A stretch of DNA of 64,000 nucleotides from Waterburya sp. Lineage in GTDB: Bacteria; Cyanobacteriota; Cyanobacteriia; Cyanobacteriales; Xenococcaceae. The notes under the pieces were generated by a model. That model did not search any database. It saw only the letters and a program-made list of their open reading frames with translations, and had not been told where the DNA came from. The stretch is taken from contig CBDCJV010000002.1 in assembly GCA_965217895.1 (NCBI GenBank), positions 4,000,001 to 4,064,000 of the forward strand, given 5' to 3'. Below, in pieces: positions 1 through 64,000 of this stretch (its first letter is position 1; every line of letters begins with the position of its first letter). The position numbers were made by a program, and so were the translations under genes.

Positions 1-1073
1 TCATCAACCATTTTTCCATCGCTTTTTAAAGCTTGCGCTCTGACTCCTGCGGGAGTTGGTACAACGTCTTGAGCCTGGACTTCGGGAATTAATCTTTGTA
101 GGCTACGGACAAAAATAGCCTTACTATAAGAGCGAATCATCTCTTCAATCCCTTCTTTAGAATACTTGGCTACCAGTTTCCAAAAGCCTGGATAGGTCAT
201 GGTGTCCATAAAATCCATGAGATCGAAGTCAAATTTACGATAGGCTTCTCGTTTAAATCCCAATACTGCATTAGGGCCGGCATGAACGCTGCCGTCAATA
301 CCAGGGGTAAAATGCACGCCTAAAAAAGGAAAATTAGGATTAGGAACAGGATAAATAGCTCCATTGACTAAATAGCGTTTTTCAGGGGTCAACTCATAGT
401 ATTCTCCCCGAAAAGGAACGATTTTGGCTGGTGGCTGTTCATTAGCAAGTTTGGTAAGGCGATCGCTATATAATCCAGCACAGTTAATGATAAACTCAGT
501 TTGATATTCCCCGTTGTTAGTTTCTAATACATGACCCTCAGCAGTGGATTTAATGCCTTGAACACGAGTATTGTTGTGTAGCTCTACACCATGTTCTTGG
601 GCAAGATCGGCGTATTTTTGACATACTTGCTTATAATCAACAATTCCCGTAGATTTGACCCTAATTCCTGCTAAACAATTTACGTGAGGCTCAATTTCTT
701 TTACTTGCTCTTGAGTAACTTTAGCAACCTCAAGTTCATTAGCCAAACCTCTTTGATAAAGATCATCTAACAATGGTAGTTCATGAGGCTCGGTTGCGAC
801 TATAACCTTACCGCATATTTGATAGTTGATATCATGTTTATCGCAAAAATTCACCATTGAACGATTGCCTTGACGACAAAGCTTGGCTTTAAAACTACCT
901 GGTTTGTAGTAGATACCAGAATGGATTACCCCGCTATTGTGTCCTGTTTGATGAGCAGCCCAAGATGCTTCTTTTTCTAATAAAGCAATTTTGGCGTTAG
1001 GAAATTTTTGACTAAGAGCCATTGCCGTAGACAAGCCAACAATACCACCACCAACAATAATGTAGTTATACAT
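1..1073 (-). CDS. lhgO: L-2-hydroxyglutarate oxidase family FAD-dependent oxidoreductase (3' end runs off the window)
   Basis: Not in the ORF track. Manual translation from ATG at 1073 gives MYNYIIVGGGIVGLSTA...HQTGHNSGVIHSGIYYKPGSFKAKLC...IVPFRGEYY...YPVPNPNFPFLGVHFT...GVRAQAL, which are LhgO motifs. The frame is open to the window edge. Confidence 0.92.
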   Translation of the reverse strand, partial: MYNYIIVGGGIVGLSTAMALSQKFPNAKIALLEKEASWAAHQTGHNSGVIHSGIYYKPGSFKAKLCRQGNRSMVNFCDKHDINYQICGKVIVATEPHELPLLDDLYQRGLANELEVAKVTQEQVKEIEPHVNCLAGIRVKSTGIVDYKQVCQKYADLAQEHGVELHNNTRVQGIKSTAEGHVLETNNGEYQTEFIINCAGLYSDRLTKLANEQPPAKIVPFRGEYYELTPEKRYLVNGAIYPVPNPNFPFLGVHFTPGIDGSVHAGPNAVLGFKREAYRKFDFDLMDFMDTMTYPGFWKLVAKYSKEGIEEMIRSYSKAIFVRSLQRLIPEVQAQDVVPTPAGVRAQALKSDGKMVD

Positions 1074-1195
1074 AATATATACTCAATTTATAAAAGCCTT
1101 ATATCTCAAAATAAAAATAATAAAGGAGGCGAATATTTTCGCCCCCCTAATTCAAAGGCAACAAAAAGCCAATGATAAATGCTAAATGCTAAATG

Positions 1196-2422
1196 CTAAA
1201 GTGCTACAACCTCTGTTGATACACCCATATCTTTGAGCATTTTGCTAATTTCATCTGTGTAGATAGCATTCATTACAATTACCTTATCTGGTTGGTAAGT
1301 TTTAAGAAACTCGGGAGACATAATTTCCTTGCCTACCCCAGGAATATATTTGCCGTGACGGTGGGGGTTAATATCAACAGCATATTCAATTTTGTCAATG
1401 GTTTTTAGGGTAGTCAAAAACGCCACGCATTTAGAACCAGAACCCCACACTACGACTTTTTCGCCCTTCGCTTGAGCATCATCAAGAAACTTTTTCCAGT
1501 AATTTAACTTATCTGTAATTTTCTTAGTAAATAGCTGCACGTCTTGAGCAACGTCTGCTACAGTTTCTTCAAAAGGATGTATTTTCTCAGAGGGAATGGC
1601 TACAGGCTTGGCTTCAATTAAAAGATACTGATCGCCATAGTCGCAGTATAGATCGGTTACTTCAAAACCACTATCGCGGAATAGACGAGCTAGGGTTCCA
1701 GGGCTAAAGTAGGAACAATGTTCGTAATAAATATCTTCAAAAGCCTGCTCTTTCAAGACTCTAGTATTATCAGGAATTTCAAACACCACTACGGTATCGC
1801 GATCGCCAATAGACTTACGGACAGTTTTAATAAACTCAGAAGTTGGTTGAATATGTTCTAAAGTATGACGACAACAGATAAAATCGCCTACATACTCAGA
1901 GTGTTTTTCAGAATAGTAATCTTGAATAAAGGTAACGCGATTTGCTGCTTCACTGTTTACTCTTCCAGGAACAACGCTAGGATCTATACCTACGCCACGA
2001 TTATTGCCTAGTTCGCATAGCAATAACAGAAAATCACCCTTGCTACAGCCAATTTCAATAATATCTTTGTTATGCAGATCGTATTTGTCAATTAGGTGAT
2101 TTGCAAGCTTAAGGGAAAACTTATTAAAAGTAGGAGAATAGCTTTGCTGATCTTCGTAGTTAGGTGCATAAGCCGACCATTTGGCATCAAATACTGTATT
2201 AGTAATAAAGCCACAGCGATCGCAAAAACCCAAAACAACATCACCGCAAGGAAAATCCTGAGCCTCTTCTTGGCTAGATATCATTAAGCAACTATGTACA
2301 GGAACTTGGCGAACCTCGTAAAAAACTGACAGTTCGTGATGTCCACAGTTAGGACAAGAATGCTTTATTTTCTTATGGTCTGGCTTTGACTGCATATCAG
2401 TAGAACTCAAATCTTGTAACAT
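1196..2422 (-). CDS. Class I SAM-dependent methyltransferase, NDP-sugar C-methyltransferase-like (N-terminal Zn-binding and C-terminal domains)
   Basis: CPNC...CDRC zinc site, IEIGCSKG SAM motif, HTLEH, IYYEHCSYFS, WGSGSK, VDINPHRHGKYIPG. Confidence 0.85.
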   Translation of the reverse strand: MLQDLSSTDMQSKPDHKKIKHSCPNCGHHELSVFYEVRQVPVHSCLMISSQEEAQDFPCGDVVLGFCDRCGFITNTVFDAKWSAYAPNYEDQQSYSPTFNKFSLKLANHLIDKYDLHNKDIIEIGCSKGDFLLLLCELGNNRGVGIDPSVVPGRVNSEAANRVTFIQDYYSEKHSEYVGDFICCRHTLEHIQPTSEFIKTVRKSIGDRDTVVVFEIPDNTRVLKEQAFEDIYYEHCSYFSPGTLARLFRDSGFEVTDLYCDYGDQYLLIEAKPVAIPSEKIHPFEETVADVAQDVQLFTKKITDKLNYWKKFLDDAQAKGEKVVVWGSGSKCVAFLTTLKTIDKIEYAVDINPHRHGKYIPGVGKEIMSPEFLKTYQPDKVIVMNAIYTDEISKMLKDMGVSTEVVAL

Positions 2423-2569
2423 TATTAAATACTCCTATAAAAATTTATTTGACTAAGATCAATTCTTTAGTAATAACTTAATTCTCTCCACTTCGCCAAT
2501 AGCAGTAGAGAGAACTTTAGATTTACTAACTCGAAAATCCAGTTAGTTTAACTGTATGCTGTGTAAAGA

Positions 2570-3799
2570 CTAGACAATTTTGGGGTCAGGAATAGGAACA
2601 ATAAATTGTCCTCCAGATGCTCGATATTCCTGCTGTTGCTCCATAATTTCTTTAGCAAAGTTCCAAGCTAAAATTAGCACATAGTCTGGTTTGTCTTCTA
2701 ACAGCTTGCTAGGATGAAAAATAGGCAAATGATTAATACTCATAAAGCGACCTTGTTTAAATTCATTTAGATCGACTATGTAGTCTAGAAGAGTTTTATC
2801 TATGCCTAAATAACTCAGCATAGTTGTAGCTTTAGCAGCAGCACCATAGCCCACAACTCTTTTGCCTTGTTTTTTCAAATCCCATAAGATATCCATCAAA
2901 GCAGATTTGAAAGCAGCCACGTTATTAGCAAAATCTTGATAGTAGCTGAAATTATCCACCTGAGATTCTTGCTCTTCTTTTAATAAAAACTTAACTGAAT
3001 CTTGTACTGCTTCAGTTTTCTCTATGTACAAACGCAAAGAACCACCGTGTATTTTTGTGCGCTCAACATGGTTTAGATATAAAGAATGTTTTCTAAATAA
3101 TTTGTCTAAAGCCGTGACAGAGAAATAACATAGATGTTGATGATAGATAGTATCAAATTCACGGTGTTGTACTAAATCAACTAAATAAGGTGCTTCAATC
3201 ACTGCTACCCCCGTATCTTTCAAAAGAATGGAAAAGCCAGCCACAAAGCCATTTAAATCTGGTACGTGAGCCAAAACATTATTTGCCAAAAATACATCGG
3301 CTTGTTTTCCTTCGCCTTTCAATTTTTGCGCTAGCTCTTTACCAAAAAAAGTACATATAGAATAAATTCCCGCATTGTTGGCAGTTTCTACTTGTCCAGA
3401 AGCAGGATCTATTCCCAAAACAGGAATTTGATGTTCTACAAAGTTTTTCAGCATATAGCCATCATTGCTAGCTGCTTCAATCACAAAACTATTATTATCC
3501 AGATTCCTAGTTTTAATTAAATTTTTAGCACTATCCCCAAAGTGCTTTAATAAAGATGGTGAGACAGAAGAAAAATAAGGATAGTCCCGACAAAATAGTA
3601 TTTCTGGAGGAACTATTTCCGTAATTTGTACTAAACTACAGTCAGGGCAAAAAGCTAAATCTAATGGAGCAGTATATTCTGGAGAAGCTAACTGTTCTTT
3701 AGTTAAAAGGTTGTCAGCAAGAGGAGTATAACCGAAAGAGATAATTGACTTTAAGTCAGAATTACCGCATGAAAGACAGCTTGGCGCAGAAGCATTCAT
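2570..3799 (-). CDS. NDP-hexose 3-C-methyltransferase family protein
   Basis: CLSC...[63 protein letters not shown]. Confidence 0.9.
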
Positions 3800-3951
3800 A
3801 ATATTGCTTATATTGTATTTAATTTACATTGTTGGCTCTACTAGTCGAGGCAACCATAAAATGATTGCCCCAATTTTTTCCTATTTAAACATTTTGAAAT
3901 CAACTTCGCCTTATATTTATGTATATGTCAAGCAAAGTTTTTTCATGCAGG

Positions 3952-4998
3952 TTATTCAATAGTTGCTAGCTGCTCTTTTTGCCAACGTAATTCGCCGTTT
4001 AGCAATTCATTGCTGATTAAATACTTAATATGAGCAATTCTTTGGTACTTAGAACCTTCAAATTCCTCTAAAGTCAAGCCAACTTTCTGGTATATTTCGT
4101 ATAGCTCTACTGCTCCTTTTTGGGCATCCCATTGAGGCTCAAAATTAGGCAAGACTTTGGTTATTTTGCTACAGTCAACTCGATAACAGCGTTTATCAGG
4201 ACCAGCATCAGGAGCATACTCGATGCGAGAATTTGGTACTGTGTCTATGACAATTTCAGCCAAATCCTTAATTTGATAATTATCTTCATTACGACCTACA
4301 TTAAATGCTTCATTATGAATTAGTTCTCTAGGTGCTTCTAATACAGCCAGAAAAGCTCTGGAAATGTCTTCAATATGAACAATAGGTCGCCAAGGAGTGC
4401 CGTCACTTTTGATATAGACCAACCCTTTGGTAAATGCCCAAGCAACTAGATTATTAAGTACTAGATCAAATCTCAATCTAGGTGATACCCCGTAGGCAGT
4501 AGCATTACGTAAAAAAGTAGGACTAAAATTGTCGTCAGCCAATTGGCTAACATCTTGCTCTACTTTTACTTTAGAAACTCCATAAGGGGTAACAGGGTTA
4601 AAGGCGGACTCTTCATTAAGCCAGTCATCTCCCCCTGCACCATAGTTGCTACAGGATGAAGAAAAGATGAAGCGACTAACTCCAGCTTGCTTTGCTAACT
4701 TGGCGAGCTTCACAGAAGCTGAATAATTAATTTCCTCTGTCAATTTAGGATTGAGATTCCCTAAAGGATCATTGGAAAGACCAGCTAAGTGTAAAACCGC
4801 TTCAAATCCCTCCAAGTCCTCAGGTTTTACGTCCCGAACATCCTTTTTAATTTCAGGGATCTCGACGATCCCTTTACCAAATGTACTTCTGGCATATAAA
4901 TCAGTATCTAAACCGACGACATCATACCCTTTGCTTAGCAACATTGGAATCATTAACGTTCCGATGTAACCCTTGTGACCAGTCACCAGTATTTTCAT
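3952..4998 (-). CDS. NAD-dependent epimerase/dehydratase (extended SDR)
   Basis: Likely start is ATG 4998 (MKILVTGHKGYIG), preceded by GGAGG. Motifs HLAGLSNDP, SSSCSNYG, YGVSK (YxxxK). The ORF track start at 5037 is probably too long. Confidence 0.9.
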   Translation of the reverse strand: MKILVTGHKGYIGTLMIPMLLSKGYDVVGLDTDLYARSTFGKGIVEIPEIKKDVRDVKPEDLEGFEAVLHLAGLSNDPLGNLNPKLTEEINYSASVKLAKLAKQAGVSRFIFSSSCSNYGAGGDDWLNEESAFNPVTPYGVSKVKVEQDVSQLADDNFSPTFLRNATAYGVSPRLRFDLVLNNLVAWAFTKGLVYIKSDGTPWRPIVHIEDISRAFLAVLEAPRELIHNEAFNVGRNEDNYQIKDLAEIVIDTVPNSRIEYAPDAGPDKRCYRVDCSKITKVLPNFEPQWDAQKGAVELYEIYQKVGLTLEEFEGSKYQRIAHIKYLISNELLNGELRWQKEQLATIE

Positions 4999-5776
4999 AT
5001 GTTTGATCCTCCCATGTTTTCCACGGCGCGTTTCCACTAGCCCATAGAGTTTCTAAACGATGTTTGTCTCTTAAGGTGTCCATACACTGCCAGAAACCAT
5101 CGTGCTTGTATGCCATCAACTGACCATCCCTAGCAAGCCTTTCTAGAGGCTCTTTTTCCCATTGAGTTTCGTCACCATCTATATAGTCAAAGATCTCAGG
5201 TTCTAAAACAAAGAAAGCACCATTGATCCAACCTTCTTTGGTTTGGGGTTTTTCTGAAAATTCAGAAATTTGATTCCCCTTCAAATCTAAGTGACCAAAA
5301 CGGGCAGGGGGTCGAACAGCAGTGAGAGTAGCTAGTTTGCCGTGAGAACGGTGAAAAGCTAAAAGCTCGTGCAGGTCGATGTTAGAAACTCCATCACCCC
5401 AAGTTAACATGAATGTTTCTCGACCGACATAGGGAGCAAGACGTTTAATACGTCCTCCTGTATTGGTTGTAAGCCCAGTATCAATAAGATCTACGTTCCA
5501 ATCAAGTCTAGAACCACCGTGAGGCTTTACTTCTCCATTACGGAAACCGACAGTCAGATTACTATTTAAAGCGCAGTAATCTACCATATATTTTTTGATA
5601 ACTGCACCTTTATACCCTAGAGCAACAGCAAAGTCTTTAAAACCATACTGATGGTAGTGCATCATGATATGCCACAAAATAGGCTGTCCACCAATTTCGA
5701 CCATTGGCTTGGGTTTATTTTCGGTTTCTTCTGAAATTCGAGTTCCTAATCCACCAGCAAGAAAGGCTACCTTCAT
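4922..5776 (-). CDS. rfbF: Glucose-1-phosphate cytidylyltransferase
   Basis: LAGGLGTRISEET..KPKPMVEIGG, TGGRIKR, WINGAFFV, FWQCMDTLRDK, APWKTW. Confidence 0.93.
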   Translation of the reverse strand: MKVAFLAGGLGTRISEETENKPKPMVEIGGQPILWHIMMHYHQYGFKDFAVALGYKGAVIKKYMVDYCALNSNLTVGFRNGEVKPHGGSRLDWNVDLIDTGLTTNTGGRIKRLAPYVGRETFMLTWGDGVSNIDLHELLAFHRSHGKLATLTAVRPPARFGHLDLKGNQISEFSEKPQTKEGWINGAFFVLEPEIFDYIDGDETQWEKEPLERLARDGQLMAYKHDGFWQCMDTLRDKHRLETLWASGNAPWKTWEDQTYENTGDWSQGLHRNVNDSNVAKQRV

Positions 5777-6041
5777 AATTTTTCTCCACTTTGAGCGTAT
5801 AGAGGTTTATATAAAATTGAGCAATCTGTAATTTTATTAATAAGCTAATATAAGTTTTTACTATTGTGTAAAAATTAGCTTTTAATTACTTTCATTGTAA
5901 ATATACAGTAGAAACTTTGGTTTGAAGATTCAGTAAAGTTATTTTTGGCAAACCGCTTTAAATAAATTTTATTTGTCAAAAATAACACATTGTTATTCCT
6001 GAAGCCTTGATAAACATAAAGTTGATATCTTGATGAAAACT

Positions 6042-6818
6042 TTAAAAAGCTGATAAAGGATTGAGCCAAATAACTAATTCCTGCTGCAAGTTTTGTAAAT
6101 TTCGCGACATTTCCTGACTAAACCACTGTCCGATCGCATCTACGGGAGTAAAAAAACTGCTTGATTGCCATCTAACTCTTTGATTGAGAGGGGTTAAATG
6201 ATTTCCAGTCATGGTCTTCATAGTTATCATATCAGGAAAACGATCGCTTAAAACAGAATTTAAATTAATTGTCTGATCGAGGTTATCTCGATCAAACTTC
6301 AGCAGCAAATTACGACGAATACAATAATTTTCAGCAATTAATTTGGTTGTTTCCACAGGAGAAGGGGTAAATTCTACCTCCAGCATGGGAGCAAGATTAA
6401 GCTGTTCCATAAAAGGAATTGCTTTGTTAACGGGATAATTATTAAACGAAATTAGAATATTACCTGCTCTCTGGACATCATATATGCTGCCAATCAGCAA
6501 ATGTAGTTTGCAGCCCATACTGTGTCCTACACCGTATATTGGTAAATAGCTTTTACCCAACTTGTTATTCTTTTGCAGTCTTTCTAAGACTGTTTCAAAA
6601 CGATTCAAAACATCGCGGGCGATCGCAAAATGATCTAGAGTATTTAGAAAAGGAGTGGCAATAATTCCATATCCTGCTTTGCCTAGCTGCTCTAGTATTG
6701 AGCGATATGATATTTGGGGTGCTGTAGCTACAAATGCGCCACCTAAAAAATGCACAATTCCTATAATCTCTCGATTAGGAAGATATACCCAGTTTCCTGA
6801 AATTTCTTGCCATTCCAT
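6042..6818 (-). CDS. DUF1350 family alpha/beta-hydrolase-like protein
   Basis: HFLGGAFVA, GVGHSMGCKLH (GxSxG), ISFNN, GNHLTP. Confidence 0.85.
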   Translation of the reverse strand: MEWQEISGNWVYLPNREIIGIVHFLGGAFVATAPQISYRSILEQLGKAGYGIIATPFLNTLDHFAIARDVLNRFETVLERLQKNNKLGKSYLPIYGVGHSMGCKLHLLIGSIYDVQRAGNILISFNNYPVNKAIPFMEQLNLAPMLEVEFTPSPVETTKLIAENYCIRRNLLLKFDRDNLDQTINLNSVLSDRFPDMITMKTMTGNHLTPLNQRVRWQSSSFFTPVDAIGQWFSQEMSRNLQNLQQELVIWLNPLSAF

Positions 6819-7001
6819 GATTTTTGTACTTGATTAATAACTCTTGCTTAGTCTCTAGCGATCGCCAGATATAAATTATCAGGAAGAAAACACTTAGTAA
6901 TATTAAGTTTAGCTAAACGATTAAATCAAACTGCTCTAGCAATTGTAACGGGCTTAATTGCTAGAAAAATTACATTTCTAACATTTCTAACAATTCAACA
7001 A

Positions 7002-7937
7002 TTAAAAATCCAAATCGCAAAATTCTGGTTTTAGATCCCGTTCCATCAGTGCTTGAATCGCTTCTTCGGGGGTTATTTTAGCCCGTAAGAGTCGATGTAC
7101 CTGTCGGGCAATGGGGACGGCGATTGTTTCTAAGTCGGCTATTTTAACCAGTACATTTGCTGTATTTACCCCTTCTGCCGTGCCTTCTAAATCTGCCAAA
7201 ATTTGCTCTAAAGGCTTGCCGTGAGCAAGCCCATAGCCTACTTGGTAGTTTCGGGATAATGAACTATCACAGGTAGCCATCAAATCTCCCAAACCAGATA
7301 AACCAAAAAAGGTTTCTGCCGATGCGCCCAAATGGATACCAATACGGATCATTTCAGGCAAGGCGCGAGTAAGTAAAGCTGCTTTAGCGTTTGTGCCTAA
7401 CTCCATGCCATCACAGACTCCAGAAGCGATCGCAATTACATTTTTTAACGTCCCTCCTAATTCTGTGCCGATAGGATCTTCATTCACATAAACCCTAAAG
7501 GTATCTGAAGCATAAATCTCTTGTACTCTCTCGGCAGCAGCTAAATCATTGCTGGCTACCACCGTGGCAGCAGGTAAACCCTTGGCTATTTCCTTAGAAA
7601 GATTAGGGCCAGACAATACTACTACAGAATGATTGGGAAAAGCTGCTTGCCAAATTTGGGAGGGGGTACGGGTAGTTTCAGGGTCTAATCCCTTGGTAGC
7701 GGTAACGATAATTTTATCTTTAGGCAGGTTGAGCGATTGCAACTTGCCAATAGTGGGAATAACTCCCTTCATAGAAACCGCAGAAACAATAATAGCTGCA
7801 TCTTTAACTACAGATTCTAGGGTCACATCACCACGATGCGACCAAAAACGGACATCATGGCTATTACTTTCGGCGATCGCACCCAAAGCTGAACCCCATA
7901 CCCCTGTGCCTAAAATGGCGACAATATTAGATGACAT
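7002..7937 (-). CDS. gpsA: NAD(P)H-dependent glycerol-3-phosphate dehydrogenase
   Basis: GTGVWGSALG, TKGL, LSGPNLSKEI, GGTLKNVIAIA, GLGDLMATC, SRNY, EGVNT. Confidence 0.96.
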   Translation of the reverse strand: MSSNIVAILGTGVWGSALGAIAESNSHDVRFWSHRGDVTLESVVKDAAIIVSAVSMKGVIPTIGKLQSLNLPKDKIIVTATKGLDPETTRTPSQIWQAAFPNHSVVVLSGPNLSKEIAKGLPAATVVASNDLAAAERVQEIYASDTFRVYVNEDPIGTELGGTLKNVIAIASGVCDGMELGTNAKAALLTRALPEMIRIGIHLGASAETFFGLSGLGDLMATCDSSLSRNYQVGYGLAHGKPLEQILADLEGTAEGVNTANVLVKIADLETIAVPIARQVHRLLRAKITPEEAIQALMERDLKPEFCDLDF

Positions 7938-8050
7938 ATTTATGAATACAATCTCAACAATAGTATTTTTAATTTTTTCTTTGTTAATACTTTAAAAGAG
8001 ATCCTGCCCTTTATTTTGCTGATATAGGAAATACCAATCATTATTGCCAT

Positions 8051-8311
8051 TTATCCATACTTTAATTTGCAAACCAAAATTGAAAACGCCAGAATAAAAG
8101 TGACGAAATTGGCTAGAAACACAGGCAGATTTTGAGTATAAAAACCATAAATTACCCATAGCACAACTCCAAGACAAAAAGAAAGAAACATTGCCAGAGA
8201 GATGTCTTTAGTAGATTTAGTCTTCCAGGCGCGAACTGCCTGTGGCAAAAAAGAAATAGTAGTTAAAATACCTGCCAAAAGACCCACGTAAGTCATAAAG
8301 GGAAATTCCAT
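8051..8311 (-). CDS. SemiSWEET family (PQ-loop) transporter
   Basis: 86 aa with three hydrophobic helices, LTTISFLPQ, KSTKDIS, LWVIYG, PVFLAN. Confidence 0.9.
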   Translation of the reverse strand: MEFPFMTYVGLLAGILTTISFLPQAVRAWKTKSTKDISLAMFLSFCLGVVLWVIYGFYTQNLPVFLANFVTFILAFSILVCKLKYG

Positions 8312-8453
8312 AGAAAAATATTTTACTCTTCTCTTTAAATAAAGGTTTTCTTAATGATAATAAATAGTAAGGAGATTCCAGCATTTTATTGATAGTAGCT
8401 GCTACCAGCTACTATTCATCCTTCATCCTTTATATTTCAACCGCCATCTTAAG

Positions 8454-8469
8454 GTTCGGAAAACTACAC
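8454..8469 (+). promoter_or_regulatory. K-box element upstream of dnaK
   Basis: GTTCGG-AAAA-CTACAC is one mismatch from the K-box consensus GTTCGG-NNAN-CCNNAC described upstream of cyanobacterial groESL1 and dnaK2. It lies about 190 nt upstream of dnaK. Confidence 0.7.
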
Positions 8470-8654
8470 TACCTAAGACTTACGATTAACTTGCACTATG
8501 TATAGAGATAGATGTGATAACTGAGGCGAGAAAAGCAAGCCAATAAGATTCACAAATAATCTAATAGTCTAAATCTATAGCGCATTGTATATTATTGCAC
8601 TGCCTCAAAAAAAATTTTAGTTTTTGTTGTTAAATTCGGAGTATTGCTTAAAGT

Positions 8655-10589
8655 ATGGCAAAGGTTGTTGGTATTGACTTAGGAACTACTAACTCTTGTG
8701 TAGCAGTGATGGAAGGGGGAAAACCCACGGTTATCGCTAACGCGGAAGGTTTTAGAACTACTCCCTCAGTTGTCGCTTACGCAAAAAATGGCGATCTTTT
8801 AGTTGGTCAGATCGCAAAACGCCAGGCTGTGATGAACACTGGCAACACTTTTTATTCGGTTAAACGTTTTATTGGACGCAGATCCGATGAAGTAACTAAC
8901 GAAACCAAAGAGGTTGCTTACGAAGTAGTCAAAGATAGCAATGGTAATGTTAAGTTAAACTGTCCTGCACAAGATAAGCAGTTTGCACCAGAAGAAATTT
9001 CAGCTCAAGTATTACGCAAACTAGTTGAGGATGCTAGCAAGTATCTTGGAGAAAAGGTAACTCAGGCAGTTATTACCGTTCCTGCTTACTTCAATGATTC
9101 TCAGCGTCAGGCAACTAAAGACGCTGGTAAAATCGCTGGGGTAGAGGTATTGCGGATTATTAACGAACCTACCGCAGCCTCTTTGGCTTATGGTCTAGAT
9201 AAAAAAGATAATGAAACTATCCTCGTCTTTGACTTAGGTGGTGGTACATTTGACGTTTCGATTCTAGAAGTAGGAGACGGTGTATTTGAAGTTTTGGCTA
9301 CCGCTGGTGATACTCACCTAGGTGGTGATGACTTTGACAAAAAGATCGTTGATTATCTAGCAGGGGAATTTCAGAAAAACGAAGGTATTGACCTCCGTAA
9401 GGATAATCAAGCTTTACAGCGTCTAACTGAAGCAGCAGAGAAAGCCAAGATTGAACTTTCTAGCGCAACTCAAACTGATATTAACCTTCCTTTTATTACT
9501 GCGACTCAGGATGGTCCCAAGCACCTTGACGTTTCTTTAACTAGAGCTAAGTTTGAAGAGTTGTGTTCCGATCTAATTGATCGCTGTCGCATTCCTGTTG
9601 AGCAGGCTCTTAAAGATTCTAAACTAGCTAAAGAAGCCATTGACGAAATAGTAATGGTGGGGGGTTCGACTCGTATTCCAGCGATCGTTGATGTTACCAA
9701 ACGAGTTTTAAATAAAGATCCCAACCAAACTGTAAACCCCGATGAAGTAGTGGCAGTTGGTGCTGCTATTCAAGCTGGTGTCTTAGCTGGGGAAGTAAAA
9801 GATATCTTACTTCTAGACGTTACTCCTCTTTCTCTTGGTGTAGAAACCTTGGGTGGGGTAATGACCAAGATTATTCCTCGTAACACCACCATTCCTACCA
9901 AAAAATCAGAAACCTTCTCTACTGCCGTTGACGGTCAAACTAATGTAGAAATTCATGTTCTACAGGGTGAAAGAGAATTTGGTAAAGACAATAAGAGTTT
10001 GGGAACTTTCCGTTTAGATGGTATTCCTCCCGCACCTCGTGGCGTACCTCAAATTGAGGTTACTTTTGATATCGACGCTAACGGTATTTTAAACGTAACT
10101 GCCAAAGATAAAGGTACAGGTAAAGAGCAGTCTATCAGTATCACCGGTGCATCAACTCTTCCTGATGATGAAGTCGATCGCATGGTACAAGAAGCAGAGT
10201 CTAATGCTTCTGCTGACAAAGAACGTCGTGAAGCGATTGATCGCAAGAATCAGGCTGATTCCTTGGTCTATCAAGCAGAGAAACAGCTTACCGAACTAGG
10301 TGATAAAGTATCTGCTGATGACAAAACTAAGGCTGAAGGTTTAATTAAAGACCTTAAAGAAGCTGTAGCTTCAGAAGACGATGAGAAAATCAAAACTCTT
10401 CTGCCAGAACTACAGCAAACTCTCTATAGCATTGGTAGCAATATCTATCAGCAAGGTGAAGGCGCAGGCGCAGCAGATGCAGCAGGTGCAGCACCAGGGG
10501 AAGAACCTCCTGTAGATCAATCTGATGGCGGTGGTTCTAGCGATAGTGGCGATGATGTCATTGATGCTGAGTTTTCCGAAACTAAATAG
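8655..10589 (+). CDS. dnaK: Chaperone DnaK (DnaK2-type)
   Basis: [38 protein letters not shown]-terminal [10 protein letters not shown]. Confidence 0.99.
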
Positions 10590-10627
10590 TCTAGATAGTT
10601 AAGTAATTAAACTTAGACTTTGAATTC

Positions 10628-10661
10628 AAAGAGACATACTTATTACGGTGTGTCTCTTTTT
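10628..10661 (+). terminator. Intrinsic terminator after dnaK
   Basis: AAAGAGACATAC-loop-GTGTGTCTCTTT hairpin followed by a T run. Confidence 0.75.
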
Positions 10662-10853
10662 GTTGGCGATAGTCCTATAGCGGATATCGAAGGTTTCAAA
10701 AGCATCGGTATGTATAGTGTTTATGTTCCTAGTTACTATGGAGCTAAATGCGATCGCGCTGATATAGTCTGTACGAATTTTGCTCAATTGCCCACCATAG
10801 TAATTAATGCTAGTAAATCTAAAGAAATAGATGAAATTAAGCAGGCTTATTAA
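10650..10853 (+). pseudogene. C-terminal remnant of a HAD-family hydrolase
   Basis: SLFVGDSPIADIEGFKSIGM resembles HAD motif IV (VGDx4DxxG). There is no N-terminal DxD motif, and the 5' part overlaps the dnaK terminator. Confidence 0.55.
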
Positions 10854-11676
10854 ATACTAAAAAATGTTGTTCTGGCAAAAACTCTTTGGTTGTTTGCCAT
10901 TTTAACCCTACTGCTTTTAGTTCTTTTTTGACCTGCTTTTGAGTCATCTTATGAAGAGGCTTGATCATAATCATCGGGTTTTCTTTACGGTATTCGAGTA
11001 ACACGACTCTGCCTCCTGGTTTCAGTGCCTGATATATCCCTTCCATCATTTCTCTGGGATAGGCAAATTCATGATAAGCATCTACCATAAAAGCTAAATC
11101 AATGCTGGCTGGGGGTAAATTAGGATTGTCTTCTTTTCCTAAAATAGTCTCTACGTTAGCAATATTATTTTCTTGCTTGAGAAAGTTAACTGCATCTAAC
11201 ATTTCTGGCTGAATATCCACCGCATAAACCTTGCCCTCTGGCACTTTTTCAGCAATGCGAAAGCTAAAGTAGCCAGTCCCCGCGCCAATGTCTGCCACTA
11301 CATCATCAGGTTTTAACTCCAGCTTTTCTACGGTAGTATTTGGTTGTTCTTCTGTTTCTCTGCTTTCTCTTTCTAGCCACATCATCGCTTGATGTCCCAT
11401 TACCTGAGCAATTTCACGACCCATATAATATTTACCAATACCATCAGGGTTATGAATTGCTTTCTCTCGGTAGTAAGTTGGGGAATTATCTTGAGCTAAA
11501 GCAATAGGAGTGTAAATAAAGTTAGTTAGTAGAAGAGCGATCGCTATAAGCGCAATTGTCATTTTGTAGGCAAAAACTGCGCTACTGTAAAGTTTACTGA
11601 GATAAGCTTTTTTAATAATCACGATCTGAATTTTCAACAGTAAATACCTTAGTCTTTTAGTAGTCATACTAGCCAT
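10837..11676 (-). CDS. Class I SAM-dependent methyltransferase with signal peptide-like N-terminus (start may be 11562)
   Basis: GKYYMGREIAQVMGH, VADIGAGTGYF, AVDIQPEM, VDAYHEF, LKPGG. Confidence 0.88.
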   Translation of the reverse strand: MASMTTKRLRYLLLKIQIVIIKKAYLSKLYSSAVFAYKMTIALIAIALLLTNFIYTPIALAQDNSPTYYREKAIHNPDGIGKYYMGREIAQVMGHQAMMWLERESRETEEQPNTTVEKLELKPDDVVADIGAGTGYFSFRIAEKVPEGKVYAVDIQPEMLDAVNFLKQENNIANVETILGKEDNPNLPPASIDLAFMVDAYHEFAYPREMMEGIYQALKPGGRVVLLEYRKENPMIMIKPLHKMTQKQVKKELKAVGLKWQTTKEFLPEQHFLVFNKPA

Positions 11677-12153
11677 AAACAGTTTGTAAATAATTCATTT
11701 CAAAAACTCAACTCCCGAACAATGGAAAATCTAGCTAACTGAAAAATAAATTTTTCTTACTTCAAGAAGTTTAAAAAGCGATGACCCCGCACACTTCATC
11801 GCTCAAAAGCATCCTTTCCCTTAAATGATGGCACTTTCTAATATTTAACATCAAACATCAGTTAAATAACTGTGTTATATTACTTAAGAAAAATATTTAC
11901 CATTAGATGATATTACTTTGAAAATTTATTAGTGATTTGCTAATCAACTCAAATCATTAGAATCAAAAGAATACATTTAATGTCTACTGTTATATTTTGA
12001 TATAGACAAGGCGACTTACTGTTAAGTTAACTGTATTGAGATAGGATCGAGCAGGCTTTGCTAAAAAATACTGCTGATGTCTATTTGGATCGGCAAACTG
12101 CAACGTAGACACCTCGCTACCTTACAACTATCACTTTAATTTACAACTAATCT

Positions 12154-13557
12154 ATGAATACACAAGTTATTACCAAGGAAAAGACGAACAAACAAGACTA
12201 TAAAGTAGCGGACATTACTCTGGCAGAATGGGGACGTAAAGAAATATCTATTGCTGAAGGTGAAATGCCAGCTTTAATGACAATTCGCGCTAAATATAGC
12301 CAAAGTAAGCCTTTACAGGGTGCGAAAATCATTGGCTGTATTCATATGACAATTCAAACAGCGGTTTTGATTGAAACCCTGATCGAATTGGGCGCAGAAG
12401 TTCGTTGGTCTTCTTGTAATATCTTTTCTACCCAAGACCATGCTGCAGCAGCGATCGCTGCTGCGGGCATTCCTGTATACGCCTGGAAAGGCGAGACAGA
12501 AGAAGAATATATCTGGTGTATTGAACAAACTTGCCACAGCGCAGAAGGCGATCTTTGGGATGCCAACATGATTTTAGATGACGGAGGGGATCTTACTGGT
12601 CACATTCACCAAAAGTATCCTCAGATGTTGAACAGCATTCATGGTGTTACTGAAGAAACCACCACAGGAGTTCATCGTCTTTGGGAAATGCTGGAAAATG
12701 GCGAATTGAAGATTCCTGCAATCAACGTCAATGATGCAGTAACAAAAACTAAAAACGATAACAAATATGGTTGTCGTCATAGCTTAAATGATGCCATCAA
12801 ACGCGGTCTAGATCACTTAATGGCTGGTAAAAAAGCTTTGGTCATTGGCTATGGTGATGTTGGTAAAGGTTCTGTTGCTTCTTTACAACAAGAAGGCATG
12901 ATTGTTAAAGTTGCCGAAGTAGATCCGATTTGCGCTATGCAAGCCTGTATGGATGGCTATGAATTAGTATCTCCTTTTATTGATGGCAAAAACGATGGCA
13001 CGATCGACAGCATCAACAAAGAGTTACTAGGTTCTCTAGACATGGTTGTTACCGCAACTGGTAACTATAATGTTTGTAATGCTCATATGTTGTCCTGCTT
13101 AAAACCAGGCGCAGTAGTTTGTAACATTGGTCACTTCGACAACGAAATCGATACTGCTTTTATGCGTAAAGAATGGCGTTGGGAAGAAGTTAAACCCCAA
13201 GTTCACCAAGTTTATCGCAGTAACGATCCTCAAGACTTCTTGCTTCTATTGTCTGAGGGACGTTTAGTTAACCTAGGTAATGCTACAGGACATCCTTCGA
13301 GAATTATGGATGGTTCTTTTGCGAACCAGGTATTAGCGCAAATGTTCTTATACGAACGCAAGTTTGCCGATAAATCGACCGCCGAACAAGCAAATGCGAT
13401 TACAGTAGAAGTTCTACCTAAGCATTTAGACGAGGAAGTAGCCCGTTACATGGTTGCAGGGTTTGACGGTGTGATTACTCAATTAACTGAAGAACAAGCT
13501 AAGTACATTAAAGTACCTGTAAATGGCCCATTTAAAACAGACAGCTACAAATACTAA
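12154..13557 (+). CDS. ahcY: Adenosylhomocysteinase (SAH hydrolase)
   Basis: [73 protein letters not shown]. Confidence 0.98.
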
Positions 13558-13577
13558 AGGTACTGATTGGTAATTTT

Positions 13578-13609
13578 AAAAAAAGGTGGGTTAGACTCAC
13601 CTTTTTTTT
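13578..13609 (+). terminator. Intrinsic terminator after ahcY
   Basis: A7-GGTGGG-TTAGA-CTCACC-T8 hairpin (one G-U pair). Confidence 0.85.
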
Positions 13610-13659
13610 GTTCTTTTCGATTAGTATTTGAAGTTAGTTTTGATTTAATCTAAAAATTC

Positions 13660-14241
13660 ATGCTTAGAAAAGCCTATCAATGGGTTATTGGTTGGAGTGA
13701 AACGCCCTATGGAAGTTGGGCGTTATTTTTATTGGCTTTTGCCGAATCTTCTTGTTTTCCCATTCCTCCAGATGTATTGCTAATAGCCTTGGCTGTGGGG
13801 CAGCCTGTGGCAGCTTTTCAGTTTTCTTTGATTTGTAGTCTTGGTTCAATTTTAGGCGGTTTGGTTGGCTATGGTATTGGTTTTTTTGCCTTTGAAGCTG
13901 TTGGGCAACCAATCTTAAATCTTTACGATCCAGACTTGGCAGTCTTCAATAAAATTCAAGGACTGTATAATACTTGGGGTTTTTGGGGAGTATTGGCAGC
14001 AGCGATAACGCCAATTCCTTATAAAGTATTTACTATTGCTTCTGAGGTATTTAAATTTAATTTCTGGCAATTTATTTTAGCTTCAATTATCGGGCGTAGC
14101 TTTCGCTTTTTTCTGGTAGGTGGCTTGATTTTTTGGGGTGGAGAACCTTTGAAAGATTGGATTGAAAAATACTTCGATTGGGTAGCTTGGGGATTTTTAG
14201 CGGTGCTAGCCCTGGGGTTTGTCTTACTTAAGTTTTTATAG
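13660..14241 (+). CDS. YqaA family (DedA/VTT domain) membrane protein
   Basis: AFAESSCFPIPPDVLL, TPIPYKVFTIA, GRSFRFF. Confidence 0.9.
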   Translation: MLRKAYQWVIGWSETPYGSWALFLLAFAESSCFPIPPDVLLIALAVGQPVAAFQFSLICSLGSILGGLVGYGIGFFAFEAVGQPILNLYDPDLAVFNKIQGLYNTWGFWGVLAAAITPIPYKVFTIASEVFKFNFWQFILASIIGRSFRFFLVGGLIFWGGEPLKDWIEKYFDWVAWGFLAVLALGFVLLKFL

Positions 14242-14303
14242 TTACTACTAGTTTGATAATAGTATTATCTAAGCAATCGTATTTATCTAAAGTGTGGGAG
14301 TCA

Positions 14304-14927
14304 ATGGCTAAACTTTCTGTAGAATTAAATCGCTACTTTTTTGAAGAAGCAAGGGATGAAAAGGTAACTTTATCTGATATTTTAACTTTGGCAGGAGAAA
14401 GAATATTTGGGTTTTTGTTTGTAGTTTTGGCTTTACCTTCGGCTCTGCCAATTCCTGCCCCTGGATACTCGATTCCTTTCGGCATTGCGATGTTTTTCTT
14501 AGCTGTACAGTTAATTATCGGACGCGATCGCCCTTGGCTACCTGCAAAAATCTTAAATGGCTCAATGTCTCTCAAGAGCGTTCAAGGATTTGTCAAAAAA
14601 GGAATTCCTTGGCTACAAAAAATTGAAGCTATAACTAAGCCTCGTTTTAGTTCTCTTTGTACTAGTTTGCCTGGTAGAGTAATTCTAGGTATAGCGATCG
14701 CCCTAATGTCTATTTCGATGATGATTCCTATTCCTGGGACAAATACCTTACCAGCGATGGGTATTTTTGTAACTGGTTTTGGCTTAGTAGAAGACGATGG
14801 TGCGATCGGCTTATTAGGTTTAATTATCTGTGCTGTAGCAGGGGCTATTTCTACTTCAATCATCATTGCTGTTATCTGGGGTGGCTCTAGTCTAATTGAC
14901 GTTATTAAAGAGCAATTGAGCAGATAA
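14304..14927 (+). CDS. exoD: Exopolysaccharide biosynthesis protein ExoD family
   Basis: Likely start is ATG 14304 (MAKLSVEL) after GGGAG. Motifs LALPSALPIPAPG, PWLP, PIPGTNTLPA, EDDG. Confidence 0.85.
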   Translation: MAKLSVELNRYFFEEARDEKVTLSDILTLAGERIFGFLFVVLALPSALPIPAPGYSIPFGIAMFFLAVQLIIGRDRPWLPAKILNGSMSLKSVQGFVKKGIPWLQKIEAITKPRFSSLCTSLPGRVILGIAIALMSISMMIPIPGTNTLPAMGIFVTGFGLVEDDGAIGLLGLIICAVAGAISTSIIIAVIWGGSSLIDVIKEQLSR

Positions 14928-14991
14928 ACGGCTGCGCCGTAGTTATGAGTTTGGGATTATTAGTTGTTATAAACTAAAGACTAACGACAAC

Positions 14992-15024
14992 AAAAAAAGC
15001 ACCGTCTAAAATAAAGACAGTGCT
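14992..15024 (-). terminator. Intrinsic terminator, minus strand
   Basis: Minus strand reads AGCACTGTCT-TTATTTT-AGACGGTGCT followed by T6. Confidence 0.75.
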
Positions 15025-15444
15025 GTAAAAATTATCGATCATGCCGAGCATGATTATCGTGAAGGAAAAGAATTCATTGAAGCAAAATATTTCATCTCTC
15101 TTTTTCTTTTCCCGATTGAATTGTGATAGCTTCAAAATACAAGCAGAGCTAGAACCTTGCTTAACACTCGCTGTTAACAGCTAGGTCATAGATTGTTACC
15201 AATGCCAGTATGAGAGAAAGGGACAATATTTCCATATAAAGCCAAACTTTTCTCTACGTTCAAATTGCTTATCAAATCACAGCTTTCAACAGCCATACGA
15301 TTGATTAGCTAATATTATACTAAGCTGTTTTAGGAAACCTTGTCAAATGTATTAATGCTGAAATGTTTAATTTGGATGGGTTACGGCGAAGACAGCATTA
15401 GATTTTTGGTCAATAAACAGTATCTGAAATCTTTTTTTAAAAGC

Positions 15445-16287
15445 TTAAGGCTTGGAGCTACGAACAGTACTATTATCGGTTTCATAGTTGAAATCAGCAA
15501 CGTCTAAATTTGCTTTTTTGGTAATTGCAGAAACTTCTGGTTCACCTATGGCTTCAGGCACATCAAATAATACCGAAGTCATATAATTTTCTGCCCATTC
15601 CTCGCCAAAAGCTTTTTCTAGAACACGACGAGTTTTATCGTTTTGCTGTTGCTTAGTGCAGTAATACTTTTGTCCAGCTAAATATAGTTCTTGTTGGGGA
15701 GAAGATACAGAATTAGACTTTACCGACTGTTTGCAGTGTATACGCAGATAGCTAGAGGCTAAATCCAAAAACTCTTGTTCTTCTTCAGCATTGTGTGGGC
15801 GAACAAACAGACAAAAATCGGAGAAAATATCAGCCCAAGGAGGTAATTCTCTTGCTTCGGTAAATTCAAATTTTGGTAGTGCCAAAAGAGACTTAGTATA
15901 GCCAACAGATAAAGTTTTTTCGGGGCTAGTGGGAGACAAATCGGCGATCGCGGCACTAATTCCTCCTCTACCTGCCACAATATCACAGCCAAAAATCGGT
16001 AGAGGATATTCAGGACGAGGGAACATTACACAATGGAGAATATCTAGATTTTTGCCAACCTTGGCTAATTCCAGGTGCATTTTGCGAAATTGAGGCGTTT
16101 GATAACAGCGATTTTCAATCCGTAGTCTTTCTCCTTCTAATTTACCTTCTACGTATCCTAATCCTTCAGGCAAAGCATAAACTGATAAATCTAAATACTT
16201 TTGCCAAGAATTTATAATTCGTTCAGCAAGTCGATGGATTAAAGGATGTTGTTCTTGACGCAGTGAAGGTTGAGAAGTTTCTAACAT
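15445..16287 (-). CDS. pcyA: Phycocyanobilin:ferredoxin oxidoreductase
   Basis: Likely start is ATG 16287 ([17 protein letters not shown]). Motifs [41 protein letters not shown]. Confidence 0.96.
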
Positions 16288-16426
16288 TACGATTATAAAA
16301 AAGCTCGATCTAGGCAAATAAATATTAGCAGCCACAGATGTCTATAAAATTAACGATATACTGAGACTGACTTGATAGATATATTTAGCTATTAATCGTA
16401 ATAGATTTTAGTGCAGGAGATTAATT

Positions 16427-16600
16427 ATGTTTGGTTTAGGTGTACCTGAAGTAGCTGTAATTGGTCTAGTAGCGATTCTAATTTTTGGTCCCAAGAAAAT
16501 TCCTGAAATCGGCAGCGCACTAGGGAAAACAATTCGCGGTTTTAAAGAGGAAATGGACAATCCTCAATTAGAAGAGGGTGAAGAAAAAGAACAAGAATAA
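16427..16600 (+). CDS. tatA: Twin-arginine translocase TatA/TatE subunit (57 aa)
   Basis: Below the ORF track cutoff. Translates as MFGLGVPEVAVIGLVAILIFGPKKIPEIGSALGKTIRGFKEE..., with an AGGAG ribosome-binding site. Confidence 0.95.
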   Translation: MFGLGVPEVAVIGLVAILIFGPKKIPEIGSALGKTIRGFKEEMDNPQLEEGEEKEQE

Positions 16601-16667
16601 AACTTTAGCTAAGAAATACTTTCAGAGGATTTTGATTTTTAAAAATATAACGTTGGGGATTCTTGAT

Positions 16668-17723
16668 TTAAATTAGGCTAGTAAACCAAGCCTCAAAGCG
16701 ATCGCCTAATGCTTTTAAGGAATATTCTGCTTCTGCCTGTTTACGGCACAGTTGGCGGTCAATCTGTCCGATTTTATTGATTGCTGTTACTAGTCCCGTA
16801 ACCCTATCTGGCTCGACTAAAAAGCCTGTTTGACCGTGTTTAACTATTTCCCCAGGCCCTCCACGACGATAGGCGACAACTGGGACTCCGCAGGCAAGAG
16901 CTTCAATGGCAACATTGCCAAAGGCTTCAATCCAGCGTGGTGTCATTAGTAAAGCCAGACATTTGCCCAATTCTTGCTGTAGTTTCTCTGTAGCTAAAAA
17001 CCCTTGATACTCTATGGGCGCATTCGGAAATTTAGTTAAAATTTCTTGCCAGTATTCCTGGTTTTCTATTCTGCCAAATATTTTTAAAGGAATGCCCGTA
17101 ATATTTACTGCTTCTACTGCATCTTCTAAGGCTTTTTCGGGGGCAATACGTCCCAACCAGGCTAAACTAGCTTGGGGATTAGGATTAAACTGATACAAAG
17201 ATAAATCAACGGCACTGCCAAGGATCTTACATTCCTGCGCAAAAGGAAAAGTATCCGCCTGAGATTGAGTGTATACGCCAAAAGTACCAGGATACTGCTT
17301 AATTATCTGCTGCATAATGCGATCGCTTGCCTTCGTCATTGACCCCATACTTATAAAATGAGCAATAGGAGTCTCAAAAAAGGGGGTCAAATAAAAGGGT
17401 AGCCAATCAAAAGCAAAATTTACTAGCAAATCATACTGATGCTGCACTTGACGGGCATATGACCACATATTCGCCAATACCGAATTATCTGGCAAACAAA
17501 CTGGATCATCTCGGCTTTGAGTTTGTACGGGAATCTGTAGATTTCCTTTGATAGTGGTAACAGGAATATCAGTTAACCAAGAACCACCAGGAGCAATGAC
17601 TTCTAACTTATGTCCTCGACGACGCAATTCTTGAGCCAAGTTTTGCACAGTTAATTCTACTCCTCCTCCTTGTCCTGAACCTAACGAACCAACCGAAGTA
17701 GATAAAAATAAAATTTTAAGCAT
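16668..17723 (-). CDS. Glycosyltransferase family 4
   Basis: GGGVE, WLGRIAPEK, EAFGNVAIEALACGVPV, HGQTGFLV. Confidence 0.92.
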   Translation of the reverse strand: MLKILFLSTSVGSLGSGQGGGVELTVQNLAQELRRRGHKLEVIAPGGSWLTDIPVTTIKGNLQIPVQTQSRDDPVCLPDNSVLANMWSYARQVQHQYDLLVNFAFDWLPFYLTPFFETPIAHFISMGSMTKASDRIMQQIIKQYPGTFGVYTQSQADTFPFAQECKILGSAVDLSLYQFNPNPQASLAWLGRIAPEKALEDAVEAVNITGIPLKIFGRIENQEYWQEILTKFPNAPIEYQGFLATEKLQQELGKCLALLMTPRWIEAFGNVAIEALACGVPVVAYRRGGPGEIVKHGQTGFLVEPDRVTGLVTAINKIGQIDRQLCRKQAEAEYSLKALGDRFEAWFTSLI

Positions 17724-17804
17724 TGCATTATATTTAAGATTGTTTATACAAAACGAGATTGCATATTATTTAATATGAAATACTCAAAAGCCTACCACTA
17801 ACTA

Positions 17805-19010
17805 CTAACTATGGTTTGATGTGCCGTTACTAGAAGCAATACCATGATTGTTATTTTCATTATTGATGTAGTTTTGAGTAGTTGTAGAAGACACTGAATT
17901 AATTCTTTTTAAAGCCCACTTAGCTGTTTGGCGTACTTCGAGATCCGAGTCATTTAGCATATTTGTTAGGCGTTTATTTACTCCTAATGTAGATTCATGT
18001 AAAGCAACTAAATCACGAATAGCATCTTTTCTCACTTCCGAATTTTTATCTTCTAAAGAAGTAAACAAAACATCATTAACTGGTGCAAAACTACGATGAG
18101 CAATCTGAGTAATCGCGTTTAAAATCAAGCTTTTGCCCAAAGAACTTGCTTCTGACATAATTTCTACTAAAGGTTCTATTGCTCTAGAATCACCTTTTTG
18201 AGCTAATTCCCAGATTGCCTTGCGTCTTAAAGTGCGATCGCTTTGTTGCAAATCTTTAATTAGTTCAAACACTATGTCAATTTCAGTAGTATTGGCAGCA
18301 ACAATCTTTACCATCCCAGGAGTATCAGAATCTAACTCTACCGAGTCTTTGTTTTTAGCTAATTCTTGGCTAGGCTGGATAGTATCTCGATTAAAAGCAA
18401 TTTTCTGGTTTTCACTTACTTTTAATGGTTTTTCTAACGCTTTACCATTGGGTGATTCTTGAGCAAGATTGATTTTAGTCGAGGATAGTAGTGTGATTGC
18501 AGCCAATTCCGAATCATCCACTACATCGTGACTATTTTCGATCTTATTTGAGCGATCCAAGCCATCTTGCTTATTCAAAGAAGTTACTTTGGCAAGAGTA
18601 TTTTTCGGTTCTGGTTTAAATAAAAACCACAGTAGTATTAAGAAAACTGTTGAAGTGACTCCTATTCCCACCACGGCTAAACGCCGATCAATTTTTGCTG
18701 AAGGGTTTTGAACGGCTTGAACAACCGTAAGTGTAGGCTTTGTGCTTGAAAGATATGGTGCTTTTTGCTTATTTGATATCAGATCGGCTTGACCATATTT
18801 AGTTATCCATTCCTCGTCTTGCAGATGAACAACTCGCGCCTTTAAAGTCTCATCTTGAGCGTGAATCTGATTAGCACTAGAAAAAACTATTCCCCCCTCA
18901 GTAACAAAATTAAGCTTGAGATCTTTTGATTCTGTCGAGCCACCAGGGCTAGCAACTAAACTCGATAAGACAATCCAAGCAAAGACAAAAATAGAACGTT
19001 CATAAATCAT
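17805..19010 (-). CDS. Membrane-anchored HEAT-repeat protein
   Basis: One internal TM segment, then C-terminal HEAT-like repeats (LRRKAIWELAQKGDSRAIEPL, EVRKDAIRDL, EVRQTAKWAL). Confidence 0.75.
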   Translation of the reverse strand: MIYERSIFVFAWIVLSSLVASPGGSTESKDLKLNFVTEGGIVFSSANQIHAQDETLKARVVHLQDEEWITKYGQADLISNKQKAPYLSSTKPTLTVVQAVQNPSAKIDRRLAVVGIGVTSTVFLILLWFLFKPEPKNTLAKVTSLNKQDGLDRSNKIENSHDVVDDSELAAITLLSSTKINLAQESPNGKALEKPLKVSENQKIAFNRDTIQPSQELAKNKDSVELDSDTPGMVKIVAANTTEIDIVFELIKDLQQSDRTLRRKAIWELAQKGDSRAIEPLVEIMSEASSLGKSLILNAITQIAHRSFAPVNDVLFTSLEDKNSEVRKDAIRDLVALHESTLGVNKRLTNMLNDSDLEVRQTAKWALKRINSVSSTTTQNYINNENNNHGIASSNGTSNHS

Positions 19011-19284
19011 AAAAATTGGTTAGTAACATAGTTACTCAGGAGATCTCAGCGTCTGAAAAATACAGCCTGTAATGATACCAAAAAGTTAGTTAAATTAATA
19101 TAGTGATGAAAAATAATATATCAAATCGTAAACGATATCTAACTTGCTACTTATTACTTAAGCGAAGCGGTACTAGCCTAGCATTAATATAATTCTAACT
19201 TGTACAGTATGAGATAGGGAATGATTCACATCATGTTGGAATAACCAACAAGCATACATAGGAAATATCTAAATACAAATACTA

Positions 19285-20178
19285 ATGACAGATAAATTAA
19301 TTCGAGCGATCGCAGCAGATGGAGGAATCAAAGCCGTTGGCGTTATCACCACAGACCTAACTGAAGAAGCACGACGCAGACATAAGCTTTCTTATGTTGC
19401 CACAGCAGCTTTAGGTCGCTCAATGGCTTCTGGATTATTGTTAGCTTCTAATATGAAAAAAGAAGGCTCTAGGGTTAACATCCATCTCAAAGGAGATGGT
19501 CCTCTAGGAACTATTTTGGCTGATGCGGGAGTAGACGGCACGGTTAGAGGCTATGTTCAAAATCCTCAAGTTGAACTTCCTCCTAACGACCGAGGTAAGT
19601 TAGATGTGGGTAGAGCAGTTGGTCACAACGGTTATTTGCACGTGGTTCGAGATGTAGGCTATGGACAACCGTATTCTAGTACAGTCGAGCTAGTGTCAGG
19701 AGAAGTTGGAGAAGATGTGGCAAATTACTTAGTAACTTCAGAACAAACTCCCTCCGCTCTATTAGTAGGGGTTTTTGTGGGTGCAGGAGGAGTTAGCGCA
19801 GCGGGAGGAGTACTATTACAAATTATGCCTAAAGCTGTCCGCGATCAATCGTTAGTTAGACTACTAGAGTCTCGCGTATCTCAACTATCAGGTTTTACGC
19901 CTTTGCTGTTAGCAGGAAAAAGCTTGAGAACAATCTTGGAAGAACTATTGGGAGATTTAGATCTCTTTATCTTCCCTGAATCTCAAGACGTAAGTTTTCA
20001 TTGTGGCTGTTCCTTTGAACGAGTTCTAGGCGCGCTCAAAATGCTGGGTTCAGCTGAGCTGCAAGATATGATTGAAAAAGACGAGGGAGCAGAAGCAATC
20101 TGCCAATTCTGCGGTGAAGTTTATCAGGCAAATGAAAATCAACTCAGTCAGTTGATTGCTGATTTGAAAACCGAATAA
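19285..20178 (+). CDS. hslO: Hsp33 redox-regulated chaperone
   Basis: ALGR, GDGPLG, SEQTPS, CGCS...CQFC zinc motif. Confidence 0.96.
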   Translation: MTDKLIRAIAADGGIKAVGVITTDLTEEARRRHKLSYVATAALGRSMASGLLLASNMKKEGSRVNIHLKGDGPLGTILADAGVDGTVRGYVQNPQVELPPNDRGKLDVGRAVGHNGYLHVVRDVGYGQPYSSTVELVSGEVGEDVANYLVTSEQTPSALLVGVFVGAGGVSAAGGVLLQIMPKAVRDQSLVRLLESRVSQLSGFTPLLLAGKSLRTILEELLGDLDLFIFPESQDVSFHCGCSFERVLGALKMLGSAELQDMIEKDEGAEAICQFCGEVYQANENQLSQLIADLKTE

Positions 20179-20229
20179 AAAGTATTGCCGATTTAGATCG
20201 TGCTTTTAGATTAGATAAGAAAAGTAACT

Positions 20230-20265
20230 ATCAGGGTTTCTTAACGAAAGAAGCCCTGATATTTT
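20230..20265 (+). terminator. Probable terminator hairpin after hslO
   Basis: ATCAGGGTTTCTT...AAGAAGCCCTGAT followed by ATTTT. Confidence 0.6.
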
Positions 20266-20507
20266 GAGCAAAGTCTTTATTTGACAAGACTTGATAAGAT
20301 AAATATTGTCCAAATTTCAAAATTAAATCAAGTCTTTATTAAACAGACACAGATGTAGTATTTACGCAATAAAATCAGGTGATAAGATGGGATACGATTC
20401 AATCAAGGGTGTTCCGTGGAGACAAGTCTTTTAAACAAGGTAATAATCTTCGATCGCCTGATTGGATAAATCAAACAGATTATTATTGGCATCACAACGG
20501 GTAGTTT

Positions 20508-22553
20508 ATGGCGATAGATAAAGATCCAAAGAAATCAGGCTCAGATGCAACATCAAATGAATCTGACGCTAAAATTGACAGTGATAAGCCTCAATATCCT
20601 AATCAAGCTTTTAGTAAAGATAATAATCTCCAAAAAAATCTTTTAATTCCTGTGACTCCACAAACTTCTTCAATTGGCTCGGCTGCGGAACAACCAAAAT
20701 CAACTACAATCCGCAAACGAAAAAGACCTTGGTGGCAAATGTGGCAAATTTGGGGCTTGGTCTTAGTATTATGTTCTGGGGGGATAGGTTATGGAGCAAT
20801 GACAATGTTGCTAAAATTACCTAAAACTCAAAGCTGTTCCAAGGTATTTTGGCCGATCGCCTCTGCCTCAATTCGCCTTTATTGCGCTCAAACTGCCGCG
20901 GAACAGAAGAACGTTGAAGGCTTGTTGTCTGCCATCAATTTAGTGGCAGTTTTGCCAGAAAATCATCCCCTCAGACCTGAAATAAATCGCAATATCAACC
21001 GTTGGGCAACTTCTATTCTCGCTATCGGTGAAGAAGAATTTCAGGCAGGAAAATTAGACCAGGCGATCGCTACAGCGAAAAAAATTCCTAGCAAACTCTC
21101 AGCCAAAGAACTCGTAGACAAAAAAATTGCTACTTGGAAATCTATTTGGTCAGACGGGGAAGAAACCTACAGGCAGGTAGAAGACAAACTTCGCCAGGCT
21201 GATTGGAACGGAGCTTTTAGTGCTGCGGTACTTTTGACCGATAATCCTAATAAATATTGGGCAACTACCAAGTATGAAGAAAGCATCAATAATATTAATA
21301 TTGCTCAAGAAGAAAATGCTAGCTTAAATAAAGCCCAAGCTCAAATTAGCAGTGGTCAAATAGATGGTTTGATCTTGGCAATTGAGAAGGCAGCCGATAT
21401 TGACAATAAAAGCTATGCCTACGATCAGGCTCAAGAAATTATTGCCCAAGGAAAAGAAAAACTAGTAGCTATTATTGAACAGTCAATTGAAGATCGAGAT
21501 TGGCAACAGTTGCTACGGGTAACTAGCCGTGTTCCTCGTAGCCTTAAGCTACAAAAACGAGTCAAAGATTGGCAAATTTTGGCTAATGCAGGCTCTAGCG
21601 CGCAACTAGATACTGTGTTTGGCATTGAAGATGCAATCGAAGAAATAAAGAAATTAGGGAAGAAGAGCGAATACTACAGTTTAGGGCAAAAACTAACAAG
21701 CCGTTGGGAAAAAGAAATTGACGATGTACGCCACCTTTCTAAAGCTAGGGATTTTGCTAGAACTGGGACTATAGCCGATCTAAACAAGGCAATTACCGAG
21801 GCAAGGTTAATTCCTGATTCTAATCCTCGTGCTGGAGAAGCTAGTGAACAGATAAATCAATGGCGCAAACAAATTCAGACAATTGAAGATCAGCCAATTT
21901 TAAATCGTGCCAAAGAACTAGCTTACAATAATAATGTGAATGCCTGGACTAGAGCGATCGCCGAGGCTAGCCTAATTTCTAGCAACAGTCCTTTATATGA
22001 AGAAGCACAGAACAATATTCGCACCTGGCAGGCTAATATTCAACGTGTAAGAGACCAGCCCATTTTAGATGAAGCTGACGATTTTGCCTACAATGATAAC
22101 TATACTGCTGCGATTAGAACGGCTCAACAAATAAGTTCGGGCAGGGCGTTATATCCAGACGCTCAAAGCAAAATTGCCCGTTGGCAAGCAGAAATTGATG
22201 GAGAAAGATATTTAGAAGAAGCTAATGACCTAGCAGATCAGGATACACCAGAAGCTCTAGCAAGAGCAATCAGGGTAATAAGACAAGTCCCCAGGAGTAG
22301 CTCTTATGGGAATGAGGTAGTACCTAGCATTGAAGACTGGTCAGCAGAAATTCTCGACCAGGCTAGAGAAGCTTCTGATAACTCTCTAGAAGAAGCAATT
22401 GCGATCGCTCAACAAGTTCCTTCTGGTACGACTAGCTATTCTACTGCCCAAGGAGAAATTAAAATCTGGCGGATTAGACTTGCACCCGAACCAGTAGTTC
22501 CTCCTACTTTTAAATTAGATAAGCTTAAAAAAGACCGCGAAAGAGACAATTAG
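20508..22553 (+). CDS. Conserved cyanobacterial single-TM protein with helical repeats, function unknown
   Basis: TM helix near aa 80-100, CSKVFWPIASASIRLYCAQ motif, and repeated A-x-x-[IV]-[PS]-x-x-S-x-x-Y-x-x-A-Q-x-x-I-x-x-W units. Confidence 0.75.
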   Translation: MAIDKDPKKSGSDATSNESDAKIDSDKPQYPNQAFSKDNNLQKNLLIPVTPQTSSIGSAAEQPKSTTIRKRKRPWWQMWQIWGLVLVLCSGGIGYGAMTMLLKLPKTQSCSKVFWPIASASIRLYCAQTAAEQKNVEGLLSAINLVAVLPENHPLRPEINRNINRWATSILAIGEEEFQAGKLDQAIATAKKIPSKLSAKELVDKKIATWKSIWSDGEETYRQVEDKLRQADWNGAFSAAVLLTDNPNKYWATTKYEESINNINIAQEENASLNKAQAQISSGQIDGLILAIEKAADIDNKSYAYDQAQEIIAQGKEKLVAIIEQSIEDRDWQQLLRVTSRVPRSLKLQKRVKDWQILANAGSSAQLDTVFGIEDAIEEIKKLGKKSEYYSLGQKLTSRWEKEIDDVRHLSKARDFARTGTIADLNKAITEARLIPDSNPRAGEASEQINQWRKQIQTIEDQPILNRAKELAYNNNVNAWTRAIAEASLISSNSPLYEEAQNNIRTWQANIQRVRDQPILDEADDFAYNDNYTAAIRTAQQISSGRALYPDAQSKIARWQAEIDGERYLEEANDLADQDTPEALARAIRVIRQVPRSSSYGNEVVPSIEDWSAEILDQAREASDNSLEEAIAIAQQVPSGTTSYSTAQGEIKIWRIRLAPEPVVPPTFKLDKLKKDRERDN

Positions 22554-22611
22554 CTTCAGTACAGAAAATATCGTATACGTTGTGGCAATAATTGAGACAT
22601 AAAGCCAGGCT

Positions 22612-22650
22612 GAGAATCCAACGTCTTTTGAGCGTTGGAGAAGTTGACAA
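22612..22650. mobile_element. IS200/IS605-type terminal hairpin remnant
   Basis: GAGAATCCAACGTCTTTTGAGCGTTGGAGAAGTTGACAA resembles the AGAATCC-hairpin-GGAG...TCAA ends of cyanobacterial IS605-family elements. No tnpA or tnpB is adjacent. Confidence 0.5.
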
Positions 22651-22871
22651 TACCTATTTGTCTTGATCCCATAACTATTCTGTTTGCAGTTGACTGTAAA
22701 TAAATATACTATTGTGTATAGAAATAAATGTGTGATAGGTTACCATATTTCATACTAGTTAGAATTCAGTTATAGTAAATTTTTTGTGAGGTTTGGTTTT
22801 CAACTATACGTTAAGAATTCACTAGCTAAGATTTATTTATAACTTGGCAGAATTTTAGTCATTAGTATTTA

Positions 22872-23306
22872 ATGAAAGCGAACCCAGAAGTAAAACAATA
22901 TCACCTACAGGTCAAAACTGAGTTAGAAGCATTAAAAGACGTATTACAGTGGTTTGAAAATTTAGTTTTTCCTCTCGTACCACAAAAAATGGGATGGCAA
23001 TGTGAAGTGGCACTAGTAGAAGCTTTTACTAATGCAGTGCGTCATGCTCATCAAAACTTGCCTGAAGCAACTCCTATCGATTTGGAAGTAAAATTGCTTC
23101 CCAATGTTTTGGAAATGCGAATTTGGGATCGAGGACAGCCGTTCGATCTCCAAGCAAAGCTGCGTAAAGGCGAGCGAGAAGCTGGTTCTATGGAAAAAGA
23201 AGGCGGTAGAGGTTTACAGTTTATCAAGAAGTTGACCGATGAACTACAATACCTCAACCTGCCAAATCATCGCAACTGCTTAGTAATGCGTAAAAAATAT
23301 CTTTAA
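22872..23306 (+). CDS. Anti-sigma regulatory factor / RsbW-type ATP-binding protein
   Basis: EAFTNAVRHAH, IWDRGQPFD, EGGRGL (HATPase_c_2 motifs). Confidence 0.88.
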   Translation: MKANPEVKQYHLQVKTELEALKDVLQWFENLVFPLVPQKMGWQCEVALVEAFTNAVRHAHQNLPEATPIDLEVKLLPNVLEMRIWDRGQPFDLQAKLRKGEREAGSMEKEGGRGLQFIKKLTDELQYLNLPNHRNCLVMRKKYL

Positions 23307-23316
23307 TCTACTAGTT

Positions 23317-24207
23317 TTAGATTTCATCAAATGCTCGCTCAATTAAGCGTCGTGCAAGGGTTTGTGTACCTGTATGTTCGTAATAATTGGTAGATACATC
23401 AATAAAAGCTGCAACGTAGTCTAAATTATTGTCAGAAAATTCTAAAAATCCCTTCAAATTGTCCATTACTTTTTGGGGGTTTAAGTTTTTGCTGCTAACA
23501 AAATTTGCCATCCAGCCTTTTACTGAGTCAAAGCTTTCACCAATAAAGTCAAGCTTGCCTCTAGTATTTCCCCCAGGTATTGATTCTTCTACACCTTTAA
23601 AGGTAGAGTTCGATTCTAAATCTTGAGGACCAATTCCACTCAGAGTAGACTGAGCTTTAAGGAGAAAATCTGGACCTAAAGGCACTAAACCATCAACACA
23701 TACCAAAGTTGCCATCCGCATCAAAGATTCACCGCTATAGTCTTCTAATGCCCCTACAAAGTCGCCGATGCTATCTCCAGGAATACCGTTAATTTGACAG
23801 AAAGCTACTAATTCAACAACCAGTTTAATCGACAAATCTAAAGCCTGGGCTTTATTAGGATTAGGAGTAATTTTGCTGATTAAGCCTCCCACTAAAGGAA
23901 TTTTATTACCAACTTTATTAGCTAATGCTGCCGAACCCAATGCCTTGTCTGAACGATCAACGGTTTGATAAAGCCACATAGCGCGACGATAACCCTGAGA
24001 TTTATCATTATACAGATGTACAGCGCGATCGCCTATTTGTTGAATTAGATCTTCATCGCTTTCGCCTGTGACTTTACGAATTGTATTGACAAAGCCAACG
24101 GTATTTTCCCATTCACCAGGGACAATTGAATCTAAAGAACTCAGCATCATCGTCGTGACGTTTTTTTCTGGCAAATTATCTACCAGTTGAAAAATAGATT
24201 CACTCAC
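23317..24207 (-). CDS. Conserved cyanobacterial hypothetical protein
   Basis: 296-aa ORF with GTG start and AGGAG ribosome-binding site. Motifs FCQINGIPGDSIGDF and YYEHTGTQTLARRLIERA. Confidence 0.75.
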   Translation of the reverse strand: MSESIFQLVDNLPEKNVTTMMLSSLDSIVPGEWENTVGFVNTIRKVTGESDEDLIQQIGDRAVHLYNDKSQGYRRAMWLYQTVDRSDKALGSAALANKVGNKIPLVGGLISKITPNPNKAQALDLSIKLVVELVAFCQINGIPGDSIGDFVGALEDYSGESLMRMATLVCVDGLVPLGPDFLLKAQSTLSGIGPQDLESNSTFKGVEESIPGGNTRGKLDFIGESFDSVKGWMANFVSSKNLNPQKVMDNLKGFLEFSDNNLDYVAAFIDVSTNYYEHTGTQTLARRLIERAFDEI

Positions 24208-24270
24208 TTCTTGCTCCTTTATATAAAATTAATAGTCTTCGAGTTAATCAAATAGTGAAATATTAAAATA

Positions 24271-24774
24271 TCATTTCAGCTTTGATAATCCTCTTAAGTC
24301 AAATTTACCGAGCCATTTTTGGCGATCTCCTTGGGTGAAGCTAGAATCTTTAGAGCGAATCTTTACCTGATAGCGATCGCCTACTAAGATAGCTGTTCCC
24401 GTACTCCCTTGGCTGACGGAGGGAAAACCGTTTACCTGGCTATCAGTGTCTTTGAATTTATCGATTGTACTGGGATTGTTCAACGTATCAGAAATAGACA
24501 AAATAGCAATTTCTTTGCCATCTTTTTTTAATTTAGCTTGAGCAAAACCTTTCTTTTCCTGACTATATACTCGCTCGTATCCTGAGCCACCATCAGGAAA
24601 ATAGCGATTGAAGCTACCTCCAGACTGAGAGTCATTTACTACTGCCGTTGCACCTTTTTGGGTACTTTCGGTTTGCGCTCCATCAAAACGAGAAGGAGCT
24701 TGCTGAGTACAGGATGTTAGTAATAAACAGCCTGATAACAATAAAGTTACTAAGAATTTTCGTAAACTAATCAT
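24271..24774 (-). CDS. Putative lipoprotein, function unknown
   Basis: Lipobox-like LLTSC after a hydrophobic signal; PSRFD, FNRYFP, QEKKGFAQAKL. Confidence 0.75.
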   Translation of the reverse strand: MISLRKFLVTLLLSGCLLLTSCTQQAPSRFDGAQTESTQKGATAVVNDSQSGGSFNRYFPDGGSGYERVYSQEKKGFAQAKLKKDGKEIAILSISDTLNNPSTIDKFKDTDSQVNGFPSVSQGSTGTAILVGDRYQVKIRSKDSSFTQGDRQKWLGKFDLRGLSKLK

Positions 24775-25034
24775 TTTTAGCTTGTTTACATAAGTGATCT
24801 AGTTTTATTTTCTGACTTTTACCCATCATTTTTGTTGAATTTATTAAATCTTCAACTATAAGTTCTGTAAAATTGGGCTATTCAATACTAAAAATTGTCG
24901 GTGCAGTAATTGACAAGTCCCTAACTGTCCTAACTATTGTCAAGGAATCTTGAAAAAATCTCAGACTATTACATTACAATGTTTAGTTAGATAAGCAAAA
25001 ATACTATTTATCAAAACTGACAGTCTGTTTTTTT

Positions 25035-25640
25035 ATGCGCGATTACGAAGTTAGCCAAAGGCATCGCGTCATATCTTGGCTAAAAAAAAATGTATCCGAA
25101 CATCGTTTACAACATATTTTAGGGGTAGAACAAACCTGCATTTCTCTGGCGCGCTGCCATCAAGTAGATGAGCAGCAAGCAGCACAGGCTGGTTTAATGC
25201 ACGATTTAGCGAAGTTTTTTTCGCCCCGCAAACTTCTCAAACTAGCCACAGAAGCTAAGATTCCAGTGGATACAATATGTTTTAGCGATCCTCATTTACT
25301 GCACGCAGAGATAGGTGCGGTAGTTGCTAGGCAAGAATTTGGAGTTAAAGATTTAAAAGTTTTAGATGCTATTTGTAACCATACTTTAGGTACGCCACAG
25401 ATGAGCAGATTAAGCTGCGTTGTCTATATTGCCGATGCGCTTGAACCCAATCGGGGAGATAATCCAGAATTAGCAGCAATGCGTAACGTGGCTAAGGAAA
25501 ATCTTTACAAATGTGTACAGCAAACTAGTGATTATTCCCTAAAATATTTAGTAAGCAAGCAAAAAGTCATTCATCCTCGCACTATTTTAACTAGAAATTG
25601 GGCTTTCGCTAAGGCCAGAGAAAGTCCCCCCTCGATCTAA
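25035..25640 (+). CDS. yqeK: HD-domain Ap4A hydrolase YqeK
   Basis: RLQHILGV, GLMHDLAK, HLLHA, NHTLG, YIADALEP; lies next to rsfS. Confidence 0.9.
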   Translation: MRDYEVSQRHRVISWLKKNVSEHRLQHILGVEQTCISLARCHQVDEQQAAQAGLMHDLAKFFSPRKLLKLATEAKIPVDTICFSDPHLLHAEIGAVVARQEFGVKDLKVLDAICNHTLGTPQMSRLSCVVYIADALEPNRGDNPELAAMRNVAKENLYKCVQQTSDYSLKYLVSKQKVIHPRTILTRNWAFAKARESPPSI

Positions 25641-25706
25641 GCAACAAACCAAATTGATGAAGATTCCAACTAATACCCAACTTAGAAACCATAAAAATAT
25701 ATTTGA

Positions 25707-26123
25707 ATGAGTAAATTATCATCAGAACAAGCAATTAGCACTCAAGAAAATTTTTCCATTCCCTCAAATGTTGACAGCAAAGAGTTGGCTTGGCAAATAG
25801 CTATGGCTGCTGAAGACAAGAAAGCGCAGGATATTGTCCTCTTAAAAGTTGACGAAGTTTCCTATTTAGCTGATTATTTTGTGATCGTTACAGGATTTTC
25901 CCAAACCCAGCTAAAAGCGATCGCCGAATCTATTGAGGATCGCTTAGAAGAGCAGTTTAGTCGCCAACCTGTAAGAGTCTCAGGCAAGAGAGAGGGCAAC
26001 TGGATAGTACAAGACTATGGAGATGTAATTGCCCACGTTTTTCTTCCCGAAGACAGAGAATACTATAATTTAGAAGCCTTCTGGGGACACGCCGAACGTA
26101 TAGAATTTTCTCAGCCTAGTTAA
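25707..26123 (+). CDS. rsfS: Ribosome silencing factor
   Basis: DKKAQDI, ADYFVIVTG, WIVQDYGDVIAHVF, YYNLEAFW. Confidence 0.96.
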   Translation: MSKLSSEQAISTQENFSIPSNVDSKELAWQIAMAAEDKKAQDIVLLKVDEVSYLADYFVIVTGFSQTQLKAIAESIEDRLEEQFSRQPVRVSGKREGNWIVQDYGDVIAHVFLPEDREYYNLEAFWGHAERIEFSQPS

Positions 26124-26136
26124 ATATCTTTGTACC

Positions 26137-26640
26137 ATGAATAAATCCACGGTTAACTTCTGCCCTGTTCCGATTGAACAACAGCCAATTTATGAATACG
26201 AGCAGTTAAAAGCTTCCTGGTTATTTGACTGGGGAGTTTTGGCAATAGGTCAATATAGTCAGAAAATCGCCTGGGTGAGTTTTTGGAGCGGTATTTTTGC
26301 TACTACCTTAGCTATGTCTATCTTTTCTCCTCAAGAAGACCTACTTCAGTTTATACTCTCAAGCACAATTGGAATTTGTTTATTGACTGGACTATTTTTG
26401 TCGAGAATCTATCTAGGTTGGCATTACGTTAAAAATCGTCTCCACAGCGATCGCATTTTCTATGAAGAATCAGGGTGGTACGATGGGCAAACTTGGCTTA
26501 AACCTAGTAGTATGTTAGATCGCGATCGCTTAATTGTTAGTTATCAAATCGAGCCGATTTTAGATCGCCTACACAATACTTACGGTTTGCTAGCAGCGAT
26601 TACTACCCTAAGTGCTTTAGTTTGGTTAACTTGTGCCTAA
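26137..26640 (+). CDS. CGLD27 / Ycf36 (DUF1230) family membrane protein
   Basis: CPVPIEQQPIYEY, RIYLGW, YEESGWYDGQTWLKP, RDRLI. Confidence 0.9.
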   Translation: MNKSTVNFCPVPIEQQPIYEYEQLKASWLFDWGVLAIGQYSQKIAWVSFWSGIFATTLAMSIFSPQEDLLQFILSSTIGICLLTGLFLSRIYLGWHYVKNRLHSDRIFYEESGWYDGQTWLKPSSMLDRDRLIVSYQIEPILDRLHNTYGLLAAITTLSALVWLTCA

Positions 26641-26678
26641 GTTGATCGTGTCCATATTTTTTATTAATTCAATACCGA

Positions 26679-27632
26679 ATGAATAGGGGAAAAAGAACTC
26701 ATACACCGTTTTTAGAAGTCCATTTACTGCGCGAAGGCATTTTAGAATCATCCCATCATGTAGAAGCGACTGTTTGCGACAGTAAAGGACGTGTTTTATT
26801 GCTGGCGGGAGATTCTCAAACATCAACTTTCATTCGCTCTGCTTTAAAGCCTTTTCAAGCTTTGGCAGTTACCAGCACAGGAACTTTGCAAAAATATGGT
26901 TTGAGCGATCGCGATTTGGCGATTATGTGTAGCTCTCACCAAGGAAGAATTGAACAAGCAAGACAAGCATTTAATATTCTTTGGCAAGCCGATGTCGATC
27001 CTTCGGCGTTGAAATGCCCTATTCCTCCTGGAGGAAATAATCGTTTAGAATACAATTGTTCTGGTAAGCACGCAGGAGTTTTAGCCGTCTGCAAAAATCT
27101 TAATCTACCTCTGCATAGTTATCTAAAGCGATCGCATCGGGTTCAAAAAATTATCCTTGATAAGATCTCAGAATTGCTAGAAATGCCTGGAGATGAATTT
27201 ATCAGTGCGCAGGATGATTGTGGAATGATGACTTACTCGATGCAATTGCAGCAGATAGCTCATCTATATGCGCTTTTAGCAAACGGCAGCAGTATCGATT
27301 TAGAGCGTATTGCCCGCGCTATGACTTATCATCCCCGCATGATTGCTGGAGAGGGGGCATTTGATACTGAGTTAATGTGCTTGAGCGAAGGGGAGTTGGT
27401 TAGCAAGTCGGGAGCAGAAGGTATTCAGTGCGTTGGTCGAGTTGGTCAAGGGATGGGGTTAGCTATCAAAGTAAAAGATGGCGCAAAACGAGCTAAATAT
27501 GCCGTAGCAATTCATCTGTTAAGGCAAATGGGTTGGATTAGTCCCGCTATTGCTGAAAATTTATCTGATACTTTTATGCAGCTAACTCCTTTTAAACGCT
27601 TAGAAGCAGTTGGTGAGATGGCAATATTGTGA
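26679..27632 (+). CDS. L-asparaginase II family protein
   Basis: ESSH, RSALKPFQA, CSSHQG, NCSGKHAG, DDCG, SKSGAEG, KVKDG. Confidence 0.9.
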   Translation: MNRGKRTHTPFLEVHLLREGILESSHHVEATVCDSKGRVLLLAGDSQTSTFIRSALKPFQALAVTSTGTLQKYGLSDRDLAIMCSSHQGRIEQARQAFNILWQADVDPSALKCPIPPGGNNRLEYNCSGKHAGVLAVCKNLNLPLHSYLKRSHRVQKIILDKISELLEMPGDEFISAQDDCGMMTYSMQLQQIAHLYALLANGSSIDLERIARAMTYHPRMIAGEGAFDTELMCLSEGELVSKSGAEGIQCVGRVGQGMGLAIKVKDGAKRAKYAVAIHLLRQMGWISPAIAENLSDTFMQLTPFKRLEAVGEMAIL

Positions 27633-27663
27633 ATCATAGCGAGCATATTCAACAATCAACAAA

Positions 27664-28482
27664 ATGGCTGTAAAACTTAGGTTAATTGTTTTTAGTTTTT
27701 GTCGGGTTGCTATGGTAGTGTTGTTGGTGTTTTTGGCAGGGTGTTCTAATCGAGTTTCTCAAAATATCCACCTCAGATATGGCAATCCCAGTCAAGCTAA
27801 CAGCGATTTTAATAACTATTTGCTGGAAAAACCAGGATATGCTCTTGCCTATAGTTGTCAAGCAGGAAGAACAAATTGGGTTAGCTGGCAACTTGACCGA
27901 AGTTGGTTAGGTACAGTCGAGCGTTCAGATAATTTTCGTCCAGATGCAGATTTACCTCCTGATTGCTACGCAGTAAGACCAAATGATTATCGGGGTAGTG
28001 GTTACGATCGGGGACATCTTATTCCCAGTGGCGATCGCACTCGTCGTTTAGAAGATAATAGTGATACGTTTTTAATGACTAATATTATTCCCCAATCTCC
28101 TGCTAACAATCGAGAAGTATGGCGAGAATTAGAAGAATACTGTCGAGATTTGGTTTTTCAGGGTAATGAGCTTTATATCATCGCGGGAGGCAGTGGTATT
28201 GCCAAAAAGATTGCCCAGAGTAAAGTTACTGTGCCTAAATTTACCTGGAAGATTGTTTTAGTTTTAGAACAGCCAAACGCTGAAATTACAGCGGACAATT
28301 CCTATACTATTGCTGTTTGGATGCCCAATTCAGAACAGGTCAAGAATACCAACTGGAGAGATTATGTATCTTCTGTGGATGAAATAGAAAAGAAAACAGG
28401 CTATAACTTTTTTGCCGAGATATCCAAGCCAGTACAAAAGAGGATTGAAAAATCAATCTATAGTTATACAGGTCAAATGTAA
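27664..28482 (+). CDS. DNA/RNA non-specific endonuclease (NucA-like), probable lipoprotein
   Basis: Lipobox LAGC, NWVSWQL, GYDRGHLIPS (DRGH), TFLMTNIIPQ, NN..W..LE. Confidence 0.92.
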   Translation: MAVKLRLIVFSFCRVAMVVLLVFLAGCSNRVSQNIHLRYGNPSQANSDFNNYLLEKPGYALAYSCQAGRTNWVSWQLDRSWLGTVERSDNFRPDADLPPDCYAVRPNDYRGSGYDRGHLIPSGDRTRRLEDNSDTFLMTNIIPQSPANNREVWRELEEYCRDLVFQGNELYIIAGGSGIAKKIAQSKVTVPKFTWKIVLVLEQPNAEITADNSYTIAVWMPNSEQVKNTNWRDYVSSVDEIEKKTGYNFFAEISKPVQKRIEKSIYSYTGQM

Positions 28483-28496
28483 GCTGGAAAACTTTT

Positions 28497-28546
28497 CCAA
28501 CTAAAAAGCGATCGCCATATTCAAAAAGCGATCGCTTTTTAGTTGG
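28497..28546. terminator. 19-bp perfect inverted repeat built from two HIP1 sites; probable bidirectional terminator
   Basis: CCAACTAAAAAGCGATCGC-N12-GCGATCGCTTTTTAGTTGG between the convergent nuclease gene and petM. Confidence 0.7.
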
Positions 28547-28562
28547 CAACCTAAATAACTGA

Positions 28563-28676
28563 TTACTCTGTTTCTCCACCTTGGATCTTGAGAATGAGAA
28601 AACCCAAACTAAGTCCAACTAAAATCAAAATAATACATAAAATTGCTCCGTTAAACAACATACTTTCTGCGCTCAT
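28563..28676 (-). CDS. petM: Cytochrome b6-f complex subunit PetM (37 aa)
   Basis: Below the ORF track cutoff. Translates as [37 protein letters not shown], with an AGGAG ribosome-binding site upstream. Confidence 0.92.
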
Positions 28677-28767
28677 ACTCGTTTCTCCTTTTTTCAGTCA
28701 CAATTAATAATAGGTATTTTAAATCATCAAGTCCCATCACCCGTAACTAATTATCTTAAATGCTCAA

Positions 28768-29799
28768 ATGTCTACAATTCCTTCTTTAGCTATAACTATG
28801 GGAGATCCTGCGGGGATTGGTCCTGAAATTATCCTTAAAGCTTTAGCAGATAATTCTTTAGCAACAAGATGTCAGACCATGGTTGTTGGCAATCGTCAAT
28901 TATTGCAGTTTACCTATGAACATTTATTAGAGCAAAGCCAATTAACCGAGCAAGATTTAGCCAATCCTCAAAGTTTATCAATAATAGATATTCCTCTGAA
29001 TGGGACAATAACACTAGGTGAGGGTGATGCTGTCAGCGGTGAATTTAGCTTTGCCTGTTTAGAAAAAGCGATCGCCTTAACCTTAGAAGATAAATTTCAA
29101 GGTATTGTCACCGCACCCATTGCCAAATCTCTTTGGAAAGCAGCGGGACACGAATATCCTGGTCAGACAGAAGTTTTGGCGCAAAGAGCAGGAGTAGATC
29201 GCTTTGGTATGCTGTTTGTAGGACGCTCTCCCCACACTGGCTGGATCTTACGCAGCTTGTTGGCAACTACTCATATTCCCTTAGCTGATGTACCGACAGC
29301 CTTAACACCGCAGCTTATGTCTCGTAAGCTAGATTTGCTAATTAAATCCTTGTCCCAGGATTTTGGTATTGAGCAACCACAAATTGCGATCGCGGGTTTA
29401 AATCCTCATAGTGGTGAAGCAGGACAGTTGGGTACAGAAGAACAAGACTGGCTCTTAGACTGGCTGCAAAAAGCCCAATCAACGCACCCTCAAGCAAAGC
29501 TGATCGGCTTAATCCCCCCCGATACCATGTGGGTAAAACCAGGACAGGCTTGGTACGGCAACCATGAGCAGCAACCTAACACTGCCGACGCTTATCTAGC
29601 TTTATATCACGACCAAGGCTTAATTCCTGTCAAGCTGATGGCATTCGAGCAGGCAATTAATACCACTATTGGGCTGCCTTTTATTCGTACATCCCCCGAT
29701 CACGGCACTGCCTTTGACATTGCAGGACAAGGGGTTGCCAGTGCTAGCAGCATGAAGGCTGCAATTGAACTAGCAATTCAAATTACCAAGCAACCGTAG
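28768..29799 (+). CDS. pdxA: 4-hydroxythreonine-4-phosphate dehydrogenase
   Basis: [47 protein letters not shown]. Confidence 0.96.
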
Positions 29800-29856
29800 G
29801 GTGGGCATGAAATAAAATTATGTTCGTTATAAAAATACGCTTAATTAATGCCCACC
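29796..29856. repeat. REP-like palindromic dispersed repeat (GTAGGGTGGGCA...TGCCCACC)
   Basis: A GTAG tetramer is followed by GGTGGGCA / TGCCCACC inverted arms. It overlaps the pdxA stop codon between convergent genes. Confidence 0.55.
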
Positions 29857-29873
29857 AAGCAATCAATAATCAA

Positions 29874-30272
29874 CTACTTATTAGATATCTTGGGGGCAGG
29901 TTTAGCGGGGCTTTTTCTTCTTTGAGTTTTTCCCTGGGATCTACCGCGACCGCCGCCGCCAAAATCGTCAGATTTAGGCGGTTCATCACTGTAGATATCT
30001 AAAAAGACTGATTCACCATGGGCTAAGGCTGAAGTTTGAATCGCGGTTCTGATAGCTTGAATAGTGCGACCACCACGACCAAAAACCTTACCGCGATCGC
30101 TTTTATCAAATGCAATTCGTAACCAAATCTTGCCATTACTCTTGTTTACTTCAGAGTGTACGCACAGGGTTTGAGGATTAGATAAAAAAGGTTCGATCAG
30201 AAAGCGAGCTAGTTTTTCATAATTGTTGCTAGTGGCTATCTGATCGCCAGACAATTCGGTCTTATTTGGCAT
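29874..30272 (-). CDS. khpA: KH-domain RNA-binding protein
   Basis: [17 protein letters not shown]; immediately downstream of rpsP. Confidence 0.9.
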
Positions 30273-30513
30273 GAACTTGATCGAATACTTGAGCTTTGTT
30301 CAGAATACTTCTTACAGTTTGGCTAGGCTGCGCACCTTGTTCCAGCCTTTTGACGATGGCAGGAACATCAAGTTTAGTTTCATCTGTACGGGGGTTATAA
30401 AAACCAAGTTCTTCAATGGGGCGACCATCTCTGCGGGTTTTGCTCTCTATAGCTACAATACGATAGCTAACTTCTCTTTTTTTACCGAAGCGTTTCAAAC
30501 GTAATTTAATCAT
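30262..30513 (-). CDS. rpsP: 30S ribosomal protein S16
   Basis: [37 protein letters not shown]. Confidence 0.98.
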
Positions 30514-30593
30514 CAGTTATTCAAATTTGTCCTTTACGATTGTAATCTATCTATCTAGGTTTTCTCTAAAGTAAACTCAGACGACCTCTGATT

Positions 30594-32012
30594 TTACAAT
30601 GAGCCAAAGCCTTTTTTCTTCTTCTTTTTCTTTTTCCTTCTACCCTGATCTGGATAACCGCCTTCCATACCAGGCATTCCCATCCCGCCCATCCCAGGCA
30701 TTCCCATTCCAGGCATTCCACGACCCATGTTCTGCATCATCGAACGCATTTTGCCAAAGTCTTTGACCAATTTTGCCACGTCTTTTTCTTCAAAGCCAGA
30801 GCCTTTGGCTACTCGACGGCGACGGCCAGGAGATTGAGATAATAGATCGGGATCGGCTCTTTCGTCTTTGGTCATGGAATTGATCATCGACTCAGTAATT
30901 TTTAGCTGAGATTCTCCTTTGGCTAGGTCAGCACCGCTAATTTTTCCCATACCAGGAATTAGCTTGAGGACTCCACCTAATGAACCCATATTTTTGAGGA
31001 GACGCATTTGCTTAACAAAGTCATTAAAATCAAACTTTGCCTCCATGATTTTAGACTGCATCTTTTCGACATCAGCTAAATCAATTTCTTCTTGCGCTTT
31101 TTCTACCAGAGTTAGAATATCTCCCATATTTAAAATACGGGAAGCTAAACGGTCTGGATAAAAAGGTTCTAAAGCTTCTACTTTTTCTCCCACGCCCACA
31201 AACTTAATGGGTTGCCCTGATACCTGCCTGACGGACAGGGCTGCACCACCACGACTATCACCGTCCAGCTTGGTTAGAATTGCGCCTGTAATGCCAATTT
31301 GCTCTTGGAATGTATGGGTCAGATTAGCTGCTTCTTGCCCTGTCATTGCATCTACCACCAGCAGCGTATCATCGGGCTTGATGGCATCTTTGATGCGGGA
31401 TAGTTCCCCCATCATGTCTTGGTCTATTTGCAGTCGCCCTGCGGTATCAACAATTACTGTGTCTACTCCAAGCTCTTTGGCTTTTACTATCCCTTGGCGA
31501 GCAATTTCTACGGGATCTGCATCTGTCCCCATTTCAAACACGGGAACATTAATTTGATTGCCTAAAGTAAGCAACTGGTCGATTGCAGCAGGACGATATA
31601 CGTCTGTTCCTACCATCAGGCAAGAACGCTCTTGTTTACGCAAATATAGAGCTAATTTTGCAGTAGCGGTAGTTTTACCCGTTCCCTGCAAACCAGCCAT
31701 CAAGATTACTGTAGGCGGTTTGTCTGCTTGGGCAAGGGGTACATTGCTTTCCCCCATTACCTTGACTAGTTCGTCATAGACAATTTTGATAAACTGCTGT
31801 CCAGGGTTGACCCCAGAAATTACGCCTTCACCTAATGCCTTTGCTTCTACATCGGCGATAAAGGCTTTAACAACTTGGAGGTTAACATCGGCAGCCAAAA
31901 GAGCGCGACTTACTTCTTTTAAGGTGTCTTGGATATTGGCTTTAGATATCTTATTCTGACCACGCAGCTTTTTCCAGGCATCGTCCAACTTATCCGCTAG
32001 AGCATCAAACAT
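30594..32012 (-). CDS. ffh: Signal recognition particle protein
   Basis: GLQGTGKTT, DVYRPAA, DTAGR, TKLDGDSRGGAALS, RILNMGD, Met-rich M domain. Confidence 0.98.
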   Translation of the reverse strand: MFDALADKLDDAWKKLRGQNKISKANIQDTLKEVSRALLAADVNLQVVKAFIADVEAKALGEGVISGVNPGQQFIKIVYDELVKVMGESNVPLAQADKPPTVILMAGLQGTGKTTATAKLALYLRKQERSCLMVGTDVYRPAAIDQLLTLGNQINVPVFEMGTDADPVEIARQGIVKAKELGVDTVIVDTAGRLQIDQDMMGELSRIKDAIKPDDTLLVVDAMTGQEAANLTHTFQEQIGITGAILTKLDGDSRGGAALSVRQVSGQPIKFVGVGEKVEALEPFYPDRLASRILNMGDILTLVEKAQEEIDLADVEKMQSKIMEAKFDFNDFVKQMRLLKNMGSLGGVLKLIPGMGKISGADLAKGESQLKITESMINSMTKDERADPDLLSQSPGRRRRVAKGSGFEEKDVAKLVKDFGKMRSMMQNMGRGMPGMGMPGMGGMGMPGMEGGYPDQGRRKKKKKKKKGFGSL

Positions 32013-32097
32013 AGATTAATTTTATGATTTTAATTTTTCACTTATTTTAATAATTTTCAGGTATCGAGTGAGTCTTGGGCAATCTAATTTCTCTATT

Positions 32098-32118
32098 TAA
32101 CGCGAGTTCGGGATAAGA
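32098..32118. mobile_element. IS982-like terminal sequence remnant
   Basis: TAACGCGAGTTCGGGATAAG resembles, from recall, the ends of cyanobacterial IS982-family elements. A related AACTCACGTTA lies at 36807-36817. Confidence 0.45.
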
Positions 32119-32148
32119 ATATTAATCGAGACAGGTAGCTATAAGCCT

Positions 32149-32394
32149 GCACTGCCTGACACATTTCAGTAAAAGCCAATTGGAATGGCATTTAATTTCC
32201 TGAATACGACTAAACCGAATAACATCATAGTAATGCTCCCTAGCTTTCTGAGAAGCAAAGCAAGGTTGAACATCTTGAGAAAATAAAGCGGTGGGGACAA
32301 TAAGTCACGACCTTTATGCAAAACTTTTTTAAGCCATCTCATACCGATTTTGAGACAGCTAAGACTTTGTTTCCTGTTTCCAATGAGGATCTAC
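32149..32394 (-). pseudogene. Degenerate C-terminal fragment and end of an IS4-like transposase
   Basis: Minus-strand translation across frameshifts gives VDPHWK / LSCLKIGMRWLKKVLHKGRDLL / FSQDVQPCFASQKAREHYYDVIRFSRIQEIKC, followed by AAATGTGTCAGGCAGTGC. This resembles cyanobacterial transposase tails of the VDPHWxRGLSYLKIG type. Confidence 0.6.
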
Positions 32395-32484
32395 TTTTAT
32401 ATCTAAAGAACTGGTACTGCTCTTCCACTGCAAACAATTAAAAGGTGAATTAAGATAAAAATTCTGGAATTGAGCAACTAAAAG

Positions 32485-32512
32485 AAAGGATATTTTGAAC
32501 AAAATATCCTTT
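32485..32512 (-). terminator. Hairpin terminator downstream of the 2OG-Fe(II) oxygenase
   Basis: AAAGGATATTTTG-AA-CAAAATATCCTTT perfect inverted repeat. Confidence 0.65.
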
Positions 32513-32552
32513 TGCCAACGCTAGTTTTTGCGTAATTATCTAGTTTTTGAGC

Positions 32553-33353
32553 TTAACGACCCAAAATTCTTTTTAAGGCTTTCTTTTGTTGTGATGCCCA
32601 AAGTAAAGGAGTGCCGGCTTTTGACCACAGAGGCATAGGGATAGGAGACCAATAGTAAATCGAAAGTAGTCTACGGCTACGATTTAGAGGGCAAGTTAGA
32701 GGAGTAGGTACGCCGTGGAAAGTTTTAGCAGTAGTGGGAAAAATAATGGTGCGGTTGAAATAAGGGGTATAACTAACCAGATCTTGAGGATCGTGAGGGT
32801 TTTGTAATGCTAATTCTCCGCCCCAACTGCTGTCCCAATCTTCATTAAGATAAATCAACAGGTTAAAGCGACGCATCAATGGCAAAGAAAAATGCTTGGT
32901 ATAGTCGGCGTGGATTTCTAACCAACCACCTTGGTACATTTCATGTAAACCTGCTCCAAAAAACAAAGGATCGCCCACCAAGTTTTCTACACCGACAATT
33001 CCTTCTATGGCACGAATAAAATCTTTTGAATTTAGCCAGAGACAAAACATTTGTGTAAACATCGATAGACCATCGATACCCTTAGAAGTAGTTTTTAACT
33101 CATGGGCAGTATCCCAAACTATCCAGTCTCGCTCTTTTGATTTGGGAAAATCTGCCACTAAGCGATTTAGTGTCTCAGGTTCAAAAAGATTATCAATAAC
33201 TAAATGAGGATATGGCTTTCCTTGAAGATAAGACTCTTTTAAAGAATCTGATTGAAGACGTAAACGGTCTAAAGTCGAAGTAAAGGTAGACAAACGTATA
33301 ATTTCATTGTCATTTTCTAAATCCAAGGAAGACATATTAACTTCAGTATTCAT
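32553..33353 (-). CDS. 2OG-Fe(II) oxygenase (prolyl-hydroxylase-like)
   Basis: PYPHLVIDN, GAGLH, IHADY (HxD), NLLIYLNEDW, GGEL, FNR, FHG, RRLLSIYY. Confidence 0.9.
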   Translation of the reverse strand: MNTEVNMSSLDLENDNEIIRLSTFTSTLDRLRLQSDSLKESYLQGKPYPHLVIDNLFEPETLNRLVADFPKSKERDWIVWDTAHELKTTSKGIDGLSMFTQMFCLWLNSKDFIRAIEGIVGVENLVGDPLFFGAGLHEMYQGGWLEIHADYTKHFSLPLMRRFNLLIYLNEDWDSSWGGELALQNPHDPQDLVSYTPYFNRTIIFPTTAKTFHGVPTPLTCPLNRSRRLLSIYYWSPIPMPLWSKAGTPLLWASQQKKALKRILGR

Positions 33354-33419
33354 AATATAGTTTTCTAAAATAATTAGGTTTTAATTTTCACCAACCTAAC
33401 AGACGATCATTTCAAGGTC

Positions 33420-33446
33420 ATGACAATTTTATGACAATAATGACAA
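33420..33446 (-). promoter_or_regulatory. Triple TTGTCAT direct repeat, candidate OmpR/PhoB-family binding site
   Basis: ATGACAA at 33420, 33431 and 33440 (first two 11 nt apart), about 70-90 nt upstream of the oxygenase start. Confidence 0.55.
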
Positions 33447-33489
33447 ACACTTACTTCTTAAAAAGGCACTTAGTAAACGATGACACGCC

Positions 33490-34593
33490 TCAAGAACGAA
33501 ATTTTCTAACAGGCAAGAAAAATTTAAAAGTACTGCCTACTCCTAACTGGCTGATAACAAATATTTCTCCTCCGTGAAGTTCTACCAAACGACGACTGAT
33601 GGCTAAACCAATACCTGTACCACCATATTTCTGGGAGCGGGATTTTGACGATCGCCAGAAGCGTTGAAACACATGAGCTAATTCTTCTTCAGGAATTCCC
33701 GAGCCAGTATCGGTCAGGGAAATCCAGACTCGATCAATATCAAACCAAGCATTGAGGGTAATCTGACCTTGAGGAGTATGGCGAATGGCGTTACTCAGCA
33801 AATTAACCAAAATCTGTTCTAGGCGATCGCTGTCTGCCATAATGTAGGGCAAATGATTAGGACAGTCTAAGCTTAAAGTGCGATCGCTATCTAATAATTG
33901 ATCGCTAAACTTTTCGACTAAGGGTTTAAGAATAGAGCGCAGGTTTACTGGACGCAAATTGATAGCCAGGTTTCCTGCTTCGGCTTGAGATAGTTCTTGT
34001 AGATCATTAACCAAACGCTGAAGACGCTTGGTTTCACGAATTAGCCGAGCATAAATTTGCGAGTTTGCCAGAATAATACCATCGGCAATCTCTTCTAAAC
34101 GTCCACGAATTATGGTCAGAGGTGTTCGTAACTCATGGGTAAGGTCGTCAATAATTTCTCGCCTTCTCTGTTCTACATCCTCTAAACTAGCTGCCATACG
34201 ATTAAAACCCATGGCAAGGCGATCTAATTCAGGAATTTCTAAATGGGGCATTCTTTCATTTAACTTACCGTCGGCAAATTTATCAACAATACTTTCCATT
34301 TGATTTAATGGCTGGACAATTCGCTTGGCAATCCAATAGCTAAGGATTCCTGCTGCTAAAGTACCGATTAAAAATGACCAAAAATTACCTCTAGCCCAAG
34401 CTGTCTTAAATACTTCTAAAAGCAAAGAATTGGCAGTATATATACTTAAGTCTTTTCCTTCTAAACTTCTGACCTGAAATAGAAAAAATCGGGGGGAAAA
34501 AAAGTTCCCCACTATGGAAGAGGCTGTCACCCCTACAACAGTCACCAAAATATGGGAAAAAAAAAGTCGTGCCTGTAAATTCAGCTTTCTCAT
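33490..34593 (-). CDS. HAMP-domain sensor histidine kinase (BaeS-like)
   Basis: Likely start is ATG 34593 (MRKLNL). Two TM segments, HAMP domain, LTHELRTPLT, NLLSNAIRHT, DTGSGI, GGTGIGL. Confidence 0.93.
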   Translation of the reverse strand: MRKLNLQARLFFSHILVTVVGVTASSIVGNFFSPRFFLFQVRSLEGKDLSIYTANSLLLEVFKTAWARGNFWSFLIGTLAAGILSYWIAKRIVQPLNQMESIVDKFADGKLNERMPHLEIPELDRLAMGFNRMAASLEDVEQRRREIIDDLTHELRTPLTIIRGRLEEIADGIILANSQIYARLIRETKRLQRLVNDLQELSQAEAGNLAINLRPVNLRSILKPLVEKFSDQLLDSDRTLSLDCPNHLPYIMADSDRLEQILVNLLSNAIRHTPQGQITLNAWFDIDRVWISLTDTGSGIPEEELAHVFQRFWRSSKSRSQKYGGTGIGLAISRRLVELHGGEIFVISQLGVGSTFKFFLPVRKFRS

Positions 34594-34612
34594 TTTGCTC
34601 TGGCTAAAATGA

Positions 34613-35314
34613 CTATAAGTCTTCAAATTTATAACCCACGCCGACAACAGTTTGAATAAAGATTGGTTTACTGGCATGGGGTTCAACTTTCTTACGTAGT
34701 CTAGCTATATGAGTATCAATCACTCTTTCTTCTCCAAAGAAATCATCACCCCAGAGCTTTTCAATTAGCTGTCCCCTTTCCCAAACTCTGCCTGGATGTT
34801 TGATAAACAAAGCCATGAGCTTAAATTCAGAAGAAGATAAATCTAACTGTTCTATTGATTCAGAATCCAAGTGGCGATTAATACAGTGCTGTTCTAGGTC
34901 AATAGTAAAAGATTTGGTTTTAATCAATCCCTGGCGATCGCTTTCTCGCAAACGACGACGTAATAAAGCTCGCACCCTGGCCACTAATTCTCTAGGGCTA
35001 AAAGGTTTGATGTAATAATCATCAGCCCCTGTAGACAAACCGATGATGCGATCAATTTCTTCCCCCCTAGAAGTCAACATCAAAATATAAGGGTCATTAG
35101 CCGCTGATTTTTGGCGAATTTGGGTGCATATTTCTAAACCATCTATTCCAGGAAGTCTAATATCGAGAATAATTAAGTCAGGCTGTAGTTCAGCAAAAAG
35201 CTGTAAAGCTGCATCACCATTATGACAGACGCAACAAGAAAACCCTTCTGCTACCAAACATTCTTGAATGATTTGGGCTATCTCACGTTCGTCTTCAACG
35301 ATTAAAATCTCCAT
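34613..35314 (-). CDS. OmpR-family response regulator
   Basis: ILIVEDE, LDIRLPG, GADDYYIKPF, RVIDTHIARLRKK, IQTVVGVGYKF. Confidence 0.95.
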   Translation of the reverse strand: MEILIVEDEREIAQIIQECLVAEGFSCCVCHNGDAALQLFAELQPDLIILDIRLPGIDGLEICTQIRQKSAANDPYILMLTSRGEEIDRIIGLSTGADDYYIKPFSPRELVARVRALLRRRLRESDRQGLIKTKSFTIDLEQHCINRHLDSESIEQLDLSSSEFKLMALFIKHPGRVWERGQLIEKLWGDDFFGEERVIDTHIARLRKKVEPHASKPIFIQTVVGVGYKFEDL

Positions 35315-35461
35315 AGTTAGGCAAATTACCTTTTTTATGATTTAAGCATTTGATATTTAATTGCACCTTCACAGTTATGTAATTTTATGATCTTTCCTGG
35401 AACGAGTAAAAAACACAATGCTAAAAAGTATTATAATTATCCTAAATTTTTAAGAAATAAT

Positions 35462-35866
35462 ATGGCTGATATTGTTGATATTGCGGTGAACACAGAGGGT
35501 TTTAGTACATTGGTTGCTGCGGTTAAGGCAGCTAATTTGGTAGAAACCTTGAAAACGCCAGGACCATTTACCGTTTTCGCGCCCAATGATGCTGCCTTCG
35601 CCAAGCTACCTCCAGGCACAGTTCAAACCTTGGTTCAGAATCCGCCTCAATTAGCCAGAATACTAACTTATCATGTGGTTGCTGGGAAATTAACCAAGGC
35701 AGATTTGAGTCAGGTAGATTCTGTAGATTCTGTAGAAGGTTCGCCAATTTCAATCAATTGTAACGATGATACTTTTGAAGTAAAAAATGCTACCGCGATC
35801 GCAGCAGATATTGAGGCTGACAACGGCATTATTCATGTAATTGATAACGTTATTTTGATGGGATGA
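35462..35866 (+). CDS. Fasciclin (FAS1) domain protein
   Basis: Likely start is ATG 35462 (MADIVDIAV). Motifs [30 protein letters not shown]. Confidence 0.93.
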
Positions 35867-36079
35867 CACTAGGGAGACTCCGCTCAAGTGGGCGAGAGAC
35901 TCCTAATAAAAATATTATTTGCTCTGCTGACCTATCTGCGAAATATCTGTTAGAAGTATAAAATCGAAAGCTTGGCTTAGTATTAAACATTAAATAACAA
36001 AACGGGGAGAGTAAAGGTATACGTTATTGTTTTAGGCTTTACTTTCCTCGTCTTTTTTACTTGTGGTTAAAGCAAGTAG

Positions 36080-36460
36080 TTAGTCTAGATATCCCATAAG
36101 ACTAGCAGTCTCATCTGATTCATTAGATGCTATGGGGCGATTTCCCATAATATAAGAGTCGCTGATTTGAAGAGTGCTAGCTGCAATAGGACGATTTCCT
36201 GATATGGCCAGAGTACTACTAAATTCAACAGTACCTTTGGAAACTGGACGATCCGAGCCGACAGAAGAATAGGTGTGAACTATTTCTATGTGACTTGGTT
36301 CAATGGGTCTATTTTGAGGTAGCATTGCCCTAGGCTGAACCGATAAGGCTAAGGCTTTGTCATCTGTCTTAGCAGCTTTGGCTTTAGTAGCTGTAGTAGC
36401 TGTGGTTTTGGTACTGGTTTCTTTTGTCTGAGTACTGCTGGTTTTATTTTCTTCAGCCAT
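36080..36460 (-). CDS. Small hypothetical protein with four internal xRP[IV] repeats
   Basis: AGGAG ribosome-binding site; Thr/Lys-rich N-terminus; QNRPI, SDRPV, GNRPI, GNRPI. Confidence 0.7.
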   Translation of the reverse strand: MAEENKTSSTQTKETSTKTTATTATKAKAAKTDDKALALSVQPRAMLPQNRPIEPSHIEIVHTYSSVGSDRPVSKGTVEFSSTLAISGNRPIAASTLQISDSYIMGNRPIASNESDETASLMGYLD

Positions 36461-36827
36461 TAGGATTATCTCCTGAACTTGATTTGATAAAGTTATTGGT
36501 TAAGTTACTAATTATCGATTACTTTTATTTTTTTTTAATAACTTCTCTTATTCTTGCATTCTCTGGATTTGACGACAAGAGTTAGTTAATCAGAATAAGT
36601 TTTGGCTATATTTACTACTGTTTATAGTTTAGGACTTACTCACCCAGTTTTCGGCTGAGACAATATGTTCCTCAATGTCCGATTGAATTGAATTGGTTTT
36701 GCCTCTTTGACGATTCTTTTCTGCTGTAATCATCATCTCACGGCTTTTCGGTATTTTTGACCTCCGACCTCTGACCCCTCATAGTTTAAGATTGAGGTAT
36801 TCATCAAACTCACGTTACTGTTAATCT

Positions 36828-38168
36828 ATGAACAACGCCAGCAAAAAATATAACATCGTCACCTTCGGTTGCCAGATGAATAAAGCTGATTCTGAGCGCA
36901 TGGCTGGCGTATTGGAAAATATGGGTTTTGAAGCTTCAGAAGATCCTAATCTGGCAGACTTGGTTCTCTATAATACCTGTACTATTAGGGACAATGCTGA
37001 ACAAAAGGTTTATTCTTACTTAGGCAGACAGGCAAAACGTAAGCATCAACAACCAGAACTAACTTTAGTTGTGGCGGGATGTGTAGCACAACAGGAAGGG
37101 GAAAAGCTTCTACGCCGTGTTCCAGAATTAGATTTGGTCATGGGACCACAACACGCCAATCGCTTGGAAGATCTGCTGCAACAGGTTTTTGATGGTAGTC
37201 AGGTAGTTGCAACCGAGTCGATTCAGATTGTCGAAGATATTACTAAACCCCGTCGCGATAGTGATGTTACTGCTTGGGTAAATATAATTTATGGCTGCAA
37301 TGAACGGTGTAGTTACTGCGTCGTGCCTAACGTAAGGGGTACAGAGCAGTCTCGCACCCCTGAAGCTATTAGAGCCGAAATGGAGGAATTGAGCCAACAG
37401 GGATATAAAGAGATTACTTTATTAGGACAAAATATTGATGCCTACGGCAGAGATTTACCAGGTAGCACTCCCGAAGGCAGACATAAGCATACTCTGACGG
37501 ATTTACTTTACTATGTTCACGATCTTCCTGGGGTCGATCGCCTGAGATTTGCCACTAGCCATCCTCGTTATTTTACCGAAAGATTAATCGAGGCTTGTAA
37601 AGAATTGCCTAATGTCTGCGAACACTTTCATATTCCTTTTCAGTCAGGAGACAATAATATTCTCAAGGCAATGAAGCGGGGTTATACCCACGAGAAATAT
37701 CGTCGCATCATTAAGACTATTCGCGAATATATGCCCGATGCTTCGATTACCGCTGATGCTATTGTGGGTTTTCCTGGTGAAACAGAAGCACAGTTTGAAA
37801 ATACTCTCAAGCTAGTAGAAGATATCGAATTCGATCTAATTAACACTGCGGCATATTCTCCTCGCCCTGGCACTCCTGCTGCTTTGTGGTCTAATCAGTT
37901 GAGCGAAGAGGTAAAAAGCGATCGCCTTCAGCGTTTAAATCGTCTAGTTTCTGTCTGCGCTGAAGCCCGTTCTCAGCGTTATTTGGGAAGAGTTGAAGAG
38001 ATCTTAGTCGAAGCCCAAAACACTAAAGATCCTCATCAGGTTATGGGTCGAACCAGAGGTAATCGCCTGACATTTTTCCCTGGCAATATTGAAGAACTAA
38101 AAGGTAAGACCGTAAAAGTAAAAATTACTGAAATTCGCTCTTTTAGTTTGACTGGAGAAATTATTTAG
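36828..38168 (+). CDS. miaB: tRNA (i6A37) methylthiotransferase
   Basis: [32 protein letters not shown] radical-SAM motif, TSHPRY, C-terminal TRAM domain. Confidence 0.97.
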
Positions 38169-38220
38169 ACTGATAAAAAGAAAACACCGCAAGGTAGGGA
38201 TAGATAGTGATTTAATTCAT

Positions 38221-38481
38221 ATAGGACTTACGCACTCGCCCCCTAAATCCCCCAAGGCGAGCGACCCCCGCGCATGGTTCAGCAGTTTGCTTATGCCAGG
38301 GAACCTGTCCACCGCAACTGCTTCACCGCGTCGCCGTCAGGCGCAAGCGTCCGACACGAGGGCATCCCTAAACGGGAAGCCACGCGGACTTGGGAATGCG
38401 CGAGAGGGGGACTTTTAATTCTTGTTCCCCCAAACTTGGGGGGCTAGGGGGGCAAAACTCGTTAAACTGCGTAAGTCCTAT
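38221..38481. mobile_element. MITE-like element with 14-bp terminal inverted repeats and nested GC-rich repeats
   Basis: ATAGGACTTACGCA ... TGCGTAAGTCCTAT. The interior is GC-rich against AT-rich flanks and has no ORF. Confidence 0.8.
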
Positions 38482-38521
38482 CATACTAATAAACTGTTAG
38501 TTTTTTTAAAAAAGGTCTATT

Positions 38522-38974
38522 ATGGTTGAAATTAGTCATGAAACGCCAATCCAAACAGAAAATAGGCTGTTAAAAGTTATCGCTCAAAGTGAAAATTTAA
38601 ACTTTTTGCAAAAAGCTATACTTTTGAAGAATTTCTCCTAGATAATTTTTCTAACTTAGCTCGTCAAGATGCGTTAGCATTGTTTAGAGATAATCAAGTC
38701 TGGAGTCAATTAGTACCTTCGAGTAACTCTACTCAAGAACAATTCAAAGTATTTTCATTTCACTTTCAAGATTGCACCGACAATAGTGGTTTTGTTGGTT
38801 GGCTGGCTAGCCATCTAAAAACTAAGTTAGGTACTGGTGTCTTTGTTACCTGCGGGCAAAATATCAAGCGTGGTGGTATCTTCGACTATTGGGGGTTGTC
38901 CATTAGAGATTTCTGAGGATTTAATTAGTGAAATTGAGCAGTTAATCGTTAAAGGAAAAAAATTGCATTTCTAA
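38522..38974 (+). pseudogene. Doubly frameshifted gene, DUF6196-like
   Basis: Three frames join into one plausible protein: MVEISHETPIQTENRLLKVIAQSE / FKLFAKSYTFEEF...DNSGFVGWLASHLK...GVFVTCGQN..RGGIFDYWG / CPLEISEDLISEIEQLI. The shifts fall at an A4 run (~38592) and a G5 run (~38891). Confidence 0.7.
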
Positions 38975-38978
38975 CTAA

Positions 38979-39383
<405 letters not shown>

Positions 39384-39537
39384 GGCGATCGCACATATTA
39401 AATATTATTTGGTGAGTAATTAGTTATTTACGATCGGCTTGGTCATCTAAAGAAAAGCGATCGCCATATTACTAAATTGGATTTTCTTCGTTGACAACTA
39501 AAATACCTGTGCGAATTCTTGTATATGTCATTATGAG

Positions 39538-40326
39538 CTAAAATGCAGTCAAAAAGAACAATATCAAAGCTTCACTCCATTCTACTACCGCACCATAAGT
39601 ATCTCCTGTGTGTCCGCCGAGCTGTTTGTTGAACCAATATCCAGTTAAAAGTGCGATCGCGCTATTCCCTAACACAATTACTCCTACTTGCCACCAGGAT
39701 AAATAGCCTACGGTAAACCATAAACCGCTACAGGCTAATAAAATAGACAAACTCAGCAGTATATCTTGGGGTAAGCGTAAGTTTTCCTTATGAAATGAAC
39801 CTTTTCCTGTTGCTCGCAGATAAGGATAAAAAGCGATCGCACATACCTGTCCCCATCTTGCCCAACCTGTTGCTGAGATTAATACAAGCCAAATAGGCAA
39901 AGACATATCAGATAGAGCTACAGTTTTTAATAACAGGATGATTATTGCTGCGATCGCGCCAAATGCTCCTGTTGCACTGTCTTTCATTACTTCTAGTTGG
40001 CGTTCTTTGTCCGTTACAGACAAACCATCAGCCGTATCCATTGCCCCATCAAGATGTAAACCACCTGTAATACCTACCCAGACTGTCACAATTAGAGCTT
40101 TGCTAGTTAAGTTTGGTAATCCAGCAAAAACTAGCAGCATATTCAATAAAGCCAGCAATAATCCGATCAGTAAGCCAATTACAGGACACCAACGAGCAAT
40201 TCGTGACCAGTTGTTAGTCCACGGAGAAGGCAGAGGAACAACAGTATAAAATATGACACCGCTATTAAAGGAAGTGATTGAGTCATTGATCCATGACAAA
40301 AAAAATTTAATAGGTATTTTTAACAT
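39538..40326 (-). CDS. cobS: Adenosylcobinamide-GDP ribazoletransferase
   Basis: TGGLHLDGAMDTADG, MKDSATGAFG, GGHTGDTYGA. Confidence 0.95.
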   Translation of the reverse strand: MLKIPIKFFLSWINDSITSFNSGVIFYTVVPLPSPWTNNWSRIARWCPVIGLLIGLLLALLNMLLVFAGLPNLTSKALIVTVWVGITGGLHLDGAMDTADGLSVTDKERQLEVMKDSATGAFGAIAAIIILLLKTVALSDMSLPIWLVLISATGWARWGQVCAIAFYPYLRATGKGSFHKENLRLPQDILLSLSILLACSGLWFTVGYLSWWQVGVIVLGNSAIALLTGYWFNKQLGGHTGDTYGAVVEWSEALILFFLTAF

Positions 40327-40468
40327 GGATAAATTCTTGATTAAAATTAGATTAAATACAGGGGAAATATTGGGCTACTATTATTTAATAAGCTACTTTA
40401 TTTTTACAGCATATTTCTAACCAAAAATTTTCAAACTCAGGTAATTTGAAGATTCAAATATAATTCCT

Positions 40469-40918
40469 ATGAATAGACACGATCCCATAAAACCATGCCC
40501 CGCACCTTGTATTGTAGAGGAGGGAATTTTAGTTAACCAAGATGATATTAAACGTTTATTAGCTGATTTATATAATGTGTACTATGTCCACACTATAGGC
40601 GATCGAGTAAGTAATGAAGGTCAAGGATTAATCCAAGAAATATTTAGCGATAAACATCAATCTACTTTAATTGCTAATCAAAACCTATATATAAATATTC
40701 AAAGTTTTGACTATTTACAGCTAAGTAGATCTACTAGCAACCAAGCTTGTTATGATCTAATTCAAGATAATCGTCAGCTACGTCTTATTCCCACCGTTAA
40801 TCCCAATAAAACTCAGGTTGCCTCTAGAAATATTGATACTGAGACTATTGAAGCAATGGTTGCAGAAGTTTTGTCTGCTCGTTTGGATGTGCAGCTTGAT
40901 GATGAAGAATTCGAGTAA
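40469..40918 (+). CDS. Conserved cyanobacterial hypothetical protein
   Basis: PAPCIVEEGILVN, TLIANQNLYINIQSFDYL, acidic tail. Confidence 0.72.
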   Translation: MNRHDPIKPCPAPCIVEEGILVNQDDIKRLLADLYNVYYVHTIGDRVSNEGQGLIQEIFSDKHQSTLIANQNLYINIQSFDYLQLSRSTSNQACYDLIQDNRQLRLIPTVNPNKTQVASRNIDTETIEAMVAEVLSARLDVQLDDEEFE

Positions 40919-40923
40919 TTGGC

Positions 40924-40988
40924 TAGGGGCGATTCGCGAATCGCCCGTACAATAAATTAGTTAGGGGCGAACGGTGGTTCGCCCGTAC
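40924..40988. repeat. Two tandem REP-like palindromes (TAGGGGCGA...TCGCCCGTAC)
   Basis: TAGGGGCGATTCGCGAATCGCCCGTAC (40924-40950) and TAGGGGCGAACGGTGGTTCGCCCGTAC (40962-40988). Confidence 0.75.
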
Positions 40989-40999
40989 GGTAAAATATA

Positions 41000-42112
41000 G
41001 TGGGATTTTCATTTGAGTGTCAGGCAACCTGTGAGCATACCTATGCTAGAGCAGGAATTTTTCATACACCTCACGGCATTGTCGAAACTCCTCGGTTTAT
41101 GCCTGTCGGTACTTTAGCAACTGTAAAAGGCATTATTCCCCAACAGCTAGAGGCAGCTAATGCCCAAATGATTCTAGCCAATACCTATCATCTTCATTTG
41201 CAGCCTGGGGAAGATATTATAAAAGAGGCTGGGGGTTTGCACAGCTTTATGGCTTGGAATCAGCCAATCTTGACAGATTCAGGAGGATTTCAAGTTTTTA
41301 GCCTCAGTGAAATGCGTCAGATTAGCGAAGCAGGAGTTATTTTTAAATCTCCTCGTGATGGCAGCATGATTAATATTACCCCAGAGAAATCGATTCAAAT
41401 TCAAAATGCTCTTGGTGCTGACGTGATTATGGCGTTTGATGAATGTCCTCCCGCCGATGCCACAAAGGAACAGGTACAAGCTGCTACAGATAGAAGCTAC
41501 CGCTGGTTAAAGCGATGTGTTGAGGCTCATGAAAATACTGACAAGCAAGCTTTATTTGGTATTGTTCAAGGAGGAATACATCTCGATCTGCGGACTAAAG
41601 CAGTTGAACAACTGGCAGCCTTAAGCTTACCTGGCTACGCGATTGGGGGAGTTAGCGTCGGCGAAGATCCTCGGTTAATTAACGCTACGGTGAAGCATGC
41701 TGCGCCCTTGTTACCTATTGATAAACCCCGTTATCTGATGGGTGTGGGAACTTATAAAGAAATGGCGATCGCGATCGCTTCTGGGATAGACTTATTTGAC
41801 TGTGTAATTCCCACTCGTCTTGGTCGTCATGGCACTGCCTTAGTTCAGGGCAAACGCATTAATATTAAGAATGCTCAGTATAAGCGAGATTATCAGCCTC
41901 TAGATGCAGGCTGTAGTTGTTATGCCTGTCAAAACTTTAGTCGTGCTTATCTAAATCACATGGTGCGATCGCAAGAAATACTAGGCTATATTATGTTATC
42001 TCTGCACAACGTGACAGAATTAATTCGTTTTACTCAGCAAATCCGTAGTTCGATTTTTCAAGGTACTTTTACTACGGACTTTGCTCATTGGTTAACCGAG
42101 ATTGAAACTTGA
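41000..42112 (+). CDS. tgt: Queuine tRNA-ribosyltransferase
   Basis: [53 protein letters not shown]. Confidence 0.98.
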
Positions 42113-42144
42113 TTTAGCAGATACAATTTAGCCAAGAGAAAAAA

Positions 42145-42579
42145 ATGAAAACTAAATTAAATCAATTGCACGATCGCGACTTTAACCTTTGGATTGAGGA
42201 AGTGAAAACGGCGATTCAAAATAAAGACGCTGAAGCTATGGACTGGAACAACCTGTTAGATGAAATTGATGACATGGGCAAGTCCGAAAAGCGATCGCTT
42301 GAAAGTTATTTAGAGCTTTTGGTTGCTCATATTCTTAAGCTACAGTATTGGGAGACAGAAAAAGGGCATAACTATAAGCACTGGCAGGTTGAAGTAGTTA
42401 ATTTTCGCAAACGCATCCAGAGGCTACTTAAGCGAAGCCCTAGTCTTAAAACATATATGGAAGAGGTATATCCAGAAATTTATCAAGATGTTGTTGACAC
42501 ATGGCAAATTGAGTTTGATATACCTAAAAAAACGTCAATTTCCCTAAAAGAAATTTTGGCAAAAGACTATTTTGGCTAG
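42145..42579 (+). CDS. DUF29 family protein
   Basis: DFNLWIE, DWNNLLDEIDDMGKSEKR, LLVAHILK, SPSLK. Confidence 0.88.
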   Translation: MKTKLNQLHDRDFNLWIEEVKTAIQNKDAEAMDWNNLLDEIDDMGKSEKRSLESYLELLVAHILKLQYWETEKGHNYKHWQVEVVNFRKRIQRLLKRSPSLKTYMEEVYPEIYQDVVDTWQIEFDIPKKTSISLKEILAKDYFG

Positions 42580-42617
42580 TAAATTCAAGAATGTTCCATG
42601 TTTAATAGTCAATTAAT

Positions 42618-43742
42618 TTGATGACTCCGATTATTACAACTATAGATTTATTAAAGCTAGCTTCTGGTGATGTTTTATCTTTACAGGTATACAAGTTTGT
42701 CGGTGAGCAACCAGGCAAAAAAGCCTACATCCAGTCAAATCTTCACGGTGCAGAAATTGTCGGCAATGCGGTTATTCAGCAGTTAATTGAGTTTTTAACA
42801 GCTTTAGATTCATCACAGCTACAGGGGGAAATTTGGCTAGTCCCAGTGTGTAATCCTTTGGGAGTAAATCAGCGATCGCATTTTTTTTCGACGGGTAGAT
42901 TCAACAGCTACGATGGTAAAAATTGGAATCGTATTTTTTGGGACTATGAAAAGCAGATAGAAGATATAGCAGAGTTTGCCCAGTCACAGCTAGAGAATGA
43001 GCCAGAAGTAATTAGAAATAATTATTTTGCCAAAATCAAACAGGCATGGGAATCAGAATTAGAGCGCATCAAGACACCAAGTAGCGTACCCGTTAGTCGG
43101 CAATATCGCTATAAGCTCCAGTCTTTATGTTTAGATGCCGACTATGTAATTGATATTCATAGCTCTAGTAATCAGGCAATTAACTATACTTTTGGTTTCA
43201 AAGAGAGAATTGCTAGTGCCAAATATCTATTATTAGAATATGGCATCCTAATGGATGAATATGATGGCGATGCCTTTGATGAGGCATTTTTAAAACCCTG
43301 GTTGGCATTAGAAAGAGAGTTGGCAAATTTAGGTAAAGAAATCAAATTTGATCTAGAATCCTGGACATTAGAATTAGGATCGGGCATGGCAATGAATCCC
43401 GCTTCCGTTGCCCTAGGGTTAGCAGGAATTAAAAATTATCTGGCTTATAAACAAATTTTATCCTTGCCAGAGCCAGTCACAACAGCAGCAATTACTTTAG
43501 CTGAGAAGCACAAAATCAACAGCTATTATGCTCCTAGTGGTGGTATGATTCAAGCGAGACTACCTTTGCAAACAAGGGTCAATTCAGGAGATAGAATCTA
43601 TCAGCTATTGAGTTTTAATAAGCAAGGAAAAGCTCCAGAAGTCATTGATATTTGCGCCCAAACCAAGGGAATAGTGTTTGATATTTCTACTAATCAATGT
43701 GTTAATCAAGGTGAATATGTAATGGATATTTTAGATTTATGA
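42618..43742 (+). CDS. Succinylglutamate desuccinylase/aspartoacylase family (M14-like) protein
   Basis: QSNLHGAE, VCNPLG, NWNRIF, VIDIHS, TLELG. Confidence 0.88.
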   Translation: MMTPIITTIDLLKLASGDVLSLQVYKFVGEQPGKKAYIQSNLHGAEIVGNAVIQQLIEFLTALDSSQLQGEIWLVPVCNPLGVNQRSHFFSTGRFNSYDGKNWNRIFWDYEKQIEDIAEFAQSQLENEPEVIRNNYFAKIKQAWESELERIKTPSSVPVSRQYRYKLQSLCLDADYVIDIHSSSNQAINYTFGFKERIASAKYLLLEYGILMDEYDGDAFDEAFLKPWLALERELANLGKEIKFDLESWTLELGSGMAMNPASVALGLAGIKNYLAYKQILSLPEPVTTAAITLAEKHKINSYYAPSGGMIQARLPLQTRVNSGDRIYQLLSFNKQGKAPEVIDICAQTKGIVFDISTNQCVNQGEYVMDILDL

Positions 43743-44689
43743 ATTCTCAATCATTAAATTCAGATAATCTGCAAACTACTATTCCCATCGCTCCAGAAGG
43801 ATTTAAGTCTGGTTTTGTTGCCATTATTGGTAGACCAAATGTAGGCAAATCTACATTGATGAACCATTTAGTTGGACAAAAAGTTGCCATTACTTCCCCC
43901 GTGGCGCAGACTACCCGCAATCGTTTACAGGGAATTTTGACTACACCTCAGGCGCAGATAATTTTTGTTGATACTCCTGGTATCCATAAGCCTCATCACG
44001 AACTGGGCAAAGTTTTAGTACAAAATGCCAAGATGGCTATCAAGTCAGTAGATTTAGTTTTATTTGTGGTAGATAGTTCTACTGATGCTGGTACAGGAGA
44101 TCGCTTTATTTTAGATATTTTAACCAAATTAGATACCCCAGTCATCTTAGGTTTAAATAAGGTTGATTTACAGCCAACTAACTATCAATTTATTGATGAT
44201 ACTTATGCAGACTTGGTTGCCGGTACTAATTGGTCTACGGTTAAGTTTTCCGCGACTACAGGAACAGGAACGGAACAACTCCAAGCAGCTTTAATCGATA
44301 AGTTAGAATCTGGCCCTTATTATTATCCTCCAGATTTGGTCACAGATCAGCCCGAACGCTTTATTATGGCAGAGTTAATCAGAGAACAAATACTGTTACA
44401 TACTCGTCAAGAAATTCCCCATTCGGTAGCTATTACCATCGAAAAGATTGAAGAAACTCCTAAAATAACTAAAGTTAATGCAGCCATTAATATTGAGCGT
44501 AGTTCCCAAAAAGGAATCTTGATTGGCAAAAAAGGCAGTATGCTCAAAACTATTGGTACAGCAGCCAGAAAACAAATTCAAAAGCTAATTTCGGGAAACG
44601 TTCATTTAGAGCTATTTGTTAAAGTAGAACCAAAATGGCGACAGTCTCGTTTGCGTTTGGCTGAATTTGGTTATCAGGTTGAAGAATAG
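43739..44689 (+). CDS. era: GTPase Era
   Basis: GRPNVGKSTL, QTTR, DTPG, NKVD, EIPHS, KH domain. Confidence 0.97.
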   Translation: MNSQSLNSDNLQTTIPIAPEGFKSGFVAIIGRPNVGKSTLMNHLVGQKVAITSPVAQTTRNRLQGILTTPQAQIIFVDTPGIHKPHHELGKVLVQNAKMAIKSVDLVLFVVDSSTDAGTGDRFILDILTKLDTPVILGLNKVDLQPTNYQFIDDTYADLVAGTNWSTVKFSATTGTGTEQLQAALIDKLESGPYYYPPDLVTDQPERFIMAELIREQILLHTRQEIPHSVAITIEKIEETPKITKVNAAINIERSSQKGILIGKKGSMLKTIGTAARKQIQKLISGNVHLELFVKVEPKWRQSRLRLAEFGYQVEE

Positions 44690-44712
44690 GTAATAGGTAA
44701 TAGGTTTTATAA

Positions 44713-44973
44713 ATGCTTGAAGCTGAGATTAAAGTTAAAGTCAAACTGTTTGCTGTCTACCAAGAGGTTTTTGATGCGTCTGAAATAGACTTGATGCTTC
44801 CTGCTTCGGCTCAGGTAAGTGATGTTTTAGCATCATTAATTGAGCAGAAGCCACAACTGGCAAAGTGGCAAGAAGTAACCCGTTTTGGAGTTAACTTGAA
44901 ATTTGTGGAAGCCGACACTTTTTTACAAGAAGGAGATGAGGTTGTTTTGATACCTCCTGTAAGCGGTGGCTAG
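44713..44973 (+). CDS. moaD: MoaD/ThiS family sulfur carrier
   Basis: VKLFA, GDEVVLIPPVSGG C-terminus. Confidence 0.9.
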   Translation: MLEAEIKVKVKLFAVYQEVFDASEIDLMLPASAQVSDVLASLIEQKPQLAKWQEVTRFGVNLKFVEADTFLQEGDEVVLIPPVSGG

Positions 44974-45072
44974 AGACTATTTACAGATTTAATAATAAAG
45001 AGATGAAAATAATTTCCATGTTTACTACTTCTGCCCAGCGATAACAATTATTAATTTAGCCCTCATCCCTTC

Positions 45073-45669
45073 TTAAACACCTTCATTATTTATTACTTTA
45101 AAGCTTTCTAGAGGTTCGACCTGTAAACTATCTTCTCCTAACTTTTCTAGATGAAGTTCCCATTTAGGAGGGTTGCTGACACGGCTATATTTGTAAGATG
45201 CTAAACATTGTTCTTTTTGATTAAAAATATTAAGATTATAACCATATTTTCTAGCTACCGTTCCAAACTGATTAACAAAGCGATAACGTCCTAAATAGTC
45301 GAGCATAGTCCATAATTGCCAATTAACAATTAGGTTTATTTGTTGCCTTTTAGGATAAGCAAGCCAATTTTGTACTAGTTTTCCTCCAAAAGGATCGAAT
45401 TGTTCTGCTGCCCACCAAAAACTGGTTTGCGTATTATCGGAAATAGTTTTTTGTCGCTCAATTTGATTAATATCCTGTTTAATTTTAGCGGTCTTTTGAA
45501 TATTATCTATTGATGAGGAAACTGGTTGAGCAATGCGATTGCAAGCATGAATATAATTTGTATTTTTTGATTGGGCGATCGCAGTTTTAGTCGCTAAAAC
45601 TGCGAATATTATTCCTAAACAAATTAATGAGATACATCTATTCATAAAATTAAAGATGACTAAAACCAA
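45073..45669 (-). CDS. Hypothetical exported cyanobacterial protein
   Basis: Signal peptide-like N-terminus; SFWWAAEQFDPFGGKLV, LDYLGRYRFVNQFG. Confidence 0.68.
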   Translation of the reverse strand: MVLVIFNFMNRCISLICLGIIFAVLATKTAIAQSKNTNYIHACNRIAQPVSSSIDNIQKTAKIKQDINQIERQKTISDNTQTSFWWAAEQFDPFGGKLVQNWLAYPKRQQINLIVNWQLWTMLDYLGRYRFVNQFGTVARKYGYNLNIFNQKEQCLASYKYSRVSNPPKWELHLEKLGEDSLQVEPLESFKVINNEGV

Positions 45670-46097
45670 ATGATTTTCAAGCCATGATCATTGCTCATTT
45701 ATCTAAAAAGTTATTTATTTTATAGGCTGCAATTATGAGTTTATGCAGTGAGAGAATAGTATTAGTAAAATGACCGAAAAGAGAAGACGAAAAGTACAGT
45801 TAAAATTTGTAGTCAGATTAAGTAACTATTCGGTAAGATATAAGTAATACAAACTAAAAGTTACTATACAGAGAATTATAATTAAAAAATTTTCTAACTG
45901 ATAGTTTAACAATACAGTAAAACTCTTATCGCATGAGGACTGTAGAAGATATTTGATTGATTTTAAATGGCTTAATCCCCAAGAAATAACAGTAATGACT
46001 TAGTTGCCAAATTGCGATCGCATCTATTGAGAGAGAAAATAATCTATCTGCATCGATCTCTAGGATGCTCAAATAGGATATACAGATTATCCGTTAC

Positions 46098-46685
46098 TTA
46101 AGGATTAACAGACTGAGTTGACCACGTGCAATCGTTTTCAAGAGTATATATACAGCGTTGTTGAGGATCGCTTTTTAGCTGTAAATGATCGATTTGATTG
46201 GGAATTAATAATAATAAACAAAAGTTTTCTAAAGGGCTATTAGGATCTAAAGGTGGTATATTAAAGGCTGCTTTATCTGCTGCGGGTTGACCAGGATCGG
46301 GCCAAGCAAATTGCGATCGCCCTGAATCGGAAATATCATGCCAAGTAGCTTGACGTGCTTTTTGTAAGTCTGTATCCGTATCTTTAGCGGTAATTAAACG
46401 TAGATTCCCCGCAATCCGAAACTGTTCGCGGGTTTTGGTAAAATACCAGCAAATTTCGCCAATTGCCTGATGTTCAATATCCTGTATCTTGGCACTGCGT
46501 GAATCAGTAATAATTTTTAGGGCGTTTTGCTCATCGTCTAGAAAGCCACGAAATACTACTGTGCGATTAGTCGGATAACCCTCTAGAGTAACCGTAGCCA
46601 ACTGAAAATAGCGAGAAAAAGGCTTAGAACGGTTACGGTGTATGGCACTGGATAAAAGCGATCGCCAGGGAGCAAGCATAATCAA
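46098..46685 (-). CDS. FMN-dependent PPOX-type flavoprotein (Npun_F5749 family)
   Basis: LAPWR, QLATV, PTNRTVVFRGF, TDSRSAK, CWYFTKTREQFRI. Confidence 0.88.
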   Translation of the reverse strand: MIMLAPWRSLLSSAIHRNRSKPFSRYFQLATVTLEGYPTNRTVVFRGFLDDEQNALKIITDSRSAKIQDIEHQAIGEICWYFTKTREQFRIAGNLRLITAKDTDTDLQKARQATWHDISDSGRSQFAWPDPGQPAADKAAFNIPPLDPNSPLENFCLLLLIPNQIDHLQLKSDPQQRCIYTLENDCTWSTQSVNP

Positions 46686-46826
46686 TTAACAATGATCGAT
46701 GAACAATAATCAATTATCGGTTATTAATAGGCTCACTATCAAAATCTTTTCAGTCAGAGATAATATAAATACTGATGAGGCTATTGTTCCTCATCCCTTA
46801 TTCCTCATTCCTCATACTTTAAAAAT

Positions 46827-47279
46827 ATGTCTTTCTCTCAACTGTTCGCTCTTGCCAATCTTTATATTTTGCCCTTTTGGACAATAATGATTTTGTTTCC
46901 TAAATGGGATGTTACAAAAAAGGTGATGGGGTCTTATTTACCTTTTATTCCTTTGATTGGTGCATATCTATATTATTTGGTGGTTACATTTGACTCAGAA
47001 TCGGCTGCTGCCTTGGCAAATCCTCAACTGGCAGATATTGCTCGCCTTTTTGGTGAAGAGGGTGCTGCGGGTGCAGGATGGGTTCACTTTTTGGTAATGG
47101 ATTTGTTTTTAGGACGATGGATTTATCAGCAAGGACAAGAAAAGCAAATCTGGACAGTTCATTCTTTAATCTTATGTCTGTTTTTTGGTCCTGTAGGCTT
47201 GCTTTCTCACATCATTACCGACACTATCTTTGGTAGAAACGATCTAGAGAAGGCTGCAACCGATACGGCGATTTCCTAA
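46827..47279 (+). CDS. ABA4-like (DUF4281) membrane protein
   Basis: LPFWTIMILFP, GWVHFLVMDLFLGRWIY, LFFGPVGLLSH. Confidence 0.9.
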   Translation: MSFSQLFALANLYILPFWTIMILFPKWDVTKKVMGSYLPFIPLIGAYLYYLVVTFDSESAAALANPQLADIARLFGEEGAAGAGWVHFLVMDLFLGRWIYQQGQEKQIWTVHSLILCLFFGPVGLLSHIITDTIFGRNDLEKAATDTAIS

Positions 47280-47284
47280 GTCGA

Positions 47285-47845
47285 TCAAAGATAAGAGCGA
47301 GAATAGCCAAGTAAATAATATAAATCGATCGCAATTACAATTCCTTTTGTCCAGGGTGAATTAAGTAAGCTAAAGACGATGGGATTTACGCCAATCACCA
47401 AAGCCATCTCGATAAATGCCACAATTGCGCCGTAGTGGTTTTTATCCCAGTAGGAGAAAGGACTAATAAAACGGTAATTAGTGAATGGAAAAAAGTGACG
47501 ATGGGCATCATCGTTATGTACGGGCAAATCTAATAGGGAATGGCAAATCATACTAAGGCATAAAATCATTCCTGGTTGCCAATTCAAACGATAAAAAATA
47601 GCTGCACCAATTAAAGCTAAAGGAATAGAGTGAAATAAAGCAACTGTGTTTTGCCAGAAAGGTTCATAATATGCCTCTGACCAAATTTTACCTGGAGGCA
47701 TTTTGTAGATATACTTGGTGACAAAATAAAAGACGAAAATCGGCACATCAGGAAGAATTGCACCAATAGCGATTGCCATATTGTTCTTAGGAGCAATATT
47801 CCCTAAAAAAGCTAAATTGAGAATATAGTGACCAGGAGTATTCAC
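47285..47845 (-). CDS. Membrane protein, metal-dependent hydrolase-like
   Basis: Likely GTG start at 47845 (MNTPGH). Motifs GAILPD, FHS, HSLLDLPVHNDDAHRHFFP. Confidence 0.72.
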   Translation of the reverse strand: MNTPGHYILNLAFLGNIAPKNNMAIAIGAILPDVPIFVFYFVTKYIYKMPPGKIWSEAYYEPFWQNTVALFHSIPLALIGAAIFYRLNWQPGMILCLSMICHSLLDLPVHNDDAHRHFFPFTNYRFISPFSYWDKNHYGAIVAFIEMALVIGVNPIVFSLLNSPWTKGIVIAIDLYYLLGYSRSYL

Positions 47846-47846
47846 T

Positions 47847-48470
47847 TTAAAGAAGAAGCTTAAAGCTTTTGCTACCATGTTTAACTAATAAAGTGCCTGT
47901 ATGCCCCGTTATCAGCCACAAAATTGACCTAGCACCATCACGCCAGCATTTTTCTATAGGTTCGGGAGGATTGCTCGAAGGGACGGCAATAGGCGTAAAA
48001 TCTATACCTCGACTGCCAAAAATAATATCGCCAATTATCTTAGCTCTGGTCATGTGGTTTTCGGAAGTGATTAAATAGACACTATCTATTCCCTGTGCTT
48101 TAAGTTCGTCAACTAAGGTAGTAAAGTTGGTTACGGTATCGCTAGCACGATAATCAAAGTGTAGGCGATCGCGCCTGATTCCTGCATGGGCAAAAATTGC
48201 TTGAGCATATTGCTGAGGGCTACCTGAAGAGATCCAGATTGGTAGTTGGGGATATTGCTGAGCTAGTTTGGCAGCAAAACGTTCTCGCTCTTCATGTCCA
48301 CCTAAAACTAGTAAAGCTTCTGGTGCGATGCCAGATGAATGATTAATTGGTTTGAATCCAACGCAAAGAGAGGCGGAAACTATGGACAAAAACAACAGCT
48401 TTCTAACTTTGCTAAGAGGATTAACTACGACTAAGTTCGATTCTTCTCTGGATAGGAATTTAAAAAACAT
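47847..48470 (-). CDS. YdcF family (DUF218, ElyC/SanA-like) protein
   Basis: Likely start is ATG 48470. Motifs LVLGG, WISSGS, ASDTVTNF, ITSENHMTRA. Confidence 0.87.
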   Translation of the reverse strand: MFFKFLSREESNLVVVNPLSKVRKLLFLSIVSASLCVGFKPINHSSGIAPEALLVLGGHEERERFAAKLAQQYPQLPIWISSGSPQQYAQAIFAHAGIRRDRLHFDYRASDTVTNFTTLVDELKAQGIDSVYLITSENHMTRAKIIGDIIFGSRGIDFTPIAVPSSNPPEPIEKCWRDGARSILWLITGHTGTLLVKHGSKSFKLLL

Positions 48471-48771
48471 AGGCGGAATGACCAGATAACTGTAACTTAT
48501 AGCAAATGATGCCCACAAATTATAAGGATTCAAAAAAGTCTTTGCAGTAATTGCGATCGCAACTATAATAATTCTTTGAAAAGACCTGATCTATTGTAGA
48601 TAGCTTTAAATAAAATGTCTCTATTTGATTTTAATCAACGCTATTTTTAGGCTTCAAGCTTTAAGAAATTGTTTGTAAACACTTTAATATTGGAGTAATT
48701 GAAGTTTTCTTGCTTTACCTCATCATCTTCTCTATCATTAATATTTACTTTACAAGCAGTTTCTAAGACTT

Positions 48772-50229
48772 TTACAAAACTTTTTCTGATTTGGCACAGG
48801 GAGCGAGGAAACCTGAGCGAACTTTATAGGTGTAGCCAAGCTCTGGATGAAACCAAGGAGTATAGGCAAAAGCATAAGGATATAGTTTTGGTAGACAAAT
48901 TTTATCTCCTGGTTCGATTTGAGCCATAATTTCAGGGATAATTTTTTTTTCTTTGAATGCAGCTAGTGTATTGAAGCTGGGGTAAAGATAGATAAAATTG
49001 GTTTTAATACCAACAATAACTAGGGCAATTAAAGAAATTAATCCTAGACGACGGGGTTTAATTAATCGATCTTGATAATTAGTAACCAAGTATAAATTAA
49101 GAGAAATTAAAACTATCATCCAGTACATAAAGTACCTTAATTCGTGGGACTGAGGGAAATTGGCAGCGATTAGAGACATTACGCTTACTAATATTCCCGC
49201 CGTGTAATTGTTGCGGTTAGGATTTCTGGCGATTAGGTAAATCAATAATAAGACTTGGAACAATACATAAGCACCGAAGAAACCTCCCATGCGGTTGCGG
49301 TCTGGATTTTGGCTGTATTGATCGTGATTCCAGTAGGCAGGTTTGATTTCAATAATTGAATAAAACCACCGTTGCGCCTTTGGTGCATTCGCTAAATAGC
49401 CTGGGGCATTATTGTACATCGGTAAGGCATGATTGAGTACTTTGCCTGCAATTTCGATTTTGACGGGATAGAAAGGATTACCGTGAATTATTATATTTTT
49501 GATTGGGGTGGCAAAGATCAATAGAGAAGCAAGTAAAGCCAGGGGAATTGCCTTAAATATCCAAGAAATTAGCTGTTGTTTATTCGAGGAATTATCTAAT
49601 CGCAACCAGACAATTCTGAAGGCAATAAATACTAAGGCAATAAATACTAAAGGCTCTAGCTGCGGTTTGCAGTTTGATGAACCAATTCCAGCTAAAAAGA
49701 TAATTAATAAATCTCTGATACTGGGTAAATCTCGCTGCTTGAACAGTAGATAAGCCATCATAATCATCATTGCCAAAAACACATTAGCAATTAGATCTAC
49801 ATAGCTATTGACCACATGAGCCTGAATTAAAGGCACGGCTAAAAAAGCGATCGCCGATAGATAATAAGCAACCTGGAAATAACGCTTAAGAAAATAGCTA
49901 TATAAAACTAAGCTAAAAAAACCGACCAAATTAGCACTCTGGACTCTTTGAGTAATCAACCATAAAAACCCCTGAAAAAATTCGCCTAGCAGAGGAAAAC
50001 CGCGAAATCTTTCCTCCATATTGATAAACTGCTCTGCTGGTACAATGCCCCAAATCCTGGCAGCATAAGGCAGGTGATAACCCCAGGTATCAAAAGTACC
50101 GTCAACATCAATTACCCCCTTGAGAAATACAGAAATAGCTAAGATTGAAGCGATCGCTTTTAAAACAGTTTCTAGCCCCAGTCGTGATTTTTGAGGCTTA
50201 GAAGTTTTGTTGCTAACATTCGAGTTCAT
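48772..50229 (-). CDS. Polytopic membrane protein, paralog 3 of 3, putative GT-C fold glycosyltransferase
   Basis: Many hydrophobic helices; DVDGTFDTWGYHLPYAARIWG, GFPLL, SYVDL, GNPFYP, NFPQSHELRYFM. Confidence 0.65.
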   Translation of the reverse strand: MNSNVSNKTSKPQKSRLGLETVLKAIASILAISVFLKGVIDVDGTFDTWGYHLPYAARIWGIVPAEQFINMEERFRGFPLLGEFFQGFLWLITQRVQSANLVGFFSLVLYSYFLKRYFQVAYYLSAIAFLAVPLIQAHVVNSYVDLIANVFLAMMIMMAYLLFKQRDLPSIRDLLIIFLAGIGSSNCKPQLEPLVFIALVFIAFRIVWLRLDNSSNKQQLISWIFKAIPLALLASLLIFATPIKNIIIHGNPFYPVKIEIAGKVLNHALPMYNNAPGYLANAPKAQRWFYSIIEIKPAYWNHDQYSQNPDRNRMGGFFGAYVLFQVLLLIYLIARNPNRNNYTAGILVSVMSLIAANFPQSHELRYFMYWMIVLISLNLYLVTNYQDRLIKPRRLGLISLIALVIVGIKTNFIYLYPSFNTLAAFKEKKIIPEIMAQIEPGDKICLPKLYPYAFAYTPWFHPELGYTYKVRSGFLAPCAKSEKVL

Positions 50230-50283
50230 ACTACAGAGATAGTTGCGATCGCCATAATTGTTATGTGTCTAAAATTTATTAGT

Positions 50284-51834
50284 TTATTGATTATCAGTTT
50301 TCATTTGTCGATCGATAAACTCTTGAGCATTAGGGGGAATTACTTTCAAATCACCACAGTCTCTAGGATTTATCGCAGCTTTGATGGCATAGTCATATTT
50401 GATTTCAGGATGAAAATAAGAACTATAATAAAAAGCATTTTGAATTTGAGCAAAAGGCACGCTTTTTGGATTGGGGATGGCATGACGAGCAATCATACAG
50501 GTGCGCTGATTGGGTGTCATCTGCTCTAAAAGCTCTGGCTTGACGCTTCTGGCTATAAACTTGTCTAACGATGAGAAGCTTGGTTTAAGGTAATAAGGTG
50601 TAATTTTGCTAAAGGCGATCGCCATAAACAATAAACAAACTAACCCTAAGTACTTTGGCTGCAACCATTTTGAGCTTTGATTCTGTAACGAGGTAACAAC
50701 GCACAAGTTTAAAGATACTAGAGTAATCATCCAAAACATTAAGTAGCGCAACTCATGGGATTGAGGAAAATTTGCAGGTACAAGAGACACCAGCAGCATG
50801 ATTACAAGTGCAGCAGTAGCATTGGCAGATTTATCTTTAAGAGGCAGTTGTCTATTTTTTAATTGTTCTCGAATAGTCAAACCCAACATTAACAATAGGT
50901 TGAACACTACATAAGCACCAAAAAATCCCCCTGCTCGATCTAGATACTTCTCATTCCCACCATTCCATTGATCCGCCGACCAATTAGGAGTATTAATTTC
51001 CAAAATCGATCGCAGCCACTTTTGGGGTCTATTGCCTTCACTATAGGTATCAGGAGTCAGTTTATGGTTTAATACGATTCCCGCAACCTCAATTTTGATC
51101 GGGTAAAAAGGATTGCCATAAAGAGCAACATTTTTGATTGGGGTGGCAAAGATTAAGCCTGAAGCGACTATTGCTAGAGGTATAGTTAGCCATAGCTGGC
51201 GTTGCTTAGATTGAGTATGTTTAAAGTACAGCCAAACCAACCTAATTCCGACTATCCAGTAAAGTAAAAATACTAATGGCTGTAGTTGAGGTTTGATATT
51301 TGCTGCTGCTGCTGCGCCCAAAAAGGTAACTAGCAGTTCGTTTTTGTTGGGTAATTGAGACTGCTTAAAAAATCGATAGGTCATCAGCATTACGACTGAA
51401 ACCCCAATGTTTCCTGGCAAATCTACAAAGCTAGTGGCAGCATGAATCAGCACCACAGGAATGGTAAATAGCGCGATCGCTGATAGATATAGAGGGACTT
51501 GAAAGAAGTTTCTGAGGAAGAGAAAATAAATAATTAGACTTAGATAGCTAACTAGATTCGTGGACTGAATTCGCCCTGTAATTTTCCAGAATAAGCCTTG
51601 TAAAAAATTTGCCAACAAAGGAAAACCATCGTAACGATATTCAAAAAGAGATTCTGAGATAAAAGACTTTTCGGGGACTATACCCCAAATTCTGGCAGCA
51701 AAAGGCAGTTGATACCAACCGACATCATAGTTACTATCAATATCCATGATTGCTTTGAGAAATATCGATGTCGCCACGACTATGGCGATCACACTGAGAA
51801 TTATTTCTAATACTTGCCTCTTATTTTTCTGCAC
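50284..51834 (-). CDS. Polytopic membrane protein, paralog 2 of 3, putative GT-C fold glycosyltransferase
   Basis: DIDSNYDVGWYQLPFAARIWG, GFPLL, SFVDL, GNPFYP, NFPQSHELRYLM. Confidence 0.65.
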   Translation of the reverse strand: MQKNKRQVLEIILSVIAIVVATSIFLKAIMDIDSNYDVGWYQLPFAARIWGIVPEKSFISESLFEYRYDGFPLLANFLQGLFWKITGRIQSTNLVSYLSLIIYFLFLRNFFQVPLYLSAIALFTIPVVLIHAATSFVDLPGNIGVSVVMLMTYRFFKQSQLPNKNELLVTFLGAAAAANIKPQLQPLVFLLYWIVGIRLVWLYFKHTQSKQRQLWLTIPLAIVASGLIFATPIKNVALYGNPFYPIKIEVAGIVLNHKLTPDTYSEGNRPQKWLRSILEINTPNWSADQWNGGNEKYLDRAGGFFGAYVVFNLLLMLGLTIREQLKNRQLPLKDKSANATAALVIMLLVSLVPANFPQSHELRYLMFWMITLVSLNLCVVTSLQNQSSKWLQPKYLGLVCLLFMAIAFSKITPYYLKPSFSSLDKFIARSVKPELLEQMTPNQRTCMIARHAIPNPKSVPFAQIQNAFYYSSYFHPEIKYDYAIKAAINPRDCGDLKVIPPNAQEFIDRQMKTDNQ

Positions 51835-51856
51835 TGCTCACCTCTTACCATAATGG

Positions 51857-53476
51857 CTACTTTAAATTACTGGGTATCATAGTGCGATCGCCGCAGGCTT
51901 TGGGATCGAATGCCGTTTGAATCGAATAATCATAATCTAATTCAGGATGAAAGTAAGAGCTATAAATAAAGGCATACTTTAAAGATGCTGTTGGTGCAGT
52001 TTGGGTATCTTCTCCCATATGTTTACTTAGCAAACAAACCTGTTCGTTAGGCTTTATTTGTTCCATAAATTCTGCTTTAGCCCCATGGTAAACATATTTG
52101 TCTAAAGACAAAAATAATGGTCTGGCGTAGAAGCTACCAATTTTGACTAAGACTATGATTAGGAAAACAACATAGACTAATCCCATATATCTTGGCTGTA
52201 GCCATCGTCCTAAAAGCTGTCTATTTTTGGGTAAAGAAATTAAATAAAGGTTAAAAGATACTAAACAGATCATCCAGTACATAAAGTATCTCAGTTCATG
52301 AGATTGAGGAAAATTCAAAGGAACTAGAGAAATAACAAGTAGCGTCAAAAAAGCAACGCTAGCCTCTCTAGATTTGGCAAAATTATTGTTTTGTTCAGTT
52401 TTTAATTGTGTAAAGTCAGTTCTGTTTCTATTGATTAACAGATACTTATTGAGAGTTATTTCTCTAAGCAGAAATCCTGTCAGCAGTAGCAAATTAAATA
52501 CTACATAAGCCCCGAAGAAGCCTCCCCGCCGATTTCTTTGAGGGAAATCGCTCCATTGATCTGGTTTCCAAAAGTGAGGCGCATTTATTTCTAGTACTGA
52601 AGTAATCCAGTTTATTTGACGATTGCCTCCTTCAAAGGCATCTGGAGCTAGCTTATGGTTTAGTACAATTCCCGCTACCTGAATTTTGATAGGATAAAAA
52701 GGATTAGCGTAGACAACTGTATTTTTGACTGGACTTGCATAAATAATGACGATCGCCAATAAAGTAATTAGCAGAGTTTTGACTATTTGTTTTGCTGCTG
52801 GTTTTTGTTGCCAATAGAGCCAAGCAAGTCGAGAAATGGTAAAAATCAAAATAAATAAAACTAAAGGCTGTAGCTGAGTTTTAGTATTAACAGCGATCGC
52901 AGCACCGATAAAGGCAATCAGTAACTCTGAGAAATTTGGTAATTGCTTATTTTTATAAAAGCTATAGGTCATCATTACCAAAATAGATGTACCAACATTC
53001 CCAAATAAATCCACGTAGCTAGTAGTAGCGTTAGTCAAAACTAAAGGAATCGACAATAAAGCGATCGCCGATAAATAAAAAGGAACTTTAAAATAAGCTC
53101 TAAGAAAGAAGAAATAGCCAATAATACTCAAAAAGCCAACTAAGTTAGTTGATTGAATTCTTCCCGTGGTTTTCCAGAAGAATCCTTGCAAAAAATGCGC
53201 CAACAAAGGAAAACCATCAAATCGAGGTTCAAACCATTTTTCGTCTCCTAAAAACATTTCTTTGGGCAAAATGCCCCAGATTCTGCCAGCAAAAGGTAAA
53301 TGATACCAGCCAGGATCGTAGTTATTGTCAATATCAATGACTGCCTTGAGGAAAAGAGAAATAACTAGGGGGATGACAACTAAATATAAGATTGTCTCTA
53401 TTCCTATACTTGTTACTTTTTCTAGCCTGTATGGTTTTGATTGTTCTTTTTTACTAACTAAATTCAACATCGGCAA
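51857..53476 (-). CDS. Polytopic membrane protein, paralog 1 of 3, putative GT-C fold glycosyltransferase
   Basis: DIDNNYDPGWYHLPFAGRIWG, GFPLL, SYVDL, ANPFYP, NFPQSHELRYFM. Confidence 0.65.
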   Translation of the reverse strand: MPMLNLVSKKEQSKPYRLEKVTSIGIETILYLVVIPLVISLFLKAVIDIDNNYDPGWYHLPFAGRIWGILPKEMFLGDEKWFEPRFDGFPLLAHFLQGFFWKTTGRIQSTNLVGFLSIIGYFFFLRAYFKVPFYLSAIALLSIPLVLTNATTSYVDLFGNVGTSILVMMTYSFYKNKQLPNFSELLIAFIGAAIAVNTKTQLQPLVLFILIFTISRLAWLYWQQKPAAKQIVKTLLITLLAIVIIYASPVKNTVVYANPFYPIKIQVAGIVLNHKLAPDAFEGGNRQINWITSVLEINAPHFWKPDQWSDFPQRNRRGGFFGAYVVFNLLLLTGFLLREITLNKYLLINRNRTDFTQLKTEQNNNFAKSREASVAFLTLLVISLVPLNFPQSHELRYFMYWMICLVSFNLYLISLPKNRQLLGRWLQPRYMGLVYVVFLIIVLVKIGSFYARPLFLSLDKYVYHGAKAEFMEQIKPNEQVCLLSKHMGEDTQTAPTASLKYAFIYSSYFHPELDYDYSIQTAFDPKACGDRTMIPSNLK

Positions 53477-53627
53477 TAATTTTTAAGAGATAAAGAGATG
53501 AAGTATTAGGTTAGGACAATGAGGCTGATTTGCTCGTAGGCAATAGTTAGTAGTTAAAAAAATGTCCTAATATTTTTACGTATTAATATAAATGCTATCT
53601 TGCTGATAAATGTTCAATGTTCAATGA

Positions 53628-54650
53628 TTACTGGTTTTCCTTTGGTGTAAATAAAGCAAATCGCTCAACCAAAGCAACTACAGCAAACACGGCTAAAACA
53701 ATCACCACCGCAACGATGTAGAGAAATCTTTGCATTAGCGAAAACTGAACTGCCATGGCATCTGGTACATCAAATAACCTTAATAAACCAATCCAGCTAA
53801 ATTCCATTAGTCCCAAATTAGCTGGAGTAAAGCTGAGTAACATTGCCAACTGGACAATGGGCGTAACAAAAACTACTGCCGATAGCTTAATTTTAAAGCC
53901 TCCGGCGATCGCAATTAAGATCCCGCGAATAATCCAAACGATATAGCGAACTACGGAAATCCAATAAAGGTAAAGAGTAAAATTTTTACCTAATACAGAA
54001 TCTTTGCCCACTTTTGCTGCTGGTTGAACATCAGCCTTGTTTTTGCCTGGTTTTAGCCCTTTAACCCAGGAGAGAAATTTAATCAGTGAAGTAATCAGGC
54101 TGCGATGCCATTTATTGATCATAAAATGAACTGCAATAATTGTGGCAATCCAGATCCAAACCGCTACAGATAAAGAAATATAGTTAAAGACAAACAGAAT
54201 TGCAGCAGGAAAAAGCAAGAAAGGAATTAAAAAATTAAAAAATTGATCGTAAACAACTAATAAAAAACCCTTAGAAATTGAACTAATTTTATGAACTCTT
54301 AAAGCTAGGTTTTGTACCATCACCATGCCCACATACTGAGGCATAAACTGCATGGTTAATGAGCCTAAAGTTGTATAAAAAAAATAAAACTTTAAGGGCT
54401 GTTGGCTATCGGGAGTAAGCTTTTGGGTGACCAAGCCCCACTTATATGCCGATAAAAAAGTATGTACAATTAATGCCGTAATTGCCAGTCCAGCATAGAC
54501 TGGATTTAGACTATAAAAGGTAGTAACAACTTCCTCTACGTCTACATTTGTAAAGCGCAGAATCAACCAGACTAAGAAAAATCCTAGACCCAGAGATAAG
54601 ATACTAGATATAACGTTTTTCTTAGTTAACATTTGTTGTTTATTATTCAA
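53628..54650 (-). CDS. Lysylphosphatidylglycerol-synthase TM domain (UPF0104) flippase-like protein
   Basis: Multi-TM protein; AYKW, YDQFF, SFTPANLGLME (TPxxLGxxE), QRF. Confidence 0.75.
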   Translation of the reverse strand: MNNKQQMLTKKNVISSILSLGLGFFLVWLILRFTNVDVEEVVTTFYSLNPVYAGLAITALIVHTFLSAYKWGLVTQKLTPDSQQPLKFYFFYTTLGSLTMQFMPQYVGMVMVQNLALRVHKISSISKGFLLVVYDQFFNFLIPFLLFPAAILFVFNYISLSVAVWIWIATIIAVHFMINKWHRSLITSLIKFLSWVKGLKPGKNKADVQPAAKVGKDSVLGKNFTLYLYWISVVRYIVWIIRGILIAIAGGFKIKLSAVVFVTPIVQLAMLLSFTPANLGLMEFSWIGLLRLFDVPDAMAVQFSLMQRFLYIVAVVIVLAVFAVVALVERFALFTPKENQ

Positions 54651-54701
54651 TATTTGGCTACTAACAGAAACTGCACTGCAATTAAATTAAACATTCAAAG
54701 A

Positions 54702-55664
54702 TTACTCTACCTTAGAATCAAGACCGCTTTGAGCAACGGCTATATCGTATCCCCATTTAGTTTCCAAGTCCAAGCCAGTTAGTGCCGATATCTTGGCAAC
54801 CTCTGGCTGATATTGCTGCATTAATTTGAGTCTGATTGATTCAGGCATACTAGCTTTGGGGGCTTGATGCCAAAAGAATCTTTCAACGATATTATCCCGT
54901 ACAAAATCATTAAATTCTTGAGAAAGCAGGTTTTTAGAAATGTTTTTAACCAGAGGATTATTAACTAAATTGTTAATTGCTGAAAACTTAACTTCTTTAT
55001 TAACGTTAATTGCACCATATTCAGGAGTAAAGCGAGGATTTACGCCGAGGAATTCTAAAATCTCTCGATAAATACGCTCATTTTCTGACTTAAACTCCTC
55101 AAAAATTACTATTTTGATTTGCTCTGCTTTAAAGCGATCGCAATATCTTTTTACCTGCTGATAATATTTAACTCTTTGGTCGTAGTAAAGATAGCTAGGG
55201 CTGGTAACCCTAGGACTAGGATACTTTTCCTGTTTACGCTCCTCTTCCTTTGCCAAAGCGGTCAAAAAGTCTGGCTCGTTTTCTTCAGTAAACTTGACGT
55301 AGTGGCTGTGAAGAGAATAGAGATATTTAGCTGGTTCACGCAGAATAATAATTATTTTAGCATCGGGATTAAAGTTATAAATCTTTTCTGCTGCTACCTG
55401 AGAATAAAGATAGTTGGTCGAAGATTCCCCAACAATTTTCGCCCCATCTGTTCGTGCAAAAAGCTGTAGATAAGCAGACTCACTTCTAAAGTCAAAAAAA
55501 CGCTGTTTACCATAAAAGCGATCGCTTTCTAAATGAAAGTCAGAGCAAAAAAAATGTGGCTCTTTGATGCTGGACATAAAGATCTCAGGATGCTGTCCCA
55601 AAAACTGATGTAAAGCCGTTGTTCCAGATTTTGGTTGACCGACAATAAATAAGTTAGGCTTCAT
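54702..55664 (-). CDS. Sulfotransferase family protein
   Basis: Likely start is ATG 55664 (MKPNLFIVGQPKSGTTAL, 5'-PSB loop). Also KEPHFF, GESSTNY, ILREPAKYLYS (3'-PB). Confidence 0.93.
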   Translation of the reverse strand: MKPNLFIVGQPKSGTTALHQFLGQHPEIFMSSIKEPHFFCSDFHLESDRFYGKQRFFDFRSESAYLQLFARTDGAKIVGESSTNYLYSQVAAEKIYNFNPDAKIIIILREPAKYLYSLHSHYVKFTEENEPDFLTALAKEEERKQEKYPSPRVTSPSYLYYDQRVKYYQQVKRYCDRFKAEQIKIVIFEEFKSENERIYREILEFLGVNPRFTPEYGAINVNKEVKFSAINNLVNNPLVKNISKNLLSQEFNDFVRDNIVERFFWHQAPKASMPESIRLKLMQQYQPEVAKISALTGLDLETKWGYDIAVAQSGLDSKVE

Positions 55665-55693
55665 GGATTTTGACAAGTTATGAGTAGAAAAGC

Positions 55694-56629
55694 TTAGGTT
55701 TGAGTCTGTAGTTTTGCCTTCAGTCTGGCAGATACCCGCTCTTGAATTCGAGAATCTTGCCAATATCTGTGCCATCCTCCAGGACCTAATAAAACAAAAT
55801 CAGTAGCAAGCTTAAATAGCTGAGTCGATTCACCATGAACCATTGCTGCTAAAGTAGTGTTGACCTCTGTGGAGAAAAAGGCAACTTTGGCAACTTGAGT
55901 TGATTTTGACTGAAGATATTTGTCTACCACCGAGCGCATCTGTTGACGAAACTCGGCTACGCTAGAGCTTCGACGGATGGTTTGAGAATCACCATGTACC
56001 CTAAAAGCTGCTAAAGGCTGCGAAATATAGTAAGTTTTTCCCGCTGAAGCAAGCTTGAGCCAAAAGTCCCAGTCAGCGGTATACCAGAGATCGTTATTTA
56101 GTCCACCTAAATCAAGAGCAGCTTGGCGATTGAATACAGGAGAAGGGATGGCAATAAAGTTCTGGATTACCAGCTTCTGGATCATTTCTTGAGCAGATAC
56201 TACCTGACGATCCTTGAGAGGACATTGCCAGAGACCCAGGGGTTTACCTTCTCGATCGATAAATACTGAGTCATGGAGATAAAGACTAGCTTGGGGATGA
56301 GTTGCGATCGCTTTTTTAATGGCATTTAAACGCCCTTGCAGCCAAAGATCATCCTGATGCAGAAAACAGGCATATTTTCCCCTCGCCACGGAAAGAGCAT
56401 GGTTAGTATTGGCTACCCAGTTACCCTGTCTGGCTTTAGTAATCAGCTTGACATTAAGCTTATCCTTAAAGCTCTCAACAATGTCTAAAGTATTGTCTGT
56501 CGAGCCATCATCAATGACAACACATTCAAGTTCGGGATCTTGCTGCATCAATATAGAATCAAGTGCTGCTGCTAGATACTTACTGCCATTGTAGGTAGGA
56601 ACAATTACTGATAACCAAGGTTGAATCAT
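55694..56629 (-). CDS. Glycosyltransferase family 2
   Basis: SVIVPTYNG, IDDGSTD, FLHQDD, DWDFWLK, FRVH. Confidence 0.93.
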   Translation of the reverse strand: MIQPWLSVIVPTYNGSKYLAAALDSILMQQDPELECVVIDDGSTDNTLDIVESFKDKLNVKLITKARQGNWVANTNHALSVARGKYACFLHQDDLWLQGRLNAIKKAIATHPQASLYLHDSVFIDREGKPLGLWQCPLKDRQVVSAQEMIQKLVIQNFIAIPSPVFNRQAALDLGGLNNDLWYTADWDFWLKLASAGKTYYISQPLAAFRVHGDSQTIRRSSSVAEFRQQMRSVVDKYLQSKSTQVAKVAFFSTEVNTTLAAMVHGESTQLFKLATDFVLLGPGGWHRYWQDSRIQERVSARLKAKLQTQT

Positions 56630-57822
56630 CGTTTTAATCCTAAAATACTTAAGAAGAAACTAGAGAAGATTGTTTGAATACCCAAGGCTAAACAAGTTAC
56701 CCCAGGAATAATGATCGGCATGGTTTCAGTCGGATTTAGTGAACCAAAATCATGTTCTCCCCAAATACCAAAGGCATATACTGATGCTGCTGTACCCATT
56801 ATAAATAGAGCGCAACCAGCGATCAAACCTGTTTCAAGGTTAAGATATTTTAATAGTCTGTTTAAGCGTCTATCCTCAGGTAATAGTCCTTCACTAATGC
56901 CAAACACTTTAGTAAACAAAGCAAACATAACGATTTGAAAACCAATAGTCATTGCCGTGGATGAATATAGCAGGCTATGTACTTTGGGACTTGGCAAAAG
57001 GGATAGAGTTGCTAGCAAACCACCCAAAATCAAAAAGATGCCAGGATAGAAGAACAACCAACGAGGGCTATACATTAATAGGAAGCGTAGGTGTCTCCAA
57101 CCATCTCGCCAGGTATTGAGGTGAGGAGGACGACTACGACCGTCAGGAGATAGAGTAGTAGGCACTTCGGTAATCTGCATTTTATGAAGGGTAGCTTTAA
57201 CTACCATCTCGCTAGCGAATTCCATGCCTGTAGTTTGCAAATCTAAATTAGTAATCGCATCTTTGCGAAAACCTCTTAAACCACAGTGAAAGTCGTCACA
57301 GGGACTACCAAATAGAAGCTTACCAATACCAGTTAAAACTGGATTTCCTAAATAACGGTGTAGAAAAGGCATTGCTCCTGATTCGATGCCACCTTTGAAA
57401 CGATTTCCCATTACTAGGTCATAACCATTGCGTAACTTTTTAATAAAAGGATTGAGATTACTAAAGTCATAGCTATCATCAGCATCACCCATAATGATGT
57501 ACTGACCTTTAGCCGCTTCAATACCACCTTTTAGCGCGCTACCGTAACCTTTTGTAGGGATATTAACTACTCTGGCATTAAGTCTTCTGGCAATTTCTTG
57601 AGAGCCATCGTCACTGCCGTTGTCGGCAATAATTACTTCTCCTGCAAGGTCGTTTTCGGCAATAAACCATTGAGCTTTCTTAATACAGGTTTCTAAGGTT
57701 TCTGCCTCGTTTAAACAGGGCATGATAATGGAAACTTCGATCGCATTAGCTGTATTAGTTTGCTCGATACGATTGAATCGTCCACTAACCAGTGTTTCTC
57801 TTGTGCTTACGTTACCCAACAT
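56626..57822 (-). CDS. GT2 polyprenol-phosphate glycosyltransferase (DPM1/GtrB-like) with C-terminal TM helices
   Basis: IMPCLNEA, ADNGSDDGS, GYGSAL, MGDADDSYD, VMGNRF, DFHCGLRGF, MEFASEM, WRDGWRHL. Confidence 0.92.
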   Translation of the reverse strand: MLGNVSTRETLVSGRFNRIEQTNTANAIEVSIIMPCLNEAETLETCIKKAQWFIAENDLAGEVIIADNGSDDGSQEIARRLNARVVNIPTKGYGSALKGGIEAAKGQYIIMGDADDSYDFSNLNPFIKKLRNGYDLVMGNRFKGGIESGAMPFLHRYLGNPVLTGIGKLLFGSPCDDFHCGLRGFRKDAITNLDLQTTGMEFASEMVVKATLHKMQITEVPTTLSPDGRSRPPHLNTWRDGWRHLRFLLMYSPRWLFFYPGIFLILGGLLATLSLLPSPKVHSLLYSSTAMTIGFQIVMFALFTKVFGISEGLLPEDRRLNRLLKYLNLETGLIAGCALFIMGTAASVYAFGIWGEHDFGSLNPTETMPIIIPGVTCLALGIQTIFSSFFLSILGLKR

Positions 57823-58650
57823 TAATTAATCCTCTTTGCGATAATTATGAAAAAAATTCTAGACTGAACCTGATTGCTTCTTTTGATAGATACTTAAATT
57901 ATTTTCTTCAATACTCTTGACTTAATAGCTAAACTTAAAAAAATAAAATATAAGATAACTAGTAACCCTAAAAAAGAAATCAATTAAAGTATTTGTTTTC
58001 AAATGCTTATTAGACAAGGTTTCGATCAAACAATGGTGTTTATTCTAAAATCAGTACGGTTTATATCTAAATAAAGTAAAAGCTAATATAATCAAGACTT
58101 TTACATTTGCCTAGATCGAAATCGCGTTTACGAATGAGATTCGTTATCATTTTGGCAAAAAGTTTTTTCAACACAAAAAGTAAAAAAAACGGGTAATGAA
58201 TAAGTTTGAGATAGTAATTAAGCTTCTCTTAATAAAGTACCTAATCAGTGTAAAAGTCTGGTGAATGAAATTTAAGTTGATTTGCGGTAATGATCGGCAG
58301 CAAGTAGCTTGATAAGCTGCACTAAATTTTTCCTTCTGCTTTTTTCAGTAGCCCAAGTTCTAGCAAAAAGCAACAAAAGAGAATCGATAGGTCGAGTAAA
58401 AAAATATAATTATATGTACGGACAGACAAGATGTTAGAAATCGAGCAATAAAATATAAAATATGATGATTGTTAACTAGAGAACATATGCTGAATATCTG
58501 CCTATTAATAAGCAAAACACTAAATTTTTGCCTATTAATATAATAGTTGATCTTTGACTTACATTTGAATTATACCTGAATAAATCTACTTTATTTACCA
58601 AACATAGGTTCTAATTAATAACCAACTATATTGAGCAACAATATTCCTCA

Positions 58651-61386
58651 ATGCAATTCAAGCAAAAGATAATCGTGACGCTGCTATTTATAGCGATCGC
58701 AACTTTAACCTTAGTTTCTAGCCTTGTCCACTTGTTAACCGAGTCTTGGTGGTTTGAGGCAGTTGGCTTTGAGGCGATTTTTTGGCAGCGTATTATTTGG
58801 CAAGTATCTATTTGGCTAGTTGCCTTTGCTGTTTTTGTAGTGTTTTTAGGGTTTAATTATTGGTTAGCGTTAAAATTGACGAGCGATCGCAGCTTTAGAT
58901 TTCTAGAATCTAATGAATTTGAACCTTATACTGCCAAGATTGCCAATTACACGGCTGCATTGCTTATTTTCTTAGCTTCTCTAACTATTGCTAATCTCAG
59001 CGCAGCATCTTGGGAACAAATTCTACAATTTTTCAATGCCTCTGAGTTTAATCGTTTCGAGCCGATCTACCAAAAAGATATTGGCTTTTATTTATTCCGT
59101 TTACCTCTTTTTGACAACTTGAAAAATTGGTTTCTCACCCTGTTAATTTCAGGCTCGATTCTAGCAGCCTTGGTTTATGTATTCAAAGGAACTATTCGCT
59201 TTAATTGGCAGTGGAAAAGCTTAATCCTTGAGGACAATTGGCAGAAGCTCTTAACAAAGCCAATCAAGATACATATTTGTTTTTTATTAGCAGCGATCGC
59301 TCTTGATATTGCCGTTGATTTTTGGCTGGAGCGTTATGAACTACTCTATTCTTCTCAAGGCGTAGTTTGGGGCGCAGACTATACCAGTACCCATGCCCGC
59401 TTGCTGGCATTTTGGGTGATGATTGTCGCTTCGGTACTCTTAGGACTCTGGTTAATCATTTCTACCTGGTCTAATAAACTCCAACTTCCTGTCTACGGCA
59501 TTGGTATATACGCCGTAATTCTCATTCTGTTTAATGGGATTTTTCCTGAGTTACAGCAGCGTTTTGTCGTCGAACCCAACGAATTAGCTAAGGAGATGCC
59601 CTATATTAAGCATAATATTGAGTTTACGCGGTCGGCTTATGATTTAGACAAGATCGATACAAAAGATTACCAATTAAATTTAGCAGGCAATTCTAATCCT
59701 AATGTTCTGCAAGAAAACCAAGCCACCATTGATAATATTCCTCTGTGGGACTATCGCCCCCTACTAACTACCTATCGACAGCTACAGGAAATCCGCTTTT
59801 ACTATAAATTTCTGGATGTTGATGTTGATCGCTACACCCTCAATGGCGATTATCGTCAGATGATGCTTTCTCCCAGGGAATTTGATTATAGTCAAGTTCC
59901 CGCCTCTGCTAAAACCTGGGTCAACCGCCGACTCAAGTATACTCATGGTTATGGCTTGGTCATGAACCCCGTCAATGAAGTCACTACTGATGGTCTACCA
60001 GTCTTATTTGTCAAAAACATTCCTCCCGTTTCTGAGACAGATTTAGCTATTAAAGAACCAGGAATTTACTATGGTGAGTTGACTCAAGACTATATCTATA
60101 CGGGAATGAATACCCCTGAGTTTGACTATCCCCGTGGAGATGAAAATGCCTTTAGCAAATACGATGGTGTAGGTGGTGTCCCCATTGGTAATTGGTTACG
60201 TAAGCTGGCGTATGCCTACGATCGAGGCAGTTTAAAAATTCTTATTTCCAATTACTTTACCTCAAATTCTCGCATTCACTATCACCGACAAATATCAGAG
60301 CGAGTGCGCCATGTTGCCCCTTTTCTGCAATTCGATAATGACCCCTATATGGTGGTGGTAAATGGTAGGCTCAAGTGGATTATCGATGCTTATACTACAA
60401 GCGATCGCTATCCTTATTCTGAAGCTGTGGCACACGAACAAAAAACGGAATTAATCACCGATAAAAATATTAACTACGTTCGTAGTCCCGCTAAAGTAGT
60501 TGTGGATGCCAAAGATGGCACAATGCAGTTTTACGTTGTTGATGAAAACGAGCCTGTCCTAAATACTTACCGCAAGATATTTCCCAATCTATTTAAGGGC
60601 AAAGATACTATCCCCCCAGAAATTCAGGCTCATTTTCGTTATCCCCAAGATTTATTTAAAGTTCAAGCCAGAATGTACTTGAGCTATCACATGGAAGATC
60701 CTCAAGTATTTTATAACCGCGAGGATGACTGGCGTTTTGCTACCGAACTCTATAATGATCGACAGCAGCCAGTTGAACCTGATTATTTAATTATGAAGTT
60801 GCCAGGAGAAACTAAAGAAGAATTTTCTTTAGTTCTCCCTTTTACCCCCGTCAACCGCGATAACATGATTGCCTGGATGGCTGCTCGTTCGGATGGCGAT
60901 AATTACGGCAAACTTAGCCTTTATGAATTCCCTAAACAAGAACTAGTATATGGTTCTTTTCAGATCGAAGCCAGAATCGATCAAGATCCTGAAATTGCCC
61001 AACAAATAACCCTTTGGAGTCAAACAGGTTCGAGGGTAATTAGAGGAGATATTCTGGTCATTCCCATCGATGGTTCAATACTTTATGTCCAACCTCTATA
61101 TCTGCGCGCTGCTAAAGGTCAGTTACCCGAACTCACCCGCATTATTGTCTCCTACGACAAACAAATTGTTATGACTCCCAGTTTAGAACAATCTTTGGCT
61201 GCGGTATTTAAACAAGTCCCCACCCAATTGAACCCCTCTATAAATCCTGCCACAGCAGATACTCAAGCCCAGCAATCTGCACTAGAAATATATCGGCAAG
61301 CTCAACAAGCTTTACAACAAGGAAACTGGGTAGAATACGGACGCTATCAGCAACAGCTACAGGATATTTTGCAAAAATCAAATTAA
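58651..61386 (+). CDS. UPF0182 family membrane protein
   Basis: WWFEAVGF, DIGFYLFRLP, NIPLWD, YTHGYG, WIIDAYTTS, NYVR, HFRYP. Confidence 0.93.
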   Translation: MQFKQKIIVTLLFIAIATLTLVSSLVHLLTESWWFEAVGFEAIFWQRIIWQVSIWLVAFAVFVVFLGFNYWLALKLTSDRSFRFLESNEFEPYTAKIANYTAALLIFLASLTIANLSAASWEQILQFFNASEFNRFEPIYQKDIGFYLFRLPLFDNLKNWFLTLLISGSILAALVYVFKGTIRFNWQWKSLILEDNWQKLLTKPIKIHICFLLAAIALDIAVDFWLERYELLYSSQGVVWGADYTSTHARLLAFWVMIVASVLLGLWLIISTWSNKLQLPVYGIGIYAVILILFNGIFPELQQRFVVEPNELAKEMPYIKHNIEFTRSAYDLDKIDTKDYQLNLAGNSNPNVLQENQATIDNIPLWDYRPLLTTYRQLQEIRFYYKFLDVDVDRYTLNGDYRQMMLSPREFDYSQVPASAKTWVNRRLKYTHGYGLVMNPVNEVTTDGLPVLFVKNIPPVSETDLAIKEPGIYYGELTQDYIYTGMNTPEFDYPRGDENAFSKYDGVGGVPIGNWLRKLAYAYDRGSLKILISNYFTSNSRIHYHRQISERVRHVAPFLQFDNDPYMVVVNGRLKWIIDAYTTSDRYPYSEAVAHEQKTELITDKNINYVRSPAKVVVDAKDGTMQFYVVDENEPVLNTYRKIFPNLFKGKDTIPPEIQAHFRYPQDLFKVQARMYLSYHMEDPQVFYNREDDWRFATELYNDRQQPVEPDYLIMKLPGETKEEFSLVLPFTPVNRDNMIAWMAARSDGDNYGKLSLYEFPKQELVYGSFQIEARIDQDPEIAQQITLWSQTGSRVIRGDILVIPIDGSILYVQPLYLRAAKGQLPELTRIIVSYDKQIVMTPSLEQSLAAVFKQVPTQLNPSINPATADTQAQQSALEIYRQAQQALQQGNWVEYGRYQQQLQDILQKSN

Positions 61387-61391
61387 ACTAG

Positions 61392-63458
61392 TTATTTAGT
61401 AGGTAAATTCTTGAATAATTTTCCTACCTCAGGATTATAAACCAGCATATAGTTCCAATAATTTTCAAATACAGATTCTACATAGCCTTTGGTTTCTGAG
61501 TAAGGAATCTTCTCGACAAATTCGTCCTCATCTTTCAAACCATAGCGATTAACCCATTTTGCTACTGCATTTGGTCCAGCGTTGTAGCTAGCAACTGCCA
61601 GCATCGAGTTGTTGCCGTATTTTTTATGGGTAAAGTCGAGATAGTAAGTGCCAATATTGACGTTATCTTCAGGGTTGGTCATGGAGTAATTTGTTAAGCC
61701 AATATCTTTGGCTACGGTTTTGGCAGTAGTCGGAATTACCTGCATTAAGCCTAATGCCCCTGCGGTTGACTCAATTTCTGGTTCAAAACGGGATTCTTGA
61801 CGAATCAAAGAAGTTACCAATAAAGGATTAAGCCCACGATTTTTAGACCACTTAAGAATTGTTGATTCAAAGGGAAAGGGATATAAAGCCTGCCAATATT
61901 CAGGGGTTTGTCGTAACTGATGCCATTGTTGTTTATCTTCTGGTTTATTTTTATCCTTTAAATCCCAAATTTGATTGATACCGCGCAGATTTTTCCCTTG
62001 ATCTAGTTCGAGTAAACCCTTAGTAAATTCATCGGCGATAGTTAACTCAGTTTTACCGCTAATTTCTGTTTGAAATTGCGCCCAGGCTTGTTGTTCTAAA
62101 CCCAGTTTGTATAGTTCTTGAAAGGTTTGAGAACCTCCTGGAGGAGTAATACGATTCACTTTGACTACTTCAGGTATTTTGTGGCGCACGGTGGTAAAGT
62201 CTCCCACATCCCAACCTAAAGCTACCGCAGACCGCCAAGCATAATATGAGCGCGGAAAACGAGCTAAAACAGACTGATAAGCCTTGGTTGCGTCTTGAGG
62301 GCGATTGAGCTTTGTTGCCCACTTGGCAATCCAAAAACCTGCTTTGGGGGCAATGGGGCTGTCTGGATTATCCGTCACAATAGGCTGCGCCCATTGCCAG
62401 GCTGTAATTAAATCTCCAGCTTCAGCTTTTTTATTGGCAAAATTCCAACGGTATGACGCAGCAGCTTCAGAATGTTGATATTTAGCTAAAAGGGTTTGTA
62501 GGGCTTGGCTGGCAGATTGCCGACTTTTAAGCGCGTCCAAAAGTTCGGCTTTTTCTAATAGTGCTTCTGGTGCTTGTTCGGGAAAGTTTTGAATTGCCCG
62601 CTCAAGATAAGCCAGTCCTGCTTTTTTACTGACAATCATCGCTAAACGACGCAAGCCCAAACCTGTATCTGAGCTATTTGGGTATTGCTCAATTAGCTGT
62701 AGATAATATTGTTTTGCCGTAGCTTTATCGTTACCAATATCATATCCCCTAGCAGCACGATAGAGATTGCGGGAAGTATTTGGGGATTTAGCGTAAGCTT
62801 TGCCTGCTTTACCGTAGTCCCATTCTGCCCAGTAGCTATCGGCGATCGCCTCCCAGTCTTGAGGAGTTAATTGAGCGGTATATTCTGTGGCTAAACGATC
62901 TCTCATTTTGTCTACCCCTGGAGCATCGGGGGTATATTTGACCAAAATTGCCATTAGCTTCGGTTGATTGGGATTTTGACTCAACTGCTGGCGGATTATT
63001 TCCTGGGTACGGGGATGAGCGGGAAATTTAGCGATCGCCTGTTGCCAGTAAGCAGGATTTGATTTACCCAATTGATATAGTGCTTCTGCTGTAGCTGGGG
63101 AATTAGGATATTTATTAGCTAATTTCTGCCAGGTCGCTATTGCTTGGGATTGATTCTTTTCTAGCTCATAAGCCTTCCCTCGATCGAGTAAAATATAAGC
63201 AGCGAGTAAAGGATACTCTTGCTCTAATCCCTGTAGTTTTGCTAGTGCTTCTTTGCCATGCTGGCGATCAATTAAATTTGCTGCTAACAAAAAACTATTC
63301 TGAGTATGTTCTGAAAAATTATTAAGATCGACTACAGGTTTGGCAGCAAAAGTCTGGGTATCTTCTTGAAATACCAGAGCTTGAGATTTACAGCTTACGG
63401 TTAATACCAAACCAACACTAATTAGTAAAAAACTCTTGTAATTAAATGATTTCTGCAT
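61392..63458 (-). CDS. Soluble lytic transglycosylase (SLT domain) lipoprotein with TPR-like repeats
   Basis: Lipobox-like TVSC; IRQESRF, GALGLMQV, ASYNAG, IPYSETKGYV. Confidence 0.93.
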   Translation of the reverse strand: MQKSFNYKSFLLISVGLVLTVSCKSQALVFQEDTQTFAAKPVVDLNNFSEHTQNSFLLAANLIDRQHGKEALAKLQGLEQEYPLLAAYILLDRGKAYELEKNQSQAIATWQKLANKYPNSPATAEALYQLGKSNPAYWQQAIAKFPAHPRTQEIIRQQLSQNPNQPKLMAILVKYTPDAPGVDKMRDRLATEYTAQLTPQDWEAIADSYWAEWDYGKAGKAYAKSPNTSRNLYRAARGYDIGNDKATAKQYYLQLIEQYPNSSDTGLGLRRLAMIVSKKAGLAYLERAIQNFPEQAPEALLEKAELLDALKSRQSASQALQTLLAKYQHSEAAASYRWNFANKKAEAGDLITAWQWAQPIVTDNPDSPIAPKAGFWIAKWATKLNRPQDATKAYQSVLARFPRSYYAWRSAVALGWDVGDFTTVRHKIPEVVKVNRITPPGGSQTFQELYKLGLEQQAWAQFQTEISGKTELTIADEFTKGLLELDQGKNLRGINQIWDLKDKNKPEDKQQWHQLRQTPEYWQALYPFPFESTILKWSKNRGLNPLLVTSLIRQESRFEPEIESTAGALGLMQVIPTTAKTVAKDIGLTNYSMTNPEDNVNIGTYYLDFTHKKYGNNSMLAVASYNAGPNAVAKWVNRYGLKDEDEFVEKIPYSETKGYVESVFENYWNYMLVYNPEVGKLFKNLPTK

Positions 63459-63683
63459 ATTAGTTAATCAGTAAGATGAGTGTGGGCTGGTATTTTAATT
63501 ATTCCCCTGGAATATTTTTTCTTGACATCTAAAAATTAACTTATGACAATTCTTAATTGACATATATGCAAGCAACAGTAATTTAGATACTTAAATAAAG
63601 TACGGAGATATTAATATTTTAGTTCCTGAAATTTCCTAACTGTAAGTAAAGATGCCAAAACTAAGGCTTAACTAGACCAAACG

Positions 63684-63715
63684 GCGTAGCGCAGCAATGC
63701 CGTAAGGCTTATCGC
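63684..63715. repeat. Small dispersed repeat apparently inserted into a HIP1 site
   Basis: GCG[TAGCGCAGCAATGCCGTAAGGCTT]ATCGC. Removing the 24-nt insert restores GCGATCGC, and the insert contains a GCC-GTAA-GGC GNRA hairpin. Confidence 0.55.
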
Positions 63716-63852
63716 CAAAAAAGCAAATATTCGTTTGATGTACACTAGAGCTGATGTCAAATAAAAGAATAGTACATCTTTAATTAAGTTTTGCCCATAT
63801 TCTATTAGGGCTTGATACGCTGGTTAATTTAGAAGATTCAAGCTCAATTGCA

Positions 63853-64000
63853 ATGGAAGAGTTTAAAAAACAGATTGAGCAAATTAATCAAATTCTTTTT
63901 CAGCTTAATTTGGACAAGAACATTAATCCAGATAATTTATTACAAAAATCATCTGGTCTAAAGCGAATTGGAAGTCTTTTAATCGATGCAGCAAATAAAT
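63853..64000 (+). CDS. Possible 5' end of a hypothetical protein running off the window
   Basis: ATG at 63853 is open to the edge: MEEFKKQIEQINQILFQLNLDKNINPDNLLQKSSGLKRIGSLLIDAANK. Confidence 0.4.
   Translation, partial: MEEFKKQIEQINQILFQLNLDKNINPDNLLQKSSGLKRIGSLLIDAANK

Follow-up and report, generated by a model that had tools for sequence, protein, structure and literature searches.

Three tandem members of a predicted GT-C transferase family in a sulfotransferase-containing operon of the cyanobacterium Waterburya sp.

Three adjacent genes in a 64,000-nucleotide stretch of the Waterburya sp. genome (the window) encode members of one membrane protein family that are predicted to transfer sugars from lipid carriers on the outer side of the cell membrane. 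Together with four upstream genes they would form, in the reading that we prefer and to which we give a probability of roughly 45%, a seven-gene envelope glycosylation system that transfers a sulfated lipid-linked glycan to a cell-surface polysaccharide, with one acceptor site per copy. Structural models make it very probable that the family members are GT-C transferases, and supply of the donor by the seven-gene operon is likely; a sulfate carried on the donor is somewhat favoured, and so is a polysaccharide acceptor. The family spans 621 clusters at 50% identity, Synechocystis Sll1531 included, and our analysis provides a structural and contextual basis for assigning this group, for which the Pfam and NCBIfam libraries searched contain no model. 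Its significance is limited in that neither GT-C families without annotation nor cassettes with several GT-Cs are rare.

The three copies and their family

Copy A (48772–50229, 485 aa), copy B (50284–51834, 516 aa) and copy C (51857–53476, 539 aa) are intact tandem reading frames on the minus strand; B and C are predicted to be GT-C(A) transferases from structural models and A through its homology to both. Pairwise identities lie between 40 and 51% (BLASTP, E ≤ 1e-131): 42.6% over 493 aa for A and B, 40.2% over 540 aa for A and C, and 51.3% over 515 aa for B and C. A tblastn search (E ≤ 0.01) found no fourth copy in the source genome. Promoter and terminator scans gave no excess over shuffled sequence (29 versus 32.4 and 10 versus 8.4, respectively).

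A preliminary description of the locus had listed nine motifs common to the three proteins, and each of the corresponding regular expressions indeed has a single match per protein. The first motif, placed directly after TM1, starts where that helix ends (residues 5–30 in the model of B), and the reported C-terminal cysteine pair is present as C445/C478 in A, C446/C493 in B and C481/C528 in C; each of its two positions is kept in 126 of 130 aligned family members. The motifs had also been called invariant, which holds among A, B and C, but many of them vary across the 130 members. This is evident for the three aspartates of loop 1: the first (D31 in B) is found in 76 members, the second (D33) in 102 and the third (D37) in 129, and all three occur together in 58. 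The codon of B D37, the proposed catalytic base, lies at 51724..51726 on the minus strand; its alignment-column equivalents on the same strand are A D47 (50089..50091) and C D54 (53315..53317).

The family had been left without a name, and no Pfam or NCBIfam model fits it. The GT83/ArnT model PMT_2 (PF13231) gave no hit with hmmscan, and its weak match to copy C scores 18.6 bits against a cut-off of 26.1; at E ≤ 0.1, PMT_2 matched one of 93 family members. Precomputed annotation assigns DUF8201 (PF26626) to 7 of 120 distant members and to none of 120 close ones, and automatic UniRef names read 'RgtA/B/C/D-like' for four relatives among the matches listed. A PDB sequence search with a profile of the 130 members returned nothing below E 0.2. 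Viral carriage was not observed, either in IMG/VR (58 pattern matches, none confirmed) or among 50,697 phage records. Kinship with two neighbouring PMT_2-like proteins was considered and rejected (profile comparison probability ≤0.2%).

The duplications had been thought old and retained, a view borne out by a tree that resolves separate orthologous clades and by purifying selection within them. In this tree (FastTree, SH-like support; 90 of the 105 family ORFs, at least 440 aa, plus eight long forms), the copy B clade comprises 26 rows and the copy A clade 8, each with support 100, and 25 of 26 members of the copy C clade lie directly behind the flippase gene. Since dS among paralogs is saturated (pS 0.71–0.73), dN/dS was computed for ortholog pairs, 18 in number, and ranged from 0.095 to 0.20. 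The paralog clades predate the genera in the sample. Fixed differences between clades occur at four positions around D37 (35 and 38–40) and at eight in external loop 4, a count inflated for clade A by its having only 8 sequences. The triplication is not peculiar to the source genome and is ordinary for the lineage: each of nine genomes of the same taxonomic family assembled in ≤10 contigs carries two or three copies. That copy number differs between genomes could suggest redundant dosage copies. Another option is that they bind lipid as scaffolds of GT-C fold with no catalytic role; a GPI-transamidase subunit has the same fold. We regard both as very improbable, given that the clades predate the sampled genera, are under purifying selection and differ in fixed residues beside the catalytic aspartate, and that four catalytic-type residues are near-invariant down to about 25% identity.

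Predicted fold, topology and conserved residues

The proposal that these proteins are GT-C enzymes is supported by two independent AlphaFold models, of B (pLDDT 95.8, pTM 0.94) and C (pLDDT 90.1), and by four fold searches. The GT-C(A) class combines a seven-helix N-terminal membrane module with a variable C-terminal module (PMC13503287). Both models contain 11 membrane helices and align with ArnT at Z 18–19 and with Pmt at Z 16–18, consistent with membership of this class. The match to ArnT has Z 19.3 for B (rmsd 5.9, 392 residues aligned) and Z 18.6 for C (rmsd 4.5, 384 aligned); across searches the rmsd to ArnT was 4.5–5.9 Å. In a search of 48,161 chains the top 14 were all GT-C transferases, ArnT first (Z 18.8, rmsd 5.3, 403 aligned), and the first unrelated fold appeared at Z 5.9; copy C gave the same pattern. 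Foldseek likewise ranked GT-C structures 1–10, with no match at E ≤ 0.001 (best 1.2e-3). A transporter fold was rejected, MFS/SLC structures appearing from Foldseek rank 14 only, with probability ≤0.25, TM-score ≤0.15 and Z ≤ 4. The GPI-transamidase subunit aligns at Z 8–9, so the fold by itself is no proof of sugar transfer.

The predicted topology places the N-terminus inside and the C-terminus outside, and loop 1 outward, as had been anticipated. Lysine and arginine amount to 0.19–0.34 per residue in the predicted inner loops and 0.004–0.17 in the outer ones, and every one of the 36 loop positions that at least 80% of the 130 members share falls in an outer loop or in the C-terminal domain. 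In the GT-C(A) class, too, conserved polar residues are confined to the external face. In short, a fold of another type, a cytoplasmic loop 1 and an established different function, any of which had been named as grounds for abandoning the GT-C assignment, were not encountered.

The acidic residues of loop 1 had been taken as the catalytic signature. For the third aspartate this is credible: in the model of B, D37 begins a helix (36–49) that is followed by a second one (62–70), in agreement with the GT-C(A) class, where external loop 1 is helical and its first helix bears the acidic catalytic base. The suggestion does not extend to the first and second aspartates (76/130 and 102/130). Besides D37 (129/130), the near-invariant residues are D138 (129/130), K/R181 (130/130) and R363 (129/130), even in members at about 25% identity; the four are located in external loops 1, 2, 3 and 5, respectively, the same loops to which PMC6801728 assigns the GT-C motifs. 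Of the eukaryotic patterns given there, that of loop 2 (R/D/E/N/Q) is matched by H131 (94/130)-x6-D138 and that of loop 3 (K/R) by K/R181. The Rx4-14P pattern of the last external loop does not extend to most members, R363 being followed by a proline in only 13 of 130, and for this reason we do not file the family under any eukaryotic GT-C family. Equivalences to residues of known GT-C enzymes are drawn from loop position and secondary structure.

Considering that ArnT is the best structural match of both models, the acceptor might instead be a lipid, be it lipid A/core or some glycolipid, in the manner of ArnT and Rhizobium Rgt, and each copy would place an acidic sugar at its own position. 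Rhizobium Rgt transferases share a lipid donor. Several of them are described as acting on LPS core and lipid A (PMC9393093), and the flippase family of the operon is named for phospholipid transport. We consider a lipid acceptor improbable: ArnT's lead in Z over protein- and glycan-acting GT-C enzymes is within the tie range of the tool, and the annotated recurrent neighbours include no lipid A gene.

The seven-gene operon and its proposed product

The four genes upstream, which the preliminary description had left aside, are the best clue to the donor. In order of transcription, a polyprenyl-phosphate sugar synthase-like GT2, a soluble GT2, a sulfotransferase and a flippase-like protein precede the three copies, all on the minus strand. 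The first (56626..57822, 398 aa; DPM synthase/AglJ/GtrB type) carries PF00535 above cut-off and four C-terminal membrane segments by hydropathy. Among NCBIfam models it scores best against AglJ (119.6 bits) and DolP-hexose transferase (92.2), in each case below cut-off, and its only PDB sequence match at E ≤ 1e-8 is the dolichol monophosphate mannose synthase 5MLZ (E 4.7e-14). A polyprenyl-phosphate sugar synthase thus appears to be encoded in the operon, by homology below equivalog cut-offs. The soluble GT2 (55694..56629, 311 aa; PF00535, 95.9 bits) has no membrane segment, and its start overlaps the end of the synthase gene by 4 bases. The PAPS-dependent sulfotransferase (54702..55664, 320 aa; PF00685 and PF13469 above cut-off) also lacks membrane segments and likely starts at Met38 of the listed ORF; both PAPS motifs occur in 35 of 36 orthologs, and its PDB matches are 3RNL (E 1e-43) followed by heparan sulfate N- and 3-O-sulfotransferases. 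The flippase-like membrane protein (53628..54650, 340 aa) belongs to LPG_synthase_TM (PF03706, 69.2 bits versus a cut-off of 33.4) and TIGR00374 (50.7 versus 43.2), which sets it apart from flippases of the GtrA, Wzx and MATE types. Genes for an acceptor pathway, a priming phosphoglycosyl transferase or a second exporter are missing from the operon, and Wzx, Wzy and co-polymerase are absent from the seven genes and the flanking genes scanned. Six other PMT_2-positive genes of the source genome could use the same donor.

The family is present in 50 of 61 related genomes. A sulfotransferase ortholog accompanies it in 49 of these 50 and in none of the 11 negative genomes, although the figure overstates independence because genomes within one taxonomic family are kin; in 48 of the 49 it lies within 2.5 kb of a family match. 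Sulfotransferase and GT-C family have been lost together in four genera of the taxonomic family. The synthase ortholog occurs in all 50 positive genomes and in two negative ones. Operon order is conserved in Pleurocapsales loci, and all four partners were found at 29 of 71 loci, many of which are incomplete.

More distant relatives bear on both donor and acceptor. In a distant clade, 30 of the 38 loci whose flanks extend far enough have a PpgS/GacI-like GT2 downstream, and 34 of 80 have a DUF2304 gene; one family member is fused to DUF2304, described as an activator family of PpgS/GacI-like synthases (bioRxiv 10.1101/180810). Since separate lineages adjoin polyprenyl-phosphate synthases or DUF2304, a polyprenyl-phosphate donor is favoured. 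An Azospirillum member is preceded by an AglJ-like GT2 and lies within a rhamnose/ABC-transporter O-antigen cluster, which argues for a polysaccharide acceptor.

On these grounds we propose the following scheme. The DPM synthase-like GT2 would, judging by its homology, make a polyprenyl-phosphate sugar, to which the soluble GT2 would add a second sugar before the sulfotransferase sulfates the lipid-bound glycan, both acting on the cytoplasmic side. Extension and sulfation on the lipid, suggested by gene order and co-occurrence, form the weakest step; a sulfotransferase without membrane segments would have to act before export. There is precedent for sugar extension on C55-monophosphate in lactococci (PMC10821137), and Halobacterium sulfates a glycan while it is still attached to DolP (PMC11980604). 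The LPG_synthase_TM protein, placed by its family match, would then flip the glycan. By analogy with known GT-C enzymes, and given the predicted fold and the conservation observed, each copy, working in the periplasm, may use its loop-1 aspartate (D37 in B) as the base, and D138, K181 and R363 would lie close to the phosphate of the donor. Different acceptors, or else sequential steps, had already been suggested for the three proteins. Finally, the copies would differ in acceptor site and not in donor, C being the resident core copy and A, B and a fourth clade accessory; the clade pattern is observed, and the specificities are what it suggests.

Alternatively, the donor may be a plain polyprenyl-phosphate monosaccharide, with the soluble GT2 and the sulfotransferase acting on the acceptor or on an unrelated glycan, and the copies adding neutral sugars, possibly sequentially. 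Classical three-component systems, as outlined in PMC11127046, use monosaccharide donors, and in the greater part of the family no sulfotransferase gene lies alongside (the distant clade, Microseira-type and Sll1531-type loci). Sll1531 of Synechocystis PCC 6803, to which the protein of one family locus is identical and which is 34–38% identical to A, B and C, belongs to the same family; it differs in being a single copy of 608 aa, extended at its N-terminus by about 110 aa, in having GGD in place of the first two loop-1 aspartates, and in adjoining an FkbM methyltransferase and two large GTs. Loci of the 600-aa form have mostly methyltransferases and large GTs as neighbours. With the operon queries, five genomes carrying this form yielded no close flippase or sulfotransferase ortholog, and a synthase in only two, so sulfation is not family-wide. 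The idea that the extension is a piece of DUF2304, of a flippase or of a synthase was rejected, hhalign giving each a probability below 0.5%. We nevertheless hold a plain donor to be unlikely for the Waterburya operon, which has neither a priming phosphoglycosyl transferase nor a second exporter for a separate acceptor, and because the sulfotransferase was lost together with the GT-C family in four genera. Literature searches, which did not extend to Synechocystis omics and mutant-library supplementary tables, found sll1531 in a signature-protein table only, uncharacterised there; sll1530 with Synechocystis gave a bare listing, and Pleurocapsales glycosyltransferase with sulfotransferase only unrelated work. 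As Synechocystis is a genetically tractable model, the family can be tested there.

Returning to the sulfated lipid-linked donor, a wider proposal is tentative, and we rate it as possible rather than probable: bacteria would be able to make sulfated surface glycans independently of Wzx/Wzy, assembling a sulfated oligosaccharide on undecaprenyl monophosphate, as in haloarchaea. Paralogs from a GT-C family that would be new at the CAZy level would then transfer it en bloc, and each of them would decorate its own position on the sheath, O-antigen or surface proteins of Pleurocapsales. Synechocystis (Sll1531) and the UCYN-A symbiont retain this family and would pair it with a methylated donor.

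Comparison with known systems

Compared to ArnT and other GT83 enzymes (PMT_2, RgtA-D-like), the family shows its closest structural likeness (Z 18.3–19.3 over nearly the whole chain), an acidic residue after TM1 and a polyprenyl-phosphate synthase partner. It differs in sequence (11–12% identity, PMT_2 score below cut-off in the tandem copies), in its single invariant loop-1 acid and in the absence of arn genes nearby (ArnC model 34.6 bits versus a cut-off of 529).

GT136 (Citrobacter ORF12; PMC11127046), as described there, also has 11 helices and is part of a three-component system. At the motif level only, it shares D-x3-Y after TM1 (D31/Y35 versus D37/Y41 in B) and a late membrane-domain RY pair (R349-Y350 versus R363-Y364). 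In GT136 both D31 and E34 are reported as essential. The D-x2-E-Y loop of GT136 is absent here, the position of E34 being glycine in clade A and tryptophan in B, C and D. The described GT136 partners are a PRPP-using synthase and a MATE flippase, in contrast to the GT2 synthase and LPG_synthase_TM flippase of the operon.

The GacI/J/K/L system of S. pyogenes and the lactococcal WpsA/B/C-F/G/J system, as described, likewise combine a polyprenyl-monophosphate donor, a flippase and a GT-C. Lactococcal cytoplasmic GTs extend the donor before export, and the distant clade of our family adjoins a GacI/PpgS-like and DUF2304 pair. Those systems differ in their Gram-positive rhamnan acceptors and Wzx-type flippase, and their descriptions include no sulfotransferase.

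STT3, PglB and AglB oligosaccharyltransferases carry a WWDxG acceptor motif. They have 13 helices; the tandem copies have 11 and lack the motif. A functional parallel is the sulfated N-glycosylation of Halobacterium salinarum (Agl25-31/AglB), where a lipid-monophosphate glycan is sulfated while lipid-bound, flipped and transferred en bloc (PMC11980604). This raises the possibility of protein acceptors (S-layer, pilins, secreted proteins) served by the same donor pathway, each copy modifying different proteins or sites, as a bacterial counterpart of the sulfated glycosylation of Halobacterium. The AglJ-like synthase, GT, sulfotransferase, flippase and transferase parallel Agl28, Agl25-27, Agl30-31, Agl29 and AglB (PMC11980604), and Pmt4 and Pmt1-2 score within 1–2 Z units of ArnT, STT3/AglB coming next. 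We think protein acceptors unlikely, if slightly less so than the other alternatives, in view of the helix number, the size of the C-terminal domain (about 100 aa) and the missing WWDxG motif, of the lack of a conserved candidate target gene beside the operon, and of the Azospirillum member in its O-antigen cluster. The Halobacterium system is archaeal, with a single STT3-type transferase and protein acceptors, whereas here a bacterium has two to four non-STT3 paralogs.

Cyanobacteria characteristically make sulfated polysaccharides, and the route that we found described, that of synechan, is of the Wzx/Wzy type. The synechan (xss) cluster resembles our locus in being cyanobacterial and in grouping sulfotransferases with glycosyltransferases, and differs, as presented in PMC8205485, in its Wzx/Wzy/co-polymerase route and priming transferase, none of which is found in the seven-gene operon. 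If our preferred reading of a sulfated glycan delivered to a surface polysaccharide is true, adding a sulfated side group after export would represent a second mechanism beside that of synechan, one that might also be put to use in producing sulfated glycans of defined structure.

The tandem paralogs and their history

The three paralogs C (51857–53476, 539 aa), B (50284–51834, 516 aa) and A (48772–50229, 485 aa) are intact minus-strand open reading frames, arranged head to tail with gaps of 22 and 54 bases and sharing 40–51% pairwise identity; no fourth copy was found in the genome containing the window (G000). Each of the nine motifs listed in the preliminary description is present, as is the Cys pair. 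GCGATCGC octamers, known in cyanobacteria as HIP1, occur at or near the A–B and B–C junctions (50230–50300 and 51835–51900) and upstream of the operon (near 58700).

Pfam and NCBIfam searches gave no match near cut-off for A, B or C. A profile built from the three retrieved 621 clusters (50% identity) at E ≤ 0.001 and 224 at 1e-30. Hundreds of homologous proteins from Pleurocapsales assign the window to this cyanobacterial group. A Pfam scan of 93 members gave scattered weak matches only (DUF2142 in three, PMT_2 in one, MFS_1 in one), and in a six-frame PMT_2 search of G000 copy C scored 18.6 bits (cut-off 26.1). ESM Atlas neighbours were unnamed clusters first and PMT_2/PMT clusters next, at 0.97–0.98. 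Since DUF8201 is a precomputed match in 7 of 120 distant members and four listed relatives bear the automatic UniRef name 'RgtA/B/C/D-like', automatic annotation already carries a GT-C guess for these few. Literature searches on Sll1531, Pleurocapsales glycosyltransferases and sulfotransferases, and cyanobacterial sulfated EPS yielded no description of the family or cassette.

In a FastTree phylogeny of 98 proteins, A, B and C fall into separate clades of 8, 26 and 26 rows, each with support 100 and several genera; a fourth clade of six (L045, L053, L030, L069, L031 and L056; support 100) is absent from G000. The flippase gene directly precedes clade C copies in 25 of 26 cases, the remaining one being a contig end, and clade B copies in 0 of 26; the latter follow another copy in eight cases or an FkbM gene in five, and often lie elsewhere in the genome. 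Nine near-complete genomes hold 2–3 copies each. Synonymous sites are saturated in paralog comparisons. Clades spanning genera, together with dN/dS of 0.095–0.20 in 18 ortholog pairs, bear out the earlier suggestion of old, retained duplications; the triplication dates from an old expansion shared across the lineage. Clade-specific fixed differences (≥85%) affect 37 positions, four of them beside the proposed catalytic Asp (D-T-W-G in clade A, D-V-G-W in B, D-P-G-W in C) and eight in loop 4. GT-C acceptor contacts are discussed in PMC13503287, and these clade-fixed residues would be consistent with different acceptors for each copy.

Predicted fold, topology and putative active site

In the AlphaFold2 models of B (pLDDT 95.8, 130 sequences) and C (pLDDT 90.1, 47 sequences), the protein is predicted to cross the membrane with 11 helices; TM1 is followed by a helical loop, loop 4 is long, and the C-terminal domain is small and of alpha/beta type. 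At E ≤ 0.001 Foldseek gave no match; its ranks 1–10 were GT-C enzymes throughout. With VIA-align, the B model scored Z 19.3 against ArnT (392 aligned, rmsd 5.9) and 18.4 against Pmt4, compared with 4.6 for the first unrelated entry. In an unbiased search of 48,161 chains, 17 of the top 20 were GT-C transferases and the other three were GPI-transamidase chains, after which scores fell to 5.9; the outcome for C was similar. With GT-C enzymes (ArnT, Pmt4) as the closest folds, the models agree with the GT-C reading of the preliminary description and support the assignment of B and C, and by homology of A, as GT-C proteins.

Topology was taken from the model helices with the N-terminus set inside. 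The predicted inner loops contain 0.19–0.34 K/R per residue and zero conserved positions, and all 36 positions conserved in ≥80% of 130 members lie outside. Of the three loop-1 Asp residues initially proposed as a catalytic signature, only the third (D37, copy B numbering) is near-invariant (129/130); the first (76/130) and second (102/130) vary, and Sll1531-type proteins carry GGD at their site. D37 starts the first loop-1 helix, where the base of GT-C(A) enzymes sits (PMC13503287, PMC12331936). D138 (129/130), K/R181 (130/130) and R363 (129/130), in loops 2, 3 and 5, respectively, match the GT-C motif pattern of PMC6801728, although its proline after the arginine is missing in the family (present in 13/130). 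Judged by loop position, D37, D138, K/R181 and R363 would correspond to functional GT-C residues. The family's D-x3-Y and RY pairs are reminiscent of those in GT136 (PMC11127046), whose essential E34 has no counterpart in A, B or C.

The operon and its relatives in other lineages

Four further minus-strand genes lie upstream of C. The first encodes a GT2 that has four helices at its C-terminal end and is similar to dolichol-phosphate mannose synthase and AglJ. It is followed by genes for a second, soluble GT2, for a sulfotransferase, likewise soluble, whose PAPS motifs are intact and which resembles heparan sulfate sulfotransferases, and for a flippase-like protein (LPG_synthase_TM). This order is repeated across Pleurocapsales loci, and all four partners occur in 29 of 71 loci, many of which are truncated or hold relocated copies. 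Among all 61 genomes of the host's taxonomic family, 50 have the GT-C family, 52 a synthase ortholog (all 50 family-positive genomes plus two) and 49, every one family-positive, a sulfotransferase ortholog; since these genomes are kin, the counts are no statistical test. The sole family-positive genome without the sulfotransferase is 77% complete. By our count from the tables, 48 of the 49 sulfotransferase genes lie ≤2.5 kb from a family match, and presence and absence of the two agree in four patchy or negative genera.

In 19 loci, the window among them, the operon has a divergently oriented UPF0182 gene next to it (58651–61386, plus strand, in the window), with ∼830 bases of AT-rich spacer in between. 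An FkbM methyltransferase adjoins family copies in eight Pleurocapsales loci (L030:9009–9854 and seven more), often directly ahead of a B-type copy; no close ortholog of this methyltransferase occurs in G000 (best 29% identity).

In a phylum-wide sample, at least 20 of 401 genomes had a match (three candidates scored per genome). Among the proteins of a 600-aa form, which is single-copy, one is identical to Synechocystis Sll1531; genes of this type have an FkbM methyltransferase gene and genes for two large proteins of GT4/GT2 type as neighbours, with PMT_2-type genes next in some genomes. Queries with the operon proteins in five such genomes found close flippase and sulfotransferase orthologs in 0/5 and no synthase ortholog in 3/5. 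The 600-aa form (L004–L020) has a hydrophobic N-terminal extension of ∼110 aa, which matches neither DUF2304 nor the operon flippase or synthase. A 595-aa member lies behind an FkbM methyltransferase in a Candidatus Atelocyanobacterium thalassae (UCYN-A4) record (L094:9665–11450), a symbiont with a strongly reduced genome.

In Microseira-type loci (L070, L072, L073, L093), the member sits among 1–3 copies of another membrane family of ∼510 aa, which matches PMT_2 weakly (E 0.013), with the same synthase and two methyltransferases ahead in 3/4 and the flippase or sulfotransferase in none. In a distant metagenomic clade, a PpgS/GacI-like GT2 gene lies in convergent orientation in 30 of the 38 loci that extend ≥1.5 kb downstream (41/80 overall), and a DUF2304 gene is present in 34/80; one member of another clade (P0223) is a DUF2304 fusion. 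The DUF2304 protein GacJ activates the Und-P-GlcNAc synthase GacI (bioRxiv 10.1101/180810). An Azospirillum argentinense member lies behind an AglJ-like GT2 inside a rhamnose/methyltransferase/ABC-transporter cluster. The members scattered outside the cyanobacterial clades comprise the P0223 fusion together with L090, P0412 and L107:14836–16392, which come from Thiomargarita, from Methylomonas koyamae and from a plasmid of Azospirillum. A polyprenyl-phosphate sugar synthase is the constant partner of the family, and the decorating enzyme, a sulfo- or methyltransferase, is variable.

Proposed mechanism and comparison with known systems

We infer that a polyprenyl-phosphate sugar would be made, extended and sulfated inside the cell, and that the lipid-linked glycan would be flipped and moved outside onto a surface polysaccharide. 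In lactococci, extension takes place on a monophosphate carrier (PMC10821137), and Halobacterium sulfates a glycan that is bound to a lipid monophosphate (PMC11980604); a plain monosaccharide is also a possible donor. The acceptor could come from other G000 glycan clusters on contig C2, labelled by eye: one at ∼1.03 Mb (1030812–1036430) in which two further sulfotransferase-like genes surround a Wzx-like gene, and one at ∼4.39 Mb (4385002–4402869) with many glycosyltransferases, methyltransferases and an ABC ATPase-like gene. A protein or a lipid might instead be the acceptor.

Compared with known systems, A, B and C depart from GT83, GT136 and STT3 in the features tested for each, and the Wzx/Wzy parts of synechan (PMC8205485) are missing from this operon. 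The proposed transfer of a flipped, lipid-linked glycan would work in a mode similar to the Gtr/Arn/Gac/Wps-type systems (PMC11127046). Beyond the preliminary description, the analysis adds the conserved sulfotransferase operon and the link to Sll1531.
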